DNA from: Octopus bimaculoides
Taxonomy: Eukaryota
Assembly: GCF_001194135.2 (NCBI RefSeq)
Contig: NC_068993.1
Span: forward strand, 41,065,894-41,120,541
Length of the DNA stretch: 54,648 nucleotides
Reading direction: 5' to 3'
Shown: positions 1 through 54,648 of the stretch, in pieces
How the letters are laid out: each line of letters begins with the position of its first letter
How positions within the stretch are numbered: position 1 is the first letter of the stretch
Made by a program: the position numbers and the translations under genes
The notes under the pieces: generated by a model
Seen by the model: only the letters and a program-made list of their open reading frames with translations
The model's database searches: none
Told to the model about the DNA's origin: nothing

Positions 1-61
<61 letters not shown>

Positions 62-555
62 ATATGTATGTATATATTTGTGTATATACGTATGTATATA
101 TATATGTATATAAATATGTGTATATACGTATGTATATCTATATATGTATATATGCGTATATATATATGTATATATATATGTGTGTGTATATATATGTACA
201 TATATGTGTGTATATATGCATTTATGTATGCATATATACATATATGTATGTATATATGCATATATATATATGTATATATGTTTGCATGTATATGTACATA
301 TGCATATATATATGTATATATACATGTATATATATNNNNNNNNNNNNNNNNNNNNNNNNNNNNNNNNNNNNNNNNNNNNNNNNNNNNNNNNNNNNNNNNN
401 NNNNNNNNNNNNNNNNNNNNNNNNNNNNNNNNNNNATGTACCTATATATATGTGTGTGTGTATATGTGCATATATACGTGTGTATGTATCTCTCTCTCTC
501 TCTCTCTCTCTCCATATATATATTTGTGTGTATGTATGTATATGTGTATATATAT
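1..555. repeat. (TA)n/(TATG)n compound microsatellite with gap 336-435
   Basis: Direct inspection. Confidence 0.95.
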
Positions 556-2094
556 TTCTTGGTGTGTTGGGGGAGGGCTTCTTTCAATTTCCGCCTATTA
601 TATCTATTTTGGTCAGTTCACAATTGTAGTAGTAGGCACTTGATCAAGTTCCATTCTTTGGGTTTGAACCGAGAACCAACTGTTTAGGAAACAAACTTCT
701 ATCCCTCAGCCAATCTTGCATACGGAAATTTTCAATATATTTTATTCTCTTTTTCAACGTTTACAATTTTCAGTGGAGCAACACAAATAACAGTATTTTA
801 TTATAGAAATATCATTCATTATTATTTATTTATTAATTGTATTTTCCATTATTGATTGATCGATTGTTATATTTTGTATTTCTATTATCTGAAATCTTTG
901 TCAGTTATGCATGCACAGACATGGCAATGTGATTAAGAAATTCTCTTCGGGTTTAAACTCTCAGTACAACAACGTGTCCAAGTGTCCGGACTGACCAATA
1001 CCTTGTGCAAAACATGCATGTATATATTTATGTAAGTGCCAGTGGCGTATGGTGGTTTTTGTATTGGGTGTTGTGTTACACACAATGCCACCAAATTTCA
1101 AGCATTGATATAACAAAAGTTTTACATTAAGTTTTGTGATTATATTAATGAGTAAGATTAACATATATATAGTGAAGTTGCCATTTTTGATGGGTGTGTA
1201 GCGCACGTCTAGCACGCGCGCGCCCGTGTGTGTGTGTGTGTGTGTGTGCGTGTGCGTGTGTCGTTTGGGTGTTCTGCAGTCTTGATAGGAGTAGAAGCAG
1301 TTAATGTTGTTAATAGACTAGTTTTTGTTAAGTAAATACAAACTTATGTTTTTGAACCGATGATGGAGTGTTTACGTTTCTGCAACTAGCGATTGGACAA
1401 AAGACACCGATAAAATAACTACCAAACTTAAAATGTACTGGAATCAATTTGATCAACTAGACATTTCTAGGTGGTGCCATAGCGTGGCCACAGTCCAATC
1501 ACCGAAGAAAGTAAAAGAATGTATAAATATCACCGTCGAATCCAACGGTGCAGCAATTCTGTTCAACCATCATTCGTAATTCGTAAAAAAAAAAAAAAAA
1601 CACTATTAGATTTAATTACTACCTTGCCCTTCCCTATAGTTTTTGCTGTTATTTTGCCCTGGTTCATCCCTAATCGAGCAGATCTATGAACAAAGCCATT
1701 CTCGCCTTTTCTGATATAGGGTACGGTGCGTCAGGCACCATCATCGAATTTGCCCTTCACTGTAAGGAGAAATTTAACAAAGTTGATCAAGTCTGTTTTC
1801 GCAGTCCCAAGAAGGAAGTAGGGTTCCTCAAGATCCAAAGTATGCGCGCGTGCGTGTGTGTGAGAGACAGAGAGAGAGAGGGTGAGAGACAGAGAGAGAG
1901 AGAGAGACCTGGTGGATAGTCACAGGCCCCTCTTCAGTTCTCTGAGCTCTGGGACCAACGTGCCAGCTGAATCTTATCTGTCTCTTATAGACAGTGATGG
2001 TACGGTGTGATTTGCGAGATTCGGCTGCTGTTTATTGGAAGATGAGTGATCACAAAGAAGGCCCCTTTGCATCTGTAAGGAAGAAGAAAAGAAA

Positions 2095-2170
2095 AATTCT
2101 ATAAAGTAACGATTCCATAAAGTAGCGATTCCATAAAGTAGCGCTTCCATAGAATAACAATTCCATAAAA
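2095..2170. repeat. 16-bp minisatellite, about 4.5 copies
   Basis: ataaagtagcgattcc variants at 2101, 2117, 2133 and 2149. Confidence 0.9.
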
Positions 2171-2302
2171 TCTTACAAGACAACTGTATAGGGTTGTCAT
2201 TTAACGGAAAATCCTGCGACAAGACGTAACTTAAATCTGCGGAAACTCAGCGATAATTCATGGGGTGCACGATGAACAGCGAGAATCTAAACAATGCATC
2301 TA

Positions 2303-2527
2303 CAGTAATCCCTCGACTATCGCAGGTGTTCTGTTAAAAAAAAAACCGCGATAGGTGAAAATCCGCGAAGTAGAAACAATACTGTACTGTATATATTTAT
2401 TATTATTATTTTTATAATTTGTATATATTTATTTTATTGCGAATGCAAAACAAAACCATAGAGGAATTGATGTAAGCTTAACGAATAAACTGCGATAGGT
2501 GAACCGCAATATAGCGAGGTGTTACTG
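2303..2527. mobile_element. Tigger/pogo-like MITE
   Basis: TA|CAGTAATCCCTCGACTATCGC ... ATAGCGAGGTGTTACTG|TA: TIRs with TA target duplication. Confidence 0.8.
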
Positions 2528-2540
2528 TAATCACTTTCAC

Positions 2541-3155
2541 AACGTTTTATGAGATTTGAACGTAAATATCTTATCGCTGTTGTTTTTCGTTATCGAAGAA
2601 CATCTTTCGTTAGACGTGTGTTCATTAGTACTCGACTTGACGATGTAATGAGACTTTGATACACCGAGTTTTATCTCTTCAGTCGTAGCTACTCTGCCAG
2701 GCCGACGAGCGCGAGCTCTTGTTAGATGCATTGTTCCGGCGGAGAAACTTTGAGGAGACATACAACGATGTCGAAACACTGCAGTTTATCAAAGTCCCCT
2801 TACTCCGACGAGATGAGTGTTATGATCATGCAACATGTAAAACAGTGGTTTTCAACCATTTTTTGCCGACGGGCCCCTTTCATTCTTATTTTATTACAGT
2901 GAACCCTCGTTGTCATTCAGTGCTTTAAAAAACCCTATTATATTTTCATAATCAAATATTTGGAATTGCTTAAACAAAAATTGAAATATTTTGTGTGTTG
3001 TAGAAGTATAACCGGTTTATTATAAATGTTAACAAAATGTTATGGATCCCCAAAGGTCACGTGGACCCGGTTGAGAATCTCTGGTCTAAAAGATGTTCTC
3101 CGATTGCGATAAACAACAGCGATCAGTTAATCTACATTCGGATCTGCCAAAACGT
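2541..3155. mobile_element. Old foldback element (arms 2541-2615 and 3084-3155) hosting a nested hAT MITE
   Basis: Reverse complement of 2541-2615 aligns by eye with 3084-3155 (aagatgttct-cgat-cga-aaacaacagcgat). Confidence 0.6.
2843..3083. mobile_element. hAT/Charlie-like MITE
   Basis: TIRs CAGTGGTTTTCAACC and GGTTGAGAATCTCTG; 8-bp flanks atgtaaaa/gtctaaaa (6 of 8 match). Confidence 0.75.
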
Positions 3156-3476
3156 ATTAAGAATGAATTTTTTTCTAGAAATAACTAAGAAAATTGTTCA
3201 ATAATGAATAAATAGATTAAGATTTTATTTGATTTTGAACTTGTTTACGCCCCTTAACTCGTACTGAGTAAATAATTTTAAGCAATGACTGATGTGGCTA
3301 TTCAAAAATAACGTGCTAAGTATGATGTAAATTATTGTGTAACCCATGAAATTATTACATCTTTTGTGAAACAATGTGTTATCTAAGACTACTTTGTCAA
3401 GCTTCAAGGTGCGTAGTCCAGTGGTTAGGACGTTGGGCTCGCAATAATAATGTCATATGCAGTGTTCTCTCTAAAC

Positions 3477-3730
3477 CAATGGATTTCAATTGGGGTTCAC
3501 ATGATCTTTAGGGGTCCACGTAAGATTTTGTTGTTAAAGTTTATTTGCGAGAAATCAGTTATACTTCTACAGTACAGAAAATATTCTAACAGTTTTCTTA
3601 TACAATTCCTAATAATACCTAATTATACAACTATAATAGGAGTTTTAAAACATTGAATGGCTACTGGGGGTCCACCAGAGTAAAATGGGAACTAAGGGGG
3701 TTCATAAGCAAGAAATGGTTGAGAACCACT
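3477..3730. mobile_element. hAT/Charlie-like MITE (second copy)
   Basis: Decayed 5' TIR caatggatttcaa, 3' TIR ggttgagaaccact; flanks ctctaaac/ctttaaac. Confidence 0.65.
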
Positions 3731-5043
3731 TTAAACTGAGCCCTTGTGTGTACACATGTGTACACGTTTTGCAACAAAGAAATGAATGTAATATTTTGTC
3801 AAGGAAGACAAAATTTGCATGCAACACAAATTCCTGCGCACACTCAAAGCAATAATAATAATAATAATAATAATAATAATCAGAGAGGACATTGGTCCTA
3901 AGTTTTCTTTCTGGAGCGGGTGACATAAAGACTCCGTGAACACGGCACTTCACTTCGCTTCACGCTGTTTGTCTAACCAGTTAAAAATGAGTGTTATATC
4001 TTAGCTGTACCGTTGAGCCAAGATTATGAGGGTCGAGAGCGTGTCTATAACAATTAGCGAAACCGTTGATCATGTGACCAAGCCATACTCGCGCTCGCAA
4101 ATATTTACAGGATGGTAATAGAATTTGAGGGAGATTTAGCTGTTATTTTCAGCAGATCAAGTAACCGTACAAAGTTGTTATTGTTTAACCCCGCATCGAC
4201 ATTAATTGAGTAGGTCTATGATCAAAGACGTTTTATCTAGAGACTCTCACTATTTGCCTGGCCCTTATTTGAAGCTTTATATTTTGATAGACATATACAA
4301 ATTTGCCTGTTATTAATCACCCGTGACTCTTAAATAAATACAAGCTTGCATTTATCTACTCCGTATCAGAAACAAACTAGTCTGTTAACAACATTGACTG
4401 GTTCCACTCCCAACAAGACTTTTATTTATTCATTGTAACCTGACCCTGTTCTTATTGCTACTAGACGCCAACAAATAGCTTTTTAAGTATTTATTTTACT
4501 ACGTCTTGAGGTTTTTCAAGATTTCCTGTCCATGTAAACACAAAAAGCCTGTTATGGGACGTAATTAATTAATGAACGTCCGCCTCTAAAGTAGGGCCAG
4601 ACAAGTTCAGTGTGAGTTTCCTAATTCAAGAGTATCGTAAACATTATTACCATTATGATATTTCTAATTAGCTACATTAATTAGCTACATTTAATGCTTG
4701 CTACATTAGGTATGTTAACATTGTTGTGTGGTTTAGAAGATCGCTTTACACCTGTTTGGTCCTTGGTTCGATCTCAATGCTTGGCCTTTTGAGCAACTGT
4801 CTTCTGCCATAACGTCGAGTTAACAAACACACTATCCAAATTTTGGTACAAGGCCAGTAATTTCGGGGAAGGTGATAATCGATTGTCTCGACCCCGGTGT
4901 TCAACTGATACCTGATTTATCGACCCTGAAAGGATGAAAGGCAAAGTCGATCTCGGCGGAATTTGAACTAGGAACAGGAAGAAATGCCGCTAAGCAGTTT
5001 GTCCGGATATTTATGGTTTGAAGGCCAACACTTGTTTTCTTAA

Positions 5044-5726
5044 CGAAACACTTTCAAACTTGGGATACTGGTAGAATGTGTCATATAAAACATCTTTTTC
5101 TCTTAGCCTTCTTAACAAAAATTACTTCTTAATAAGCTATTTCATGTTAAAGTTGTCGTATTTCTGTAATTTCAACCAATCACTGACGTCTATTCAGCTG
5201 AATACAGTTAGTGCTGTTCGGTGTCAAGTGTGTTATTCCTTGTTTAATTATATCATTATTCCCTAGTAAGGGTTTAAGGTTAGGGTTAGGGTTATGGTTA
5301 TGATTTATAGGGTTAGGGTTAAGGTTATGGCAAAAATAATCATAACCCTAACCGTAATCCTAAAACTAACCCTAACTCTAAAACCCGAACCCTAACCCTA
5401 AAACCCTAAAGCTAAAACCAGTACAAACGCACAAACGATGTCATAAATAACAGTGACAAACGAAATATATACCGCTGATAGTTGATGTTGACAACGGATA
5501 GTTTTTGCTGACAAACAACGGCACTAATGTTATTCAAGGGAAAAAATCCCGGAACACCGTTGTTTACATTCCACGGCGTAAATGTTTTCACCTCAATAGA
5601 CCTCAGTGATTGGTTGAAATTACCGAAATACGACAATTTTTTTACATGAAATAACTTCGAATACAAATTTTTTTATCTGTTCTATAACACAAAATATACA
5701 AGTATTCGAAGTTTGAAAGTGTTTCG
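5044..5726. mobile_element. Non-autonomous TIR element with internal inverted telomere-like arrays
   Basis: Termini CGAAACACTTTCAAACTT and AAGTTTGAAAGTGTTTCG; inverted arms extend about 150 bp; core has TTAGGG-like then CCCTAA-like repeats. Confidence 0.75.
5270..5418. repeat. Degenerate interstitial (TTAGGG)n-(CCCTAA)n telomere-like repeats
   Basis: ggttagggttagggttatgg (5270-5330), then ccctaaccgtaatcctaaaactaaccctaa (5343-5418). Confidence 0.85.
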
Positions 5727-7240
5727 GTACCAAAAACACTACAAAAAAAAAAAAAAAATGTTGGCCGTCAAACCATAAGGATCCGTTTGTCCAGTATGCT
5801 AACTATTTTTGCCCCCTTTATAATAATAACTGCGTGTATTTGTCCGTCCAATCCTTGACAGCCGATGCAGGTTTGTTTACATCTCCGTAGCATAACAGTT
5901 CGGCAAAACAGAACGATAAAATACTATCCAGACTTTAAAAAGATGTAAGTACTATGGCAGTTTCGTTCGACTAAACCTTTCAAGGTTGTGTCCCAGTATG
6001 GTCGCAATCAAATGACTGGAGCAAGTAAATCGATATGTATACCACTGAGGCAGATTAAAAAGGACGTAGTAAACCAAACGATATGAAATAAGTTCAAACG
6101 ACAATCAATAACGTTGCTCTTCACTGGCCAAAGAATTTCCGGCTCATATTAAGAGTCTACTTAGCGTATTTAGATCGAAATTCCGATCATCGTTTCCTGT
6201 TATTTATTATTTATTTGTTGTTTGTTTCTTTTGTAGATTGATGATATAAACAAACATTTGAAAATATTGATAAAGGTTCTACTAAATAAAAAATAGAAAA
6301 AGAGAAAAAAAAAAGCGGCCAGCTGATCCCCCTTTCAAAAGAACAATTCCTCCCATTACTACTCAATACAAAGCAAGGTATTTCAAATACACAAATAGAT
6401 GAATATATATTTGTGTCTTTATCCATTGTGTCAAAGTTCACGACATCGGGGCGTGAGCGTGCGTGCGTGCGAATAATGTCACTAAACAATGATGAGGTCG
6501 AAAATTTGTATTGAACCTAGAAGCTTAAAGAAATTTTCCGTAAATATAATAATTAAAAAAAAAAAGAAAAAGAGACGCTGACATTCCTGTGTGATTAGGA
6601 AGTTCGTTTCACACGCGCATGCACGCGCGAACAGATTCTACACGGTTTCCCGAACCAAATTGGCCGAGCCGACCAATGACTTGTAAATAAATTTGGCACA
6701 TGGATGCGCTGTGGAAGCTGTGTGTGTGTGTGTGTCCAATCAATATTGGTTTGTTTACGTCCTACTGGTGTTGATTTCTTCGACTAACTCCAACAACGCG
6801 GTGCCCCAGCATTGCCGCAGTTCAATGACTCACATAAAAGAATAGCAAAATAAAAGTACACACCGTTTTATGAAAATAACCAAACCATCGCCGACATATA
6901 TTTCATTAAGAGTCAAGTATTCCTGTATGTGTCCTCTTTTTCGCATTATTTTCTAGCAAGCACGCCGGACAAAATGGTGAGCGACATTTCGCTCGTCTTC
7001 ATGTTCTGAGTTCAACATCCGCTGAGGTCGATTTTGCCTTTCATCCTTTCAGGGTCGATAAAATATGTACCGTTTGAGCACTGGGGTTGATGTAATCGAC
7101 TTAGCCACTTGCTCGAAACTACTGGCCTTGTGCTAAAATTTGAAACCATTATTTACAAGCAACGATTCCTATTAAGAAGTGTGTTTAATAAAGAAGTCGA
7201 TCCTACTCAATTTAAAATCGATATTAATCCCAAAATTAAA

Positions 7241-7443
7241 GGCGGTGAGCTGGCAGAATCGTTAGCACGCCGGACGAAATACTTAGCGGTATTTCGTCTG
7301 CCGTTACGTTCTGAGTTCAAATTCCGCCGAGGTCGACTTTGCCTTTCATCCTTTCGGGGTCGATAAATTAAGTACCTGTTACGCACTGAGGTCGATGTAA
7401 TCGACTTAATCCATTTGTCTGTCTTTGTTTGTCCCCTCTATGT
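7241..7443 (+). mobile_element. tRNA-derived SINE family A, best-preserved copy (many more across the window, e.g. 4835-5010, 16222-16400, 22255-22470, 32720-34345, 43136-43500, 53550-54070)
   Basis: A-box-like GAGCTGGCAGAATCGTTAGC, B-box GAGTTCAAATTCC, central GCCTTTCATCCTTTCGGGGTCGATAAATTAAGTACC. Resemblance of the central domain to Meta/MESC-type SINEs is an inference. Confidence 0.85.
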
Positions 7444-7507
7444 ATACACTTAAAATTTGTATACAAGTAGCAATTTTCTGTTAAGGTTTCCTCTTTTGCC
7501 AGTTGCA
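7440..7507. repeat. Perfect 68-bp inverted duplicate of 10134-10201
   Basis: Base-by-base check: exact reverse complement. Confidence 0.95.
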
Positions 7508-8482
7508 CTAAAGAAATAAGAATCATTAGCATGCCTGGCAAAATGCTTACCATTTCGCCTGTTTTTGCGTTTTGAGTTAAAATTCCACTGAGGTGGACTT
7601 TGCTTTTTATCCTTGGGGTGGGGGTCGATGAAATAAGTTTCAGTCAAGCACTGGGAGCGGTGTCTTCGACTGCCCCCTCATCTCCCTACAAAATTTCATG
7701 CGTTGTTCCTACAGCAGAAATGATACTAATCCCAAGATTTATCTCAAAATCGATCACAAAATTAAGAGAATTGCTTTAGAGATATCTAATGCAGATGCAA
7801 AAGATGACTGCGTGTAAATTTAACGAATTAAAAAAAGAATTACGTAAGTGCATGAAGCGGGGAAAATGAATTAAAAATATCTACGCCAAAATTATAATGA
7901 AGGTAAAAAATGAAACTTTACAGCTGAGATGATTTTATAAACACATCACCAGTTCATAAATTCCCGAAGAAAAGTACTTTTGAGATCAAGAACAAAGCTA
8001 TGTAACTTGGCTGAAACCAGGTTACGAGAGAGAGAGAGGGAGAGGGAGAGGGAGAGAGAGAGAGAGACTGACTGACTGACTGACTGACCATCGTATGTAG
8101 GCACGGACATCATTGTGTGACTAAGAGGCTCGCTTTGCAACCACATGCTTTGCTTATCAATCCCACCGCGCGGTACCTTATAGCACCGGGCTGACCAATA
8201 CTTTGCGATTGAAGTTGGTGGGCGGAAACAATGTGCAAGCCTGTCGTCCACACTACGACTACCACTTGACAACAGGTGTTGGCTTGTAACTTAATGGTTC
8301 AACAAAGCAGAACAATGGAATACATTCCAGACTGTTTACAAATATCACGCAGTGGTTGGTGGGTGGTTGCGCATCTGTTCCACTAACCCACCACTTCTGC
8401 TTCAAGGGTGGTGCACCAGCATGACCACAGTCCAATGAATGAAACAAGTAAAATAGTGTGTGTGTGTTGTGTTGTGTTGTGT

Positions 8483-8513
<31 letters not shown>

Positions 8514-8592
8514 TGTTCGAAAAAATAGTTCATATTCTATGAACTCGTACCTCGTATTTTTTTGTTGTTTACGTTTTGTGATGTCCTGTTCC

Positions 8593-8643
<51 letters not shown>

Positions 8644-9044
8644 GTATAGATGTAAGTATGTACATATAGGTAAGTATATATGCATATATATATATATATA
8701 TATATATATAACTTATATTATATATACATACATATACAAACCTAGTTTTTCTTATATACTAAAATAAATTTTAAAATCGGTATCTCTCCTCCCAATTCAA
8801 AGGTCACGCTCAGTGAACATAAAATCTCATCGAGCCATTCTGTTACATTTGTAAAATGCTGTCACCATTGACACTTATCAAATTAAAGCTGACCAAATTA
8901 ATCGGGAGCTAAATTCGATAAATACTAGAATTTGAAACGAGCTTTTGACATATACAAATTTGTTATCATTTACAAGGTTTGGTTTCTGTCTATTTCGAAA
9001 AAAAAAAAAAAAAAAGATATATTACTCTAAGCTTTTATTTATAA

Positions 9045-9470
9045 TCATTTGTCTTTGGTTAGTAAGTCTTATTTCCTATTTGATTCTATGTAGAAAACAA
9101 AGGAAATGACATCTATTTTCCATTACATTTTGGACAGATTCAGCGCTGATTTGCTGAGGCAGAAATATTGTTATAGCAAATATTCTGCTCATTATCACAG
9201 ATTTACTTGTCATTTGCTTGACCTTAACCTCTTCAGCATGTCCTTTAGTGGCTATCAATATGTGCATTTCTGATCATGAGCAGTAGTTGGGGGGGGGGGA
9301 GTCTCGTAACCATGCATTGATAGGGATTCTTTAGGTTTGAATAAATGTAACAACAGCAAAGTTTGAAGGAAGTATTTGCCATTTTTCATACTTCCTAGGG
9401 GTAAGCAAATAGAAAATGATAGTTGCTACCCAAGTACAAAAATCGTGTTATACAGTGTTATTTCAAGTAA
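9045..9470. mobile_element. Unclassified dispersed repeat, inverted relative to 27110-27560
   Basis: Shared blocks such as ggacagattcagcgctga, ttatagcaaatattctgctc, catgtcctttagtggct and ttgctacccaag. Confidence 0.75.
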
Positions 9471-10133
9471 AGAAATGTAATCTATAAGCGTGGTTTTGTG
9501 TTCGATTTTACTGCGCAGCAAACGTTTTTTATTAGTCTTGGAGTGAGAAAGGTCTCGTTAGAGGAACTGGGGAGATGGAACTCCTTCGCACGCACACGTT
9601 AAGTTTGTGGGGGATTTTATAGATATCTTCCGAATAACAAAGGAACATTTACTGAGGAGAGAACTCAATACTAAAAGTGGAGTAGAATATAAAATTAGTT
9701 TGACTGGAACTTCCACAAAGTAACTTAGTTGAATAAAATGCTTAACAGTATTTCCCCCGGCTCTTTAGGTCCTAAGTTCAAATTCCACCGAGGTCGAGTT
9801 TTGCCTTTCATCATTTCGGGGATCGATAAAATAAGTACCAATTGAGTACTCGGATCGATGTAATTGACTTATCCCCTGCCCCGAGATTACTGGCCTTGGG
9901 CCAAAATTTGAAACCATAATTATTAGTTTTATTTTATTTTTTTTTCAACCATACGTTTATATTCTGTAAATAGAAGTTATTGATCCTCGTGTATTACACA
10001 CTTCCTCTAAAAATGTGGCTTTTTAATGAATTAATAGTATTGCCATGGCACATGCATAAATATATCTTCTCCGAACACAAACTCGTCTTTCTAAGACTCT
10101 TGTTAGTCATATGACTTGTGTAAGGCTATCATT

Positions 10134-10201
10134 TGCAACTGGCAAAAGAGGAAACCTTAACAGAAAATTGCTACTTGTATACAAATTTTAAGTGTATACA
10201 T
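10134..10201. repeat. Perfect 68-bp inverted duplicate of 7440-7507
   Basis: Base-by-base check: exact reverse complement. Confidence 0.95.
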
Positions 10202-10493
10202 TTACACTGAACAGTAGCAGAATGACCCTATCATATTGAGAAGTCTATTACGATCTTTGCTTGTTAAAAATTGATTAAAGAAAAATAAAATAAACACTGC
10301 TCAACTATTATCCTTTCTGATATGGTTTCATTTTATATTTATCGAGCAATTTGCTTAATTACTTTTCGCGAAAAAATCTTTGTTCGTTAAATTTGTGAGA
10401 TATTTATTTCTTTTATTGCTCTGCTGCGAGCAAATATCGTGAATTTGCTTGTAAGCGAAAAAATTTTAAAGAAACTATGGAAATTACTATATG

Positions 10494-10855
10494 TGACACT
10501 CCGTCGGTTACGATGACGACGAGGGTTCCAGTTGATTCGTGAAATTAACGTGCAAGTGGCAGAGCACTCCACAAACACGTGTACCCATAACGTAGTTCTC
10601 GGACAGATTCAGCGTGACACAGAATGCGACAAGTTTGGCCCTTTGAAATACAGGTACAACTGAAACAGGAAGAAAGAGTGAGAGAAAGTTGTGGTGGAAG
10701 AATACAGTAGGGTTCGCCACCACACCCTGCCGGAGTCACGCGGAGCTTTAGGTGTTTTCGCTCAATACACACCCACAACACCCGGTCTGGGAATCGAAAC
10801 CGCGATCCTATGACCGCGAGTCCACTGCCCTTAACCACTGGGCCATTGTGCCTCC
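10494..10855 (-). mobile_element. tRNA-derived SINE family C, full length
   Basis: Minus-strand head GGAGGCACAATGGCCCAGTGGTTAAGGGCAGTGGACTCGCGG...GGTTTCGATTCCC; highly similar to 37535-37831. Confidence 0.85.
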
Positions 10856-13174
10856 ACGGAAATTACTATAATGCTGTTTTCTATAAGTTACTTTCATATT
10901 ACTTTTTTCTTTTTTACAAGCAAACTCACGATAGTTTCGGCGCCTTCTGTTACTTTCCAGAATCGATTTCTGTACGCTACTGGCTTTGTAGATAAGCAGT
11001 AATTTTCCGATTAAGCTACTTCTTTACTTTCTGCTGACGGTGGCTTACCACCAATTATTTTATTGCCGCTCGTTCCAGAAACACGAACATGCATCCAGAG
11101 AAAAAATATATTTAGCATGTGTCAATAGTAAACTTAATAGGACGTTATTACCTTGTGTCGCCTCGTTTTAGCTATCATCATATGTCATTATATTATTGCT
11201 CAATCATGAATTCATTTCAAGCTTATCGAACTCTTTACGCTGATTTACGCAAAAGAAAAATAGTATTTTTGGCACATGTACGTCAAATATATTCTTTCAT
11301 CTAGTTTATCAGTAAGGCGAGGTTAAGTTGACACCTGATAAGAACTGAACTAAGAAATTAAACTATGCTACATTCCTTCACATCACAATCTATGCCATTA
11401 CAACCGTCCAAAAGACATCCTACACCACTTGAAGAATCCTATATTTATTCTTGGACACAGGTCTTAATCCGTTAATCGGTTTAACATTAACACTCGACTC
11501 ATGAATGCCTTTAAAACAGTTTACTGTACTGCAAGATTTCGGGCCAGGTTTCCAGCTTCATGGTATATTCATCCTTTCTTATTACCAGCACTGGGGGTAT
11601 TGAAAAAGTTATGGGAGCTGTACCTTACTTCTCTAACTAAAAATGTATTAAATATAACCCACTGGAGCCAACATAGTCCTTAAACTTATTTGGAAAACAT
11701 GTAAAATGAAAAACCTGCTCTAAACAAGCTTTTAATGTGGTGAGTCATTATACACTTGTTTATTTTCTTTATCAAGATTGTCTAGAAAGCAAAACCCATG
11801 TTAACTGATATCACGCGCAGACACACGCAGTAAATATTTTATTTCCATTTGCCCGCCTTACAATAATACAAAACAACCTTTATGTTGTCTTTCAACATGA
11901 TAGAAGTGGTAGCTAAATTAACAAATTCACTGCTAAAAAAATAATAATAATGTTCTAACATCTTAAAAAAGACCAGTTGGGTAACGTGACCCAAGCTGCA
12001 CAGTTTCGGAGACGACGGGTTGGTTATATTTGAGCGCCTTCGATCTATGGTCAAAAGTGTTTTAGTACTTAATTTACCTCGGTTGGATTTCCCACAGAAG
12101 GCTGAATAAAAATCTTCTCTTGAGATGCACAAACAGACATTTGATGTATGCCATCCAAAGACAACGTACATACTTCACACTAGACATACATTTCCCCGAA
12201 CAGAGAGAAACATCGAGAAACCTCCTACACTGTGGTCATCTCAAATTAAATTTGATGCAATTCAACGAAACTCAATCATTACATATAAAGGAACTCTTAT
12301 AACATTATAATCTCCCACCTAAACAATATAGTAAATGAGCCAACAAAAGAGCTTTTATATAACCGCTTGAACAGCTAAAAATAAAAACAAAATCTTGCTC
12401 AAATCACATCCGAGCATCTTATATATAGACAATACATTAGATAATCGTATATAACTTTAAAAATACAGGACGGTCGTGGCAGAATGACTTTTGATCATAG
12501 TTATGTTTGATCAATGTTGATCTGTCATCAAACCACGGTGCCTACATGGGTAAATCTATGAAACTTACCACAGACTTTAGCGCTCGCACTTTTCTAAAAG
12601 CATCTTGTGATTAGACATCTTCGAATTAAGACTGCTTAGCAAACGTTAGGTTTCTTTTCCCGGAACTAAACATTTTTCTATTTTGAAAAGTTGCAGATCA
12701 TCGTCAAAGCATAAATGTGCTCAACATGACAGAATTGTACATGTATTTTTGAGCTGATATTGTTAAACACCTACATTCTGGATTTCCTAAAATAGCCGCT
12801 CATCAAACAGGTGAAATATTACCAAGGAATGAACCTCAACATGGCCATCCAACCTTCTAGAAATAGAAGCCAAATCTTTTTCAAATCATACCCTTATTAT
12901 CTTCATCACTGTATATTGTTTCAACAACTGCCTCCTATATGCTCCCAACGATTCTGCGTCAGATATTTTCACACGTTTAAAGAAATTTTTCACGGGTCGA
13001 CATGTATAACTCAAGTACATGGTATGGACATTCATTTAACCTGATCAGATTAAGAATTCGTTATCTTATCATGTCGGTAACACCTATTATAAATGTCCTG
13101 TCACGTAGACATTTTTGTTATTGTAATCACTGCATACATTGACATAATTAAATATGTGGATAGTTGTGAAATAT

Positions 13175-13385
13175 AAACAAGATAATTTATTTTCAAACGC
13201 ATAAACACTGAAAGAACAACAGAGACTGGATTAAATATCCATACAAAGCGGAAAAACTTGTCAGTAACCAGCCACAAGACTCGATCTCGCATCCCTTCGA
13301 TTTTTTTCCGGTTTGTGTGGATATTTTATCCAGTCTCTGCTGTTCTATCAGCGTTTATGCGTTTGAAAATAAATCATATTTGTAT
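13175..13385. repeat. Foldback hairpin with ~82-bp arms and ~44-nt loop
   Basis: 13175-13256 pairs with 13301-13385. Confidence 0.85.
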
Positions 13386-14350
13386 CCCACAATACATTTC
13401 AACGCTTCTAAAACAAACATTAGTTTGTTTATATTTGTCGCAATTTGTGGAGAGATTAGAACACGTAGATTTTTTTGCAAACAACTTGCAGATGCAAGTG
13501 TTACCAGTTGAAAGTTCTGCATACCGGATGCTAGCAAGTTTATGGGGGTGATCAGAAGAGAATGCGCGCCGTTTCGGGGCCTACCTCTCGATGGCATCAA
13601 TGCGCACCAGCCCCACTCACTGAAATGAGGTTCCGCTTGCTAGATCAACTAGTTATCAGGTTTCGCTTCATATTCTTCTAGCCATTAGTCATCGTCTCTT
13701 TTAAACCAAATCCAGTGGCTCGCATTTTCCACTATAGTCTGGATATCACTCACAGCGGTAATTGCCATACGATGAGTTAGGCCTAACGATAACAATATTC
13801 GTTTATTGGTTTCAGTCATTTAACTGCAGCCATGCTGGAGCACCGACCTTTAGTCGAACAAATCGACCCCAAGACTTATTCTTTGTAAGCCTAATACTTG
13901 TTCTATCGGTCTCTTTCGCTGAACACCGCTAAGTTACGGGGACGTAAACACACCAACATCGGTTGACAAGTGATGGTGGGTGGGGGACAAACACAGACAC
14001 ACAAGCATATATATATATATATATATATATATANNNNNNNNNNNNNNNNNNNNNNNNNNNNNNNNNNNNNNNNNNNNNNNNNNNNNNNNNNNNNNNNNNN
14101 NNNNNNNNNNNNNNNNNNNNNNNNNNNNNNNNNNNNNNNNNNNNNNNNNNNNNNNNNNNNNNNNNNNNNNNNNNNNNNNNNNNNNNNNNNNNNNNNNNNN
14201 NNNNNNNNNNNNNGGTTGGGAAGCAAGCTTCTAACCACACAACCACGCCTACATGATTCATGTATAGGTTCTCTCCTTGATTTCTCTTTCTCAATTACGT
14301 GCACATACTTCGTATCACGCATATACATACGATACAGATTTAAGATAATA

Positions 14351-14392
14351 ATGGCCTCACTAATTTTATTGTTTATCTTTTTTGTTTTTGCC
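14351..14392 (+). CDS. Weak candidate for the PVF signal-peptide exon (MASLILLFIFFVFA)
   Basis: ATG in strong Kozak context (ataATGG), hydrophobic run, phase-0 end at a weak donor gcc|gtcagt. T-rich DNA gives such peptides by chance, and the true exon 1 may lie upstream of the window. Confidence 0.18.
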
Positions 14393-14487
14393 GTCAGTCT
14401 TTAGTTTTCAAATTAATCTATTCTAAAATAACCAGTCAATAACAATTTTGCTTTAGTTTAAAAAGCCCATCACCTCCAATCCTTCCC

Positions 14488-14975
14488 CGCCTCTCTCTCT
14501 CTCTCTCTCTCTCTCTCGCACACTCACAACCACTTACTCCATACATACACACACTTCCACACTCACTCACACCCACCCACACTCATACACACAAACGCTC
14601 ACATGTACACCCACACTCACACATGCGTACACACCCACATTCACACACATACACACTCACACATGCACACGCTCTCACGTACACGCTCTCACACGTACGT
14701 GCTCTCACACGTACGCGCTCTCACACGTACACGCTCTAACATGTACACACACACACACACTCTCTCTCACACGTATACACACACACGCTCACATACATAC
14801 TCACACACACACTCTCACATACATACACACACGGTCACATACACACATACACGTTCACACACACACATGTGTTCACATACATACACTCGCACGCTCACAT
14901 AAACACACACTCGCACGCTCACATACATGTGCACACACGCTCACATACATACATGCTCACACACACACACACTTT
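14488..14975. repeat. (CT)n then long degenerate (CA)n array
   Basis: Direct inspection. Confidence 0.95.
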
Positions 14976-16641
14976 TCTCTCTGTTCCTCTCTATTGATCC
15001 CTTTCTGTTCTTCCTCCTAATCGCTCTCGACGCCATTGTTACATCCCACATGCCGTATTTTTCACCATTTCTCCATCTCATTCCGTTCCTTTCACGTCAT
15101 CACCCTTTTTGCAGAGCATGTAACAAGCACTAATAAACACAGACAAAATTCTGACGAAACAGATTATTTAATTAGAAACACACAACTGAACATCGTTTCA
15201 TTTTGATGCTTGTATTTACTTCATTACATTTTCTAGTAAGACAACATGTACTGAGAAAGCTTTATTGGGTAATGAGGAGTATGATAAGCCCGTGGCAATT
15301 GGCTGTGGTCTGCTTTGGCAACATAAAGATTCGTAAAATAGGTTCGTATGTCATGAAAAGAAGGCAGTGCTGGTATTTTAGGCACATGTGTTTAGTGCGA
15401 AGAAGCTTCTCCAATTTTTTTTTTTACCTGTAGTGGTGCGAAATTATGGCCCCCATTAAAGAAGTACAATCTACGAATGCGCAAGGGACTTGCCTTCGCG
15501 GAAGCCCCTCGAGTGCGCATGCGTAGTAAAACCAGTACTTAAAGCGCTTCGCGCGCTTTCTAAACCTCTTTAACGCGGTGCTTTCGACGTGACAACTACT
15601 TGCTGCTTTGGCATGCCTCAACGAATCTCTTAATATCCAGATGCCGATTACAAGGTAACCAGCGGCTGCTAGGCTGTATGACACAGGATTTGTAAAGCCA
15701 AGCATCACCGAAATAAGTTTTATTTTTATTATGTTGTTAATTGTTCTACTGTTTCTTAATATATAATTTTGTTGAAAGGTGATAGAGAGAGGCTAAAGTC
15801 TCTATTGCTACTATCAACCTTTTACATAACTATATCTTTTATAATAACAATTTGAGAACAATACCGTTGCTGGTCACGTGTTTTCAATGTTGTTGTTTCT
15901 TACAATAAAACAAATATAACAAGACACTTCGAAAAGCAACTCTTCTTTCCTTTGTTGAAAATAAATAACAACTGACTGCTAGTGCAGCCCTCTCACCTTC
16001 TACAATGTTCTACGTGATCAAGGGAGGGCTGCAAGAGTGTCTTTATTTGCACGTAACTTTACAGGCACCGTAAGCAATTAGCGAAATTGTCGTACATACC
16101 ACCAAATTATTCAGTTTTGAGCGATGGCTAAGCATGTATGTGTGTGACTTTATCCCCGCCACATATACGTACATGATGCATCTTCTCATTTGATAGCCAT
16201 CCACTATCTATTTTCCGGTTCAGGTGATGAGCTGGCAGAATCGCTAGCACGCTGAGCGCCAAATATTTAACGGCATTTCGTCCGTCTTTATGTTCTAAGT
16301 TCAAATTCTGATCAGGTCGACTTTGCCTTTTCATCCTTTCGGGGGTTGATGTAATCGACTATCCCCCTTCCCTAAAACGCCAGCTTTGAGCCTATAGTAG
16401 AAAGGATTATGTTCTGATCAGTTTCTGTCCACTGTCACACGTCCACGTGTTCCGTGGTGATTCTTAATATCAGTTGCTAATTTAAATGGTTTAAGAAAAC
16501 CATAACCAACAAGACACAGCATCTCTACAGGGAGGCTTGTCTGTCTGCCTGTCTGTCTGCCTGTCTGTCTGCCTGTCTGTCTGTCTCTTTGTAGAATGAT
16601 ATTCTTATGTACTGTCATTTGTCTTTGCTATTCTGTGCATA

Positions 16642-16998
16642 GGCGCAGGAGTGACTGTGTGGTAAGTAGCTTGGTTCCGGGTTCAGTCCCACTGCGTGGC
16701 ACCTTGGGCAAGTGTCTTCTACTATAGCTTCGGGTCGACCAAAGCCCTGTGAGTGGATTTGGTAGACGGAAACTGAAAGAAGCCTGTCGTATATGTGTTT
16801 GTGTGTGTGTTTGTCCCCCCACCATAGCTTGACAACTGATGTTGGTGTGTTTACGTCCCCGTAACTTAGCGGTTCGGTGAAAGTGACCGATAGAATAAGT
16901 ACTAGGCATACAAAGAATAAGTTTTGGGGTCGATCTGTTCGACTAAAGGCGGTGTTCCAGCATGGCCGCAGTTAAATGACTAAAACAAATAAAAAAAA
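16642..16998 (+). mobile_element. tRNA-derived SINE family B with internal (TG)n (other copies 13795-14252, 23135-23520, 28105-28465, 28860-29380, 44930-45300, 45730-46435, 48225-48640)
   Basis: Head GGCGCAGGAGTGACTGTGTGG with GGGTTCAGTCCC, CORE-like ACCTTGGGCAAGTGTCTT, internal microsatellite and shared tail CAGCATGGCCGCAGT. Confidence 0.85.
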
Positions 16999-18085
16999 TT
17001 ATAAAAAGAACAAAGAACATTTGTTTCTTCTATCATCTTGTTTCTGTTACTGGAATCCGGCTATGCTGGAGCACTGCGTTGAAGGGTTTAGTCGAACAAA
17101 TCGACCCCAATACTTAAGTCTGGTACATATTCTATTGCTTTCTCTTGCCAAACTGCTAAATTATAAGGACGTAAAAAACATCGGTTGTCAAGTGGTAGCA
17201 GGAGCNNNNNNNNNNNNNNNNNNNNNNNNNNNNNNNNNNNNNNNNNNNNNNNNNNNNNNNNNNNNATATATATATATATATATACGGCGGTCGTCCACAT
17301 AGTTTCCTGTCTACCAAATTCATCCTCTAAGCATTAGTCGTCCTGGGGCTATAGTTATAGGTACTTCGCCATGATGCGGCACGATGAAACTGAACCCAAA
17401 ACCATGTGGTGGCCAAGAGAGCTTCTTAACCAAATAACCATGCCTACACCTGTCTATAAATTTTGGTCCACAGTTAGCATTGACAGATGCAAACATCTTT
17501 TTCTTCATATGGTAGATCATTTTGAACAGGAAAATAGGAGATCGACTGGCCTCACTCCAATCAACAGTCTGAAATTGTAGCAAAAGCATAATAACAAACA
17601 ATAAGCAGATATGCGACTGCATAAACTGCTGTTCTCTCTGCTTCGCACACATCATCTACAATTGGTTGAGACAAACGTAAACGAGTTTCAACCCAAGCAA
17701 TGCAACTGTGAATTCTAAACCGTTAAACTCTGTGACTGATATTACAATTCTGCACCTCCATTTACAGCTGACATCTTTTGTGAAACACAATATAAACACA
17801 TTCCAGTAGGCCTGCACATTCTGAATAAACAGGATTCTCAGAAATATTCTGCTATGGGAACCTGACAAATTAACTCCTCCCTTGCATCAGTAAAAACACA
17901 CAGACCATAGGGCTGGAGAGAAATTTTATACTGGAGGGTCGTGCGGAATTAAGAGGAAATTTTTAAAACGGCATTAAAGAAAATTTTACTGCATAAGCTG
18001 GAAAATGTACGCTCATTGAACGAAAACTGTTGGTTAATCTTTACACACACACACGCACACACACACGCACACGCACACGCACACG

Positions 18086-18116
<31 letters not shown>

Positions 18117-18821
18117 GTATATATATATATGTATATANNNNNNNNNNNNNNNNNNNNNNNNNNNNNNNNNNNNNNNNNNNNNNNNNNNNNNNNNNNNNNN
18201 NNNNNNNNNNNNNNNNNNNNNNNNNNNNNNNNNNNNNNNNNNNNNNNNNNNNNNNNNNNNNNNNNNNNNNNNNNNNNNNNNNNNNNNNNNNNNNNNNNNN
18301 NNNNNNNNNNNNNNNNNNNNNNNNNNNNNNNNNNNNNNNNNNNNNNNNNNNNNNNNNNNNNNNNNNNNNNNNNNNNNNNNNNNNNNNNNNNNNNNNNNNN
18401 NNNNNNNNNNNNNNNNNNNNNNNNNNNNNNNNNNNNNNNNNNNNNNNNNNNNNNNNNNNNNNNNNNNNNNNNNNNNNNNNNNNNNNNNNNNNNNNNNNNN
18501 NNNNNNNNNNNNNNNNNNNNNNNNNNNNNNNNNNNNNNNNNNNNNNNNNNNNNNNNNNNNNNNNNNNNNNNNNNNNNNNNNNNNNNNNNNNNNNNNNNNN
18601 NNNNNNNNNNNNNNNNNNNNNNNNNNNNNNNNNNNNNNNNNNNNNNNNNNNNNNNNNNNNNNNNNNNNNNNNNNNNNNNNNNNNNNNNNNNNNNNNNNNN
18701 NNNNNNNNNNNNNNNNNNNNNNNNNNNNNNNNNNNNNNNNNNNNNNNNNNNNNNNNNNNNNNNNNNNNNNNNNNNNNNNNNNNNNNNNNNNNNNNNNNNN
18801 NNNNNNNNNNNNNNNNNNNNN

Positions 18822-18981
18822 NCAGCTCTCGCTCTCTCTCTCTCCAAGTTTCACCCTCTCTTTTCAGCTCTCTCTCTCTCTCTAGCTCTTTCTCTCCTCA
18901 GCTCTCTTTCCAGCTCTCTCTCCCCCTCTCCAGCTCTCTCCCCCTCTTCAGCTCTCTCTCCCCCTTTCCAGCTCTTTCTCC

Positions 18982-19021
<40 letters not shown>

Positions 19022-19029
19022 CTCTCTGT
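18822..19029. repeat. CT-rich minisatellite built from cagctctctc units
   Basis: Direct inspection. Confidence 0.9.
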
Positions 19030-19799
19030 CTAGATGTGTCGCTGAGTCAAGGATGAAATGGACCGAGAGAATGTCTATGTCTGTTCATGACCTCAAGGGC
19101 ACCTAAATTCGATTAGCGAAAGTATTGTACACGTTACCAGGCCACTCATGCACTTGCTTGTGCAGGCCGACTGTACTCTCATTGCTCTGTACTTGAAAAA
19201 GGCATCAACACAACAGCTTCAGTGACTACGACAATGCAAATAGTTTTGATTGTGTAAGTCAGTCGTAAGGAAGACGTGAGTTTTTTTTTTTTTTGTGCAA
19301 CTTTTGAGTTACATCAGGTTAATAAGTTAAAATAGTTATTCTTTTACTTGTCTGAGTCATTTGACTGCGACCATGCTGGAGCACCGCCTTTAGTCGAACA
19401 ATTCGTGGCTGGCTGCGAGTAAAAGGCCTTTGAAATCCTCCAAAAGGCCAAAATGCATCTGGCGCTCTTATTGGCCGCTGCTAGAACGAATTTCCACCTC
19501 CCTCCGATATTTATGGTTCTTTTAACACAGCACATCCAATATGAAGTCTTATCTCAGGACAAATATCGCAGTAACTGGTCCATTGACAATGTATACATTA
19601 AACATGATATATAAATGACTATTTTACTTACTGTAGGGTTTATCTTGTTCTCAAAGATCATTAGTGATGCACCCAAGTGAATTGACTGCAACCACGAATC
19701 AAAATCAGACGATATATTTTGCTCAGCAAGAGCTGACATTTTAACCTTCAATGTTCGGTTGTCTTTATTGATAAACATTATTCAGCAATATCGAAGAAA

Positions 19800-19976
19800 A
19801 GCGGAAGAATACATAAAGTATTGCTAACTAATACAGATATTTTATTCAAACTTATTACAAGCACCTTCCTGTCAAGGGTTCCAGACGAGCCTACCTCACG
19901 GCAGGAAACACAGATGGGGGTGGCGGTATCAAACTCCCTCATTGACCAAATGTTACATATCACAGGAGGTTTCAAA
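19800..19976 (+). pseudogene. CR1/L2-like LINE ORF2 C-terminal relic
   Basis: FKLITSTFLSRVPDEPT...VSNSLIDQ resembles the LD.FL..VPDEP...SNS..DQ ending of such LINEs. Confidence 0.45.
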
Positions 19977-20482
19977 TAATGGTGTAGCTCAGTTAACGGT
20001 GGTGCTCCAGCGTGACCACAGTTTTGAAGCTGAAAGATTTTAAAGAATTTTAAATTGGGTCGAAGCAATACTACGTAATTCGTTCAAAATGCTGTCGGAT
20101 ATTGGTAACAAATCTATGTTGCTAGAGACATTCACCCTGTTCAGGAGATTTATCTTTCATCTATTAAAGTAGCGCAGAATTAGAGATAAGCCTCAGTAGG
20201 ACAATTTTTGTTACAATCAAAGTATCTATATAAATAACAAAGAACGTAAAGACGGACGAAATGCCGCTAAGCATTTTGTCCGACGCGGTAACCGTTCTGC
20301 AAGCTCACCGCCTGGATTATATAAATATTGAAACATAAGACTGCTCAGCCCTCACTGAAATAATCCTGAAAGACAATAGTAATGACAGATTTCTAAATTA
20401 TAGATTTGTATAATTAACAGATTTGCAAGAATATTCGTATTTTGTGGCGTTACTATTTTATTTTATCTGTATTCTATTGCAG

Positions 20483-20558
20483 ATTCCAAAAAGTGAACGA
20501 CAAAAAGTAAACAAATTGACATCACTGAAAGACTTGCAGGAGTTTTTACATGTAAACG
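20483..20558 (+). CDS. PVF: PVF (PDGF/VEGF-related factor) propeptide exon, IPKSERQKVNKLTSLKDLQEFLHVN
   Basis: Acceptor tattctattgcag|ATT and donor AACG|gtaagt; 76 nt, phase 0 to 1. The peptide resembles the PDGF-A/B N-terminal propeptide (IP...S..DLQ.LL). Phase matches the next exon. Confidence 0.85.
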
Positions 20559-21065
20559 GTAAGTTCGACTCTATGTTCCTCTTGTTTAACGTCAGCGGAC
20601 AGCTAAGGTCAACCACCTCTCTGTAATATGTTTGTATATACGCATATTCGTTGATTCTTAGATTAGTTTCAGTCTTAGGGTTATGACCATGTTGAGATAC
20701 CAGACTGAACTTGAATGGGATTTTAATCAATCGTATTGATCTTTTTATTTATTTTAGTGTGAAACTTGTTTTATTGATTCATGTGTGGAACCGCTTATGT
20801 TACAGTAAATAATGGGACACTATTAACAGCGGTTTCTTGACTGACACAAGCACAGACATGGAACGGAACGCGCACACACGTCTGCATGCATCTGTGTATA
20901 TATGGTGGTATTTTAGTGTGTGTATGTGTATACAGCTATATCTCTGTACATTTTTGTGTGCGTATAAATATATGTGCGTGTGAGTGTGTATGCATATATC
21001 AGTGAATGCGTATATGTATACATGTGTTTGTAAATATGTGGAAATAGAAGGGTATCTACGTGTGA

Positions 21066-21096
<31 letters not shown>

Positions 21097-21377
21097 ACGT
21101 GCGAGTCATAGCATCTGCTCAGTATGTTAACAAAATCCCTCTCACAAAGTATTGTTCAACCTGAAGAGTATATTTGTCGCGATGCTTGTATGTCGGTGTT
21201 TGTTTGCGTGCGAATCCATAACGATCAAATGGGAACATTATATATTTTTACTGAAAGATGCAACGAACAAGCGAATATAAAGTTCCAATAATTGCTGGTG
21301 ATAAAATAGCAAGACTAGAAATCATGCTCAGTGTTTAAAAAGTTAACATAATACTGATTATTAATCCTGTGATACTT

Positions 21378-21414
<37 letters not shown>

Positions 21415-21501
21415 TGTGAGTGAGAGAGAGAGAGAGAGAGAGAGACAGAGACAGAGAGAGAAACAAAGTATCTGCTCGGTATTTTTACCAAATCCCTCTC
21501 G

Positions 21502-22235
21502 CAAAGTTTGGTTTTGATTTAACCGTACTAGACTTTATATTCTATTCGAAAGGGCTCGAGAATAAAAGTACCATTAACATACTGCCAGTTAATTCGATCC
21601 GCTAGATACATCTATCCTCAGTAAATTACTCCACCATTATTACCACCACATCACCTCTTTAAAATGCCTAGCACTGGATCACGCACTTGCACACAGCCTA
21701 TACCTCTGGCTGGAATTCAGCAAGGAAATCTTGGCGTTGCCTGGCAGGAGATGAGGACGTGCGTTCTCTGAGACTGTCTCAAACACCTGCGATTGTTTTG
21801 GTTTGGTTGCAAGAGGTGAGGTGTATGTTCTTCGTAGCTCTCTCAAACTTCTGCGATTATTCTTGGCGCGGAAATGCTTTATTACTAAGAAAATCGCGCG
21901 AACTTCAAGAACATTCGATGATGTTCCATTACATGGTTTGATGTCTCTGTAAGCTGACTGGTTAACAATCAGGATGCGTGACATCATCAGAATGCGATCT
22001 ATGTTGTTCCAAGCTGGCATCTGAAATAAGTTCCATTCCCGGTCCCGCTACGTATTGTTTTCTAACCTTTGATCCAGTGCTAGGTGTTTTAAAGAGGTGA
22101 TGGTGGTGGATTTACTGAGGATAGATGTATCTAGCGGATCGAATTAACTGGCAGTATTTTAATGGTACTTTTATTCTCAGGCCCTTTGGGATAGAATATA
22201 AAGTTGGCTGCGGTTAAATCCAAACCCAAACTTTG
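21502..22235. mobile_element. Element with ~170-bp terminal inverted repeats and a 388-bp spacer (Mutator/foldback-like)
   Basis: 21502-21681 is the reverse complement of 22070-22235 apart from a short indel and scattered substitutions; no clear TSD. Confidence 0.75.
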
Positions 22236-23282
22236 AAGTAACATAAATAAATATTGGTTTCAAATTTTGGTACAAGGCCAGCAATTTCGAGGAAGAGCGT
22301 AAATCGATTTCATCAACCCCAGTGCTCAACTGGTGCTTATTTTGTCGACCCCGAAAGGATGAAAGGCAAAATCGACCTCGACGGATTCTGAACGCAGAAC
22401 GTGAAGACAGACGAAATGCTGCTAAGCATTGCGTCCGACGTGCAATCGATTTTGCCAGTTCACCACCTTAACGTAAATAAACATTACATAGTTTAGTCCA
22501 GCGCTATGCGTTTGTTATATAAGCATTTATTTATTGATAACAACACATAGAATACATAGAGCAACATTGAGCCTCCGGATCCGTGAGGCCCCTGGGCAAC
22601 TGCTCAATGTTGCCATGTCTTTGGTGCAAACTGAAAAAATTGGTATTTAAATCCTTTCTCATTTAGGCAATAAAAGATCTAAAGAAGGGCGAAGAAAGCA
22701 GAGACACACGAGAATACAAACTCAAATTATCAAAATGCAGCTAACAAAAATTGTGGAGGAAGAAAGAAATTCCACGCTGCAATTGTTTTCGTTCCAGGTT
22801 TGAACCTGTGGCTACAAGCAGAGAATTTTTATAGCGAAATTCTATACAATTATTTCGTTAAATTAGAATATTGTGTCTACTAAATAAATATTTTCTAATA
22901 TAGATTATTTTAATTATTAAAGCGGCGAGCTGCCAGAATTGTCAGCACATCAGACAAAATGCATCGGGCGTTTCGTTCGTCTTAACGTTTCAAGTTCAAA
23001 TTCCACCGAGATCGACTTCACTTTTTATCCTTTTGGGAATTGATGAAATACGTTCCAGTTCAGCATTGATGTCAATGTAATCAACAACTCCTCTTCCCCA
23101 AAACTTCAGGCCTTGTGCCTATAATAAATAGGATAGGTCGTATGGTAAAAGTTTGGTTCCTAATCACAGGGTTCCAGGTTCAGTACCATTGCGTAACACC
23201 TTGGGCAAGTGTCTTATACTATAGCCTCGGGCCGATCAAAATTTATGAGTGAATTTGCTGAACAGAAACTGAAAGAGGCTTG

Positions 23283-23334
<52 letters not shown>

Positions 23335-23839
23335 ATTACTGCTTGAAACCGGTGCTGGTGTGTTTACGACGCCCCAGAAACTTAGCTGTTCGGCAAAAAA
23401 GAGTAATAGAATGAATACCAAGCTTTGAAAACAGTTCCTGATGTCGACTTATTCGTCTAAAAATTCGAGGTGATGCCCCAGCATGGCCGCATCACGTCAA
23501 AAACAAGTAAAAGATGGAAGATAGACACACACACACACACACACACACATAAATATGTCTGTGTGGCTTTGTGCTTGTCCGTCACCACCGCTTAACAACC
23601 TGAGTTGGTGTGTTTACGGCCCCGTAACTTAGCAGTTTGGCAAAAGACACTGATAGAATAAGTATCAGGTTTTTAAAAATGTACTGGGATTAATTCGTTC
23701 GACTAAAATTCTTCAAGGTGCCCTGGCTAATGACTGAAAGAAGAAAATGATAAAGAGATATAAGGCAATGCTAACGTAAAAGACAAATAATGATGTAAAA
23801 TATCCAATCAAGTTACTTTTATTAATATTGATTGTGTGG

Positions 23840-24080
23840 GCTCTTAAATTCAAGATTCCGAATTCGATTCCAGGCAGTGACCTGAATAATAATGATAATA
23901 ATGATAATAATAATAACAACAACAACATCGAAAAATACCTTAGGAATGAGAACCCAGGTTCAAAATTTCCCCAAGGCATCTGATGAAAACTGGAGGGTAT
24001 ATCAGCCGAAACGTTGTGTTAACAACAAAGAGGATGAGGACAAATATCCGTCAATTGTAAATAATGTACATAATTCCTCG
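23840..24080 (+). mobile_element. Short interspersed element: B-box-like head, (AAT)n, Penelope-type 3' end
   Basis: aattcgattcc at 23861-23871; (AAT/AAC)n at 23885-23927; CTGATGA...GAAACG motif at 23980-24013. Confidence 0.55.
23975..24020 (+). ncRNA. Decayed minimal type I hammerhead ribozyme motif
   Basis: ggcat-CTGATGA-a-aactg-gagggtatat-cagcc-GAAA-CGT-T-gtgtt: intact core, 3-bp stem II, ACGT palindromic stem III, wobble-rich stem I. Confidence 0.5.
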
Positions 24081-25022
24081 TTTCTTTAATATAGAACTGA
24101 ATGACATTTAAGTCGTTTGAGTATTCGTTTTCGGCATGAAACAAAGATTTCTGTTCACACACACATTTAATTCTCTCTGTTCATAAAATGGGTATTAGGC
24201 TAGTATATATATATATATATATATNNNNNNNNNNGTGTGTGTGATAACCTTTGTCACTGTGAATATGTGCGTGTATGTACGGCTTAGGATTGGCTGAAAT
24301 ATTGTTAACGTCACAGATATGGATAGACGGATAGGCATCTCAGAGAAAGGAAAAATAAAGCCAGAAAGAACTGAAAGGGAGAGGAAGGTAGAGACTGTTG
24401 AGAGAGAGAGAGAGAGAGACAGACAGAAAGTGGGGATGATGATGAGTAAGAAACATAAAAGAATAGCGATAGGGTAAGTGAAAGAACGGCAGGAGATTAA
24501 ATAAACTTATTCCTGATTTGGTGACTGAGTTTTGTATGAAAACAAAAGACGACAATCCTTTTGATTTGTGGCTTTGTGGTTAAGAAGCTTGCTTTGCACA
24601 GCCACGTGGTTCCGGGTTCGCTGCCATTCAGCAGTATCTTAGTCAAATGTCGTCTAAAGAACCAGGTCGACTAGTGCATTGTGAGGGAATTTTTATAGAC
24701 GGCAACTACGTGGAAGCCTGTCGTGTCTGTGTGTGTGTGTGCGTGTGCGCAGCGTGTAGCTGTGTGGTAAGAAGTTTGCTTCCCAACAGAGAAAGAGAGA
24801 GAGACTGGTTTTGGTGGTATTTCGGTGTATTTCTTACACAGCTCTCGATACGAACTTCTGGCTAGCCACACTTTAAGACAGGTTTTTAAGAAGCAGGAAC
24901 CCCAGGTACTTATCATCACTGGTATGATTCTTGTAGAAATTATTGCGCAAAGTAACATATCAGATAAGGGGAAAAGGGAAAGATGTCTAGCTTAATGCTT
25001 CAATTAAGCCAATGCGACATTG

Positions 25023-25126
<104 letters not shown>

Positions 25127-25131
25127 ATAGA

Positions 25132-26293
25132 TATGGTTGGTCAACAAGTTCGTTCGCTTTTTACCTTTGCTCATGCGTATTCGTTAGATACATTAACGTA
25201 GCTCGACGCGAACTTGCGACTTGACAGGTTATATTTTGTATGCTTGGAGAACCAAAACAAATAGTATCGGCACGTCATGCCATTTTCACATTTTAAAAAC
25301 AGAAAGCATCGGAAACCTGCAAGAAGACAAATGTTGTGTCGGGGTTAGAGAATGAACATGTCAGAAAAGGTTTCTAAGATTTCGGTTGGGAAATTCTTCT
25401 ATTCAAGAAGCACTACGCTCTGGCTGGCCATATGAGATTAATAACGACAAAGTGAAGTAATTAGTCGACACCAACCCCCGTTAAACGACCAAGATGATCG
25501 TATGTTTTCCAATAGTATCCAAATCGAATGTTGGAAACACCTGCATCAGCTTGGTTACATTAGCAAGCTCAATGTTTGGTTCCCACATCAATTGAATGAG
25601 CAGGACATGGCCCGACGAATGTCCATCTGCAATTCGTTGAAGATGCCTGAAGAAAACGATCTGTTAATGAGGGGAATGGTAACAGACGAGGAGACATAAT
25701 GATGTGAAGCGCAAATGATGAGGGGCGAAATGCGGCAACCTACCACAAACAACCTCCAAAGCAGGACTTCGCCCAAAGAAGGTTATGCTTTCATTTTATT
25801 GATTTACGAGCTTCTTCCCGCAAATAGGGCCATCAGTTCGAATGTGTACTCTGAGCAGCTGGACCAATTAAATGCAGCGATTCACCAGATGCCTCCAGAA
25901 CGTGGCATGTGTATTGTCTTTCGGCACGACAATGCACGCTTTTCTTTTCATATGCAGCAAACGTTACTGCAGATGAGCTGGGACGTTTTGCTTCACCTTC
26001 CATATTCGCCCGACCTTGTTCCTTCAGATTTCCACCAGTTTTGGTCTCTTCAAAATTCATTGAATAGACAGACCTTCAACTCTGAAGAGGATGTATAAAT
26101 TCACCTGAAAGAGTTTTTCACCAATAAAGACAGGAAATTCTTTTATCAGAGAATAATGGGTCTGCTCACATGAATGCAGAAGATACTGAAACTAAATGGT
26201 AATTATATCATTGATTGAATAAATCGCTTTATGCTTAAATCTTGAATTATTTTCCTTTAAAGAAAAAGAACGATCTTTTTGACCAACCCAATA
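25132..26293 (+). mobile_element. Near full-length decayed mariner DNA transposon
   Basis: Imperfect TIRs (TA-tggttggtcaacaagttcgttc and gaacgatctttttgaccaacccaa-TA) with flanking TA, enclosing transposase remnants. Confidence 0.93.
25237..26180 (+). pseudogene. mariner DD34D-family transposase pseudogene (stops and frameshifts)
   Basis: WFPHQLNE (WVPHEL motif), VTDEET (TGDEKW), HDNAR and YSPDLVPSDF motifs. Second-to-third Asp spacing is 32 rather than 34 in this copy. Confidence 0.93.
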
Positions 26294-27109
26294 CACACTC
26301 ACACAGTAAGTAAAGGAGCAGGATGAAAATCAGTTGATTGTCTCAGTCAGTAATCATGCGAATCCTAGCTAACAGTCTATGGCAAGAAAACGATCCAGTA
26401 AAACCAAGTATTCCATACTAACTGAAAATATAGGAAATTTATATCAACGGCAGGAGTATAACATAAAATGAAAGAAAGAATTAAGATATTGGTATCGCAT
26501 TTATAACCCAACTATCGTTTCAATAACAGATGGGAGAGATAAATCATTTAACATGCTAGAACCAATATAAACAATGATCATGTAATTTCATGCGTTATTA
26601 AATGGATCCCGATTCTGTCATCTCACCATGGCCTTGGAAAAGATGCTTCTTTTATGAAATTGCGTAATCATTGTTTATATTTTATTCTAGCATGTTAAAG
26701 GATTTATCTAACCCATCTGTTATTGAAACGATCGCAACCGGGTAATAAATGTGATAGCAATCTCTTCATTCGTTTATTCATTTCATAAACATATTGGATC
26801 ATGCACGCGCGCGCGATGGGCTTCTCTCTGCACATATATCGCCTCTCAAGTTCCACTTACAAGGAATTGGTCAACAACGACGCTAAAATAGAAGATACTT
26901 GCCCAAAATGCTGTGAAGTAGCATTTTTGTTTAGTACCATACATTTTCGAGCCTAACCATGTATAATACAAGTAATTTTTTCAGCAACATGGGACTTCTA
27001 CCCCCATTATAATGTGTAACGTTTTGTAAGTTTCTTGACAAAAAAGAAAAAAACGATTATTCCATGGATAGTTGAGGAAGTGTAATGACCAGTTGAATAG
27101 TTATTACCT

Positions 27110-27560
27110 TAACCGTGCTGTGTAGCTTGATTTTTGTCCTTGGGTAGCAACTGTTATTTTCTATTTGCGTTCTCCTTGAAAGTATGAAAAATGGCTAAAT
27201 ATTTCATTCAAACTTTGCTCTTGTTATATCTATTGAAACCCCAAAGAATCACTCTCAGCACATGGTTATGATGCTCCCTCCACCCTATTGCCATATCGTC
27301 AGCCACTAAAGGACATGTTCAAGTGGTTACGGTCAAGTAACTGACACAAATCTGTGCTATTGAGCAGAATATTTGCTATAACGATATTTCTGTTTCAGCA
27401 ACTCAGCGCTGAATCTGTCCGAAATGTAGTGGAAAATAGGTCAGTTTCAAAACATTGATGACCAGGTCACAAAAGCAGAATTTGAAGGAGATAGTAGTCA
27501 TTTCATTTGATTTCTAGATAGAAGTAAATAGGAAACAACATTTATTAACCAAATACAAAA
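27110..27560. mobile_element. Unclassified dispersed repeat, inverted relative to 9045-9470
   Basis: Contains the reverse complements of the same blocks. Confidence 0.75.
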
Positions 27561-28508
27561 ATTTTTTTTAATGAAAATTTTGTTACACAATATAATAGAT
27601 CCTAATCGATTTCGTTTTGGACGCTATAAAATAAAATATTTTCAAGAATACCACTCACTGTCGATGACATGATTCAACCCATAAAGAGAAGTATTTCAAG
27701 AAATTGATGCCAATAAAGAAATTCCATGCCAAAGTGTACTTGAGAGTAGAAACTATACAAGAATGTGTAATTACTAAAAGGAGACGTTTTAGTAATCAGG
27801 AGTTTGTATTTAATTGCAATTTGAGAACCTGAAATATTTGTATTTTCTAAATTTGTTATAAGTACGTCCCCAGTAAGGTTGTTTGTAATAATCAGCCTGG
27901 TTTTTCCTTCTCTCTCTCTCTCTCCAAAATAGAAACTGTATGCTTATTTTTGAGTCCTTGTATGTGTGTGTATGCATGTGCATGTGTACGTTTAAATGTG
28001 GGTGTATATAAATACGTATGTTTATATATGCGTAAGTATGTATATGTAGTGTTTGAGTGAATGCATTTGTGTATTAGAAATTATTTTAACCTATTAATAT
28101 CTTTTCTTCTATCTTTTACTTGCTTCAGTCATTTGACTGCTGCCATGCTGGGGCATCACCTTGAAGAGTTTTAGTCGAAGAAATCAACCCCCAGGAGGAC
28201 TTTTTTTAAAGCCAAGTCCTTATTTTCTCGGTCTCTTTTGCCTAACCGCTAAGTTACGGGGGACGTAAACACATCAACAGTGGTGGTGGAAGAGAAAGAG
28301 AGATATGTACAACGGGCTCCTTTCAGTTTCCGGTTAACTAATCCACTCAAGGCTTTGATTGTCCGAGGCTGTTGTAGAAGACACTTGCCCAAAGTGCCAC
28401 GCAGTGGGATTGAACCCTGAACCATGTGGTTGGCAAGCAAGATTTTTGCCACAAAGCCATGCCTGTGTCTCTATAAACTTCTAAATATAAACTTAAAAAA
28501 AACAAACC

Positions 28509-28611
28509 AAATTTAAGCATAATATTATGGGGCTCGATTTGTTCGACTAAAATTTAAGCATAATATTATGGGGCTCGATTTGTTCGACTAAAATTTAAGC
28601 ATAATATTATG
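28509..28611. repeat. Perfect 41-bp tandem repeat, 2.5 copies
   Basis: aaatttaagcataatattatggggctcgatttgttcgacta at 28509 and 28550, partial at 28591. Confidence 0.95.
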
Positions 28612-29029
28612 ATAAACTACTTGTTTCCCACAATTAGTACAACCGCTACAGTGACAATAACAACATCAACAATACCAATAATTACAATAGACTTCGAAAT
28701 GTGAATAAATAAACAAACAAAATCAATAATATACCGCCCACCTCCACTCTCTGTTTATTTTATCATATCCGTTTATGGTAGGGTAATGCTATGGTACGTT
28801 GTTACCAACGCTAAAGACCGTGGGACGGGCATTGAATCCTAGCAAGGAATCATTGAAATAGTGTTCGGGCCGACCAAAGCCTTGAGAATAGATTTGCTGT
28901 ATGGAAACTAAATGAAGCACATCGTGTGTGTGTATGGGGGTGTTATATATACATGTATGTATGTGGGGTTTATGTGCTGGGGGCGGGTTACATATGTATT
29001 ATACATATATATATATACACACATACACA

Positions 29030-29120
<91 letters not shown>

Positions 29121-29467
29121 GCACACACATATACATACATATATATATATGTACATATACATACATACACACATATATATATATATATGTATGTATGTAT
29201 GTATGTTTACGTCCTCATAACTTAGAGGTTCTGCAAAAAGAGGGCAACAGAGTAAGTGCCAGGCTTTGCAAAATAAATAAATAAATAAAATAATTACTAG
29301 GGTCAAGAGATTTGCTTCACTAAAAGCAGTGTCCGAGCATGGCCGCAGTCCAGTGGCTGAAACTAATAAAAGATAAAAAATAAGTAGAGATAGAATTTTT
29401 TTTTTTTTTTTAACATGTCAGTGTTGACTACAGTGTCCCGATAGGTACTGGGATCTAGTGATATATA

Positions 29468-29650
29468 CGAGAGGGTGCTGAAAAGCTCCTGGTTTTAAGG
29501 GTATTGAGAAAGGCCTGATTGGAGGCCCAACCTTCCGACCGCTGCAATAAGTGTGTGAATCTGAGAGGGGAATGTGTTGAGTAACATCATGATTAACCGA
29601 TCCTCCCGTATTTCCTATTACCCAAAGAACAGGAACTATTCAACATCTCG
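29468..29650. mobile_element. mariner-derived MITE
   Basis: TA|CGAGAGGGTGCTGAAAAGCTCCTG ... CAGGAACTATTCAACATCTCG|TA. Confidence 0.65.
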
Positions 29651-29656
29651 TACATC

Positions 29657-29965
29657 TCAAAGTAGCGACCTGCGTATATTGGTTATGTGTTTATTCATTA
29701 GAACTATGTTCTGAATATTGCTTCGATCTTTAATCTTTTGTTTAGTTAATCTGTAGAGCATAGATGGGTTTTCAACTAACCTTTTATTAATTTTTGTTTT
29801 TGTGTTATGGAGCATATTTCTCTTACGTCTTGCAAACACATCGTGGTCCAGTGAGAGAGTATTGTATCGGTAGTACTTGTATTGCCAATATAACAGTTTA
29901 AGTCGTGATGTTTACAACCCTTCACATTTGCAATGCAAACATAAATGTAGAGTTTTCGCATTTGA
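29657..29965 (-). pseudogene. Penelope-like retroelement GIY-YIG endonuclease relic
   Basis: Across shifted frames: IY..C..NVKGCKHHDLNCYIGNTSTT, LVENPSMLYR, QRLKIEAIF..IN, matching the order of PLE GIY-YIG motifs. Confidence 0.65.
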
Positions 29966-30418
29966 GAGTTTACCGTATGCCACTACGATAGGTTACTGCA
30001 TATCATAGTGGGCTCTGTAAGATATCAACAATCAAAGTAAGATCGAAATGTTTTTAATCTGATGACGACCTGCTTAGTTTGGTTTTCTTAACAGTCGAGA
30101 CTTGAGAGAGTATTTTTGATCGTTATTATTAATCCAATATAACCTTTTCGCTTTCTTTGTATTGATTTCTATATTTAAATATTTATTTGTTTAACCTCTA
30201 TCTTACACTTAACTGTGGCAAGACTTCATTATCAATTTATCTCTCTGTTCAGACAGTTTAGTTTGAAAAGTAAGTTCACTACATTATCATTTCTCACATT
30301 ACAATAATGATTAATGAACAATTTTAGATTTTTTACAAAACTAGATTTTAATTTCACAAGTGCAATTATTTTGATTAAATATTCATGCTTTTCTTTTCTC
30401 TTTTTCCTTGTTTTTCAG

Positions 30419-30442
30419 ATGGTGATTTCCAATATGCCAGTA
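30419..30442 (+). CDS. PVF: PVF 24-nt microexon, (D)GDFQYAS(T)
   Basis: Long polypyrimidine tract ending tttttcag|AT and donor AGTA|gtaagt; phase 1 to 1; open in frame with both neighbours. Confidence 0.75.
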
Positions 30443-32203
30443 GTAAGTATTCTTATTCAATTTTTGAGAACAATTTCTAAGACTTGAAATTGTTACAATA
30501 TTTCATCGATGGTGAATTTTCAGAATCGTTAGAACATTGATATTTAGTTTACGCACCTTAATATTCTGAGTTCAAATCCTACTATTGATCCATCTAAAGT
30601 CGATAAAATAAAAGTACGTCTGACTTCGTTTATCATGCGTGTTTAGTTTAAAAAGGAGAAAGTGTTGCATGGATCAGTGATAAATGAATAATAGAACAAC
30701 TGGGGAAACAAGTGGTTTCGCTCCGAGACCCCAAAGTTGTCCTCCTAACTTATATAACACTTTCAAAAATATTTTAAACACATTTTATGATATTTTTTCG
30801 TGTTTGGGAAAATATTTTATAACACATTAGTAAATAATAAAAAAGACAAGCAACTGAAAAATATTAACAAGCAGAACTTTTGCACGATATCTGACTCTTT
30901 TTATCCTAAATCAATCCTTGATAAGTGTAACAGGATTCACAATTGAACATGCTGTTTTCCTCTGAATCAGAGATGAATGAATTAGTAATTAACAAGGACA
31001 GGTATATTAGTTATGAACAAAGATCAGTTTATATCCTTTTAATCCACCCTGGGTATAACTAGAATTATCATAGAAGGAAAAACATATAAAAGGATTAAGA
31101 TTAATTATTGTACGTTTCTGAGTAAACTTCTGTGGTCTCAGTTTGACCCAAGATCTATGTGTAAATCATAATGGTTTAAGCAGAAAACAAAACGTTATTG
31201 GCTGAAAGAATGTAATGTAAATAACATAGTACTTAGTTTATAAAATCACTACTAAAGCTGTTGCCTTCACCGCAGATCAAAAAGATTGTCGGTGCATCTT
31301 CAAAGCTGAGTTTTCTACTGTTGTCAGCAGATTGGCGATGATTGATTGAAAGAGGTGTGTCCTCATGGTCTCTACCACGATAGCTTAAACAAACCAAACA
31401 ACTAAAGATTGATGGTTTAATACTATTTAGTTTAGTTAAAAACGGCCTGAATCATAAAACATCTGCAGAGAAGATACACAATAAGGAAAGTTGTTGGTAA
31501 CGTTTTCAATGTTTCTTTGATTGATGATAATGACGGTGGTGGTAGAGGTGGTCACCAAAACGCACGTGTTACCGCTGCAAAAATATTCAATAATCCACAA
31601 TCTTTGGCTTATAGATCTGGTTCAAGGATAGCGGATAACTACATATCGTTCTGTGTCATTTCTTGTTGCGTAACCTCAATTCTTATCATAGAGTGAATTC
31701 TGCTAAAGTCCTAGACTGCTGAATTAAAGTGGGTGAAAGATAAACTTGCCTCTTGCAACATCAAGAGCAATATCAGATTCTTGCGTGCCTTGCAGCTGCT
31801 CTACACCTACCCGTATGTACCGGGGTCGTGGGCGCTTCGCTGCAGAGTAACAGAAATGATACTGGCATAAATTGACAGGTCATGACGATAGTTAAAAAAA
31901 GAAAATTATCAGCATGAAGATGCCCTTACCCATTGCCTAACTTCAGTAGCACCATACCAATTATGAGAATTTTTTTTTTTCACCTATTTTACTGTGGCTT
32001 CGATAACTAATATGTACCATTATATATATTAATATTATCTCAGTTTAAAAAAAAACCTTGACAATGTAAATATGTTAATAGTTACCATGGGTAGCAAAAA
32101 TCACACAACAAAAACAGAATATCATACCCGTTTTATAGGTAGAGATACCAAATTAAAGTGATGCATTTTGAGTAAATGCGTTTTGCTCCATTTATTGTTA
32201 TTA

Positions 32204-32242
<39 letters not shown>

Positions 32243-33620
32243 CCTAATGTATCCTTTTCTTATTTAAGAATGAGGAATATTTAGCTATAGCTTCTAACAA
32301 ATCAAGTGACCCTGTAGAGGCTCCACAGCACTGTTGTCACGTGATCAGTTAACAGCACATCAACATGATGTCTTAATTAGAACTAAACTAATTAACTGTC
32401 TTTGTGTTGATATTGCTTACAGCTGCTTGGATATGAACTATTGCTTCCTCATCTATTATGCAAGTACCTGTAGACATGCATGTATAAGAAGTTACATATT
32501 TGTCTTGCTCTACACCTCAATATATCACAGAAAACCATTTAAAGATATCAAAATTAGAAACTTAGTGGACAGGGTTTTAAAAACCACAATTTTTTTTTTT
32601 TACCTAAAGTTGACTTCAGCAGGTTTTGAACATAGAATGTAAAGTGTCGGAGCATACCAAAAACCATTTTTCTGATGCTCTAACATGTCTACCAGTTCAC
32701 CTACTTAATAATAACAATAATAATAATGGTTTCAAATTTCGCCACAAGGGCAGTAATTTTGGTGATGGGGATGAGTCGATTACATTGACATTTTATCAAC
32801 CCCAAAAGGATGAAGGATAAAGTCAACCTTGGTGGAGTTTGGACTCAGAACAAAGTGAATGGTGATATGCCACTAAGTATTTTGTCCAGCTCACCACCTT
32901 AACAATAATACAAATGGCAAAATACCGCTAAGCATTTCGTCCAGCTTGCCACCTTAATAATAATAATAATAATAATAATAATGATGATGATGATGATAAT
33001 AATAATCCTTTCTACTATAGGCCAGAAATTTTTTGGGGATGAGCTAGTCAATTACATTGACCCCAGTACTTAACTAAAACTTATTTTATTGACCCTGAAA
33101 AATAATGAAAGCCTGATTTAACCTTGATGGTATTTGAACTCAACATAAAAATGGAAAATTACTGCTAAGCATCTTGTTTGCTGTGCTAACAAATCTGTAA
33201 GCTTACCACCTTAATAATAATGATAATGATAATAAAAATTTCAAATTTTGGCACAAGGCCAGCAAGTTCATGAAAAGGACAAGTCGATTACATCAACCCC
33301 AAAAGGACAAAAGGCAAAGTTGACTTTGGCAGTATTAAAATTCTGAAAATTAAGAGGGACGAAATGTGACTGAGCATTAAATTGTTTCTAATTTTGGCAG
33401 AAAGCCGGTGACTTTGTGGGAAGTGGGTACATTGACTCCAGATCTTGACTGGTACTCTGACTCCAGATCTCTGGTACTTTATCAGCTCAGGAAGGATAAA
33501 AAGCAAAGCTGACTTCTGCAGAATATAGAAAAACAAAAAGCAAAAAAATAATCAGAGATACTACTTGACATTTTGTACAATGTGCTAATGATTCTGCCAG
33601 TTTATTGAAATAATAATAAT

Positions 33621-33975
33621 GAGAGCACTCAGAGAGTGCAAACCGCTGCCAAGACAACACCAATGTCCTCTCAATGATTAGCTGGAGGTGATTTTTAAAA
33701 TGAGAATATCTGAAATATACTCGACTGCTCTCACAAATGAGAATACTAATAATGAACCCAACTACTCAAAAAAGTTAAGTAAAAAAAACGGGAAAAATAA
33801 TTCAGAATCCTTGTTCAGTACTGGATCAATCCCAAAATCTAACCAGTTTGTGCCAGTCATGAGGCCAAACATCCCTGAAAGTTTTATTCAAATCCATATA
33901 GCGGTTCTTGAGATATCTTGTCCACGGATAAACAAACACAACTGAAAACAATACCTCCGCCTTCGCTAAGCTGGA

Positions 33976-33978
<3 letters not shown>
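33621..33978 (+). mobile_element. Helentron/HINE-like non-autonomous element within (AAT)n
   Basis: 5' gagagcactcagagagtgcaaaccgctgccaag and 3' hairpin acctccgcctt-cgct-aagctggaggt; AAT repeats on both sides. Classification is an inference. Confidence 0.45.
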
Positions 33979-34018
<40 letters not shown>

Positions 34019-34391
34019 GTTTTGAATTTTGGGCACAGAAGCCAATTACATCGACCAGAGTATTTGAATGAGAACACAGGACATTAAGACAGATGAAATG
34101 CCACTAAGCAGTTTGTAATAATAATAGTAGTAATCATTTCTGCTAAAGGTACAAGGCCTGAAATATAGGGAGAGAGGACTAGTTGATTACATCAACTCCA
34201 GTGTTTCACTGGTTAATTTATTGACCATGAAAGGATGAAAGGCAATGTCAACCTCGGTGGAATTTGAACTCAGAATGTAGTGATAGGTGAAATACTGCTA
34301 AGCATTTCATCCCACATTCTAATGATTCTGCCAGCTCACTACCTTAATAATAATAGCAATAATAACAAAGGTAATGACAATAGTAATAGTA

Positions 34392-34507
<116 letters not shown>

Positions 34508-34694
34508 TAACATATAGCCAATGCAACACAAACTTCAAAAAGATACTTTCACTTTGAACAATTTATGAAGGTACGTGCACAATTAACAAATATTTTTACG
34601 GCAGCATAGCGGTGGGAAACAACGTAGTAACAATAACAGTAATACAATGTAAACTTATTTCTAAATATATATTTTTTATGTCTTTTTCTTGTAG

Positions 34695-34882
34695 CAAGTG
34701 AAATTGTCAATGCTGATTATTGCTCACCCCGGTTGACTACAATAGAGATTCCTCAACCAACAGAATACAACAAGTATTATTGGCCAAAATGTACCCGAGT
34801 AAAAAGATGCGGAGGTTGTGCTGAACACGAGTCACTTGCCTGTGTTCCCACTACTAAAGGAAAAGTTTTTAAAAAAGTACAA
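34695..34882 (+). CDS. PVF: PVF PDGF/VEGF domain exon, (T)SEIVNADYCSPRLTTIEIPQPTEYNKYYWPKCTRVKRCGGCAEHESLACVPTTKGKVFKKVQ
   Basis: Acceptor tttttcttgtag|CA and donor CAA|gtaagt; 188 nt, phase 1 to 0. C-x-P-R and W-P-x-C-x5-C-G-G-C motifs are diagnostic of the PDGF/VEGF family. Confidence 0.96.
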
Positions 34883-34942
34883 GTAAGTTCTCTTCTCTTC
34901 TCTCTCTTCTGTTGTAATTTCATTCGCCTAGAAGATATTATA

Positions 34943-35526
34943 TTAATCTTTTAGCATTCAAATTACTCTGTCGCATGTAAAAAAAAAAGAAAAAAGTGGG
35001 GTGGTATTAATGACCATGGGATTGCACCTAGAAAGTTACCCTCTGAGGCACAAGTCCTGGCAAGGTTGTTTATGGAAGATCAGTGATTGCCCATGTATGC
35101 CAGCCTCCCCTCTTCATACCACTGATGTTATCCAAGGGAAAGGCAAAGGCCAATACAACTTGGTACCAATGATGAAGCAACTCGTTTCTACAGCTGAGTG
35201 AACTGGAGCAATGTGAAATAAAGTGTTTTACTCAAGAACACAACACACAGCCTAGCCTGGGAATCGAACTCACGACCTCATGAATGTGAGTCTGATGCTC
35301 TAACTACTGAGCTACATGCCTTCGCACATCACATGTAATGCTTATTTATCTACATTGTCTTGAACCAATTATGCCTTATATTGTAACTTCAAAATTTTGT
35401 TGTGATTTTTTTCATTTTTAGAATGATATTGTAGGGTATTTGTGAAAGGCCAAATCTGGCTGACTTAAACTAAAATAAGTAGAATATTAGGGCCAGATAT
35501 AGCCAGCTTAAATCCTAAAAGAATAA
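34943..35526. mobile_element. piggyBac-like MITE interrupted by a SINE
   Basis: TTAA-tcttttagcatt start and aatcctaaaagaataa end (decayed TTAA-CCCTTTAGCATT-type TIR). Confidence 0.55.
34981..35331 (-). mobile_element. tRNA/CORE-like SINE family D nested in a piggyBac-like MITE (other copies 47735-47858 and 50570-50810)
   Basis: Minus-strand head TAGCTCAGTAGTTAGAGC...GAGTTCGATTCCC, then TGTTCTTGAGTAAAACACTT; flanked by duplicated catgtaa (34974-34980 and 35332-35338). Confidence 0.75.
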
Positions 35527-36276
35527 GCAACTCTCACTTCGGAAGTCTGATAGAGTAATATAAAATTCGTTATCATTGTCTTAATGTCCACTTCTCTATG
35601 CTCGCATGGGTCAGACAGAATTTGTTGAGTAAATTTTCTATGGCTGGATGTCCTTCCTGTTACCAACCCTCACCTGTTTCCAAGTGAGGCAGTATTTCAT
35701 CTTTGCTAGACATATTTTTGCAGAATATTGAAAATGAAATGACACTGCTTATATGACAGTGACACTCTTTTACAACACTTATGTGATGTCAAGACAAGGA
35801 TGCACAAATACATATATACATCGGGCTCCTTTCAGCTTTGTTACTCCTGGGGTTATATAGCAGAAAACACTTGTCCCAGTTACCATTCTGTAGGTCTGAA
35901 CCCAAAACCATGTGGTTGAGAAGTAAACTTTTTAACCACACCTGTGTCTAGAGTATCATATATGATAATATATAATTATCCTAATATGTAACTAAAAGGA
36001 ATATAATGGTGTATATGCATATGATTTTTTTTTTTTTCAAATGACTCCCTTCTACATAGACTATAGCTGGGACTAGACCTCAAAAAAACCATGTGGTTAG
36101 GAGGCAAACTTCATAACCACACAGCCATAAGTTCATCAAACTAACAATTAACGTTTGCTAAAATAAAATACAAAAATGTTTGTATAGTGTTTTATCATCA
36201 CCTAGCTATTTTCGGTTTTTGTTTACTTTCCATCTCCATTTATGTTTCCTAAACTTCTTCAATCTCCATCCTTTAG

Positions 36277-36569
36277 GTTGTGCGGTTAAATTACGACTAT
36301 TATGGAGCTCCAAGCCTGACTTTGGACAGAGTAGTTGGTATTGATCTTGAAACACATACAGATTGTGAACAAGTTTGCAAAGTGACAGAAGATGATTGTG
36401 ATGACAAAATACATATTTACAGTTCTGCAGATTGCTCCTGTCGTTGCAAACCATCTTTAAATACCAGATGTACACATCCAAAGACCTGGAACAAGAAGAC
36501 TTGTCGCTGCACATGTCCAAAATTAAAAGCTTGTGGACATGGTCTCTATTTTAATAAAATTCTTTGCAC
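36277..36569 (+). CDS. PVF: PVF exon: end of PDGF/VEGF domain (HTDCEQVC) plus VEGF-C-like C-x10/11-CxCxC repeats
   Basis: Acceptor ccatcctttag|GTT and donor TGCAC|gtaagt; 293 nt, phase 0 to 2. Encodes CDDKIHIYSSADCSCRC, CTHPKTWNKKTCRCTC and CGHGLYFNKILC. Confidence 0.95.
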
Positions 36570-36821
36570 GTAAGTAAGATTTTATTATTGTTATTGAGGT
36601 GGCTGAAAACTTTTGCACGGCCATTTTTGGTGGTCATCTCACATCTTCCCCTCTCACTCAGAACCCTTACTACAAAATATGATTGGGTATGGAAATAACT
36701 CCGACAGGACCAATGTCTCATCTGTAAAAAACGCAATGTGAAACATCCACTTATAAGTTGACAATTAGTAGACATTTACAATAGTTTAATGTGGCTGAAG
36801 ACTTTTGCACTTTACTTTGAA

Positions 36822-36853
<32 letters not shown>

Positions 36854-36861
36854 ATCTACTG

Positions 36862-37130
36862 ACACTGTGTCAGTTACGACAACAAGGGTTCCAGTTGATC
36901 CAATTAATGGAACAGCTTGCTCATGCCTGCACTTCACAGACATGTGTACCCTCAATATACTTCTTAGGGAGATCCAGCATGATGCACAATGTGAAAAGGC
37001 TGATATTTTGCCAGATACTTTTCTGGTTTGTCACAGATCCCAAATCACCTGTGGCTGACCAAAACCAACAACATGATTTATAGGCTAAGGGCTGCTGTTG
37101 ATAATACTTGCCCACAGTGCAGCTGAGTGG
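36862..37130 (-). mobile_element. Diverged SINE sharing the family C 3' tail
   Basis: gttacgacaacaagggttccagttgatc matches the tail at 10508-10540. Confidence 0.6.
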
Positions 37131-37144
37131 AACACAAAATCACA

Positions 37145-38962
37145 AAAATTTATGAGGGGTTATATGGAATTCTTAAATGAGAATTGCTACCAAATATTTC
37201 CCCTGAGACTGACGTAAAGTCAGATAGACAGATGTTGAGGTTTATTTGCTCCATTAGTTTCTTTGAAATAAGACGTAAGTCGAGGTACGTTGGTACTTAT
37301 TCATGAAAAACGAAAAAAGAAAAAAAAAAAGAGGCGAAACTAAAAATTGTTTAAATAATTAATGAAGATAGAGATAACAAAGTATGATATAATTCAATGA
37401 ACGAAATACTTTATTGATCGTATATCACATCAATGAGAAGTAAATATATTTGTGATCATAACATTGTAAGTTAATAGATTTGAGCAGTGCAGTAGTTCTT
37501 CTGACTCTTTACGTTTTGAGTTCAAATTACTCCGGGAGGCGCAATGGCCCAGCGGTTAGGGCAGTGGACTCGCGGTCATAGGATCGCGGTTTCGATACCC
37601 AGACCGGGTGTTGTGAGTGTTTATTGAGCGAAAACACCTAAAGCTCCACGAGGCTCCGGCAGGAGATGGTGGCGAACCCTGCTGTACTCTTTCACCACAA
37701 CTTTCTCTCACTCTTACTTCTTGTTTCTGTTGTGCCTGTAATTCAAAGGGCCAGCCTTGTCCCACTCTGTGTCACGCTGAATATCCCCGAGAACTACGTT
37801 AAGGGTACACGTGTCTGTGGAGTGCTCAACCNNNNNNNNNNNNNNNNNNNNNNNNNNNNNNNNNNNNNNNNNNNNNNNNNNNNNNNNNNNNNNNNNNNNN
37901 NNNNNNNNNNNNNNNNNNNNNNNNNNNNNNNNNNNNNNNNNNNNNNNNNNNNNNNNNNNNNNNNNNNNNNNNNNNNNNNNNNNNNNNNNNNNNNNNNNNN
38001 NNNNNNNNNNNNNNNNNNNNNNNNNNNNNNNNNNNNNNNNNNNNNNNNNNNNNNNNNNNNNNNNNNNNNNNNNNNNNNNNNNNNNNNNNNNNNNNNNNNN
38101 NNNNNNNNNNNNNNNNNNNNNNNNNNNNNNNNNNNNNNNNNNNNNNNNNNNNNNNNNNNNNNNNNNNNNNNNNNNNNNNNNNNNNNNNNNNNNNNNNNNN
38201 NNNNNNNNNNNNNNNNNNNNNNNNNNNNNNNNNNNNNNNNNNNNNNNNNNNNNNNNNNNNNNNNNNNNNNNNNNNNNNNNNNNNNNNNNNNNNNNNNNNN
38301 NNNNNNNNNNNNNNNNNNNNNNNNNNNNNNNNNNNNNNNNNNNNNNNNNNNNNNNNNNNNNNNNNNNNNNNNNNNNNNNNNNNNNNNNNNNNNNNNNNNN
38401 NNNNNNNNNNNNNNNNNNNNNNNNNNNNNNNNNNNNNNNNNNNNNNNNNNNNNNNNNNNNNNNNNNNNNNNNNNNNNNNNNNNNNNNNNNNNNNNNNNNN
38501 NNNNNNNNNNNNNNNNNNNNNNNNNNNNTAGAACACAAATTTGCCAAATTTTTCTGAAAATTCCCAAAAATAAAAAAAGTTATGAAGGGTTATATGGAAA
38601 GCTTAAGCCATAATTCCGCCAAATATTTTCGGATAAATCGACTGCTGTTGAGGTTTGCTCGTTTCCATTAATTGTCTTTGAAATAAAACGTAAGTCGAGG
38701 TATGCGGGTACGTATTCATGACAAAAAAAAAAAAAGAAAAAAAACCAAAGAAAAAACCAAAAAAACACAAGCAACAATAAAAAGCGTGGGAAAAATTAAT
38801 GAAGACAAACATAAAACATGACGTAATTCAGTGGACGAAGTACAGTATTGATCGAATATCACATCGATGAGAAGTAAATATTGGTTGTAATCGCAACGTT
38901 GTGAGTTGAAAGATTAGGGCAGCGCAGTGAAATGTTCCGATTCTTTAAGTTCAAATTACGCC
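37145..38962 (+). repeat. Old direct tandem duplication (37145-37532 vs 38575-38962)
   Basis: Colinear blocks ttatga.gggttatatggaa, tctttgaaataa.acgtaagtcgaggta and attgatcg.atatcacatc.atgagaagtaaatat. Confidence 0.8.
37535..37831 (+). mobile_element. tRNA-derived SINE family C, truncated by assembly gap
   Basis: Homologous to 10494-10855; CpG-rich, so likely young or unmethylated. Confidence 0.85.
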
Positions 38963-41488
38963 GAAATCAATTTTCCGTTACCAACTCCCAGAGTCGATAA
39001 AGTAAAGTACCGGTCAAGTATTGAAGTCGATGATACTTAAGTCCCGTTCCTTCCCTTCAAAATTACTGGTTTTGAGCTGCCTAAATTAAAATAAAATTAT
39101 CACTTTAACTGCGACAGATAATAATAAAATAAATAAATAAATTGTTCCTGGCTGGAAAAGAAAATGCCCCCCCCTCCACCCCCTGNNNNNNNNNNNNNNN
39201 NNNNNNNNNNNNNNNNNNNNNNNNNNNNNNNNNNNNNNNNNNNNNNNNNNNNNNNNNNNNNNNNNNNNNNNNNNNNNNNNNNNNNNNNNNNNNNNNNNNN
39301 NNNNNNNNNNNNNNNNNNNNNNNNNNNNNNNNNNNNNNNNNNNNNNNNNNNNNNNNNNNNNNNNNNNNNNNNNNNNNNNNNNNNNNNNNNNNNNNNNNNN
39401 NNNNNNNNNNNNNNNNNNNNNNNNNNNNNNNNNNNNNNNNNNNNNNNNNNNNNNNNNNNNNNNNNNNNNNNNNNNNNNNNNNNNNNNNNNNNNNNNNNNN
39501 NNNNNNNNNNNNNNNNNNNNNNNNNNNNNNNNNNNNNNNNNNNNNNNNNNNNNNNNNNNNNNNNNNNNNNNNNNNNNNNNNNNNNNNNNNNNNNNNNNNN
39601 NNNNNNNNNNNNNNNNNNNNNNNNNNNNNNNNNNNNNNNNNNNNNNNNNNNNNNNNNNNNNNNNNNNNNNNNNNNNNNNNNNNNNNNNNNNNNNNNNNNN
39701 NNNNNNNNNNNNNNNNNNNNNNNNNNNNNNNNNNNNNNNNNNNNNNNNNNNNNNNNNNNNNNNNNNNNNNNNNNNNNNNNNNNNNNNNNNNNNNNNNNNN
39801 NNNNNNNNNNNNNNNNNNNNNNNNNNNNNNNNNNNNNNNNNNNNNNNNNNNNNNNNNNNNNNNNNNNNNNNNNNNNNNNNNNNNNNNNNNNNNNNNAAGT
39901 GGGTTATACATCTTTAGATGTATACCTGACTTTCCTATATAAAATCAAGAATTAACGGAACGCTGAACTCCAGACTATCAACACAAACAACATTTATTCA
40001 AGGTGGAATATATACATCTTTAGCTCTTGTTTGTTGAGACGTCTTCTGTGTGTGTGAGCATGGTTGTTGGGACGTTGGTATGTAGATGTGAGCGAGCTGT
40101 CTAGCGTAAGTTCGAAAGATGGAGAGAGACAACTAAACACGTCCTTGCTCAATCGCTGGCCAGCAAGAAAGAGACAGATCAAAGCGGGAAAAGCTTGGTT
40201 GTTGAATTCCACGCATGCGTGAGACTACGCATGCGCACAGCGTTACTACATATTCATACACCTGACTATTTTTTATGATCTTAGTCCTCTAAGCTTTCAC
40301 CAGGTCCTGTCAATAAACAAGTATTTTATTAGCTTAGTGTTCCCTCCAAAGCCTCCTAAGAGATCTAAGAAATCCATTCTGCTCCATTTTCATTTGAATA
40401 TTTCACAGACACCAACTCACATATCGTCCTTTATATTCCATTAATCATCGTTTTGACATCCCCATTTTCCTTGCTCGCATGGGCTAGACAAAATTTGTTG
40501 AGGCAGATGTTTTACAGCTAGATGCTCTCACTGCCGACAACTCTTACCTGTTTCCCAGTAACAATTCCCTATGGTCTAACATATTTTCCTGGAAGATAGG
40601 AAACAAAAATCACTTGTATGACAGTGGTGTTCATTTAGAGCTACCATTTAACGCTAAGGCAAGGAGACATTAACACACATACTATTATCTTTTCTACTCT
40701 GAGCACAAGGCCTGAAATTTTGGGGGAGGGGGCTAGTCGATTAGATTGACCCAGTACACAACTGGTACTTAATTTATCAACCCCTAAAGGATGAAAGGCA
40801 AAGTCGACCATGATGGAATTTGAACTCAGAACATAATGACATATGAAATACCGCTAAGCATTTTGCCCAGCGAGCTAACGTTTCTGCCAGCTCACCGCCT
40901 TAACGCACATACTATTATATATATAATACATATAAGGTGGCGAGCTGGCAGAATTGTTAGCTCGCTGGACCAAATACTTACAGCATTTTGCCCATCACTA
41001 CATTCTGAGTTCAAATTCCACCGTGGTCGACTTTGCCTTTCATCCTTTTGAAGTGGTCGATAAATTAAATATCAGTGAAACACTGGGGATCAATGTAATT
41101 GACTAATCTCCTCCCCAAATTTTTAGGCCTTGTGCCTACAGTAGAAAGGATTATATATAATATATATGCATGACAGGCTTCTTTCAGTTTCCATCTACCA
41201 AATACACTCACAAGGCATTGGTCAGCTTGAGATGATAGAAAACACTTACCTGAGGTGCTACACAGTGGGACTGAACACGAAATCAAGTGGTTGGGAAACA
41301 AACGTCTTTACTGCACAACCACACCTACCTACACTTATAATAATTCTGATGTTTGTTTGTTTTTTCTTCAATATGACAAAATTGAAGCTCAATATTTTCT
41401 TTTAAATTACTATTTATATATAAAGCAGATAATATTGACAATATATTCTTTATAATGTATTCTTTTTTATTTCCAATTTTCTCTGCAG

Positions 41489-41900
41489 ATGCCAACATTA
41501 CCGAGGCTATGATGGAACTAACTTTGCATCTGCTAATGCCAGTTTTGTGAAGCAAAGCGAAATTTCAAAATCAGGAAGCAACCAGCTTGATTCTAACAGG
41601 ATAAACAGTGATGGTAAACCTCAGACCGATCTTGCTAAAACTGATGCTGCTATTACCAATAACCAGTCTACCGATGATCTTGATAAAGGAAGTTCCCTGA
41701 TGGAGATCCTATCAACTGAAGGTCTTAGAACAACGACGATGCCAACAACAATAGAGACAACTACCGAAAAGAAAACAACCCTGAAGATTACGAAACCTTC
41801 AAAAGCGGCTAATATTTGTGCTTCAAAGAAATGTCCTCCCAGGTGGATGCCTGTTTTGCAAAGGAATGGTCTCTGTGGCTGTAAACCTAATTTTGGTTAA
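41489..41900 (+). CDS. PVF: PVF terminal coding exon: Ser/Thr-rich stalk and 4-Cys C-terminal module, stop TAA at 41898-41900
   Basis: Acceptor ttttctctgcag|A, phase 2 in, completing ...ILCT-CQHYRG...; 412 nt open to ICASKKCPPRWMPVLQRNGLCGCKPNFG*. Confidence 0.9.
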
Positions 41901-42260
41901 AGACAATTGAGCTATATCGATGTGAGAATTTATTATATAAGTAGACACCAAACATCATACATTTATATATATGTATGTATGTATGTATGTATATATACAT
42001 ATATATATATATTTGTATATCTATGTTTGAAGGAGGGCAAAGTATTTACTCATTATAGAGAAGAGTAATATTTCATCTCTAACTGTTATAGAGTATTTTC
42101 TCTTCCCTTTTAGAATAGGAAGAGATACACAAATATATTTTTTTTAACCTTTGTTAGAAAGGAATCAGTTATATTTCTCCATCTTAAATAATAATTATAA
42201 TATTTTATTCCAAAACTGAAAGGGAGGAACAATCTATTGTACATATATACACACATTATA

Positions 42261-42294
<34 letters not shown>

Positions 42295-42464
42295 GAGTAC
42301 AGTTTTTACTTTTTTTTTATATTCCCCCAACACGCAAGTCTTCAACAATGATGTCCATCGCCCCCCCAAACACACACCAATCTACAGAATAAATCCGTAT
42401 GTTCTACAATTGATGGTTTAGAGAATTACTCCTTTTTTTTTTTTTTTTTTTTTTACATGAGAAC

Positions 42465-42470
42465 AATAAA
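42465..42470 (+). promoter_or_regulatory. Candidate PVF polyadenylation signal AATAAA
   Basis: AATAAA about 565 nt after the stop, followed by a T/GT-rich stretch. Another AATAAA lies at 42388-42393. Confidence 0.3.
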
Positions 42471-42635
42471 TTATATAGTTTTGTGGGTTTTATTATTTCT
42501 TAATATTTTATTATATTTACTTAAAAAAAAAAAGATATCTCCAGACTCCCACCATCAATGCTAAAATAAATATAAAATGAAATACAGGAATCAAGCATCA
42601 TTTACAAGGAATATGATGCTGGCTGATCAACTTAA

Positions 42636-42857
42636 CCCTTTTGATACCATCCTGTCTGAGACCATTCCTGCTTCTATGATACAAACTTTCTGAATGAAAG
42701 TGATCTAATTTAAAACCTTCCATCAAAATTTCATGTTAATTTTTGTTCTAAAAACAAAGTCAATAATGACAAATTTATTTTATTAAATACTTCATAATTT
42801 TCAAAATTAATTGAAGCAAAGGCACCATATTTCAACAGAAATATGGTAACAAAAGGG
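42636..42857. mobile_element. piggyBac-like MITE
   Basis: TTAA|CCCTTTTGATACCAT ... ATGGTAACAAAAGGG|TTAA: TIR with TTAA duplication. Confidence 0.85.
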
Positions 42858-44184
42858 TTAAGCTGCCATAATTTCAGTTACCGTTTTGAAAATATGATTG
42901 AAAGATTTATATAAAATTGCCATACTGCTTTGGTTGTCTTATTTTCATTTCTTTTTTCCCTTGAATCCTGAAGAATATTTGTAAATTCTCACTAAAGCCT
43001 TGTTGCTTCACACAAACTCACAAATTTCCTATTACACCTTCTCTGTCCTATTTTTGGTTAGTTCAGCCAAAACATGATTTTGTCATGAAAAGTGTTTGTT
43101 ATTTTCTGCCAAAGGAATAGAAGAACAGATCGTTATTAAGGTGGCAAGCTGACAGAATCATTACTGCTCTGGACAAAATGCTTGGTTGCATTTCTTTCAG
43201 CTTTATATTCTGAGTTCAAATCCTGCCAAAGTTGACTTTGTCTTTCATCTTTCTGGAGCCAATAAATTAAGTACCAGTTAAGCACTAGAGTTGTAATTGA
43301 CTCGTTTTCAATTTCATGCCTTGTGCCTTTACTAGAAAGAATTATTAAGTGGGAAGCTGGCAGAATTGTTAGCATGTCAGAAAAAATGCTTAGCAACATT
43401 TCTCCTCATTCTTTACATTCTGAGTTCAAATCCTGCTAGGGTCAACTTTGCCTGTCATCTAAATGAGGTTGATAAAATAAGTACTAGGACTGATATAACT
43501 GACTTGCCCACTGCTTTGAAAATTGTTCACCTTGCGCCAAAAGTAGAAAGGCAATAATTTAGCAGAATTGTTTAGTGTCCGCAGGAGACAAAATGCTTTG
43601 TGGAATTTATTCCAGCTCTTTGCATTTTGAGTTCCAATTCCACTGAGTCTGACCTTACTTTTTTTTTCATCCTTTCAAGTTCAATAAAATTAAGTACCAG
43701 TTGAGCACTGGGGGGTTGAGATAATCAGCAAACCTCTTAAAATTGCTGTTTTTGTGCCAAAATTTGAAAGTTATTATTACAGGTGGTGAATTGACAAACT
43801 CCATGTGAAACCAAATGACTTGTAGCAGTTGTTCCAGTTTTCCACATTCTGAGTAAAAGAGATGAGCAAATGAATTTACTGTATAATCTGTTCGTAAATC
43901 AAAATGTGTGTGTGTGCGTATCCAGATTGCCTGTATCATGGTGTTTTTTTACCTGATCGAAACACTCTTTATCAATTTCTTCTTTTTTTAATTTCCTCAC
44001 TAATTTGTATTACTAAGATACAGAATTTGTCTGAAAGTAAAAAAATCTTAGAACATGAAATACTTAAAAAATCATTTCTAATAGCTACTTGTTTAATTCC
44101 CGCTTAATTTAACTGAGATAAAGAAACATTCTAAGGCTTGATTGCCAGTTAAATATGTAAGGAGGAATATTGAGCTTGTGCCTC

Positions 44185-44218
<34 letters not shown>

Positions 44219-45927
44219 CAGATAAGAAAACCAGTTGTTTAATATATATTTTCATGTGAAAAAGATGATCAGAGGTTATGAGAGGAGGAAACTAACAGAT
44301 GTTGAAGACCTCCCACCCCAACAAGAATCTAACTTTCTAATGGCAATAATTTTCAATTATTGGTATCAATAAGTTTCACACCAATTAGAAAGAAAACAAA
44401 ATGTTTTTAAAACAAATTTAACGAATTAACAAATAAGTAATTAAAAGAAAATTAGTGCGTATATATACATATATATATATATATATACCCACTATATATA
44501 TATATATATATATATAGTTGCTTTTATGTAAAAGAATCATAAGTCCAACACGTTGCTTTTTCAGAAAACGAAAAAAATAGTTTCACCATTCCATAGCAAA
44601 ACCGTTGTACTACACTTTGACAATTTTTGATATCTTTGCATCTGAAGCAGCTGGAGATACGACAGTTTGACCAAAAGAACTGGCTATTGCAAGCGAAAAT
44701 AGATATTGAAAAAAACGCATTTGGCATATATATAATATATTTATTAATACATACATATATATATCAAAGTTTGTTTTTAATGTGGAATTATAATAAAAAC
44801 AATTTAACATTAAACAGAAGAATTACTTAATGCTTTTTTGTAAATTACATGTTTTTTATACTTTTATTAGAAGCCTGAGAGTCACTTAGCAGTTTCAACC
44901 TGCTAGTCATCATTGCACTATATATAATCTTTTATCTTTTACATATTTGTCATAAGACTGTGACCAAGCTGGAGCACCACTTTGAAGAAATTTTTAGTCA
45001 AATGAATTCACCCCAGAACTTTTTGCTTTGTAAATCTGGTACTTATTCTATCAATCTCTTTTTGATGAACCCCTAAATTACAAGGACATAAACACACCTA
45101 CACCTGTTCTCAAGCAGTGGCAGGGGAGGGGGTACACACACACACACACACACATGACAAACTTCTTTCAGTTTCCACCTATTGAATCCAATCTCAAAGC
45201 TTTTGTCAACTTGAGGCTATAACAGAAGGCACTCATTCTAGGTACCATACAGTGGAATTGAACTCGCAAGCTTCTTACCACACAGCTACACCTGTGCCTA
45301 ACATGTATAATGTAAAGGTGACTTTACAATAAATTTGACTCTACTATAAGTAAATATAAGGCTTTCCATAAACTAGCTTTAAAATATTCCCCAATTCAAC
45401 TCGTGCACACACACACACACACACACACACAGAGACTGAGGGTGGGCCAAAAGTCACAGGGTGGGTAGCTAGCTGAAATTTTTATTTAAGAAGCCTACAT
45501 CTTTGTAGGTTTCTTAAATATTGATAAGTTTCAATATTTAACTACATTTGAGAAAAAAAAAAAAATACAGACACTCTTCATGACTTTTGGTCTACCCTGT
45601 ATACAGTAAAAATGTGGGATTAGAAAATTATGAAGAGAGTGTAATCATATTTTTATTCTTTTTTTATGTCTTCATAAATGATGAAATAGTCTTGAATTTA
45701 TGTTCAAACATTTATTTTACATATTATGGACGTGTGGTAAGTTTTCTTTTCAACCACATGGTTCCAGGTTCAGTCCCACTGCATGGAATCTAGAGTAAGT
45801 GTCTTCTACTATAGCCTCAGGCTGACCAAAGTCTTGTGAGTGGATTTGGTAGATGGAAACTGAAAGAAGCCTATCATGCACGTGTGTATCTTTGTATTTG
45901 TTCCTCTCCACCCCAGCAGTTTGGCAA

Positions 45928-46245
45928 AAAGATTATTTGCAGACATAACATGGCAGTCCTGGTTTAGGATGAATGTTGCTATAATTTAGCCCCATGAGAC
46001 ATCATCTCCAGCTGGCTATACGACACGATCTGACCTTATATTTTTGAACAAGGGAATCTAGCACCCCCCACTCAGCTCAAAACCATATCTGTGACTGGTT
46101 TTGAGCTGAGTGGAGATGCTTGTTCGAAAATATAAGGACACAGATCATGTTGTATAGCCAGCTGGGGATGATGTCTCCTGGGGCTAAATTACAGCAACAT
46201 TCGTCCTAAACCAGGACTGCCATGTTATGTTGGCAAATAATCTTT
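45928..46245. mobile_element. 318-bp near-perfect palindrome inserted in a family B SINE
   Basis: Arms 45928-46085 and 46096-46245, 10-nt loop; mismatches are mostly transitions plus one indel. Confidence 0.85.
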
Positions 46246-46448
46246 ACTCTAAAGTACTGTTGCTGAATATCTCTTGTTGTGAGATTTACAAATAGTAATT
46301 TTCTAAAAAGCAACTGATAGAATTAGTAGCAGGCTTTAAACAAAAAATACTAGGGTCGATTCATTTCACTAAAAATTTCTTCATGGCGGTGCTCCCGCAT
46401 GGCTGCAGTCTAATGACTGAAACCAGTAAAAGATAAAAGATGCTTCTT

Positions 46449-46677
46449 TTTAACCCTTTTAATATCAACCCATTTGAAAACGCCCTCATGGATACAATTT
46501 AAATTCTCAGTTTTCAAGTGCTTTAAATTAAACCCTGTCATTAAAAATTCAGGCTAATTTAATGTGCAAATCACTGACTTAATAGTGACCAATTATTTAA
46601 AATTTTTCTTTATTTTCAAGATTAATTGAAACAATGACAGTGTATTTTCCTACAGAAAATGGTAACAAAAGGATTGC
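46449..46677. mobile_element. piggyBac-like MITE, decayed second copy
   Basis: ttaacccttttaatatc ... aaatggtaacaaaagg; internal similarity to 42636-42857. Confidence 0.6.
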
Positions 46678-48054
46678 TTCCATTTATATCTCTTTCTAAT
46701 TTACAGTAAAAGGAGAAAAAAATTAAGTCTGTACTAAGTTTCACTGTCTAATAATATTCTATTTTAGTAGTTTTTCCTCTTAACTACTATTTCAAGATGA
46801 TACTTTACAATATATACATTAGTAGAAAATTTGGATCAGATTGTTAAGTTGTATAAATGTTGTTTACATACAGAGGTGAAGTAGAAAACATAAAAACAAA
46901 TATCTATCCACAATAATTAAGATCTCAATTAATAAAGTTGTCAAAATCCAACACATAACAAAGAAAGAAGTTAACAGTTATAAACATAATCAGCCAAAAC
47001 TGTCCTTAACAATGATCTATATTCAGAACAAATGGTAGAAAAGCAAACATTTTTACAGAGAACTCATAATTTAATTATTTCCAGTTGCTACTCCATTAAG
47101 AATAAGCATAATTCATTCAATAATTAAGATAATTAAAATAAATGTATTTAAATCAATACTTATCTTAAATCATTAGGAATACTTGAAGTTAAATTCATAT
47201 AATTTATCTTAATTATATGAGTGTAGAATGAATTATACTTATTCCTAATGAAACAGCTGTTGAAAGTAATGAATTTACGAGCTAACAGTAAAATTTCTGC
47301 TTTTCTGCTTTTCTTCCAAGCAAATGTTTTATATATATTTCTCATATCATCTATCCGTTTGTGAGAGATCAGTGGAGTACTGAGACTTCCTTTTCCTTGC
47401 TACACCAAATTACAAATAACAGTAGTTCTAAACCAGTACTTTTCAAAGTGGATTGTACTGGCCGCTGAGTGAGGAAAAATTTTATATGGGTTCTAGAAAC
47501 AAAGAGCTAGTAGTGGGGGAGGGAGTTGAATAGATAGATGCCTCTCTTTTATTATCTTTTACTTGTTTCAATCATTGGACTGTGACCAAGCTGGGGCACC
47601 ATTTTTAAATGGTTTTAGACAAGCATACTGATCGCAGAAATAATTTTTTATATCTGATTGATCTCTTGATGAGCCACTAAGTTAAGGAATGGATGGTTGA
47701 TTGGTGGAGGACAAAAACACATACATATATATAGTGCATGGTTCAGTGGTTAGAGCGTCAGGTTCACAATCATGAGGTAGTCGGTTTGATTCCTGGACCG
47801 GGCTGTGTGCTGTGTTCTTGAGCAAGACACTTAATTTCACATTGCAGTTTACAGTGCANNNNNNNNNNNNNNNNNNNNNNNNNNNNNNNNNNNNNNNNNN
47901 NNNNNNNNNNNNNNNNNNNNNNNNNNNNNNNNNNNNNNNNNNNNNNNNNNNNNNNNNNCCATGGTTTCAAGCTATTTTTAGTAAAATAAAATAATATTTT
48001 GCAAGGCCAGCTATCATCACCAGAAAAGCCAAGATTAATACATAAATACGAGGC

Positions 48055-48103
48055 CTCTATTAAAGTCACTCACAAAGTCACTCTATTAAAGTCACTCACA
48101 AAG
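48055..48103. repeat. 26-bp tandem duplication
   Basis: ctctattaaagtcactcacaaag occurs twice. Confidence 0.85.
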
Positions 48104-48442
48104 CAATGGTCATCCTGGGCTATAGTAAGAGACTCTTGCCCCAAGTAGCTGTACAGTGAAATTGAACCTGAAACAATGTGGTTGCCAATCAAGTTTCATT
48201 ATCACTCAGCCATGCCTGTGCCTTTTTATATGTTTTTATTCTTTGACTGGCTTCAATAATTTGACTGCAACCATGTTGGACTCCTGCCTGAAAGGATTTT
48301 TTGGTTGGAGAAATCGATCTCAGGACTTATTCTTTGTAAGCCTAGTACTTATTCTATCAGTATCTTTTGCCAAACCACACTCACATTGGTTGTCAAGTGA
48401 TGCTGGGGAGACAAACACAGACACAAAGACACACACACATTG

Positions 48443-48475
<33 letters not shown>

Positions 48476-49508
48476 AAATGGGCTTCTTTCAGTTTCCATC
48501 TTCCAAATCCACTCACAAGGCATTGGTTGATTGGTTGGCCCAAGGCTACAGAAGAAGACACTTGCCCAAGGTGTCACACAGTAGGACTGAACTTGGAGCC
48601 ATTTGGTTGGGAAGCAAGATTCTTACCACTCAGCCATGTCTGATGACAATTACTTTACTAAATTTGTAATTATTTCCAAAACTAATTTAAGCAAAAGGTA
48701 ATGTATTTCAACAGAAATATGGAAACAAAAGATATGTTTGGCTGCACTTTCTAGCAGATTGAGCGAGCATGTTGAGGTTACTTGTTGTGAAGAGTAGGTA
48801 GAATATATAATGACTTTTCCTAAATTAAAAACCTAAGGATTATAGAGGTTCACGCACTCTGCAGATGCCTGCTAAAAATTAATTATATTGATTAATTAAT
48901 ACTTGAATTAAGAGGTTGTTATAATTAACAAAAAAAAGAAAAAGAAAAATGGGGTTTCCATGACGACATATAAATGTGAAATGTAACCAATGAATGTGAC
49001 ACATCCAGAGGAACAGTATTTAATTTGTGTATGGTTAATTAGAGAAAAGCTGTCTAATGAACTGAATAATTACGTGGCATAACTGCTGGAACAGAATATC
49101 ATAGGATTATTAATTTTAATGACTCTATGAATGAAGGGCAATGCTCGCTAACCTTCGTGTAGATCTGGTGAGTGACTTATTGGTTAGCAGTACCTGGTAC
49201 AATTAATTCCATCTACAGAAGCTACATGTGATAGACCAGTATTCTCTCCAGGGGAATATTTGTCTTATCTCACATCAGGTTAACACAACAGAAATAAACT
49301 ATGGAGTTCTCTAACAGTAAACATTTGTGGAAGAGTATAGTTAATTTAATTAATCATGATACATGAATAATGAATGTGATATTGGAAGTCTAGGAAGATG
49401 AAAAAAGAAATGTGAAGTCAAACCAGGCAGAATTTGAACTTGAAACATAGAGAAACATCTAAATACCACAAGGGATTTTTGGAATACTTTTACACTTTCT
49501 TCTTGCCT

Positions 49509-49810
49509 TTAACCCTCCAATGCGGAGTATAGGCCACTTATAATTGAATTCCATGTCGCATAAGGGGGACATAATTGCCATGAATGTCCCCCTTTCTCTA
49601 GTTCCTTTTGTGTTGATCTACGCCACGAGTTCTTAGGCCTACCCCTCTTTCTATATCCATCCGGATTCCACTGTAAAGCACTTTTCGCTGCATTTGGTGT
49701 GTCCTTTCTAATTGTGCTACCAATCCACTTCCACTATTTCTTAAATATTTGCTCTCTAATCGGAACTTGATTCATTCTTTGCCATAGCTCCATATTGCTT
49801 ATGTCATATA
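49509..49810 (-). pseudogene. RTE-clade LINE ORF C-terminal fragment
   Basis: ISNMELWQRMNQVPIREQIFKK*WKWIGSTIRK...ALQWNPDGYRKRGRPKNSWRRS, a typical RTE C-terminus with an internal stop. Confidence 0.85.
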
Positions 49811-49812
49811 CA

Positions 49813-49888
49813 AATAACAACAACAACAACAAAAATAATAATAATAATAATGATAATGATAATAATTATAATAATGATAATGATGATA

Positions 49889-49931
<43 letters not shown>
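49813..49931. repeat. (AAC)/(AAT)/(GAT)n trinucleotide array
   Basis: Direct inspection. Confidence 0.95.
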
Positions 49932-49932
<1 letters not shown>

Positions 49933-50379
49933 TCGAATGTGGAATCTAAAAACAGAAACAATTCCTATCATAGTAGGTGCCTTAGGTATAATAAAAAAAT
50001 ATTCAGACAAATACATAACAAAAATAGCAGGACTTACAAATATNNNNNNNNNNNNNNNNNNNNNNNNNNNNNNNNNNNNNNNNNNNNNNNNNNNNNNNNN
50101 NNNNNNNNNNNNNNNNNNNNNNNNNNNNNNNNNNNNNNNNNNNNNNNNNNNNNNNNNNNNNNNNNNNNNNNNNNNNNNNNNNNNNNNNNNNNNNNNNNNN
50201 NNNNNNNNNNNNNNNNNNNNNNNNNNNNNNNNNNNNNNNNNNNNNNNNNNNNNNNNNNNNNNNNNNNNNNNNNNNNNNNNNNNNNNNNNNNNNNNNNNNN
50301 NNNNNNNNNNNNNNNNNNNNNNNNNNNNNNNNNNNNNNNNNNNNNNNNNNNNNNNNNNNNTATAAAAATAAAACTACTG
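49932..50379 (+). mobile_element. R4/Dong-like LINE 3' fragment embedded in (AAT)n (contains gap)
   Basis: MWNLKTETIPIIVGALGIIKKYSDKYITKI matches the RLE-clade C-terminal W...VPIIIGALG motif; AAT arrays on both sides. Confidence 0.55.
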
Positions 50380-51389
50380 AATAATAATAATAATAATACA
50401 GGGACCTTTTGAGCAGGATGGGTTACTCAACCTGAAGAAAATTCTAACTGGGCTCCACCTGCAAGGTCATGTGCTGTTTATATATATATCGGGAGGGGAT
50501 GAGTGAGTGGGTGTGAGTGTATTAGTTAGTGAGTGGGTGAGCAGGTGATTCAGTGGGAAGGTGTGAAGGTATGTGGCTTAGTGGTTAGGGTGTTGGACTC
50601 CTGATTGTAAGATTGTGGTTTTGATTCCTGGATCAGGCGATGCATTATGTTCTTGAGCAAGACACTTCATTTTAAGTTGCTCCAGTGCACTCAGCTTGCA
50701 AAAATGAATAATTCTGTGACAGACTGGCGTCTCATCCTGGTGAGGAATTGATACGCCATGGAAAACTGGGAAAAACTGGCCCTTATGAGTCAGCATGACT
50801 TGAGAAAGTAACTTTACCATTACCTTTAGCATGTAGGTGAGTGAGTGTGCGAGTGTGCGTCACAGTCTTTCATGAAAATATGTTTAACTGTGGCGAATCA
50901 TCACCTTGCTTGGATACAGGTGAGGGTTGGAGACAGAAAGGACACCTAGCAGTAAAAAATCTGCCTCAGCAAATTCCCTTCCGACCCATGCAAGTATGAA
51001 AAAGTGGATGTTAAAATGATGAATATGATGATGATTGCAGATCCACACACTGAAACATCTATTTCACAATTGCTTTAAAACAATCTACCACTATCATTAA
51101 ATATATTTGCCTGTTAGAAACATTTACATTTCTTTATAAGTTTTAAAATATGCAATTATTTCTAGGTAAATTGAATGACTCAAAGCTATAAAATTCTTGA
51201 TAAATATGATGAAAGTTGGAATATAAAAAAAAAAAAAAAAAGTTACAATAATAATTCAACAGATTAGTGTAATTTCAATAAATCAACTTTATGTAAACAA
51301 AATTTTAACTTATTATTTCAACATTTTAACATGTGTGTACATGTACAGTATATTCTTCACTACCTCTGTTCTCTCTATGACTCAACCCC

Positions 51390-51439
<50 letters not shown>

Positions 51440-51499
51440 GATACCAATCAATCTAGCTCTCTACATCAGTCTGTCTGTCTCTAGCTGTCTCTCTCTTGT

Positions 51500-51681
51500 T
51501 ATCTATCTATCTAGCTAGCTCTCTATGGTTTGTTTGCCTATCTATCTCTGTTTATCAATTTACTTCTGTCTGTCTGTCTATCAATGCATGTCAGTGTCTA
51601 TCTGTATCTGTCTGTCTATCTATCTATCTATATATATATATCTTTCTATTTATCTATCTATCTATATATATACTTTTCTAT

Positions 51682-51741
<60 letters not shown>

Positions 51742-51742
51742 A

Positions 51743-51797
<55 letters not shown>

Positions 51798-51876
51798 TTA
51801 TTTATCTATCTATCTATATATACCTTTCTATTTATTTATCTATCTATCTATATATATATACCTTTCTATTTATTTA
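51500..51876. repeat. (TATC)n array running into gap 51877-52810
   Basis: Direct inspection. Confidence 0.95.
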
Positions 51877-53039
51877 NNNNNNNNNNNNNNNNNNNNNNNN
51901 NNNNNNNNNNNNNNNNNNNNNNNNNNNNNNNNNNNNNNNNNNNNNNNNNNNNNNNNNNNNNNNNNNNNNNNNNNNNNNNNNNNNNNNNNNNNNNNNNNNN
52001 NNNNNNNNNNNNNNNNNNNNNNNNNNNNNNNNNNNNNNNNNNNNNNNNNNNNNNNNNNNNNNNNNNNNNNNNNNNNNNNNNNNNNNNNNNNNNNNNNNNN
52101 NNNNNNNNNNNNNNNNNNNNNNNNNNNNNNNNNNNNNNNNNNNNNNNNNNNNNNNNNNNNNNNNNNNNNNNNNNNNNNNNNNNNNNNNNNNNNNNNNNNN
52201 NNNNNNNNNNNNNNNNNNNNNNNNNNNNNNNNNNNNNNNNNNNNNNNNNNNNNNNNNNNNNNNNNNNNNNNNNNNNNNNNNNNNNNNNNNNNNNNNNNNN
52301 NNNNNNNNNNNNNNNNNNNNNNNNNNNNNNNNNNNNNNNNNNNNNNNNNNNNNNNNNNNNNNNNNNNNNNNNNNNNNNNNNNNNNNNNNNNNNNNNNNNN
52401 NNNNNNNNNNNNNNNNNNNNNNNNNNNNNNNNNNNNNNNNNNNNNNNNNNNNNNNNNNNNNNNNNNNNNNNNNNNNNNNNNNNNNNNNNNNNNNNNNNNN
52501 NNNNNNNNNNNNNNNNNNNNNNNNNNNNNNNNNNNNNNNNNNNNNNNNNNNNNNNNNNNNNNNNNNNNNNNNNNNNNNNNNNNNNNNNNNNNNNNNNNNN
52601 NNNNNNNNNNNNNNNNNNNNNNNNNNNNNNNNNNNNNNNNNNNNNNNNNNNNNNNNNNNNNNNNNNNNNNNNNNNNNNNNNNNNNNNNNNNNNNNNNNNN
52701 NNNNNNNNNNNNNNNNNNNNNNNNNNNNNNNNNNNNNNNNNNNNNNNNNNNNNNNNNNNNNNNNNNNNNNNNNNNNNNNNNNNNNNNNNNNNNNNNNNNN
52801 NNNNNNNNNNTGTGATATAGCTATAATATATTTTGATAAATCAGCTAATAATAAACAGTATCTACATTACTTCTGAGGCTGGTTTTTAACACTATTTCCT
52901 TTAAATCTGGGTGAATTAGCATAATACAAGTGAAGTGTTTTGGCCACAGATTTGACCTTTTAGACATTCGTGTGAAACCGATTGTGGTTCTAGTTGTTGT
53001 CTAGCTCCGATTAATACCTGTTTAAATAGATAATCCAGC

Positions 53040-53535
53040 CAGTTTGGGCAACTGTGTATTTTCTTTGTGGAAGCACACCTGGTTCTGTCTTCATTCCTGA
53101 TCTTCCTCTCTCCGGCCAGGTAACCTTGTACTTCCTCTTCAACAAGACACCTATATCTGTCTCACTATAACCTTTTCATCATCTCCTCCTCAAGTTTCTT
53201 TTCCCCTCTTAAAAGTTTTTGTCTTTCATGTACTTGGTGGCCCTGTCAGTGCAGGTGCCACTTAAAAGCTTCCAGTCCATACTTGTAAAGTGGTTGGTGT
53301 TCAGAAGGGCATCCAGCTGTAAAAACTTTGCCAAAACTGACCTCACCTGTGCTTGTGCCACATAAAAAGCACTAAGTCCACTCTGCTGAGTGGTTGGTGT
53401 TAGGAAGGGTATCCAGCTGTAAAAATCCTGCCATAATAGTTACAGAAGTCCGGTGCAGGCTTCTGCCTAGCCAGCTCTTGTGGTACCGTCCCACCCATGT
53501 TAGCTTGGAACACGGACATAAATGATGATGATGAT
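53040..53535 (+). mobile_element. Retroelement 3' end with (GAT)n tail and internal duplication (related tails at 50900-51035, 35575-35700 and 40445-40560)
   Basis: gtggttggtgt..gaaggg.atccagctgtaaaaa occurs twice; ends acccatg...gatgatgatg. Confidence 0.6.
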
Positions 53536-54648
53536 GGTTATGATTTCTACTATAGGCACAGGGGTTGAAATTTTGTGGGTGTGGGGCTTGTTGGTTACAT
53601 TGACTCCAGTTCTTGACAAGTCTTTATTTTATTGCCCTTGAAAGGATGAAAGGATAAAAAGCAAAGTTCACCTCAGCAGAATTTGAATTCACAATGTAAA
53701 GATGGACAATACACCGCCAAGCTTAGACGCATTTTGTTTGCCATGCTGACAATTCTGACAACTCGCCAACTTTATAATAATGGTTTCAAATTTTTTGCAC
53801 AGAGCCAGCAAATTTGGGTGAATGGTTAAGTCAATTACATTGACTCCAATGCACAACTGGTACTTAATTCATTGACCCTGAAGTATGAAAGGCAAAGTAA
53901 GCTGTGGCGGAATTTGAACTCAGAATGTAAAGACAGATGAAATGCCTCTGAGCATTTGGCCTGGTATGTAAATGAATTTAACAGCTCATTGCATCAACTC
54001 AGGTGCTTAACTGACACCTATTTTATTCACCTAGGTGAAATCTGAACTCAGAACGTAAAGCCAGGCAGAATGCTGCTAAAGAGGAAAGGTAAAGTTGGTA
54101 AGGTTTGAACACTTGTAGTGAGCCAATAAAAGACCAGATGGTCATGTCTAGTGCCCATTTTCATCATAGCTATGTTCTGATCAGGGCTGAATTGGGACTT
54201 AATATCAACAATAACCTATGATGAATAGACTGCTATCAACAAAAGTCTCACTTGCTGCTTCAGATATTAAATATAATGTTTAAATGGTGTTTTTATTTAT
54301 TTATTTATTTATGGGTTTCAGCCAAGTGGCTGCGGTCATGCTGGTGCACCACATTACTTTTTTGTCTTTTCTTTATTTCAGTCATTGGAGTACAACAATC
54401 GTGGGGCACCACCTTGAAAGGGTTTAGTCAAATAAATCAACCCCCGATACTTATTTTGTTACTAAATCTTGCAACATATTCTATTATTCCATTTTTAATT
54501 AACTGCTAAGATACAGGAATAAAAAAAGAACAAAAACAAACAAGCACCAGTAGTCAAGTGGTGAAAGGACAGACAGACAGACAGACAGACACACACACTA
54601 ATGCTTGCTTTAATTTTCAGTTTTGATAAAAATAATTTTACATTAATC

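Follow-up and report, generated by a model that had tools for sequence, protein, structure and literature searches.

Paired absence of one cystine-knot disulfide in the octopus vegf gene and in other invertebrate VEGF-like factors

The cystine knot and its known exceptions

The cystine knot is regarded as the structural hallmark of PDGF/VEGF factors, and the eight-cysteine pattern of the family includes the PROSITE-type signature P-x-C-x(4)-R-C-x-G-C-C, with its adjacent C-C. To our knowledge, the role of the knot in these factors has been tested only in engineered VEGF-A mutants. In a growth-factor cystine knot, intrachain bonds join cysteines I-IV, II-V and III-VI; two of them form a ring, which is penetrated by the third (PMC3328748). 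The closest described system is one such human mutant, PDB 1mkk, entitled 'Disulfide deficient mutant of VEGF-A (C61A and C104A)' (Muller et al. 2002). Exactly the same bond is absent from it as from the octopus protein described here, and C61 is likewise Ala. As far as PMC3328748 relates the work of Muller et al. (2002), the VEGF fold survives without the C61-C104 bond, none of the VEGF-A disulfides adds thermodynamic stability, and the mutants change only in loops or in the arrangement of the monomers. 1mkk is man-made, about 30% identical to the octopus protein, carries Ala at the second position and lacks both the C9 cysteine and the BR3P repeats, whereas the octopus protein, with Gln at the second position, occurs naturally and is maintained by selection.

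Among the vertebrate members, VEGF-C and VEGF-D resemble the octopus protein in carrying BR3P (C-x10-C-x-C-x-C) repeats after the VEGF-homology domain, but they have all eight signature cysteines, no C9, and long propeptides that are proteolytically processed. PDGF-D lacks the fifth cysteine (a literature statement to this effect was searched for and none was found). Both PDGF-C and PDGF-D differ in having a CUB domain and another architecture, and a joint loss of C5 and C8 is not known to us in either. PDGF-C is also a vertebrate member with a broken eight-cysteine pattern (PMC10328876). Drosophila Pvf2, a functional Pvr ligand among the invertebrate PVFs, is reported to be without a conserved knot cysteine (PMC7752135), and is listed among the PVFs without interchain cysteines (PMC10328876). 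The two reports conflict over which Pvf2 cysteine is missing, and the supplements of the latter hold no Pvf2 or Octopus sequences. A disulfide map for any invertebrate PVF was not found in the literature.

The octopus gene and its two missing cysteines

The window, a stretch of 54,648 nucleotides from Octopus bimaculoides (NC_068993.1, positions 41,065,894 to 41,120,541), carries the PDGF/VEGF-family (PVF) gene LOC106872293, the octopus 'vegf', on its + strand. Five exons in the window, when spliced, match residues 23-352 of XP_052828401.1 (352 aa) exactly; they are bounded by canonical AG/GT sites, the introns are GT-AG and the reading frame is intact. Exon 1, with the signal peptide, lies outside the window. 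Exon 2 (20483-20558) encodes residues 23-47 plus one base, in the N-terminal propeptide, and is followed by a 24-nt microexon, exon 3 (30419-30442), which encodes DGDFQYAS; both have AG/GT flanks. The annotated protein requires this microexon, which is also spliced into the published O. sinensis/vulgaris probe target. Exon 4 (34695-34882) encodes the first half of the VEGF-homology domain, with the Pfam PDGF match, and exon 5 (36277-36569) the second half and then BR3P/CXCXC-type cysteine repeats. The last exon, exon 6 (41489-41900), holds the end of the third cysteine repeat, a Thr-rich linker, a C-terminal four-cysteine motif and a TAA stop. The first-pass annotation of this DNA, made from its letters, had given the range 34695-36378, which takes in exon 4, the intron and the start of exon 5. 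The order of the protein (signal peptide, short propeptide, VEGF-homology domain, three repeats, linker, C-terminal motif) is a VEGF-C/D-like architecture. The repeats read C159-x11-CSCRC, C183-x10-CRCTC and C204-x10-CTC, and the C-terminal motif, KCPxRWxxVxQxNGxxGCKP, is also kept in the relatives P0002 and P0179. No matches were obtained in tRNA and Rfam scans of the window.

The translation of exon 4 reads ...WPKCTRVKRCGGCAEHESLACVPT..., and that of exon 5 reads ...ETHTDCEQVCKV.... Of the eight signature cysteines, six remain. In exon 4 these are C1 (C65, 34721-34723), C2 (C88, 34790-34792), C3 (C94, 34808-34810), C4 (C97, 34817-34819) and C6 (C105, 34841-34843), while C5, the VEGF-A C61 position, is occupied by Ala98 (GCT, 34820-34822) in the ungapped HMMER alignment to VEGF-A and in the family alignment. 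In exon 5, C7 is C148 (36364-36366), C8, the VEGF-A C104 position, is Gln150 (CAA, 36370-36372), and an extra cysteine, C9, is C152 (TGC, 36376-36378), the third Cys of the usual invertebrate C-x-C-x-C. HMMER pairs ...RCGGCAEHESLACVPT with VEGF-A ...RCGGCCNDEGLECVPT without gaps, which places Ala98 on C61. The sequence also aligns to VEGF-D (2xv7) across the whole domain; C148 falls there on the first Cys of the C-x-C, and Gln150 therefore on the second, the C104 equivalent. The two non-cysteine codons and the six kept cysteines had been noticed in the first-pass annotation, and the translation and the family alignment bear it out. Its view that the lost pair forms one VEGF-A disulfide agrees with the HMMER alignments and with the title of 1mkk, and the likeness it drew to engineered C61A/C104A variants is matched by 1mkk being the best PDB sequence match (E=5.8e-09; structural match at target-normalised TM 0.66-0.70). 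Loss of C4 in place of C5 was considered and is ruled out by the spacing on both sides and by the preceding Gly.

The octopus protein reads P-K-C-T-R-V-K-R-C-G-G-C-A and so departs from the eight-cysteine signature. At the sequence level, it also falls short of the three intrachain disulfides of a cystine knot, as both III-VI cysteines are absent. The two putative interchain cysteines, C88 and the C97 of G96-C97, are present at the correct spacing to C3 and C6 and are invariant in a 75-sequence alignment.

The Pfam PDGF profile (PF00341; cut-off 27 bits) places the protein in the family: the peptide scores 55.5 bits, with E=7e-15, over profile positions 1-81 of 82, and the full protein 53.2 bits. 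For CXCXC (PF03128; cut-off 15 bits) the score of the repeats is 18.8 bits. The Octopus orthologs are named 'vascular endothelial growth factor D' by NCBI. An AlphaFold2 model of residues 56-217 has a mean pLDDT of 96 and a pTM of 0.75. In a Foldseek search, PDGF-B, VEGF-A and VEGF-C were matched by it at a target-normalised TM of 0.7-0.77; the top matches, which include VEGF-B and VEGF-E as well, all have a probability of 1.00 and a range of 0.63-0.77. A PDGF/VEGF monomer fold is thus predicted, the model being one of the monomer domain, where the first-pass annotation had named the dimer. In the same model, C152 lies four residues past C148 on one predicted strand, and its pairing with C97 would in principle close a different ring.

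The gene shows no sign of decay; selection on it is purifying, and its ortholog is expressed. Both cysteines are absent from two independently sequenced species, O. vulgaris (Ala/Gln) and O. sinensis (Ser/Gln); the first codon is GCT in the former and TCT in the latter, and the second is CAA in all three Octopus species. By the Nei-Gojobori method, dN/dS comes to 0.16 and 0.14 for the whole CDS, and to 0.10-0.11 when the VEGF-homology domain and the repeats are taken by themselves. P0002 and P0179, relatives of 50% identity with complete CDS on transcript-like SRA contigs of 1-4 kb, and possibly from another cephalopod lineage, have Ser/Glu at C5/C8. It has been reported that a 'vegf' probe for LOC115218638 marks hemocytes and a sub-epidermal punctate pattern in O. 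vulgaris paralarvae, where vegfr marks endothelial cells (Styfhals et al. 2022, PMC9712504). The printed 399-nt target of this probe is identical to the O. sinensis CDS and reads RCGGCSEH.

It is hardly conceivable, on this evidence, that the non-cysteine codons are sequencing or assembly errors, or that the locus is a pseudogene. The window does come from a gapped draft, with 3794 N in ten runs, and a newer O. bimaculoides assembly (L001), in which the exons are identical, contains N runs too; it may not be independent and was not taken as confirmation for this reason. Against an error or decay stand the two other genome projects, with differing residues (Ser/Ala) at the first site, the unbroken frame and splice sites, the dN/dS of the full CDS, the printed spliced probe target with its in situ signal, and the same state in the 50%-identical relatives. 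Pseudogene and assembly error are thereby refuted for practical purposes. The frame, splice sites and function claimed in the first-pass annotation are upheld by the exact gene model and the ortholog expression, and the dN/dS it had called for speaks against neutral decay.

Recurrence of the paired loss in the family

From 150 representative relatives, 146 were classified, and 147 homologs were aligned with MAFFT. CGGCC together with C-x-C-x-C is found at the knot positions in 110 of the 147, the invertebrate pattern which the first-pass annotation had taken as usual. Both C5 and C8 are lost in 18 aligned proteins, or 20 when two unaligned ones are added. Among the classified relatives, 16 have lost C8 only and none C5 only (Fisher p = 2.7e-15, uncorrected for phylogeny). 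Counted from C1 to the C-terminus, the cysteines are even in number in all 18 double-loss proteins, in 2 single-loss proteins (14 odd) and in 97 canonical ones (13 odd). The even count in every counted double-loss protein fits the removal of one whole disulfide, as was first proposed for octopus. C2, C4 and C9 are Cys in every homolog with the site covered. For C152 this amounts to 146 of 146, so that it is not a new compensating cysteine, and that candidate was rejected.

The double loss occurs in bivalves, gastropods, a chiton, a bryozoan, a horseshoe crab and an insect, in the genera Saccostrea, Pinctada, Mytilus, Nucella, Babylonia, Physella, Liolophura, Watersipora, Tachypleus and Nilaparvata. 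Examples are the proteins of Saccostrea echinata (XP_061184532.1), Pinctada imbricata (KAK3099359.1), Nucella lapillus (KAL8606233.1), Liolophura sinensis (XP_064608581.1), Watersipora subatra (XP_067948210.1), Tachypleus tridentatus (XP_076341849.1) and Nilaparvata lugens (XP_039275008.1). All are database predictions, and no published study of protostome double-loss PVFs was found. They share with the octopus protein the CGGC-x plus C-x3-C motifs, the downstream cysteine repeats and the even cysteine count; they differ in being 30-40% identical, in having Thr most commonly at C5, and in having Val, Pro or Ala at C8. Many molluscs have canonical and cysteine-deficient PVFs side by side.

The first-pass annotation had named a divergent paralog as a possibility. 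A peculiar paralog or a one-off is not supported: the gene is the 'vegf' of the literature, its state is that of all three Octopus species, and the double loss is found in about 13% of related PVF clusters from several phyla, a frequency that is biased because the 150 homologs are those most similar to the query. Judged from the aligned sequences, the paired loss is real yet not unique, recurring in invertebrate VEGF-like factors, and in the octopus lineage it is old, being common to the Octopus species and the 50%-identical relatives. In 200 bootstrap neighbour-joining trees, built from about 154 columns and weakly supported, C5 changes state at least 10 times and C8 at least 5 times; on these trees the other protostome double losses would mostly be of independent origin. 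C8 appears to go before C5, an order read only from the missing C5-only class and not from a rooted reconstruction.

Pairing of the remaining cysteines and its meaning

The octopus PVF is probably a VEGFR/PVR ligand that has shed one knot disulfide, the equivalent of C61-C104, and has kept its fold as an open-ring covalent dimer. The penetrating bond C65-C105 (C26-C68 in VEGF-A) and the ring bond C94-C148 (C57-C102) would be kept, along with the interchain cysteines C88 and C97 (C51/C60). The PDGF/VEGF fold would then persist in a secreted, covalent antiparallel dimer with the knot ring open, acting as a hemocyte-derived ligand on the VEGFR/PVR of endothelial cells. Receptor binding and activation as a dimer are putative, and are suggested by the hemocyte expression of the ortholog and by endothelial vegfr in O. 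vulgaris. That it is 'the' octopus VEGFR ligand is an assumption, based on the use of the LOC106872293 ortholog as vegf in the literature. The octopus gene would be one instance of a repeated protostome route, in which the loss of C8 leaves an odd cysteine count and the loss of C5 then restores an even one.

It could also be supposed that the knot has been rebuilt, C97 pairing with C152 to give a ring of C94-GG-C97 and C148-EQV-C152 around C65-C105. In that case C88 would be left unpaired or form one symmetric C88-C88' link, or else the dimer would be held together non-covalently. C152 sits at the opposite end of a predicted beta-strand from C148 (93-97 of the model), and the alternation of side chains along it should turn C152 to the C148 side. 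In the double-loss protein P0064, a one-residue deletion puts the single Cys at the C5-to-C6 spacing. Protostome PVFs are commonly without interchain cysteines, a pattern that is maybe an alignment artefact (PMC10328876), and with this warning the CGGC-x motif admits both readings. Such a rebuilt ring is nonetheless improbable. C9 is present in 110 of 110 canonical proteins, where its role already has no need of C4. C88 is invariant among the double-loss proteins and has no known partner except C4'; had C4 been redeployed, the orphaned C2 would be expected to decay. The Gly found before the interchain Cys of every solved VEGF (PMC3328748) is retained before C97. The flanking spacing (C3-x2-C, C-x7-C6) is that of C4 and not of C5, and re-pairing would leave two orphan cysteines, at odds with the clean even count.

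The coexistence of canonical and cysteine-deficient PVFs in many molluscs raises another thought, namely that the gene is a divergent paralog which modulates or antagonizes PVR/VEGFR while a canonical nine-cysteine PVF elsewhere is the main agonist. In word-indexed searches, the spliced peptide gave no matches, a 75-sequence profile gave 5 proteins only, and the canonical relative P0004 gave only itself and P0013. A role as modulator is considered unlikely, as the ortholog is the vegf of the octopus cell atlas, with hemocyte expression that complements endothelial vegfr, the receptor-binding domain is under strong purifying selection, engineered VEGF-A without the same bond keeps its native structure except in loops, and no sequence feature suggests that receptor binding was lost.

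The bond removed by engineering from VEGF-A is here naturally absent, both from a gene that is conserved and expressed and, independently, from many other lineages of invertebrates. These proteins offer natural experiments on the purpose of the third knot disulfide, be it folding efficiency, redox or temperature tolerance, mechanical stability or processing. They also carry a warning for annotation and for surveys of the family's evolution, in which CGGC-x proteins, not matching the cysteine signature, may be mis-scored as being without the interchain bond. Among invertebrates, only cephalopods have a closed circulation lined with endothelium. As a bolder and rather doubtful idea, their VEGF-VEGFR axis may run on a ligand without a closed knot, the C5-C8 bond being dispensable and often discarded by protostomes, C8 first, by way of a form in which one cysteine is unpaired, and then C5. 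If this is true, with no canonical octopus paralog and full agonist activity, the knot would be unnecessary in nature for VEGF signalling, and the single-loss forms would point to a PVF cysteine, free or in a different pairing, that has not yet been described. The practical weight of the finding is moderate; knowledge of the family is refined by it, not overturned.

Gene structure and genomic surroundings

The window is AT-rich eukaryotic DNA, and the two exons from which a PDGF/VEGF-family (PVF) gene had been proposed translate as SEIVNADYCSPRLTTIEIPQPTEYNKYYWPKCTRVKRCGGCAEHESLACVPTTKGKVFKKVQ and VVRLNYDYYGAPSLTLDRVVGIDLETHTDCEQVCKVTEDDCDDKIHIYSSADCSCRCKPSLNTRCTHPKTWNKKTCRCTCPKLKACGHGLYFNKILCT, respectively. 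The peptide matches the Pfam PDGF/VEGF profile (PF00341; E=7e-15, 55.5 bits, cut-off 27), and its tail matches the Pfam CXCXC repeat profile. In an exhaustive HMMER search over 1.84 billion representative proteins, the homolog cluster P0001 (352 aa) was 100% identical over the query; it is XP_052828401.1, the 'uncharacterized protein LOC106872293' of Octopus bimaculoides. Residues 23-352 of this protein were rebuilt exactly from five forward-strand segments: exon 2 (20483-20558), exon 3 (30419-30442), exon 4 (34695-34882), exon 5 (36277-36569) and the last, exon 6 (41489-41900), which closes at a TAA stop. All five have a canonical AG acceptor, and a GT donor is present wherever an intron follows. 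Exon 3 is a 24-nt microexon with canonical splice sites, encoding DGDFQYAS, and is also kept in O. sinensis and O. vulgaris. Exon 1, carrying the signal peptide MGLKLFFLLLSLTGTITLSKTQ, lies outside the window; the newer assembly places it ~30 kb upstream of exon 2. It replaces the start of an older gene model (XP_014774720.1, 376 aa) at 19453-19590 (+), which begins with MHLALLLAAARTNF... and is not signal-peptide-like.

The encoded protein starts with a signal peptide and a short propeptide, followed by the VEGF-homology domain. Downstream of this domain come three BR3P-type cysteine repeats, then a linker rich in Thr and finally a C-terminal motif of four cysteines. The Thr-rich stretch in exon 6 (TTTMPTTIETTTEKKTT, 41700-41810, +) is far longer in the homolog clusters P0002 and P0179 and is followed by the conserved motif C-x4-C-P-x-R-W-x2-V-x-Q-x-N-G-x2-G-C-K-P. 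Together, they look like a mucin-type O-glycosylated linker and a small C-terminal cysteine module.

The window appears to be part of a gapped O. bimaculoides draft. It holds ten N runs (336-435, 14034-14213, 17206-17265, 18138-18822, 24225-24234, 37832-38528, 39186-39896, 47859-47958, 50044-50360 and 51877-52810; 3794 bases in total), and the five coding exons are free of them. TG/CA and TA-rich simple repeats are common (e.g., ~25000-25130 and 23300), including a (TG)n microsatellite of ~110 bp (34394-34505), 190 bp upstream of exon 4. A dispersed repeat with the shared core AACCATGTGGTT..AAACTT occurs in five copies against zero expected, three on the forward strand (28420-28444, 35906-35930 and 36087-36111) and two on the reverse (23149-23173 and 45739-45763); two copies lie inside the intron separating exons 4 and 5. 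A tRNA-like stretch at ~35225-35335, for which ARAGORN and Rfam reported nothing, suggests SINE-type elements. In intron 2, a 127-aa ORF (25715-26098, +) looks like part of a mariner-type transposase (Pfam Transposase_1 at 22.4 bits, slightly below the cut-off of 24) and is probably a decayed transposon.

The replaced cysteines and the state of the gene

The first-pass annotation had claimed that C5 and C8 of the eight family signature cysteines (C1-C8) are replaced by Ala and Gln. The codons are as it read them, GCT at 34820-34822 (Ala98) and CAA at 36370-36372 (Gln150), and the paired loss is confirmed at the level of sequence. Since the HMMER alignment of RCGGCAEHESLACVPT with VEGF-A RCGGCCNDEGLECVPT is gap-free, Ala98 falls on VEGF-A C61. 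The retained Cys97 is spaced as C60 on both sides (C3-x2-C and C-x7-C6) and follows the Gly that all solved VEGFs have ahead of their interchain Cys (PMC3328748). Gln150 is the equivalent of C104, because C148 aligns with the first Cys of the VEGF-D C-x-C. In VEGF-A, C61 and C104 form one disulfide, and the PDB sequence that best matches the octopus peptide (E=5.8e-09) is 1mkk, titled 'Disulfide deficient mutant of VEGF-A (C61A and C104A)'.

Orthologs from separate genome projects, XP_029644415.1 (O. sinensis) and CAI9731894.1 (O. vulgaris), share 96% identity with the window's protein, and both cysteines are missing from each of them (TCT, Ser, and CAA in O. sinensis; GCT and CAA in O. vulgaris). 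The C5 site thus varies between close species, being Ala in O. bimaculoides and O. vulgaris and Ser in O. sinensis and in the target of a published probe; a single base change leads from TGT to Ser, and a further one to Ala. Measured against O. bimaculoides by the Nei-Gojobori method, dN/dS comes to 0.16 and 0.14 for the complete CDS of the two orthologs, and to 0.10-0.11 across the VEGF-homology domain and repeats. The clusters P0002 and P0179 carry CGGCS and CVEEC, show 50% identity across the 160 residues of the query (~40% for the full-length protein), and have complete CDSs on transcript-like, SRA-assembled contigs of 1-4 kb. They would represent another cephalopod lineage, because they share the Thr-rich linker and the C-terminal motif.

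The 'vegf' probe listed in the octopus brain cell atlas is LOC115218638, and the atlas localises vegf to hemocytes and to puncta beneath the epidermis, and vegfr to endothelial cells (PMC9712504). The 399 nt probe in the atlas supplement matches the O. sinensis CDS exactly over a stretch that starts in exon 1 and reaches into exon 5, and it reads RCGGCSEH. Therefore, the LOC106872293 ortholog is the octopus 'vegf' and is expressed. The possibility of an artefact or a pseudogene is refuted by the missing cysteines of both orthologs, the exact gene model with canonical splice sites, the dN/dS values and the matching probe. The earlier view of a functional gene, rather than one in decay, holds: splice sites are canonical, dN/dS is 0.14-0.16 against the ~1 that would speak for decay, and the ortholog is expressed. 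On the basis of the orthologs, dN/dS and the published expression, LOC106872293 is a functional gene, and its product is a conserved, expressed PVF that lacks the C5 and C8 cysteines. A divergent paralog acting as a modulator is improbable, as the ortholog is the field's own vegf.

Cysteine patterns among PVF relatives

The alignment covered the VEGF-homology domain in 147 of the 150 best relatives, leaving out two without an aligned C1 and one fragment. The pattern named earlier as usual for invertebrates, CxCxC, is carried by the 110 canonical clusters (CGGCC with C-x-C-x-C). The octopus-like double loss (CGGC-x with C-x3-C) was found in 18 clusters, or 20 with two that have no search motif. 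In 16 others only the VEGF-A C104 equivalent is absent (CGGCC with C-x3-C), leaving C5 without its partner (P0024, P0031, P0039, P0046, P0047, P0051, P0054, P0059, P0068, P0072, P0087, P0101, P0109, P0126, P0130 and P0149). Loss of C5 with C8 kept was seen in none of the aligned relatives. The two losses are associated (Fisher p = 2.7e-15, uncorrected for phylogeny).

Double loss occurs in bivalves (Saccostrea, Pinctada, Mytilus), gastropods (Nucella, Babylonia, Physella) and a chiton (Liolophura), and outside molluscs in the bryozoan Watersipora, the horseshoe crab Tachypleus and the planthopper Nilaparvata; single loss was found in Solemya, Sinanodonta, Ruditapes, Haliotis and Patella. The first-pass interpretation is largely right, but it overstated uniqueness, as 18-20 clusters in several phyla share the double loss.

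Counted from C1 to the C-terminus, cysteines are even in number in 97 canonical clusters and odd in 13 (commonest 20 and 24), even in all 18 double-loss clusters (commonest 18, 22 and 24), and even in two and odd in 14 single-loss clusters (commonest 23). Two cysteines fewer with parity kept is what the removal of one whole disulfide would predict. When the C5 and C8 columns were masked, a neighbour-joining tree mixed double-loss with single-loss proteins in a large mollusc clade and placed further double-loss proteins among canonical ones. Over 200 bootstrap trees, C5 changes state 10-15 times and C8 5-14 times; the trees themselves are weak, but repeated independent loss is still the robust reading. 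Drosophila Pvf2 has been described as lacking a conserved knot cysteine (PMC7752135), and interchain cysteines are often absent in protostome PVFs, possibly as an alignment artefact (PMC10328876). No paper was found describing the combined loss of C5 and C8, the class that lacks C8 alone, or the parity rule.

Predicted fold and disulfide arrangement

An AlphaFold2 model of residues 56-217 (input alignment of 75 sequences) gave a mean pLDDT of 96 and a pTM of 0.75. Its top Foldseek matches in the PDB were PDGF-B, VEGF-A, VEGF-B, VEGF-C and VEGF-E (probability 1.00, target-normalised TM 0.63-0.77), and the PDGF/VEGF fold is thus predicted to be kept. Among the features that define the family, the octopus protein has the profile, the predicted fold, the BR3P repeats and, as read from its residues, the interchain-cysteine pattern; the eight-cysteine signature and, likewise by residue, the three-bond knot are absent.

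Each monomer would retain the C65-C105 and C94-C148 bonds, C88-C97' bonds would join two monomers, and the knot ring would stand open. C152, which corresponds to the third Cys of C-x-C-x-C (C9), would find its partner inside the C-terminal cysteine repeats, presumably as in canonical PVFs. It was ruled out as a new compensating cysteine, because C9, like C2 and C4, is Cys in all homologs covering the site. On geometry alone, a C97-C152 bond could rebuild the knot; this is disfavoured, as canonical proteins also have C152, C88 remains invariant, C97 is marked as C4 by its spacing and preceding Gly, and the re-pairing would orphan two cysteines. The protein may be secreted by hemocytes and signal via VEGFR/PVR on endothelial cells.

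Functionally, the engineered VEGF-A C61A/C104A comes closest. In the summary of Muller et al. (2002) given in PMC3328748, no disulfide adds thermodynamic stability to VEGF-A, and the disulfide mutants depart from the wild type solely in their loops or in how the monomers are arranged. By this analogy, an open knot would be compatible with a working ligand. The octopus protein is a natural variant within a known family, in which double-loss proteins are already annotated.
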